This document shows positions 1 through 13,657 of a stretch of 13,657 nucleotides of DNA, in pieces (the stretch's first letter is position 1; every line of letters begins with the position of its first letter). Source of the DNA: Candidatus Eiseniibacteriota bacterium. Lineage in GTDB: Bacteria; ARS69. The translations under genes were made by a program, and so were the position numbers. The notes under the pieces were generated by a model that was not told the DNA's origin, did not search any database, and was given only the letters and a program-made list of their open reading frames with translations. The stretch spans positions 1-13,657 of the forward strand of contig JBQTGV010000192.1 of NCBI GenBank assembly GCA_052390515.1, read 5' to 3'.

Positions 1-220
1 CGCCGGCCGCCGCGCGTACCGCAGCCTCCGCGTCGTGCACGCCGGTGGCGTGCTGGAGGGAGCCGGCCACGGCCTCTTCGAGCGTCAGGTCTTCGCCCCG
101 GATCCCCTCGAGCGCCGCGGCCAGGGCGCTGTCAGGGTTGGAGATCTGCGCGGACGCGGCCCCGGCGGCCGATCCGACGGCGATGGCGGCAAACGCCGCG
201 AGGAGACGCGGTGCGGTCAC
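1..220 (-). CDS. 5' part of a probable TolC-family outer-membrane efflux protein (runs off the left edge)
   Basis: Absent from the ORF track because it has no stop in the window. Translation from GTG at 220: MTAPRLLAAFAAIAVGSAAGAASA|QISNPDSALAAALEGIRGEDLTLEEAVAGSLQHATGVHDAEAAVRAAAG. Signal peptide ending ASA-Q, then LTLEEAVA, typical of the N-terminus of outer-membrane efflux proteins. Upstream in-frame stop at 284-286. Confidence 0.6.
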   Translation of the reverse strand, partial: MTAPRLLAAFAAIAVGSAAGAASAQISNPDSALAAALEGIRGEDLTLEEAVAGSLQHATGVHDAEAAVRAAAG

Positions 221-398
221 TTCGGCGAACCCCCGGAGCCGAGCCGGAGCGGTGTCTTCCGATTCCCCCGAGGGGGCGATGGCCTACGGGTGCCAGGATA
301 CGCCACAAAGGGTGAATCGGGCAGTGCGGGGAGGGTTTTCTCGGCGAAAGGCCCCCAAGCGGCGGCTGACGGGCCGTGGAGTGGGGTCAGTGCGACCG

Positions 399-2006
399 TC
401 ACGGGGCCTCGAAGAGCCCCGACACGTACGGGGGAAGCCCTTGCGGCGCGGGGTGCGGCGAGTGGAGGAGGAGCAACACCTCGCGCTGTCCCTCGAACTC
501 GAGGTCGGCCCGCCAGACGAGCTCAAACGCCTCGGGCGGGCCGGGGATCTGCGCCTCGACCGGTCCGTGGCGCGGGGTCAGCACGAGCAGGTAGTCGGCG
601 GCGCTGGCGGCATCGAACACGCGCCGCTCCGGGATCAGGCCGTCCGGCCCGGCGTTCGACTTGCCGTGGACCCGCATCCAGCCGAGCGAGACCGACCAGT
701 TGTGGCGATAGGACGCGAGCTGCTCGTAGACGTAGGCATGCGCGGCGAAGGGCGGAGCGCCGCCGGCGAAGGAGACGAGCCGCGGCGGCCGGCTCGGGCG
801 CGGATCCCGCGCGGCCCAGTGGAGCCGCAGCGCCTCCCCCGCCTGCAGCAGCGCCGGCACGAACTGCCGCGAGTACGAGCGGACACCCACGGCGCGGTAC
901 TCCCCGATCGGGACGAGGCCGTTCAGGGACCGCCGGTCGAACTCGATCACGTGCACGACCTGGAAGAGCAGCAGCGCCACCGCCGTCCCCAGGAAGGCGG
1001 GCCGCGGCAAGGACCGGTCGGCGCCGGAGAGACGCGTGAGGAGCAGGACCATCACACCGAGGAAGGGCACGAAGAACCGGAAGCCGAACATCATGTGGGT
1101 CGTCGCCATGCCCATCGAGTAGACGAGCGTCGCGAGCAGCCCGGCGAGCACGGCCACGGCTTCCAGCGAAGGGCGCGCGAGCACCGGGGCATCCGCAGCG
1201 CCATTGCGCCGGCGCAGCTTCCCGACGAGCGCCGCCACGGCGAGCGGGATGACCCCGGACGCCACGAGCCAGGCCGCGACATACAGGCCGTTCTTGGTGA
1301 GCATCGGCACCGAGTAGACCGGCGCCTTCAAGTACGCCGACGTCGGCAGGATCTCGCCGTAGGTGTGCTTCGCGAAGAGCAGCCAGGCGGCCGGCGCGGC
1401 GGCGCCCAGGAGGACGGTGCCGAGGATCGGAACGATGCGCCGGACCCGCGACCAGGAGTGGACGACGAGCGGCGCGGCGAAGAAGGCGGCGTCATGGCGG
1501 GTCAGGAACATGAGTCCGGCCGTGAGGTGAACAACCGCCATCCGCCGCGCGTTCCATGGCTCGGGCGCCAGCGTGCGCTCCGCAAGCAGGGTGGCGAGAA
1601 GGAAGAGGTACGGCGTCTCGAGGCCGCCCCACGTCCAGAGGATCACCGCCGGCGACGCGATCACGACGGTGGCCCAGCCGAGGCGCGCGCCCGACGTCGG
1701 AGTGGTTCGCCGCAGGGCGATCCACGCGGCCACCAGCATCGCCGCCAGGGAGAGCGCCTTGTTCGCCGGGACGATCGCCTTCGTGACGGCGTGCAGCGCG
1801 GCCTCGAGCAACGCGTGCAGCGGTGACGTCAGCGCGGAAACGTGCTCGCCGGTGTTGAACGAGAGCGTGCCGGACTCGACGAGATTCCGGGCGTGCAGCG
1901 CGGTGATGTACGCGTCCTCCGCCGTGAACGGGGCGAAGCGCCACGAGGCGACGACGAAGACGAGCACGGCGGCGCCGAGCGCTATGCGGGTGGCGTGACG
2001 CTTCAT
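399..2006 (-). CDS. Polytopic membrane protein, probable GT-C superfamily glycosyltransferase (535 aa)
   Basis: N-terminal TM helix followed by AEDAYITALHARNLVESG..FNTGEHVSALTSPL (DDAYI..ARNL...FN.GE....TSPL-type loop), then GGLETP, LTRHDA, YGEILPTSAYLK and FRFFVP, with many hydrophobic segments. Substrate cannot be assigned. Confidence 0.72.
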   Translation of the reverse strand: MKRHATRIALGAAVLVFVVASWRFAPFTAEDAYITALHARNLVESGTLSFNTGEHVSALTSPLHALLEAALHAVTKAIVPANKALSLAAMLVAAWIALRRTTPTSGARLGWATVVIASPAVILWTWGGLETPYLFLLATLLAERTLAPEPWNARRMAVVHLTAGLMFLTRHDAAFFAAPLVVHSWSRVRRIVPILGTVLLGAAAPAAWLLFAKHTYGEILPTSAYLKAPVYSVPMLTKNGLYVAAWLVASGVIPLAVAALVGKLRRRNGAADAPVLARPSLEAVAVLAGLLATLVYSMGMATTHMMFGFRFFVPFLGVMVLLLTRLSGADRSLPRPAFLGTAVALLLFQVVHVIEFDRRSLNGLVPIGEYRAVGVRSYSRQFVPALLQAGEALRLHWAARDPRPSRPPRLVSFAGGAPPFAAHAYVYEQLASYRHNWSVSLGWMRVHGKSNAGPDGLIPERRVFDAASAADYLLVLTPRHGPVEAQIPGPPEAFELVWRADLEFEGQREVLLLLHSPHPAPQGLPPYVSGLFEAP

Positions 2007-2090
2007 CGGGAGATCGTAGAAAGGGATTGCGCGAGCGTCGAGACGCTACCGGCGCGGCGCGGCCGGCGGCTCTGTCAAAAAAGGTCTACG

Positions 2091-2804
2091 TCAACGCTCG
2101 TCGGAGAGGCGGCTCGCCTCCAGCAGCACGTGGGTCACGGTGGACTCGATCGTGTGCGTCTTGGCGGCCACGTTGGGCTCGAAGCGGAAGGTCCCGGATT
2201 CCGTGCGGGTGACGGCGACGGCGGCCTCGAAGCCGGAGGCGGCGCCGGATTCCGCGTGCACGGGCCGGCCGCCTTCGAGCCAGAGCTTCCCCGGCGAGGA
2301 CGAGCCCTCGACGGTGAGCAGCCCGGTGTGACAGCCGAGCTCCAGCATCTGCAGAACCGCGAAGGGCGGGATGTGGGCGAAGCTCCCGCGGAGCCCCTCG
2401 GAGCGCGGCGGCAGCGGCCCGATGATCATGGTGCGGTCGACGCTGCCGCGGCTCACCGACTCGGCCATGGCGGCCTCCACGTGGCAGAAGGTCACGGTGG
2501 CGTCACCGATGCCGATGCGGTCACCAGGAGAGAGCCGGTACTTCCCGGTGATCTTCTCACCGTTGACGAAGGTGCCGTTGGTGCTGCCGAGGTCTCGGAT
2601 CCAGAACCGCTCGCCGTCGCCGTGGACGGCGGCGTGGCTGCGGGAGGCGCGGGCGGAGTCCACCGGGACATCGCAGCTCGGAGCGCGGCCGATGACGATG
2701 CCGCGCCGGCCGTCCAGCCGCAGCGGGGGCCGCGGCGGGGCGAAGAGCATGGCGGTCGGCGCCGGGCCAGGCGCGGGCCGGCGGGGGGTCTCGGGCATGC
2801 CCAT
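2091..2804 (-). CDS. FHA domain + DUF4388 domain protein (start could be 2804, 2798 or 2750)
   Basis: FHA motifs IGRAPSCD, ASRSHA, DLGSTNGTFVNG, LSPGDRIGIG. C-terminal LRGSFAHIPPFAVLQML..TGLLTV..GKLWLEGGRPVHA..GTFRF..VLLEASRLSDE fits DUF4388 (PatA_N-like). Confidence 0.9.
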   Translation of the reverse strand: MGMPETPRRPAPGPAPTAMLFAPPRPPLRLDGRRGIVIGRAPSCDVPVDSARASRSHAAVHGDGERFWIRDLGSTNGTFVNGEKITGKYRLSPGDRIGIGDATVTFCHVEAAMAESVSRGSVDRTMIIGPLPPRSEGLRGSFAHIPPFAVLQMLELGCHTGLLTVEGSSSPGKLWLEGGRPVHAESGAASGFEAAVAVTRTESGTFRFEPNVAAKTHTIESTVTHVLLEASRLSDER

Positions 2805-2957
2805 CGGTCGGCAGGGCGAGGCTCGGGCTGGAGTCCAGGAGACCCGGGCGAAGCCGAGGTGCGAGCGGACGGGTTCTCCCCGCCGATTCCGGGGGGTCTA
2901 GGCTCGCGTAGTGGCAGCCGCCGGGATGCCTCTCGGGTCCGGCTCCCAGGAGTGTTC

Positions 2958-2986
2958 TTGACGTTCGACCACGCGGCCGGTAGGTT
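2958..2986 (+). promoter_or_regulatory. Sigma70-type promoter of the tRNA gene
   Basis: TTGACG (2958-2963), 17-bp spacer, TAGGTT (2981-2986), ending 11 nt before the tRNA 5' end. Confidence 0.7.
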
Positions 2987-2997
2987 CCCTCGCACAT

Positions 2998-3074
<77 letters not shown>

Positions 3075-3080
3075 ATCTCG

Positions 3081-3113
3081 GAGGGCCCGGAAGTCGCGTA
3101 CTTCCGGGCCTTT
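3081..3113 (+). terminator. Probable intrinsic terminator hairpin after the tRNA
   Basis: Perfect 11-bp stem GGCCCGGAAGT (3084-3094) / ACTTCCGGGCC (3100-3110), 5-nt loop, followed by TTT. The U-tract is short. Confidence 0.62.
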
Positions 3114-3155
3114 GCGCGTCCGGGGCGACGCCGGCGCGGGGGCGCAAAAACGGCC

Positions 3156-3174
3156 GTCTCCACAATGTCTCCAC
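3156..3174. repeat. Tandem direct repeat GTCTCCAC-N3-GTCTCCAC, candidate integrase arm-type binding sites
   Basis: GTCTCCAC at 3156-3163 and 3167-3174 (11-bp period), about 80 bp from the tRNA 3' end. Function inferred from position. Confidence 0.5.
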
Positions 3175-3364
3175 TAACTCGGTGCTGATGGGGGACTGCA
3201 CCCCGGCAAGGCAAGAAGGAGAGCTGGCGACACCTCGGCCGACATTGGCCGAGGTCTGCAACTCCGCAGAAGTGCGTAGGGACCCGCCCCGGTCCGCGAG
3301 ACAAGCCCAAATGGCCAGCCGAACGCGCGGCAGGCCGCATTGGCGAAGTCCCGACTCCCACTGG

Positions 3365-4888
3365 CTACCCCGTTGCCACCCCGAGTTCTTCGCCAATCCG
3401 ATCCACGGCGGTTCCGATTTCCGGCGTGCGCGCAACGAGTCCGATAAGATGGTCACCGTATCGACCTTCGCGGAGCGTATCCGTTGTGTCCCACACTGCG
3501 TCGAGCAACGGCGTGCGTCCCACCGACCAGCGTGAGATGCCAACATACCTGCTAAGTGACGCTTGGCGAAGGAACCTCTCCAACCGCGCGGGCTCGGCGC
3601 CCGCCTGGAAAAGTGAGGCCGCGTATGTGCCGGATCGGTCAAAGAAGACCTCAATCGACCTGTCCTCCCCCTTCCACCCGAAGAGCCGACTGACGATCGG
3701 AGCCAAGTCCATTGACGCAGAGAACACCTCATCTGCTGTAGTGCGGAGTTTCGGATATAGCGGCGCAAGACCATGTGTCACATCCTGAGTGTCGACGGTC
3801 CCATCCGGGAACTCGATGCTGATGCGTAGCTTAGCGCCGTCGACGTCGAGGCGCGCACGAGCGTACGGCCCGAGGCGGTCGTCGTGGACATAGACCTGGT
3901 CGAAGCCGAGGTTCCCGGCTCTGAACTCGACTGAACCCTCCTCCTCCAAGTGAAGCGGGATTCGAGGCAGGTCGGATGCCGCCTCACGGAAGCCCACGAC
4001 GGTAACGGCGTGTCCGTCCCGCTGGCCGGAAGAGATGGCGAGCAGTACTGGAATCCCGGATCGCACGTAGCACTGAAGTAGCAAGAGGAACCAGACGGGA
4101 GCATCCCCGACGCGAAACAGCGCAGGAGGGAACCCGAATCCCCTGAATGCCTCACAGATCTGCTCGATTGTCAGCCCTGACGACGGGAAGGGTCTCCCTT
4201 CCGGGAGATAGTGGCGAACGGCAGCTTCTGTAATCGCTGACGGTGTCGGCGCGCGGCCGCCGTCCCGCCTGCAAACACGCTGCAGCGCCGTCCAGATGGC
4301 CGTCGTCGCGCAAGCACCGACGGCGCGATCCTGCTGCTGGAATGGGACGCCATCGACGGACAGTTCGAACCCCATCAAATGGGCGTGGCTCGCTAGTGTG
4401 GTGGGAAACTGTCGATTCCCGCTGTCGCCGCGCGGTCGGAGAATGGTGCGACCGATCGGAACCGAGGGGATCGGTCGAACCACTATGAATCCCAAATAGT
4501 TCTGCTGCAACCGACTCTGGACTTCATCGAACGAACCCGTCGCGGCCGACCGAATCAACGAGGCCAGTTCCTCGTCGTCGAGCATCTCGGTAAACACATG
4601 GATGCGCGTGCACCAGTTCGGATAGCTACTCAAGCACCGTGAGTAGTAGAGCGCGACCTCCTCGATGAAGTGCCTGTCGATGTAGTGGTCTTCTACGACG
4701 AGTGAGGCCGCATCAAGATCCTCAAGGTACGCTCCGAGGTACTGCGTCTGAACCCCAATGTCAGCACCCGACTCCGTCTCCGCGCCCCTGGCGTGTTGAA
4801 CGACGCGTCGGAACGCATCTGCCGAGAACGGGATGCACCGGACATTGTTCCTCTTTTGTTGCGCGAGGACTTCCTGCCGCACCGTCAC
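3365..4888 (-). CDS. Putative cytoplasmic C39/papain-fold cysteine peptidase-like protein (507 aa)
   Basis: Ordered catalytic-type motifs FQQQDRAVGACATTAIW (Gln/Cys), DGHAVTVVG (His), VYVHDDRLGPY (Asp). GTG start with GAGGGGGG at 4900-4893. No signal peptide. Confidence 0.75.
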   Translation of the reverse strand: MTVRQEVLAQQKRNNVRCIPFSADAFRRVVQHARGAETESGADIGVQTQYLGAYLEDLDAASLVVEDHYIDRHFIEEVALYYSRCLSSYPNWCTRIHVFTEMLDDEELASLIRSAATGSFDEVQSRLQQNYLGFIVVRPIPSVPIGRTILRPRGDSGNRQFPTTLASHAHLMGFELSVDGVPFQQQDRAVGACATTAIWTALQRVCRRDGGRAPTPSAITEAAVRHYLPEGRPFPSSGLTIEQICEAFRGFGFPPALFRVGDAPVWFLLLLQCYVRSGIPVLLAISSGQRDGHAVTVVGFREAASDLPRIPLHLEEEGSVEFRAGNLGFDQVYVHDDRLGPYARARLDVDGAKLRISIEFPDGTVDTQDVTHGLAPLYPKLRTTADEVFSASMDLAPIVSRLFGWKGEDRSIEVFFDRSGTYAASLFQAGAEPARLERFLRQASLSRYVGISRWSVGRTPLLDAVWDTTDTLREGRYGDHLIGLVARTPEIGTAVDRIGEELGVATG

Positions 4889-4898
4889 CGCGCCCCCC

Positions 4899-5078
4899 TC
4901 ATCTAAGTCGGACCTTCACGTCGCGCTCCTCGATGCGAAGAAGCGGATCGAGGGTCTTGCTGACGACGCGACGCAATTGGCGGCCTTCCGCGAGTAGCTC
5001 ACGAATGCGCTCTGCGTCGACCCGGTCCTTGCGATGCTCGGGTCTCTCTTCGTGGGGCCTCTCTCCTGTGCCTCGCAT
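4899..5078 (-). CDS. Small charged hypothetical protein (59 aa), first gene of a two-gene operon with the peptidase
   Basis: ATG at 5078 preceded by AGGAGAGG (5090-5083). MRGTGERPHEERPEHRKDRVDAERIRELLAEGRQLRRVVSKTLDPLLRIEERDVKVRLR. Its TGA overlaps the RBS of the peptidase, which starts 10 nt later. Confidence 0.6.
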   Translation of the reverse strand: MRGTGERPHEERPEHRKDRVDAERIRELLAEGRQLRRVVSKTLDPLLRIEERDVKVRLR

Positions 5079-5337
5079 GACACCTCTCCTCGGCGAAACC
5101 AACGTCCAAAACCCGCAACCAATGAGGTTGACCGGGTTTCAAAGCTGGAACCCGCATTACCGACAAGGAAACGGTACGCGTCCGATCACGCGCCGACGAA
5201 CCCCGTTGGACAGGGCCATACGCCGCTGAGTGCGCCGCAGACCCTTTCCCGGAGGATGGGGGTTCTTGCTTCATACACAGACGGCTTCCCTTATGACGAG
5301 AAGCGGCCCGCTAACCAAGGCGGGCGTAGAGTGGCCC

Positions 5338-5372
5338 GAAACCGGTAACCTGTCAAGAGGATACCCGGTTTC
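5338..5372. promoter_or_regulatory. Imperfect inverted repeat enclosing a minus-strand TTGACA (possible operator/promoter)
   Basis: GAAACCGGTAACCT-GTCAAG-AGGATACCCGGTTTC. TGTCAA at 5351-5356 reads TTGACA toward the small ORF/peptidase operon, but the -10 at 17 bp (CACTCT) is poor. Confidence 0.3.
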
Positions 5373-5405
5373 CACAGTTCCCCTGGCCCATCTGACAATC
5401 GCCGA

Positions 5406-5486
5406 TCACGCGACGAACCACGCCGGCCGTTCGGTCGCGCCTTCCGCCCACGTCTGTAGCGCATCGAGCAGCTCGCCGCGCTCAGC
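5406..5486 (-). pseudogene. Degenerate third copy of the TerL C-terminal coding segment
   Basis: AERGELLDALQTWAEGATERP aligns without gaps to ADHDDLFDALQTMVEGAIERP of copy 2 (13/21 identical by hand count), then AWFVA*. Confidence 0.55.
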
Positions 5487-5530
5487 GCCGACTGGGTCGG
5501 AAGCACGGGGAACCGTCTGAAAGAGTCGGG

Positions 5531-5719
5531 CTAGAAGCGACCCCACCACCGCCACGCCCACGGCATCGCGTCGGGGGCTGGGGCGTCGATGAAGATGAAC
5601 CCGCAGGACCCCGGCCGCTCGATGGCGCCCTCGACCATGGTCTGAAGCGCGTCGAAGAGATCGTCGTGGTCCGCGTTCGGGAACAGCACCAGCTCGTCCT
5701 GCAGCGCCATGTACGCGTC
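5531..5719 (-). pseudogene. Orphan second copy of the TerL 3' end (in-frame, own stop, different tail)
   Basis: 5624-5719 aligns ungapped to 5941-6036 with 80/96 identical nt (hand count). DAYMALQDELVLFPNADHDDLFDALQTMVEGA vs EAYTALQDELILFPNADHDDLIDGLQTAVEGA. Ends ...MPWAWRWWGRF*. Confidence 0.85.
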
Positions 5720-5726
5720 GAAGTGA

Positions 5727-5822
5727 CTGGGCTTGAATCCTACCGCTCGTTGGCAAGTCCCCGATGGTACCGTCCCCGTGGGGGCATCCAGCTTCGGCGC
5801 GATCAAGGCGGGCTACAAGTAG
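5727..5822 (+). pseudogene. 3' remnant of a probable secreted-protein gene ending in a PV..SS(W/F)GxIKxxY(R/K) C-terminal motif
   Basis: Reads LGLNPTARWQVPDGTVPVGASSFGAIKAGYK* (TAG 5820-5822), bounded upstream by TGA at 5724 next to the point where TerL copy-2 homology ends. Motif recognised from memory. Confidence 0.5.
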
Positions 5823-5828
5823 CCGCCT
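5806..5828. terminator. Hairpin spanning the convergent stops of terL and the plus-strand remnant
   Basis: AGGCGG(G)CTAC-AA-GTAGCCGCCT, near-perfect inverted repeat with one bulge. No clear U-tract. Confidence 0.35.
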
Positions 5829-7356
5829 ACCGCCCCCAGAACGGCCACGTGATGCGGTGGCGAGCCCACGGGTAGGGATCGTATTCCTCCACGGGGTCCG
5901 CACCGAAGATCCACACCCCGCACTCACCCGACCGGTCGAAGGCTCCCTCCACCGCCGTCTGAAGTCCGTCGATCAGGTCGTCGTGATCCGCATTCGGGAA
6001 CAGGATCAGCTCGTCCTGCAGCGCCGTGTACGCCTCCCGGTCGAGCTGCAGGTGCGGCGCCGGGAAGAGGATCTGCCCGTTCTCGAAGTAGCCCTGCAGG
6101 TCGTAGGCGCGCGACACCTTGTCCTTCGTCCGCTTGAGCCGCTTCACGCTCATCAGCTTCTCCAGGTCCTGCGCCAGGTACTCCTGCGCCGCCACGTCCT
6201 CCACGATCACCCGCCGCGGCTGGTAGCGCTCGTTCATGGCCACCAGTCGATTGACGTACTCCTGCTTGGCCACGCGGCCCCGCCAGACCTCCCGGATGAA
6301 GACCTCGCGTCCCAAGCCACCCGAGGCATCCTCCTCCTTGCGCCGCGCGCCCACCACGATGGTCCACCAGTCGGTCTCCGCCTTCCTCCCGGAGAGCACC
6401 ACCTCGGCCTTCGTCGCCGCCGGGTCGCAGCCGATCCAGTGCTCGAAGAGCTCCCACTCCTGCTGCTCCTCGTAGTAGCGGAACCACGCTTCGCGGAAGA
6501 TGTCGCCCTTCATCAGCTCCACGTCGTTCTGGTACTGGGTGGCGAAGATGGCCGAGCCCATCTGCCGGCGGCGCTCCTCCAACCACTCGATGCTGAACTT
6601 CTCCGGCCAGGGCGTCGCACCGTCCGAGTCGATGGCCCGGATCACCTGGTGCCGTTCCTCGAACTCGTTCTTGATCAGGTGCCCGTAGAGATCGAGGTAG
6701 TGGTAGCGCGTGCCGACGAGGAAGAGCCGGCCCTCCGGCTCGAGACACGGCAGCAGCGTCTTGTAGTACCAGGTCCGCACCTTCTCGCGCTGTCCCTCGG
6801 TGCGCGCGTTCTCCTCGTCCACCAGGTCGTCCGCGATAATCAGGTCGTAGTGGCGCGACGCCACCGGACCACCGACGCCGACACAGGTGACCGTCGCCTC
6901 CTTGGCGGAGGAGGTGCGCGGCTTCACCAGGATCTCGCGCGCGTCCCACTTGGACTCGTCCTCGTAGCGCCCGAAGGCGGCGATCAGCCGCTCGTTCACG
7001 CCTAAGTGGAACTTGATCTCGCGCAGGAACACCTCGGCCTGGAGCTGCGTGTTGGACGCGATGAGGACGCGGATGTTCGGGTTGCGCAGGATCTCGAAGA
7101 CCGCGCGCGCGATGGTCAGGATCGTCGACTTGCCGTAGCCGCGGGGCGCGAGCTGCAGGCAAGCGTCCTTGGTGCTCTCCTGGAAGGCGAGCATCTCGGC
7201 GTGGAAGGGGCGAAGCTCGTAGCGGAGGATCGAAGTCGCGAGGAGATCGATGCGGCCCTCATCGAGGACCTCGCGGCGGAGCACCTCGCGGCGGAGGGAG
7301 CGGAGCTTGGCGAGGGACTCGGCCACCGCTTGCTGGTCGCCAGCGAGCATGCTCAC
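5827..7356 (-). CDS. terL: Phage terminase large subunit (Terminase_6-like ATPase + RNase H-fold nuclease, 509 aa)
   Basis: Walker A APRGYGKST, Walker B DLIIADD, coupling motif VGTRYH, linker WPEKFSIEWLEERRRQMGSAIFATQYQN, nuclease motifs IGCDPA, VIVED and FPNADHDDLID. GTG start overlaps the upstream stop (GTGA); ATG at 7350 is an alternative. Confidence 0.92.
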   Translation of the reverse strand: MSMLAGDQQAVAESLAKLRSLRREVLRREVLDEGRIDLLATSILRYELRPFHAEMLAFQESTKDACLQLAPRGYGKSTILTIARAVFEILRNPNIRVLIASNTQLQAEVFLREIKFHLGVNERLIAAFGRYEDESKWDAREILVKPRTSSAKEATVTCVGVGGPVASRHYDLIIADDLVDEENARTEGQREKVRTWYYKTLLPCLEPEGRLFLVGTRYHYLDLYGHLIKNEFEERHQVIRAIDSDGATPWPEKFSIEWLEERRRQMGSAIFATQYQNDVELMKGDIFREAWFRYYEEQQEWELFEHWIGCDPAATKAEVVLSGRKAETDWWTIVVGARRKEEDASGGLGREVFIREVWRGRVAKQEYVNRLVAMNERYQPRRVIVEDVAAQEYLAQDLEKLMSVKRLKRTKDKVSRAYDLQGYFENGQILFPAPHLQLDREAYTALQDELILFPNADHDDLIDGLQTAVEGAFDRSGECGVWIFGADPVEEYDPYPWARHRITWPFWGR

Positions 7357-8108
7357 GGCATCATCACCGCGCCGCCAAGCGCAAGATCCTCGTCGTGGAA
7401 CCGCGCGATGAGACCTGTGAAGTAGTCGTTCCCCTCACCCGGCCAGGTCACCGTGCCGAGAACCTGGACGATCCACCCGATGCGTGCAGGCGCTTCACCC
7501 GTGAGATCACCGGCACGTCTTGGAACGGCACTCCACGACACCCAGCGCGGTCGCAACACGATCTGCCCTGCCTTCGCCGGATCGCCTATGTGGGACCAGT
7601 AGCTGCCCAGGACCTGCGGGATGCTCGACCTGAGCGACAAGGTGTCAAGGCGGTGGTAGCTCCACCCGAACTCGCGGGCCTGCTCCTCGGGATCCCGTGC
7701 CGCAATCCCTGGCTTGACCCACTCCGCCTTCGGACTCGTGAACGCGAGGATCAGGCGTCCGTCCGTCGCGTCGATCACGACGTGCAGGGTGGCGTACCAC
7801 GTCGCCGCGCCGCGAAGGGGCTCCACGCAGACGGACGGTGCAGTCGCGAGCCACGCGCCGCGCTCCTTCGACTCCCCGAACGGATGGCGATCGGACACCG
7901 TGGCCAAAGTGAGAGTCATGTCGGAGCTGCCCAGCAGCCCCAGGTGCTCCGTCGCGAGGAGCCGTGCTTCCAGCGAATCGATCTCGGTCGGGCCAGCCAA
8001 GGGCTCCCAGGAGACTGGACTGTCCGCGGGGATCTGGGCGAATGCCGAGTGCGCGGGAGCGCTCACGGACCAAACAGCAAGCAGGATTGCCGCGCGAGTG
8101 CTGCTCAT
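7353..8108 (-). CDS. Hypothetical secreted protein (about 251 aa), possibly PepSY-like
   Basis: From ATG 8108: MSSTRAAILLAVWSVSAPAHSAFA|QIP resembles a Sec signal peptide; internal VVIDATDGRLI resembles the PepSY VDAxTGxIL motif. The track's extension to 8420 is Arg/Pro-rich and probably not translated. Confidence 0.62.
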   Translation of the reverse strand: MSSTRAAILLAVWSVSAPAHSAFAQIPADSPVSWEPLAGPTEIDSLEARLLATEHLGLLGSSDMTLTLATVSDRHPFGESKERGAWLATAPSVCVEPLRGAATWYATLHVVIDATDGRLILAFTSPKAEWVKPGIAARDPEEQAREFGWSYHRLDTLSLRSSIPQVLGSYWSHIGDPAKAGQIVLRPRWVSWSAVPRRAGDLTGEAPARIGWIVQVLGTVTWPGEGNDYFTGLIARFHDEDLALGGAVMMP

Positions 8109-8702
8109 CGGAGTCGCCGGTTTCTGTCCGCCCACCATAGCCCGCCATTGGGATCTCCGCTCGGGGACTCGGCGAGGTCGCCGGGCTCGCGGCCGGGCAT
8201 GTGCGGCTGGGCCGGACGCGGGGAGGAAGGGAGGGAAGGGAAGTGACCGCCGCACGCGCCTCGCCAAGACTCGCCGCGAGGCGATGCACCGTGAGATCGG
8301 CGAGGCGGGGGCCGAGTCCCCGGGGCGGCCGGCGCTCTCCGGCTTGGCGAGCGCCCCGAGGCAACGGGTCCGCCTGCCCCCGCCCGCGATCGCCCGCCAC
8401 AACGCCTCTCTCGCTGCCACAGGGGCCCTTCTGGGCCGATCACTAGGCGCCTGTCTGGTAGTCTAGAACCACCCCCGGCCTCCGTCCATCCTTAGCTCCC
8501 CGCTCCTTGAACTGAACCGACGGCCCGTGGGACGGTCCGCCTCCCGGGCTCTGGCCGGAGACCTGCCGTCCCCCATCTGCATCGACACCGGGCGCGAGGC
8601 CCGTGTCCCGGCCGGAAGCCCGGAGGCCCTTCCGATTTCGCTTCATCTCAGCCCCCCACCAGAGCGTGCATGGTCCTCCCCCTCAACCCAGGGAGGAATC
8701 CC

Positions 8703-9014
8703 ATGCGCTTCCGAACCCACGACCGCTTCTGGGGCGTCGTCAACCCGACCCCCAACTCGATCCTTTCCGACGTCGTCTTCGAGTCCAGCCTTGCCGGACT
8801 CAAGCTCCAGTTCGACGGCGGCCTCTCACTCGACGCCGAGCCCACCCTCTACGACACCGAAGAAGCGGCACGCCGCGACGCCACCGCACGGCTCCTCGCA
8901 GCCAAGCTCGCCCGCGGCATCGCCGCCACACCACACGACCTCTCCCACGTCCGGAAGGCCCAGCTCTTCGACCGCGAGGGACGCCTCCAGGCCGAGATCG
9001 AGGTGTCCTCATGA
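8703..9014 (+). CDS. Hypothetical protein (103 aa) coupled to the XerC-like gene
   Basis: GGGAGGAA RBS at 8691-8698, ATG 8703, strong GC3 codon bias, ATGA overlap with the next gene. No family recognised. Confidence 0.75.
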   Translation: MRFRTHDRFWGVVNPTPNSILSDVVFESSLAGLKLQFDGGLSLDAEPTLYDTEEAARRDATARLLAAKLARGIAATPHDLSHVRKAQLFDREGRLQAEIEVSS

Positions 9015-9896
9015 GGCTCGCCACCGCCGCCCGCCGCTTCCTCACCCAGCTCGAGGCCGACGGGGAAGAGCCCGCTGACGCTGCGCGTGTACCGCGGGGA
9101 GCTGGACCGCTTCCTGCGCTTCGCAGGCGGCCGGAGCCACGCCGAGAGTTGTCCGACCCGAGGCCATCGCCAACTACCTGACGTCGCCGGCTACTCGCGT
9201 TTCGCCGGATGGAACCGCGCGTTCCACGAGAACCGTGAACCGCACGAGGACGGTGCTCCGGCTCTTCTTCGGCTACCTCGTGGAGCGGGGAACGCTCCGG
9301 CACTCGCCGGCGAGGCTGCTGCGGAACGGGAGGACGGGACCGTCCGGTGCCGACCGTGCTCAGCAAGAACGAGGAACGCAGGCTGCTGCGCGCGCTGGAT
9401 GTTGCGGCAGAGGAGAGCGACGTCGGCCGCCGTGACCGCGTGCTGTTCACTCTGCTGCTCAAAGTCAGGGATGAGGCTCGCCGCGGCGCTGGCACTCGAC
9501 GTCGCGGACCTCAATCTCGGCGAGGGCAGCGCGGTCAGCCACGGGAAGCATGCGCGCGTGCAGACCGTGTACTTCCCCAAGGGCGTCGTTCTCCTGCTGC
9601 GGCGACACTTTCGGGACGAGGGCGCCCGCACGTCCGGCGCCGTCTTCCGGAGTTCACGGGGCTGCCAGCTCTCAGCGAGGCAGGCGCAGTACCGGTTTGG
9701 GGCCGCGGTGGAGCTCGCGGGAATCGATCGGCCGGTCACCGTCCACGCGCTTCGGCACACATTCGCCACGAGGTTGAGAGAGGAGACCGGCGACTTGCGA
9801 GTGGTTCAGGCCGCGCTCGGACACCGACAGCTTGGCACCACGGAAGTCTACGCGCTCGTCGCGGACTCGGACGTCCGGCGCGCGATCGTGGGATAA
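9011..9896 (+). pseudogene. XerC/XerD-like tyrosine recombinase with four apparent +1 frameshifts (pseudogene or sequence error)
   Basis: Stitching frames gives MRLATAARRFLTQLEADG-KSPLTLRVYRGELDRF...TVNRTRTVLRLFFGYLVERG...SPA...VPTVLSKNEERRLL...RDRVLFTLLLK-SGMRLAAALAL...HGKH...HALRHTFAT...LGHRQLGTTEVY (about 293 aa). Extra bases near 9062-9065, 9144-9150, 9336-9338 and 9461-9463. Confidence 0.85.
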
Positions 9897-11020
9897 AGCT
9901 CGACGGCATCCACCAACGCCACGGCAGGGGCGGGCGGCTGGTCCGGCTCCAGCAGCCGAATCGCCGACTCCTTCGCCGCCGGACTCAGGTGCATGTACCT
10001 CTGCGTGGTGATCAGCTCCGAGTGCCCGGCCAGCTCTTGAACCGCCTTCGCAGGCGCACCCCGCATCGCCAAGTGCGAGCAGAACGTGTGCCTCAGCGCG
10101 TGCACGCCCAGGTGATCGAGGTTGGCGAGCCGCTCGGCCCGCTCCACTTGCCGTTGCACGTCATGCTGGTTCAGAAAACGGCCCGTGCGGTGACACAGCA
10201 CCCGCCTGCTCCGCAGGTGACGGTGCGCGGCAAGCGCCGCCGCCAGCCGCGTCGTCATGGGGATGATCCGCGGCTTCCCGCTCTTCGGCGTCGAGACGTG
10301 CCGGTTCCAGACGGAACGGGCCACGCGTAGCTGGCGGCGCTCCTGATCGATGTCGGTCCACTCCAGCCCGATCATCTCGCCGCAGCGGAGCCCGGCCTCG
10401 CCGCCGAGCAGCACGATCACGTAGGCCCGAGGGTCAACGCGTCTCGCGGCGGCCACCAGCCGCTCGTACTCGTGGAAGTCGTGGAAGCGCATCTCGGGGT
10501 GCACGCGCTTCAGCAGCTTGATCGTGCACGGCATCTTCTCGATGACACCCCACTCTATCGCCACCTTGAGCAGCTTCGAGAGCACGCAGAGAATGTTGTT
10601 CACGGTCGCGGGCTGGGCCTTTGCGAGCTTCATCTTGATCCCTTGCACGTCCTCGTTGCCGATCTCTTCGAGTCGCTTCCTGCCGAGCAGCGGGATCAGG
10701 TGGTTGCGGAGGACGCTCTGCTTGCTCGAGATGCCGCTCGGTTTGAGACGGTTGGCTCGCGCGTAGCCGTCGATGAAGCGCGGCGCGAACTCGGCGAGCG
10801 TCGGCACGTCCGGCGCCTCCGGCTCGGGCGCCGCCTCCAGAGCGTCCGAGGCCACAGCCCGGAGCAGGAGTTCTCGCTGCAGGGCCTCCCCCCAACGCAA
10901 AGCCGCGGAGCGGGTGCGGCCCGGCGCGACGCGTCGCTCGCGCACACGCGTTCCGTCAGGGAGGTAGAAGTGGATGTCCACTTCGAACTTCCCGCGGAAG
11001 GGTCGGACCTTGAGACTCAC
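9848..11020 (-). CDS. int: Phage-type tyrosine integrase (390 aa)
   Basis: N-terminal arm-binding-like region, core-binding region (LRNHLIPLLGRKRLEEI..DVQ, PATVNNIL) and catalytic motifs AGLRCGE, TPKSG, HALRHTFCS, LAGH, TQRY. Confidence 0.95.
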   Translation of the reverse strand: MSLKVRPFRGKFEVDIHFYLPDGTRVRERRVAPGRTRSAALRWGEALQRELLLRAVASDALEAAPEPEAPDVPTLAEFAPRFIDGYARANRLKPSGISSKQSVLRNHLIPLLGRKRLEEIGNEDVQGIKMKLAKAQPATVNNILCVLSKLLKVAIEWGVIEKMPCTIKLLKRVHPEMRFHDFHEYERLVAAARRVDPRAYVIVLLGGEAGLRCGEMIGLEWTDIDQERRQLRVARSVWNRHVSTPKSGKPRIIPMTTRLAAALAAHRHLRSRRVLCHRTGRFLNQHDVQRQVERAERLANLDHLGVHALRHTFCSHLAMRGAPAKAVQELAGHSELITTQRYMHLSPAAKESAIRLLEPDQPPAPAVALVDAVELYPTIARRTSESATSA

Positions 11021-11217
11021 GTGCGTCCCCCAGCTTCGCCGAGGCCGAGCCAGTCCAAGACGTCGTCTCTCCGGAGCAGCAGGCGGCGCCCAATCCTCAC
11101 GACACCGGGGAGTTGCGCGCGCTCAGCCATCGCGTAGATCGCCTTGGGCGAGGTGCGCAGGAGCCGCGCCGCGTCCTTCGCGGTCAGGAGGGGCGGGAAG
11201 GCTTCAGCCTCGGACAT
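11017..11217 (-). CDS. Excisionase-like helix-turn-helix protein (HTH_17 type, 66 aa)
   Basis: MSEAEAFPPLLTAKDAARLLRTSPKAIYAMAERAQLPGVVRIGRRLLLRRDDVLDWL; GGAGG upstream of ATG 11217; GTGA overlap with int. Confidence 0.87.
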   Translation of the reverse strand: MSEAEAFPPLLTAKDAARLLRTSPKAIYAMAERAQLPGVVRIGRRLLLRRDDVLDWLGLGEAGGRT

Positions 11218-11523
11218 GCCGGGCCTCCGCCACGCCGCCTTCCGCTCGGGCTCCGTTGCGCCACCCGCCGCCAACCATCACCGCTCGGCCCAGCCCCCCA
11301 ATCAAGCGAGGAGGAGTCACCGGCGCGACTTCTTGGCCACGCTGTTGCGGCACGCTTCGCCTCTGTGGCTCACAGGTAGGGGAGGTGGGCCCGCGGCCCG
11401 GTTCCATGCGAGCACGGCCCATCGACGAAGTAGTGCTAGGGTCCCTCGGTTCGCCAGAAGTCCCCCCGGCCGCTTTCGAGGACGCCGGTCCTCCACACCT
11501 GTCACTCGCAAGGAGAGCCGCTG

Positions 11524-12345
11524 ATGGAGCGACAGTATGTCGGCGCAGTCGACGACGAGGAGAGGGCGCTTCTCCTTCGAGTGGCCCGCTGCAAGGACGA
11601 GATTCTCCGCATGACGCCGGGGTTTCTGGAAGACGCGGCGAAGGCACGCTCGCGGTTGAAGCCGTTCTCGCCTGACGTGCTCTTGCGTCGCGACCGCTTG
11701 CCCGCCAAAGAGGCTCGTGCGGCGGAGAAGCTCCTGATGCACAACACGAGGGTCGCGCAGAGATTCGCCGCGAAGTGGGACCTTCCTTACTACCCTGGAC
11801 TCTGGGTAACCGACCCCTCGTACCTCTTCGAGTACCCGTTCTCGAGGTCGCCGTGGATCGAGGGCACGGCTGCCGCGGTTTACGAGCCGGTCGGGCGTCG
11901 GCCTCCGATCGTCTTCCTGGAAGTGGACCTTCGCTATCCCATCGCGACCGTGATGAAGGTGATTCGTGAGCGACTTGAACGAGGTCAGGAGGAGTGGGCC
12001 GCAGCAGGAGGAGTCGTTTGGCCAAAGCTCCGGGATGAGGCCAGGAAGTACGAGAACATGCTGCGCGCCCGCGAGTGGAAGAGTAGGAAGACCAACCGGG
12101 AGATCGCCAGGGAGCTGAGCATCTCAGTCCGCCACGTTCCGGCTCTTCGCCAGGCACTGAAACGCGTGATCGCGACCGAGGGGTACAGGAAGATCGCTCC
12201 CTATCTCCTTCCGGAGTTCGTTGAAGAGCGCACAGCCTCCTACGTCGGACTCCCAAAGTATCTCTCCGAGTCGGTCGCCCTCGCGAACGCCAAGACACCG
12301 GGGAAACGTAGGAGACGCCGCGGCACGCAGGGAGATGGGAAGTGA
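11524..12345 (+). CDS. Hypothetical protein with C-terminal helix-turn-helix, probable element regulator (273 aa)
   Basis: AAGGAGAG RBS upstream; KTNREIARELSISVRHV resembles a sigma-region-4/LuxR-type HTH; divergent from xis-int and upstream of the primase. Confidence 0.68.
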   Translation: MERQYVGAVDDEERALLLRVARCKDEILRMTPGFLEDAAKARSRLKPFSPDVLLRRDRLPAKEARAAEKLLMHNTRVAQRFAAKWDLPYYPGLWVTDPSYLFEYPFSRSPWIEGTAAAVYEPVGRRPPIVFLEVDLRYPIATVMKVIRERLERGQEEWAAAGGVVWPKLRDEARKYENMLRAREWKSRKTNREIARELSISVRHVPALRQALKRVIATEGYRKIAPYLLPEFVEERTASYVGLPKYLSESVALANAKTPGKRRRRRGTQGDGK

Positions 12346-12594
12346 CAGGGCAGGTCGTTTCACACCCCTGCGAATCCACATGCCGAGCGGTTTCACATCT
12401 CCCCGGCTCTCAGCCCCTCCCGTTACCGTGGGCCGCAAGGCAGATGAGGGCACGGCGGGGCCCTCGAAGCTCCGACGGGGCGACATCGCAACCCTCCGCT
12501 CGCCGACCGATGGAGGCGTTTCGTTCTTGGACGGTTCGACGCTCGCGAAGCCCAGGGCTGAGGGTGTCACCCCTACTCACGTCGGGGTGGCGCA

Positions 12595-13657
12595 ATGAGC
12601 GCGGCTCTGCTGGAGGCGATCCGACCCCACCTCCGCGAGATGAGGAGTGCCCCGGACGGCCGGCTGATCTGCTGGTGCCCCTTCCACGCCGATGGCGAGG
12701 GTGCCCCTCCCCACACGCCGAACCTCTACGTCTCGGAGAGGGGGTTCATCTGCCACGCTTGCGGCGAGAAGGGCAGCCTGCGAGGTCTCGCAGAGCACCT
12801 CGGCGTCGAGCTACCGCCGCGCGAGGAGCGACTCGATGCGGTCTACGACTATCTCGACGAGAAGGGCGCGCTCCTCTTCCAGGTGGTGCGGAAGCCCGGG
12901 AAGAGGTTCAGGCAGCGCCAGACGGACGGTCAGGGCCAGTGGCTCTGGAACCTCAAGGGCGTTCGCCGTGTCCTCTACCTGCTTCCTGACCTGCTCGCCC
13001 GTCCCGACGAGCCCGTCTACGTCGTCGAGGGCGAGAAGGACGCCGACCGACTCGCCGCTCTCGGCCTCGTGGCCACGACCAACTCCGGCGGCGCCGGCAA
13101 GTGGAGGACGGAGTACTCACACACCCTGGAGGGCCGCGACGTCGTCATCCTCCCCGACAACGACGAGCCGGGACGAAAGCACGGCGACACGGTCGCCACG
13201 TCTCTTCGTGGCGTCGCCCGCTCCATCAAGGTAGTCGAGCTACCCGGTCTCCCCGCTAAAGGCGATGTCTCGGACTGGTTGAACTCCGGTCATACGAGGG
13301 AAGAGCTCCTGCAGCGCGTCGCCGAAGGCGCTGGATGGACGCCGCCCGAAGGCGAAGAGCCCGACACCTCGGAGTCCGACGACAACAGGGAACGAGACTC
13401 CGTGGCGAAGCAGCTCGTGTCGCTCTTCCTCGCTTCGGGGGCGGAGCTCTTCCGGGACGAGCGCGGCGAACCCTACGCACGCATCGAGACGCAGGAAGGC
13501 AAACGAATCCTGCCGGTTGGCTCGAAGCAGCTCCGACTCAAGCTCTTCCACCTCGCTTGGGCCGAGATGGACAAGGCGCTTACCGGCGAGGTGGTGCGTA
13601 CCGCGGCAAACATCCTCGACAGCATCGCGCGGTTCGAGGCCCCGCAGCACACGCTCC
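12595..13657 (+). CDS. DNA primase (CHC2 zinc finger + TOPRIM), probably fused to a helicase; runs off the right edge
   Basis: Absent from the ORF track (no stop). From ATG 12595: MSAALLEAIRPHLREMRSAPDGRLICWCPFHADG...FICHACGEKG (Zn finger), YDYLDEKGALLFQVVR, VYVVEGEKDAD, ILPDNDEPG (TOPRIM E and DxD), KGDVSDW, acidic linker, then ELFRDERGEPYARI... starting a further domain. Confidence 0.92.
   Translation, partial: MSAALLEAIRPHLREMRSAPDGRLICWCPFHADGEGAPPHTPNLYVSERGFICHACGEKGSLRGLAEHLGVELPPREERLDAVYDYLDEKGALLFQVVRKPGKRFRQRQTDGQGQWLWNLKGVRRVLYLLPDLLARPDEPVYVVEGEKDADRLAALGLVATTNSGGAGKWRTEYSHTLEGRDVVILPDNDEPGRKHGDTVATSLRGVARSIKVVELPGLPAKGDVSDWLNSGHTREELLQRVAEGAGWTPPEGEEPDTSESDDNRERDSVAKQLVSLFLASGAELFRDERGEPYARIETQEGKRILPVGSKQLRLKLFHLAWAEMDKALTGEVVRTAANILDSIARFEAPQHTL

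What the first reader, a model, noticed from the sequence alone, without database searches (positions are those of the whole stretch)
5406..6036. terL followed by two orphan, diverged copies of its own 3' end with different tails: candidate tail-swapping cassettes
Seen: the segment around the last nuclease motif (FPNADHDD..D.LQT..EGA) occurs three times in the same orientation within about 630 bp. Copy 2 matches terL at 80/96 nt with mostly synonymous or conservative changes and an open frame, so it looks like the end of a homologous terL once under selection rather than a decayed local duplicate. The tails differ but share a Trp-rich end (YPWARHRITWPFWGR vs MPWAWRWWGRF). Copy 3 is much more degenerate. 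Established: in lambda and phage 21 the extreme C-terminus of TerL sets prohead/portal specificity. Inference: recombination through the 96-bp homology would replace the tail, which could let an element lacking its own capsid genes change helper capsid. Simpler alternative: scars of successive related elements collapsed by deletion. Copy 2 also has an ATG at 5710 that could yield a 59-aa tail-only peptide, although no clear RBS is present.
Basis: partly seen in the sequence, partly recalled or inferred. Interest (0 to 1): 0.78.

Follow-up and report, generated by a model that had tools for sequence, protein, structure and literature searches.

The report
Leftover terminase gene ends beside terL
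A phage-type DNA-packaging gene (terL) in an integrated mobile element is followed by two decaying leftover copies of its own end, which look like scars of repeated gene replacement rather than a built-in system for swapping the protein's tail.

Summary
terL (5827-7356, minus strand) is followed, on the same strand, by two orphan copies of its 3' end. Copy 2 (5531-5722) matches at 97 of 120 nt. Copy 3 (about 5406-5490) matches copy 2 at 49 of 68 nt and has lost the HDD catalytic motif. Both are far beyond chance.

Such orphans recur in this TerL clade: 5 of 12 loci with at least 1 kb downstream have them, against 0 of 17 loci of phage-type relatives. They lie 60 nt to 5 kb from terL, sometimes with cargo genes in between, and some lie far from any terL.

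The clade descends from ordinary phage terL genes, which have a portal gene next door. Here terL sits in small integrase/primase elements with no detectable portal or capsid gene, and TerL tails vary strongly.

Best reading (0.55): scars of successive one-sided recombination that replaced terL, or its end plus downstream cargo. Copy 2 came from another functional allele.

Programmed tail swapping from these copies is not supported. The longest exact match is 19 nt, the copies decay with distance, no 317-nt deletion joint was seen, and one relative's repeats all carry the same tail. Part of copy 2 (5619-5728) is not confirmed by independent contigs.

The parts
5827..7356 (-). terL, large terminase subunit, 509 aa, apparently intact
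   Evidence: phrog_38 at 5.6e-93; Terminase_6C over residues 308-468. The Walker A GKST, Walker B DD, and nuclease CDP and HDD columns are invariant in the 6-sequence alignment.
5827..6036 (-). Copy 1: the native 3' end of terL, comprising the last nuclease helix (FPNADHDDLIDGLQTAVEGA) and a 38-aa Trp-rich tail
   Evidence: The tail pattern is conserved in the metagenome homologues P0005 and P0006.
5723..5826 (-). Spacer between the terL stop codon and copy 2; not terL-like; starts with a short hairpin
   Evidence: It has no similarity to the sequence after copy 2 or copy 3. Relatives' contigs match 5770-5822.
5531..5722 (-). Copy 2: orphan terL 3' end (DAYMALQDELVLFPNADHDDLFDALQTMVEGAIERPG... 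and tail ...PWAWRWWGRF*), inside the open frame 5531-5806
   Evidence: dN/dS 0.33. No Pfam or PHROG hit as a stand-alone ORF.
5406..5490 (-). Copy 3: older orphan, closer to copy 2 (72%) than to copy 1 (65%); the HDD motif now reads ERGE
5100..5405 (-). Non-coding stretch between copy 3 and the cargo genes. It folds well (z -4.1) and holds a 21-of-24 nt direct repeat, 5402-5422 and 5182-5205.
   Evidence: repeat score 27, maximum 26 in 300 shuffles. No Rfam hit.
3365..5102 (-). Lower-GC cargo: a 67-aa ORF (4899-5102) and a 507-aa ORF (3365-4888) of a widespread unnamed protein family
   Evidence: GC about 0.61 and GC3 0.71. Atlas feature score 0.99 to clusters of hypothetical proteins. No Pfam, PHROG or NCBIfam hit.
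7353..8420 (-). 355-aa ORF of unknown function whose stop overlaps the terL start
   Evidence: No hit in Pfam, PHROGs, NCBIfam, PADLOC or the Atlas.
9011..9887 (+). Xer-like tyrosine recombinase ('IntB'), broken: it matches intact ~295-aa homologues in three different frames
   Evidence: Intact homologues sit directly upstream of terL and divergent from it in L030, L032, L033, L034 and L036, with a fragment in L029.
9848..11274 (-). Lambda-type integrase ('IntA', 390 aa, 9848-11020) with an HTH/excisionase-like gene (11017-11274)
   Evidence: 67-69% identical to the integrase beside terL in G011.
12595..13656 (+). DNA primase, cut by the contig end
   Evidence: phrog_239 at 1.4e-23.
2998..3074 (+). 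tRNA-Met. It marks the edge of high-GC host DNA (1 to about 3110, GC 0.70-0.75).
   Evidence: No copy of its 3' end occurs elsewhere in the window.

Best explanation
The two orphans are recombination scars.

Setting: terL lies at the edge of the conserved packaging module of a small integrative element that appears to lack capsid genes. The coding sequence for its last nuclease helix (…HDDLFDALQTMVEGA) is the last well-conserved stretch before variable DNA.

Proposed mechanism (inferred): related elements repeatedly replaced terL, or its 3' end plus whatever lay downstream. Each event used one crossover in shared terL sequence and one illegitimate joint. When that joint fell inside the last ~70 codons of the resident terL, the old 3' end survived just downstream of the new complete gene. 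Each new event pushed older ends further away. That would explain why copy 3 is more decayed than copy 2. Long leftovers would be lost through homologous deletion, so mainly short ones persist.

Shown here: the copies are real, they come from distinct functional alleles, they share no flanks, and the same pattern recurs in relatives, sometimes with cargo between the copies.

Inferred: the one-sided recombination mechanism itself, and the idea that the copies have no present function.
For: 1. Recurrence. Orphans in the same orientation occur in 5 of 12 close-clade loci with at least 1 kb downstream: the window, L022, L029, L032 and L034. They occur in 0 of 17 distant-clade loci at E <= 1e-3. 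Within the 12-genome family, one search gave 13 matches. About six are orphans; the one at G006:C113 touches a contig start, so it cannot be classed. Three lie away from any detected terL: G000:C106, G006:C568 and G006:C379. P0008 is a 177-aa terL remnant on a 71-kb contig.
2. The 5' ends of the orphans differ between loci: AYMALQ, QALTDEL, NADHDD, FPQAEHDD, PEHDD, DGLQT and EGAMS. This fits illegitimate joints, not one fixed crossover site.
3. Cargo lies between terL and the orphan in two loci: L022 (5.1 kb, including a C25 peptidase with a T9SS sorting domain) and L032 (a 469-aa ORF). Neither insert holds an integrase.
4. The sequences after the three stop codons in the window are unrelated: 102 of 300, 9 of 300 and 254 of 300 shuffles scored as well. 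So this is not a simple tandem duplication.
5. Copy 2 came from a selected allele.
6. In 7 of 8 pairs of related loci, nucleotide homology across terL stops 36-124 nt before the stop codon. This marks a recombination boundary right after the conserved motif.
7. The clade is monophyletic (100/100), and orphans occur in both of its subclades.
Against: - No donor or 'before' allele was found, so no joint could be reconstructed.
- The recurrence could instead reflect a dedicated mechanism. A Xer-like recombinase gene sits next to terL in 7 loci, 4 of which have orphans.
- In L029 the repeats share identical boundaries and look amplified as a unit with a promoter-like site. That needs duplication or gene conversion, not separate replacements.
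- It is unexplained why some loci have almost nothing between terL and the orphan (window, L034).
- The core of copy 2 (5619-5728) is not bridged by independent contigs.
Confidence: 0.55

Rival explanations
1. Cassette capture at the terL 3' end. Circular DNA carrying a terL-like 3' segment plus cargo inserts into the end of terL, either by a single (Campbell-type) crossover or by a site-specific recombinase such as the neighbouring Xer-like IntB. This rebuilds terL with an incoming tail and displaces the old end downstream, as happens at tRNA genes. Stacks of orphans would then be what remains after the cargo is lost.
For: - The layout terL, cargo, orphan in L022 and L032, and the stacking with age in the window, match the tRNA-island pattern.
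- IntB lies divergent from terL in 7 loci, and 4 of those 7 have orphans. None of the four loci shown to lack IntB next to terL (L023, L024, L025, L031) has one.
- In L029 the repeated unit (terminator-like hairpin, terL fragment, promoter-like site) precedes successive cargo genes.
Against: - No integrase lies inside the L022 or L032 inserts.
- Orphan boundaries differ between loci.
- No direct repeat of 11 nt or more flanks the IntB-terL units.
- No shared core was seen after the stop codons.
- IntB is a pseudogene in the window.
- There is no cargo between the window's copies.
- The counts are small and the loci are related, so the IntB association is weak.
Confidence: 0.15
2. Local tandem duplication of the terL 3' end by slippage or unequal crossing-over, followed by neutral decay of the extra copies.
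For: - The copies are adjacent and in the same orientation, and similarity falls with distance.
- The L029 array is best explained by unit duplication.
- A dN/dS of 0.33 on 23 differences cannot exclude one selected and one neutral lineage.
Against: - The copies share no downstream flanks.
- Copy 2 retains consensus F and M where the live gene has I and A.
- Aligning the translations by eye, the copy 2 tail differs from copy 1 by two in-frame deletions.
- The copy 2 junction matches another allele lineage, P0009/P0010.
- L022 shows no homology beyond the 125-nt repeat despite 5.1 kb of spacing.
Confidence: 0.12
3. Silent tail cassettes. Copies 2 and 3 are kept as donors so that recombination or gene conversion can give TerL a different C-terminal tail, letting an element without capsid genes dock on another helper phage's portal.
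For: - TerL tails are hypervariable in the clade while the flanks stay conserved. In L024, L025 and L031 the variable segments are 54-72, 432 and 104-124 nt.
- The canonical basic-EPGL tail of phage relatives is gone.
- The PWA...W.WG tail type appears on the window TerL, on copy 2 and on L025, which sit in different branches of the tree.
- No portal or capsid gene was detected in the element.
- From memory, not from a call: the extreme C-terminus of lambda gpA sets prohead specificity.
Against: - The longest exact match is 19 nt. From memory, this is below the roughly 23-27 bp needed for efficient RecA recombination in E. coli.
- With direct orientation, a crossover deletes the intervening DNA irreversibly.
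- Copy 3 would destroy the HDD motif.
- The copy 2 tail is only a shortened variant of the same tail type.
- The L029 repeats all encode the same tail.
- No 317-nt deletion joint was listed in contigs of 4 runs.
- There is no start signal for a tail-only peptide.
- Orphans exist far from any terL.
Confidence: 0.06
4. Assembly artefact: strain variants of the terL end were strung together in the MAG contig.
For: - The source-like run has only about 5.8x depth.
- Its contigs break at 5340-5379 and 5618-5729. The second gap is exactly the part of copy 2 that resembles copy 1.
- The genome is a 223-contig MAG.
Against: - The unique spacer is contiguous with terL down to 5729, and the copy 2 tail is contiguous with copy 3. 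An orphan-like sequence must therefore follow the spacer in the reads.
- The copies share no word longer than 19 nt.
- The same architecture appears in independent assemblies: L022, L029, L032, L034 and G000:C106.
Confidence: 0.05

Closest known systems
Partial target-gene duplications at tRNA-linked genomic islands and prophages, including tandem island arrays (described from memory)
   Same: An intact gene is followed by same-strand orphan copies of its 3' end. Older copies lie further away, and cargo DNA sometimes lies between the copies.
   Different: The target here is a protein-coding phage gene. The inserts contain no integrase, no identical core was found, orphan boundaries vary between loci, and two of the window's copies have no cargo between them.
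Mosaic joints and moron insertions in tailed-phage genomes, formed by illegitimate or short-homology recombination at gene boundaries (concept from memory)
   Same: Homology between relatives ends at a gene boundary. Variable cargo with its own promoter-like site follows. Partial duplicates of flanking gene ends remain. L025 shows the mirror case: a 26-nt ParB 5' duplication around a 98-aa ORF.
   Different: The recurrence is unusually high in one clade (5 of 12 loci), the scars are stacked, and orphans are dispersed in the chromosome.
Phage satellites: PICI, cfPICI, P4-like and PLE
   Same: Small integrative elements with an integrase, an excisionase-like HTH, a primase and packaging genes. 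Relatives also carry terS, ParB and a methyltransferase.
   Different: In the passages I read of PMC10085698 and PMC10690885, terL is a core gene only of satellites that also encode capsid and portal proteins, and PICI carry terS only. Here terL, and terS in relatives, occurs without any detected portal or capsid gene. No helper phage is known and encapsidation has not been shown.
Diversity-generating retroelements (template repeat and variable repeat at a gene's 3' end)
   Same: A gene's 3' end is followed by a diverged same-strand copy.
   Different: No reverse transcriptase was found in the window. Only 2 of the 23 mismatches are adenine in copy 2, and 5 in copy 1. The repeated part includes a catalytic motif.
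Silent-cassette and shufflon systems that change a protein's C-terminus (pilE/pilS, Rci shufflon, Mu Gin; from memory)
   Same: Promoterless partial 3' copies lie next to an expressed gene, with a tyrosine recombinase gene nearby.
   Different: The copies are direct, not inverted, and decay instead of being maintained. The recombinase is a pseudogene here, and no recombinant forms were seen.

Membership tests
Large terminase subunit (TerL; Terminase_6C / phrog_38) | N-terminal ATPase with Walker A and B motifs, and a C-terminal RNaseH-like nuclease with catalytic acidic residues | tested here: met
   phrog_38 at 5.6e-93 and Terminase_6C at 2.3e-5, above the cut-off. GKST, DD, CDP and HDD are invariant in alignment A2.
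Large terminase subunit of a complete tailed phage | terL is linked to portal and head genes | tested here: not met
   A portal gene (phrog_12) lies directly after terL in 7 of 7 distant-clade loci tested. None was detected after terL in the 9 close-clade loci whose downstream ORFs were scanned. Three further loci (L034, L036, L039) had no long ORF and were not scanned.
Diversity-generating retroelement | A reverse transcriptase nearby, and mismatches confined to adenines of the template repeat | tested here: not met
   No RT hit in the window. Bases at the mismatches are C11, T5, G5, A2 in copy 2 and G8, C5, A5, T5 in copy 1.
Integrase-mediated insertion with 3'-end duplication (tRNA-island type) | The inserted element carries its own integrase and shares an identical core with the target at both junctions | tested here: not met
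   No integrase in the L022 or L032 inserts. The longest exact identity in the window is 19 nt, inside coding sequence. No common motif follows the stop codons.
Shufflon or invertible C-terminal cassettes | Cassettes in inverted orientation, flanked by recombinase sites, with an active recombinase | tested here: not met
   All copies are direct repeats. IntB is split across three frames.
Silent-cassette gene conversion (pilE/pilS type) | Maintained silent copies with varied segments, and mosaic expressed alleles traceable to them | tested here: inconclusive
   The copies decay (copy 3, and the L034 orphan). No recombinant joint was listed in contigs of 4 runs. Contigs drop rare variants and no raw reads were available.
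Phage satellite (PICI-like in the broad sense) | Integrase, regulator, primase-replicase and a packaging gene; no full structural module; mobilised by a helper phage | tested here: inconclusive
   The gene content fits. The absence of capsid genes rests on negative HMM searches in a poorly known phylum. The element's borders are not defined. Helper phage and encapsidation cannot be tested with these tools.

The most novel reading that the evidence does not exclude
This TerL clade marks an undescribed kind of integrative element that carries a terminase but no capsid genes, and that must use another phage's procapsids. On this reading the C-terminal TerL tail is the exchangeable part that sets helper specificity. 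The terL 3' boundary is an active capture and exchange site for tails and promoter-bearing cargo, possibly served by the adjacent Xer-like recombinase. The orphan ends would be its footprints and occasional donors.
Probability: 0.12. Interest if true: 0.8.

Novelty: new variant of a known kind. Interest (0 to 1): 0.5.

Why it matters
Taken alone, the triple 3' end is most likely a recombination scar, which is a known kind of footprint in mosaic mobile elements.

It leads to something more useful. A monophyletic TerL lineage has left its phage context. It has no portal neighbour and has lost the conserved basic-EPGL tail. It now sits in small integrase/primase elements of a little-known bacterial phylum.

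In this lineage the terL 3' end is a recurrent breakpoint, tails turn over quickly, and host-type secreted-protein genes are picked up just downstream.

If these elements are packaged by helper phages, they would extend the range of known satellite strategies. They would also give a natural system for asking how TerL tails match portals.

Tried and rejected
- DGR: rejected. No RT and no adenine bias.
- Simple tandem duplication: no shared flanks.
- tRNA-Met as the attachment site for the island: no repeat of its 3' end in the window or the genome.
- Direct repeats flanking the IntB-terL unit: none of 11 nt or more in the windows tested, apart from two chance-like 11-mers.
- Common att-like motif after the stop codons of terL and the orphans: none seen by eye.
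- Empty-site search. The L023 flanks mostly hit dispersed T9SS-domain repeats in G007, G010, G004 and G001. The 9 kb downstream of terL in L022 had no match in G004. No element border could be defined.
- Read evidence. Only contigs were available. No 317-nt deletion joint was listed. A joint skipping 5823-5910 in three other runs most likely reflects relatives' diverged tails. A back-joint 6162>5646 at depth 3.8 was too weak to interpret. The gap at 5619-5728 proves nothing either way.
- Function searches for the 355-aa and 507-aa ORFs gave no named family.
- Literature searches gave no report of orphan terL 3' ends or of terL-only satellites. One search listed 13 papers and one search listed 12 of 39. 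I saw only listings, plus passages of two papers, so this is weak evidence that nothing is in print.
- A weak upstream hit in L031 (4628-4849, E 0.001, 30% identity) was not followed up and is not counted as an orphan.
- The R-rich hits in L060 were treated as low complexity.
Full report
**What is in the window**

The window is a whole 13,657-nt contig (C192) of a 223-contig MAG. The MAG's phylum is represented by only 12 genomes in one family.

- Positions 1 to about 3110 look like host DNA, with GC 0.70-0.75. They hold an unnamed 535-aa ORF, an FHA/DUF4388 gene and tRNA-Met at 2998-3074.
- GC then drops to about 0.61 over a 507-aa ORF (3365-4888) and a 67-aa ORF (4899-5102), both on the minus strand and both unnamed.
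- terL is 5827-7356(-), 509 aa. It matches phrog_38 at 5.6e-93 and Terminase_6C over residues 308-468.
- An unknown 355-aa ORF (7353-8420) overlaps the terL start.
- Further along are a Xer-like recombinase that is broken into three frames (9011-9887(+), here called IntB), a lambda-type integrase with an HTH gene (9848-11274(-), here called IntA) and a primase cut by the contig end.

The spacing is 317 nt, and the best match in 200 simulations was 58.

Copy 3 matches copy 2 at 49 of 68 nt, against a maximum of 36 in 1000 simulations. It has lost the HDD motif.

All three copies are on the terL strand.

The differences between copies 1 and 2 fall mostly at third codon positions (13 of 23). dN/dS is 0.33, from Sd 10 and Nd 13. 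These numbers are too small to be decisive.

Three further points support an origin from a selected allele.
- Copy 2 keeps the clade consensus (LFDALQTMVEGA) where the live gene has LIDGLQTAVEGA.
- Its junction GAIERPGSCGF resembles the intact TerLs P0009 and P0010 (GAIERTGEFGF) more than the neighbouring terL, GAFDRSGECGV.
- Aligning the translations by eye, its tail differs from copy 1 by two in-frame deletions.

The tail of the live gene is itself conserved in pattern in the nearest homologues P0005 and P0006. A related tail sits on the L025 TerL. The 'two tails' are therefore variants of one type.

**Is it an assembly artefact?**

Contigs of the best-holding run (about 5.8x depth) cover 4600-5340, 5379-5618 and 5729-7000 at 100% identity. 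The conserved core of copy 2 (5619-5728) is not bridged.

The unique spacer is contiguous with terL, and the copy 2 tail is contiguous with copy 3. The two copies share no word longer than 19 nt. The same architecture occurs in independent assemblies (below). I rate an artefact at about 0.05, but raw reads should settle it.

No joint corresponding to the 317-nt deletion was listed in the contigs of 4 runs. Contigs cannot show rare variants.

**Relatives**

I searched each locus with the last 75 residues of its own TerL. Extra same-strand copies were found in 5 of 12 close-clade loci (56% identity or more) that have at least 1 kb downstream. None was found in 17 distant-clade loci at E <= 1e-3.

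| Locus | Where the orphan lies |
|---|---|
| Window | two stacked orphans, 104 and about 40 nt apart |
| L022 (family genome G009) | a 125-nt repeat at about 85% identity, 5.1 kb downstream; three ORFs between, including a C25 peptidase with a T9SS sorting domain; no integrase |
| L032 | a 50-nt repeat after a 469-aa ORF |
| L034 | a decayed orphan 60 nt after the stop codon |
| L029 | six copies of a ~160-nt unit (see below) |

The L029 unit comprises the last 85 nt of terL plus about 80 nt. A promoter-like site was found in 3 of the units, and a terminator-like hairpin lies just upstream of 3 of them. The units lie mostly in front of genes for secreted proteins with T9SS sorting domains. 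All six encode the same tail.

An HMM of the conserved C-terminal segment gave 13 matches in the 12 family genomes. About six are orphans. They include one on another contig of this MAG (C106:9712-9795, next to an IS21 transposase and methyltransferase fragments) and others in G006. P0008 is a 177-aa terL remnant on a 71-kb contig.

Orphan 5' boundaries differ from locus to locus.

**The element family**

A TerL tree puts the window in a well-supported clade (100/100) on a long branch from phage-type relatives. Orphans occur in both of its subclades.

In the phage-type relatives:
- the gene right after terL is a portal (phrog_12) in 7 of 7 loci tested, followed by head genes;
- 11 of the 16 distant-clade tails (L027, which is intermediate at about 40% identity, is left out) carry an EPG[LIV] motif at or near the C-terminus, usually after a basic stretch.

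In the window's clade:
- no portal was detected after terL in the 9 loci scanned;
- three more loci had no long ORF downstream and were not scanned;
- the neighbours are IntA plus an HTH gene, or IntB (divergent from terL and directly upstream in L030, L032, L033, L034 and L036, with a fragment in L029 and a pseudogene in the window), large serine recombinases, primases, a methyltransferase, ParB and terS;
- tails are heterogeneous.

In 7 of 8 pairs of related loci, nucleotide homology stops 36-124 nt before the terL stop codon. In L024, L025 and L031 it resumes just after the stop.

L025 also has a 26-nt duplicate of the ParB 5' end around an inserted 98-aa ORF. This is the mirror image of the terL orphans.

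In the passages I read, described satellites that carry terL also carry capsid and portal genes, and PICI carry only terS (PMC10085698 and PMC10690885).

**Interpretation**

The end of the conserved nuclease helix is the last shared sequence before variable DNA, and it is a recurrent breakpoint.

The pattern has these features: same strand, downstream position, variable boundaries, decay increasing with distance, unrelated flanks, optional cargo, and an origin from other functional alleles. It fits successive replacements of terL, or of its end plus cargo, with one crossover in homology and one illegitimate joint inside the old gene's last codons. Only short leftovers would be stable. This mechanism is inferred, not shown.

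A dedicated cassette-capture mechanism remains possible (0.15). It would use the adjacent recombinase or a single crossover with circular cassettes. Orphans occur in 4 of 7 loci with IntB, against 0 of the 4 loci shown to lack IntB next to terL. These loci are few and related to one another, no core site was found, and IntB is dead in the window.

Plain tandem duplication (0.12) fits L029 but not the window.

Programmed tail swapping from the orphans (0.06) is disfavoured for these reasons:
- the longest exact match is 19 nt;
- the orientation is direct;
- copy 3 has lost the catalytic motif;
- the L029 repeats carry identical tails;
- there is no start signal for a tail-only peptide.

The broader idea does find support: tails turn over in a clade that appears to lack capsid genes.

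**Verdict**

The feature is real and recurrent. It is a new variant of a known kind, namely recombination scars at a module boundary. The element family it points to is the more interesting lead.

Noticed in passing
window 9011-9887 (+): A Xer-like tyrosine recombinase gene is split over three reading frames (a pseudogene). Intact ~295-aa homologues sit directly upstream of terL and divergent from it in five metagenome loci. This conserved recombinase-terL pair has no known role.
   Followed up: partly
L029 786-940, 3474-3630, 11350-11512, 15665-15830, 18001-18160, 20169-20335: Six copies, 76-87% identical, of a unit made of a terminator-like hairpin, the last 85 nt of terL and a promoter-like site. 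Most precede genes for secreted proteins with T9SS sorting domains. The units are far more alike than the genes they precede (about 42% aa identity).
   Followed up: partly
G000 contig C106, 9712-9795 (+) (locus L076): A third orphan terL end in the same MAG (PEHDDLFDGLHAMVEGAF...), with no terL nearby. It lies between an IS21 transposase pair plus a DUF5677 gene and methyltransferase fragments, an Mrr-like nuclease and a WD40 protein.
   Followed up: partly
L025 (oriented coordinates about 10062-10400): The first ~26 nt of the ParB gene occur twice, flanking an inserted 98-aa ORF right after the terL stop codon. This is a 5'-end counterpart of the terL 3' orphans.
   Followed up: no
window 5100-5420 (-): The non-coding stretch after copy 3 folds better than all 100 shuffles (z -4.1). 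It holds a 21-of-24 nt direct repeat (5402-5422 and 5182-5205) of marginal significance. There is no Rfam match.
   Followed up: partly
window 3365-5102 (-): Lower-GC cargo: a 507-aa ORF belonging to a widespread family of unnamed ~530-aa bacterial proteins (Atlas score 0.99), preceded by a 67-aa ORF. One weak PADLOC hit (PDC-M55B, E 4.5e-4) covers only 50 residues.
   Followed up: partly
window 2998-3110 (+): tRNA-Met followed by a hairpin lies at the point where GC falls from about 0.72 to about 0.61. No repeat of the tRNA's 3' end was found in the contig, so whether it is the island's attachment site is open.
   Followed up: partly
window 9848-9896: The 3' ends of the two convergent integrase genes (IntA, minus strand, and the IntB pseudogene, plus strand) overlap by 49 nt. 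This suggests one element inserted at the very end of the other's recombinase gene.
   Followed up: no
L023 9499-9930 and other segments: Segments of 150-300 nt at the 3' ends of secreted-protein genes recur many times across four genomes of the family, at 67-90% identity. They are probably the coding sequence of the shared T9SS sorting domain.
   Followed up: no
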